A stretch of 1,567 nt of DNA, taken from the NCBI GenBank assembly GCA_000004985.1, contig GG739378.1; one strand, given 5' to 3'. Positions within the stretch are counted from its first letter, which is position 1. Each line of letters begins with the position of its first letter. Source of the DNA: Naegleria gruberi (lineage: Eukaryota). The notes beneath the pieces are model-generated. The model had not been told where the DNA came from. It did not search any database and saw only the letters and a list, made by a program, of their open reading frames with translations. A program made the position numbers and the translations under genes. Below are positions 1 through 1,567 of this stretch, one piece after another.

Positions 1-684
1 CCAAAGCAGCTCCAAACTTTCTTTCATCACATAAGGTTGTGGACATCCACAATTCAAATCAATTCCATCACAATAAGGTGCTGCCAATTGACAAGCTAAA
101 CTAAAATCTGTAGGATTATTAGCAGCAAATTGAACCACAAGAGGACTATCATAATAATGTGTTGTAAAATCCGAATCCCTGGCTTTTTGTGATTTATGAA
201 AACAATCCGACATTATCATTGGTGTATAAACAACATCACATCCATACTCTCTACACAACAATCGAAAGGCTAATTTACTATAACGAACCATTGGTGCTTG
301 TACTTTTAAATAGGTTCCCTTCTCCTTAGCCTCCTTGAACATATTCATCAACGAATGTTGTGGTTTTAATTCATCAATACTAAAGCCTTCCGGTAAATTT
401 TCTCCAACTCGTAATATATTATTATTAATATTATTATTATTACTATCATCATCATCATTTAAATTATTCTTATTAATAAAAGAATAGTTATTATTACTAG
501 TAAAATTGGTTGGAAGATGAACACAATTAGTTTCATTAACTAATGATGAAGGTCCTTCGGAATAATCAAAATCGTTTCTATCTAATTGAAAAGCACCCAA
601 ATCGATGCGGAGGGCATTATTATGACAGAATTGTGTCTCGGAAATGAATGAATTTTCGTCATCCTGTGTTGGTTGTTGAAGCAT
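1..684 (-). CDS. tRNA-dihydrouridine synthase (Dus family, Dus4-like), N-terminal portion. Partial: continues past the left window edge.
   Basis: My own minus-strand translation (codons on plus 3k+1..3k+3) is open from ATG (rc of 682-684) to position 1, with an in-frame TGA upstream at 736-738. Reading N to C: MLQQPTQDDENSF...NKNNLNDDDDSNNNNINNNILRVGENLPEGFSIDELKPQHSLMNMFKEAKEKGTYLKVQAPMVRYSKLAFRLLCREYGCDVVYTPMIMSDCFHKSQKARDSDFTTHYYDSPLVVQFAANNPTDFSLACQLAAPYCDGIDLNCGCPQPYVMKESLELLW. 'APMV', 'VQFAAN' and 'DxNxGCPQ' are conserved Dus-domain motifs. The Dus4-like assignment is from memory; no search was run. The ATG is preceded by an A8 run (AAAAAAAAATG), a typical dictyostelid initiation context. 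The ORF tool did not list it because it has no stop inside the window. Confidence 0.85.
   Translation of the reverse strand, partial: MLQQPTQDDENSFISETQFCHNNALRIDLGAFQLDRNDFDYSEGPSSLVNETNCVHLPTNFTSNNNYSFINKNNLNDDDDSNNNNINNNILRVGENLPEGFSIDELKPQHSLMNMFKEAKEKGTYLKVQAPMVRYSKLAFRLLCREYGCDVVYTPMIMSDCFHKSQKARDSDFTTHYYDSPLVVQFAANNPTDFSLACQLAAPYCDGIDLNCGCPQPYVMKESLELLW
418..459 (-). repeat. Imperfect trinucleotide microsatellite (ATT)n then (ATC)4 on plus. On the minus strand it encodes an Asn/Asp homopolymer tract (NNNINNNN-S-DDDD-N) inside the Dus N-terminal extension.
   Basis: Plus 421-444 is attattaatattattattattact and 445-459 is atcatcatcatcatt, in frame with the Dus CDS. In-frame trinucleotide repeats coding poly-N/D are typical of Dictyostelium genes. 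Confidence 0.8.
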
Positions 685-1076
685 TTTTTTTTGTGCATGA
701 AAATTATATTTGGAGAAACTCTTCAAATGCCCACATCAATTTTGGTGAGGGTAAAAGTTTCTGTCATGATTGTAACACAGAATCTGACCTTAATCACTAT
801 ATTCATGAATGCCCTGCTCTGGATAGTGCCAGATACTTTTGCTTGTCAAAAATATCTGATATTCTTGATCAGAGAGAGTGTAAACTCACTCATATTCAAT
901 TCAGACCAGAAAAGCATCACCATGTACTCTTCTTCCACCATTCTGGAACCACATTCTTCGAAGATGGATACGTACAACAATACCCAGACATTGCAGAGAA
1001 ATGGCCTGAGATTCAGGGAGCCATTTCTAACTTTGTCGGCCGCTCCTATAGATATTATTATATTGACTCAATGTAA
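648..1076 (+). CDS. Hypothetical 142-aa Cys/His-rich protein (candidate; unrecognised family)
   Basis: Frame-3 ORF from ATG 648 to TAA 1074-1076. All three minus frames carry stops across 740-1076, while plus frame 3 is open. Third codon positions are strongly A/T-biased, as expected for coding sequence in this genome. The region is less AT-rich than the flanking intergenic DNA. It contains a C-x2-C ... H-x2-H-x-C ... C cluster (FCHDCNTESDLNHYIHECPALDSARYFC). AATAAA lies at 1121-1126, 45 nt past the stop. Against it: there is no internal ATG, and the only start (648) overlaps the divergent Dus start by 37 nt. The first ~90 nt also coincide with the Dus A-run and 5' region. I recognise no homology. 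Confidence 0.35.
   Translation: MNFRHPVLVVEAFFFVHENYIWRNSSNAHINFGEGKSFCHDCNTESDLNHYIHECPALDSARYFCLSKISDILDQRECKLTHIQFRPEKHHHVLFFHHSGTTFFEDGYVQQYPDIAEKWPEIQGAISNFVGRSYRYYYIDSM
685..692 (-). promoter_or_regulatory. Oligo(A) tract immediately 5' of the Dus ATG (translation-initiation context)
   Basis: Plus strand has T8 at 685-692, which is A8 on the minus strand abutting the ATG at 684-682. The A-rich -1..-8 context matches the dictyostelid Kozak-like consensus. It supports 684 as the start, but it is a sequence motif only. Confidence 0.4.
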
Positions 1077-1120
1077 ATTTACAAATTCAAAGAGAATCTG
1101 AATAGATTCGTTATTATTGC

Positions 1121-1138
1121 AATAAAAGATTTTTTTTT
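1121..1138 (+). terminator. Putative polyadenylation signal AATAAA followed by a T9 run, downstream of the plus-strand candidate ORF
   Basis: aataaa at 1121-1126, then gat, then a T run 1130-1138. AATAAA is frequent by chance in AT-rich DNA, so support is weak. Confidence 0.25.
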
Positions 1139-1225
1139 AAATAATTAGAAAGACTTAGTGAACCTAATAATAGAACAAAGTTCATCAGCAACCACTACGA
1201 TAATTGTGATCAACAAAAATTGAAT

Positions 1226-1298
1226 CGCCCACCGTGGGGGTCGAACTCACGACCTTAAGATATGAGACCTACCAAATGTCATCAAGGGTGGTATTGAT
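1226..1298 (-). tRNA. tRNA-like element: the 3' half resembles elongator tRNA-Met(CAU)/tRNA-Lys. The 5' acceptor/D region does not fold, so this is a probable tRNA pseudogene or relic.
   Basis: Minus strand reads ...GACATTTGGTAGGTCTCATATCTTAAGGTCGTGAGTTCGACCCCCACGGTGGGCG-ATTCAATTTTT. The T-arm is GTGAG/TTCGACC/CCCAC, with a B-box GGTCGTGAGTTCGA that I recall as identical to the eukaryotic elongator tRNA-Met T-arm (recalled, not searched). The 3' acceptor strand is GGTGGGC plus discriminator G. A Pol III terminator T5 (plus 1215-1219) lies 6 nt downstream. The loop CTCATA (CAU anticodon) lies in an anticodon stem TAGGT/TCTTA, and the D-arm-like segment is GAC-ATTTGGTAG-GTC. The 72 nt upstream of the discriminator contain no 5' strand complementary to GGTGGGC. 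The D-stem 3' side and part of the anticodon stem are missing, and the anticodon loop has 6 nt. It is therefore not a canonical intact tRNA. Confidence 0.45.
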
Positions 1299-1329
1299 AT
1301 AAGACATTAATAAAGTTTCACGTTTTATT

Positions 1330-1567
1330 CTACACCAATTCATTGTCATAAATATTAAGTGATGTTAAATGTTTCATTTCACTTATGAATTTGGCTCCTT
1401 CTACACCAATTTCATTATCACCAATATTAAGTGATGTTAATGATTTCATTCCACTTATGAATTTAAGTTTATCTGAAGAGTTAAGCAACCCATAATAAAA
1501 CTTAACATTTACAATACTATTCATGAATTGACTTTTCATTAACAATTCAATTCTTTTTTCTGTTAAT
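1330..1567 (-). CDS. Leucine-rich repeat protein (ribonuclease-inhibitor-like LRR), C-terminal portion. The 5' side is partial and the frame is open to the right window edge.
   Basis: Minus frame is open from position 1566 down to TAG (rc of 1330-1332). It reads ...LTEKRIELLMKSQFMNSIVNVKFYYGLLNSSDKLKFISGMKSLTSLNIGDNEIGVEGAKFISEMKHLTSLNIYDNELV*. LxxLNIxDNxIGxEGAKxI is the RI-type LRR consensus. The 'M' at 1545 in the ORF track is actually TTG, and there is no in-frame stop upstream within the window. Minus-strand AATAAA lies at 1329-1324, directly after the stop. Confidence 0.7.
   Translation of the reverse strand, partial: LTEKRIELLMKSQFMNSIVNVKFYYGLLNSSDKLKFISGMKSLTSLNIGDNEIGVEGAKFISEMKHLTSLNIYDNELV
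1331..1474 (-). repeat. Tandem direct repeat of two 72-nt units (~88% identical), each encoding one 24-aa LRR unit
   Basis: Unit 1 is 1331-1392 (tacaccaattcattgtcataaatattaagtgatgttaaatgtttcatttcacttatgaattt). Unit 2 is 1402-1464 (tacaccaatttcattatcaccaatattaagtgatgttaatgatttcattccacttatgaattt). The core aatattaagtgatgtta recurs with a period of exactly 72 nt, and there is one 1-nt indel near the unit start. Confidence 0.8.

Follow-up and report, generated by a model that had tools for sequence, protein, structure and literature searches.

The open reading frame (ORF) at positions 648-1076 on the plus strand of the window, i.e., the whole analyzed stretch of 1,567 nt, very probably belongs to a non-LTR (LINE) retrotransposon of Naegleria gruberi and represents the 3' end of a copy that is dead and truncated at its 5' end. 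According to HMMER and to the Pfam domains of its relatives, its last 123 residues (20-142) correspond to the C-terminus of a LINE ORF2 protein with the order AP endonuclease (APE)-reverse transcriptase (RT)-RNase H-CCHC tail. The reading given in a preliminary description of this DNA, an unrecognized small host gene, was therefore abandoned.

Identification of the ORF as the tail of a LINE ORF2

An exhaustive HMMER search with the ORF over 1.84 billion representatives revealed 16 relatives, the closest of which are predicted proteins of N. gruberi NEG-M. The best match is XP_002668658.1 (P0121), an N. gruberi "predicted protein" of 391 aa (E=9e-82, 99% identity), where ORF residues 19-142 align to the last 124 residues. 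In the alignment, three N. gruberi proteins (P0121, P0137 and P0138) have C-termini with 100% identity to residues 20-142; they are located on separate scaffolds and have identical tails. Related proteins in Naegleria fowleri form a cluster of 30 members. A word-index protein search with the ORF gave no match, which is a false negative given the 99% HMMER match.

In the longer relatives the tail domain is located at the extreme C-terminus, namely at residues 677-804 of P0122 (813 aa) and at residues 1092-1211 of P0125 (1213 aa; E=8e-20 to the ORF). Pfam analysis of P0125 identified Exo_endo_phos (AP endonuclease), RVT_1 and RNase_H, all of them upstream of the tail, and other family members carry RVT_1 and RNase_H or RNase_H alone. 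The RT region of P0125 matches PDB chains of R2 and of human L1 ORF2p. Since the same tail of about 120 aa follows the AP endonuclease, RT and RNase H domains in the relatives, the ORF is the 3' end of a LINE ORF2. Two relatives read as DNA are full-length: a Logan contig (L004) contains ORF1 followed by an ORF2 of 1213 aa, and an N. fowleri locus (L005) contains an ORF1 of 532 aa and an ORF2 of 1203 aa.

The tail itself is not recognized by the domain databases. Pfam assigned no significant family to the ORF, with HypA (PF01155) as the only hit (E=0.037, 14.5 bits vs a cut-off of 28.9), and found no family at E<=10 for four family tails. In the window, Rfam gave a sub-threshold MIR1120 match within the ORF (23.9 bits vs a gathering score of 86), which is attributed to chance. 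A scan of viral contigs with the domain alignment yielded no relatives. A search with the full-length ORF2 P0125 returned 10 proteins, none with a name informative for clade assignment, and a literature search found no paper describing LINEs of Naegleria.

The protein sequence of the element is already present in GenBank, at other loci, in the form of unnamed N. gruberi "predicted proteins", and the object in the window is an ordinary 5'-truncated LINE copy. With this assignment a false candidate gene is removed. Several "predicted proteins" of N. gruberi turn out to be LINE fragments and not host proteins, among them XP_002668658.1, NAEGRDRAFT_76759 and NAEGRDRAFT_60001, the last of which fuses pieces of ORF1 and ORF2.

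Coding properties of the ORF

The ORF is real, far longer than expected by chance, and consists of genuine protein-coding sequence, as had been proposed, though of LINE ORF2 origin. Plus frame 3 is open for 429 nt, or 142 codons, from the ATG at 648 to the stop at 1074-1076. Given the base composition, stops should occur every 14-16 codons. A run of 142 open codons then has a probability of 3-9e-5, and of 5000 shuffles of the ORF region just 2 produced any sense frame of this length. The minus frames had been described as closed, which was confirmed, the longest open stretch on this strand being 73 codons. The AT content is below that of the flanks, again as described: GC amounts to 0.36 across 693-1128, vs 0.22-0.28 in its flanks, and reaches 0.36-0.45 within the ORF, vs 0.19-0.29 to either side. 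A second sense frame (frame 1, 673-1101) is likewise open for 142 codons. An overlapping gene in this frame was considered and rejected, as all relatives have stops in this frame and 4.7% of codon shuffles leave it open, which points to chance.

The preliminary description had stated that the third codon positions resemble those of host genes. Here the data disagree. GC3 is 0.35 in the ORF vs 0.22 in the tRNA-dihydrouridine synthase (Dus) gene and 0.20 in the LRR gene, all three within the window; the third positions are less A/T-rich than in these host genes, and the codon usage of the ORF is therefore not host-like. The suggested origin from a dictyostelid could not be maintained either, as both the Dus fragment and the relatives of the ORF point to N. 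gruberi, a heterolobosean. The Dus fragment is closest to N. fowleri (75%), followed by N. lovaniensis (63%) and Willaertia magna (57%).

Taken over its length, the segment 648-1076 reads as a chimera of 19 non-LINE codons, 123 codons of LINE ORF2 and a stop. The N-terminus of this chimera is MNFRHPVLVVEAFFFVHEN, and its residues 1-19 find no match in the relatives when aligned with the family tails.

The Cys/His cluster of the tail domain

Both features that had drawn attention to the translation, the CHDC...HYIHEC cluster and the stretch EKHHHVLFFHH, are present in the ORF. The cluster contains a CCHC motif, C39-x2-C42-x7-H50-x4-C55 (762-812, plus strand), which is invariant in the family. 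CX2CX7HX4C is the usual zinc-knuckle motif of LINE ORF2 proteins, and it can be regarded as a very probable zinc site of a retrotransposon protein. In the 12-13 family tails, W22, R23, N24, H29, I30, C39, C42, H50 and C55 (ORF numbering) are invariant, and so are G100, W119, Q123 and G131. The proposed zinc-binding cluster is thus retained in C39, C42, H50 and C55, but not in its H-x2-H-x-C part, because position 53, a His in the ORF, is a Tyr in most relatives. The His-rich stretch does not stand as a feature of its own; the sole conserved His is H98, located within an HHSG motif. An AlphaFold model based on the family alignment is confident (pLDDT 83.5).

Structure of the insert and its junctions

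The ends of the N. gruberi element were placed by protein identity and by comparison with relatives in other species. Protein identity with the LINE starts at Y20 (nt 705) and runs to the common stop. Since the two bases before 705 also fit the expected codon, the 5' junction probably lies at about 703. The 3'-terminal coding sequence of ORF2 with its stop would thus occupy 703-1076 (plus strand), and it is followed by a 3' UTR of 52 nt (1077-1128, plus strand) that is similar to the 3' UTR of L004. The alignment of positions 1090-1137 with the 46 nt that follow the ORF2 stop in L004 shows 83% identity, while the protein tails are just 37% identical. The block common to both is AGAGAATCTGAATAGATTCGT.

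Within the UTR, a perfect hairpin, GAATCT-GAAT-AGATTC (1094-1109, plus strand), is identical in L004 and occurs as the variant GAATCT-CAATA-GGATTC in L023, a further copy of the family. The fold of the 3'-UTR RNA has a z of -0.13, i.e., the hairpin is backed by conservation and not by thermodynamics. A metagenome scan with the conserved 18-mer of the 3' UTR found 16 loci, with a LINE tail upstream in 0 of 16, and these are considered chance matches. The poly(A) signal reported 45 nt downstream of the stop was recovered as AATAAA at 1121-1126 (plus strand).

The insert is flanked by a perfect direct repeat of 10 bp, ATTTTTTTTT, at 683-692 and 1129-1138. On the opposite strand, its 5' copy is the A9 tract before the Dus ATG; the 3' copy has no poly(A) tail on either side. 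The two copies contain the only runs of seven or more T in the window (both T9). The 5' repeat is separated from the first base that can be assigned to the LINE by about 10 nt, GTGCATGAAA (693-702, plus strand), which we read as junction filler. We read the repeat as a putative target-site duplication of the insert 693-1128, although it is of low complexity and the filler adjoins its 5' copy on the inner side. The repeat is homopolymer-like and A-runs before ATG are common in Naegleria; a complex repeat would have been stronger evidence of a target-site duplication.

With the insert and one copy of the repeat removed, the region upstream of Dus reads ...CTAATTATTTAAAAAAAAATG, similar to the A-rich sequence around the start codons of other Naegleria genes, e.g., the ...TTTTTAATTAAAATG of N. 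lovaniensis Dus. The expected empty allele is ...GAAGCATTTTTTTTTAAATAATTAG....

3' ends of the family and the target site

Five copies of the family were inspected at their 3' ends. In the window copy this end is GCAATAAAAGATTTTTTTTT, in L004 TTAATAAATTTTTTTT (contig end), in L023 AAAATAAACAAATTTTTT, in a further copy, L022, CTAATAAACTTCATATGTATTTTTTT, and in L005 ACAATAAACTAATTAGATTTTTTTT. All five show the same order of a stop, a short UTR, AATAAA, 1-13 nt and a terminal A+T-run, A+T(6-9). A poly(A) or simple-repeat tail is absent at the 3' end in all five. Many LINEs have a poly(A) tail, although it is not universal.

Four of the copies include a 5' flank, and in each of them the best direct repeat between the junction regions is the A+T-run. 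The 5' A+T-run is always preceded by C (4/4), which gives CAT(T)n. In at least two copies this CAT is the start codon of a divergent host gene, namely of Dus in the window and, according to the annotation, of a Nas2_N/PDZ gene in L005. In L023 the ORF that begins there extends beyond the contig end, and in L022 it has 37 codons.

Could the LINE sequence have reached this site in another way? If LINE cDNA had been captured at a DNA break without the endonuclease, or had arrived by recombination, the T9 runs would be coincidental A/T tracts of the host and no target-site duplication. The low complexity of the repeat and the generic A-runs before ATG in Naegleria would be compatible with such an event, and the filler of about 10 nt at the 5' junction would be typical of break repair. 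It is nevertheless improbable. Four copies, from at least three different genomes or samples, have both flanks, and in every one of them the A+T-run gives the best direct repeat between the two ends. The window contains no further run of seven or more T, and its 3'-UTR hairpin lies at the same distance from the T-run as that of L004. Insertion by the LINE machinery is therefore preferred here.

A more far-reaching reading of the junctions is that the family is target-specific and inserts, always in the orientation leading away from the gene, into the A-tract that immediately precedes host start codons. We put this forward as a tentative idea, which we consider possible but doubtful. A plain preference for long A/T tracts, without any recognition of ATG, could also give the CAT(T)n pattern in these 4-5 copies, since A-runs generally precede Naegleria start codons. 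As a speculative mechanism, the nick might be placed on the sense strand of the gene at 5'-A(n)T^G, and the A-rich primer might pair with a U-run carried after AATAAA in the element RNA. Such pairing would explain why the copies end in a T-run instead of poly(A). An analogy is found in R2, where read-through transcripts pair with the 28S target.

If the family is target-specific, the duplicated A-tract would leave the host gene with its native context from -1 to -10. This could explain how insertions are tolerated in a genome with about 0.3% transposable elements; for N. gruberi, a content of 0.28% was reported in a 2026 preprint (10.64898/2026.06.24.734286). Targeting of A-tracts together with a T-run end would, if true, represent a new LINE target specificity in a gene-dense protist poor in transposable elements, and it would bear on the core promoters of Naegleria. 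It would be an additional solution beside those of the TRE elements of Dictyostelium and the Ty elements of yeast. Both of these are known for integration preferences directed to tRNA genes.

Relation to the Dus gene and the orthologous sites

The neighbor of the element, and outside of it, is the 5' part of a host tRNA-dihydrouridine synthase (Dus4-like) gene (1-684, minus strand), which has a Pfam Dus match and its start ATG at 684-682. The ORF had been described as divergent from Dus. The two are on opposite strands as stated, but they also overlap, as the head of the ORF (648-684, plus strand), i.e., its first 37 nt, is antisense to the start of Dus. Since ORF codons 1-12 cover the Dus start codon and Dus codons 1-12 on the opposite strand, the ATG at 648 is accidental. 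Beyond the 10 nt next to its ATG, the upstream region of Dus now consists of LINE DNA.

Conservation of the frame in syntenic regions of related species had been named as a check. At the Dus loci of N. fowleri (L001) and N. lovaniensis (L002), tblastn and tblastx gave no match to the ORF, while Dus itself aligns well. The small divergent genes upstream of Dus in these two species (121 and 97 aa) are unrelated to the ORF. The frame is thus absent at the orthologous site in both.

These observations bear on whether the host might have domesticated the sequence, with the LINE-derived CCHC domain expressed from the ATG at 648 as a small protein binding zinc or nucleic acid. The frame of 142 codons is intact with an in-frame ATG, its fold is predicted confidently, a poly(A) signal follows it, and divergent promoters would not be unusual, as they are probably common in compact genomes. 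Against this, the LINE part is 100% identical at the protein level to at least three other copies, so that it has not evolved independently; the perfect flanking repeat indicates a recent insertion; the ATG lies antisense within the Dus coding region; GC3 is unlike that of host genes; the 19 N-terminal residues have no relatives; and the ORF is missing at the orthologous site. Taken together, the identical tail, the perfect repeat, the position of the ATG, the non-host GC3 and the head without relatives make domestication very unlikely, and the ORF is not a conserved host gene.

An independent small metal-binding host gene unrelated to mobile elements, as first proposed, is the least probable of all and can practically be dismissed: the absence of a significant Pfam family (with HypA sub-threshold) and the empty word-index search would fit it, but HMMER finds the domain solely in APE-RT-RNase H proteins or fragments of them, where it forms the C-terminus, the family is multi-copy and there is no synteny.

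The tRNA-like remnant downstream of the insert

At a distance of 88 nt from the insert, a tRNA-like remnant is located on the minus strand (1292-1227). It contains a T-arm/B-box, GAGTTCGACCC, followed by an acceptor 3' strand; it ends in GGTCGTGAGTTCGACCCCCACGGTGGGCGA, and TTTTT follows 6 nt further, at 1219-1215. By eye, the sequence resembles part of a Met-CAU-like tRNA, with T-arm, acceptor 3' strand and a Pol III terminator; its 5' half is degenerate. ARAGORN identified no tRNA in the remnant at default, 90% or 80% thresholds, and at 70% it was called among six obviously spurious calls. Rfam found no tRNA even at E<=10 in a slice of 161 nt including the remnant. The interpretation as a "tRNA relic" (about 1227-1292, minus strand) was thus rejected by both tools. 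The proposed link between the ORF and this relic is unsupported as well, as ARAGORN detected no tRNA near the LINE copies in L004 and L005.

Proposed origin of the copy

When a LINE copies itself by target-primed reverse transcription (TPRT), its endonuclease introduces a nick at the target. The 3'-OH released there serves as primer for cDNA synthesis, which starts at the 3' end of the element RNA. The synthesis often aborts before the 5' end is reached, which leads to 5'-truncated copies. The combination of a 5' truncation with an intact 3' end, the signature of abortive TPRT, is present here.

From this known LINE biology the following origin can be proposed. The full-length element would encode ORF1 and an ORF2 with AP endonuclease, RT, RNase H and the C-terminal CX2CX7HX4C domain of about 120 aa. 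A full-length family member would have been transcribed, and its ORF2 protein would have nicked the target, so that the 3'-OH could prime synthesis from the RNA 3' end. Synthesis may have stopped, or the cDNA may have been joined, after about 426 nt (703-1128: 123 codons, stop and 52-nt 3' UTR). The insertion would have occurred in the A9 tract directly upstream of the Dus start codon, with duplication of the 10 bp of ATTTTTTTTT. The first 19 codons, including the ATG at 648, would then be flanking or filler DNA that is in frame by chance.

A copy without endonuclease, RT, RNase H and a promoter of its own is presumably immobile, and we infer that it gives no functional protein product and has no evident function. 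The frame would still be open because the copy is very young, as indicated by the identity of its protein tail with other copies, and not through selection.

Comparison with known LINEs

TRE3 elements of Dictyostelium are LINEs which insert about 100 bp downstream of tRNA genes, and TREs end in poly(A) (PMC5006619). The window likewise contains a 5'-truncated LINE tail with a zinc-finger domain, 88 nt from a tRNA-like 3' end and pointing toward the remnant. A TRE3 fragment at the typical distance from a tRNA gene (about 100 bp downstream) was considered and rejected, because the DNA is from Naegleria and not from Dictyostelium and the tRNA-like sequence fails detection. In addition, tRNA genes are absent near L004 and L005, and the Naegleria copies have no poly(A).

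The R2 retrotransposon protein, with its zinc-knuckle region after the RT thumb, is among the closest systems; it was top-ranked by Foldseek with the tail model, with a score that is not significant. The RNase H-bearing APE LINEs (I, Tad1, LOA, ingi/L1Tc), compared by domain order, have the same arrangement of APE-RT-RNase H followed by a C-terminal Cys/His motif. The tail of ingi/L1Tc is of the C2H2 type and not CCHC, and the usual 3' end in these groups is poly(A) or a simple repeat and not a T-run.

The C-terminal domain of L1 ORF2p is also of the CCHC type. L1 cannot retrotranspose without this domain, which makes contact with nucleic acid in the course of TPRT. There is no detectable sequence similarity between the two tails, in line with the negative Pfam result. 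Human L1 has no RNase H, whereas in the Naegleria LINE it is located between RT and tail, and the Naegleria copies differ from L1 in having no poly(A) tail. The motif of L1, CX3CX7HX4C, is almost identical in spacing to CX2CX7HX4C of the Naegleria family, which has one residue fewer between the first Cys pair. Like the tail in the window, the L1 domain is located at the extreme C-terminus of an ORF2 with APE and RT.

Insertion sites and 3' ends of the LINE family

The five inspected copies of the LINE family, a 5'-truncated member of which supplies the last 123 codons of the reported ORF, have A+T-runs at their ends. These lie at 683-692 and 1129-1138 in the window, at 1004-1012 and 6617-6625 in L005 (the full-length relative from N. 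fowleri), at 351-358 and 806-813 in L022 and at 73-79 and 591-597 in L023, two further copies. For L004, a Logan contig with a full-length relative, the run at the 3' end is located at 5272-5279. All copies inspected end with AATAAA followed by A+T(6-9), and poly(A) is absent from the 3' end in all of them. Wherever the 5' flank is readable, a CAT + T-run adjoins the copy, and this CAT is the start codon, or likely one, of a divergently oriented host gene. Together, these flanks and the A+T(6-9) ends suggest that the insertion site of the LINE family is the A-tract immediately preceding start codons.

The 3'-UTR contains a 21-nt block with the hairpin GAATCT-GAAT-AGATTC (window 1091-1111). It is exactly identical in L004 (5234-5254), despite protein tails of only 37% identity, and occurs in a variant form in L023 (549-570). 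This block may serve the reverse transcriptase as a recognition element. Its hairpin has no thermodynamic support (z = -0.13).

Gene models and overlapping features

Four N. gruberi gene models, P0138 (NAEGRDRAFT_60001, 1179 aa), P0121, P0137 and P0139, are pieces of the LINE, labelled 'predicted protein' or 'RNase H type-1 domain-containing protein'. In P0138, ORF1-like sequence is fused to parts of ORF2 and most of the RT is skipped. All four look like TE-derived mis-annotations in the N. gruberi reference proteome. The word-index protein search with the reported ORF returned no candidate, which is a false negative; by itself it would have misled, since P0121, a cluster representative, is identical to this ORF over 123 consecutive residues.

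A second ORF of 142 codons in plus frame 1 (window 673-1101) overlaps the reported ORF almost entirely. It is closed in four of four relatives, and 4.7% of synonymous codon shuffles leave it open; it is therefore probably due to chance. The imperfect inverted repeat at 833-881 (plus strand) within the reported ORF matches Rfam MIR1120 with 23.9 bits, below the gathering score of 86, and was likewise taken as chance.

Neighbouring sequences

On the minus strand, a tRNA-like 3' half (window 1215-1292) comprises a B-box-like GAGTTCGACCC and an acceptor strand, then TTTTT; neither ARAGORN nor Rfam called it. The N. gruberi Dus reading frame carries an apparent N/D-rich, low-complexity N-terminal extension (400-684, minus strand). 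About 95 aa precede the conservation with N. fowleri, which starts near nt 399; in place of these, N. fowleri Dus has only about 36 aa. Upstream of Dus and on the same strand, a leucine-rich-repeat gene reaches into the window with its 3' end (1330-1567; Pfam LRR_6, E=2.5e-7). The Dus loci of N. fowleri and N. lovaniensis have different neighbours, thus synteny is broken on the side of the leucine-rich-repeat gene.
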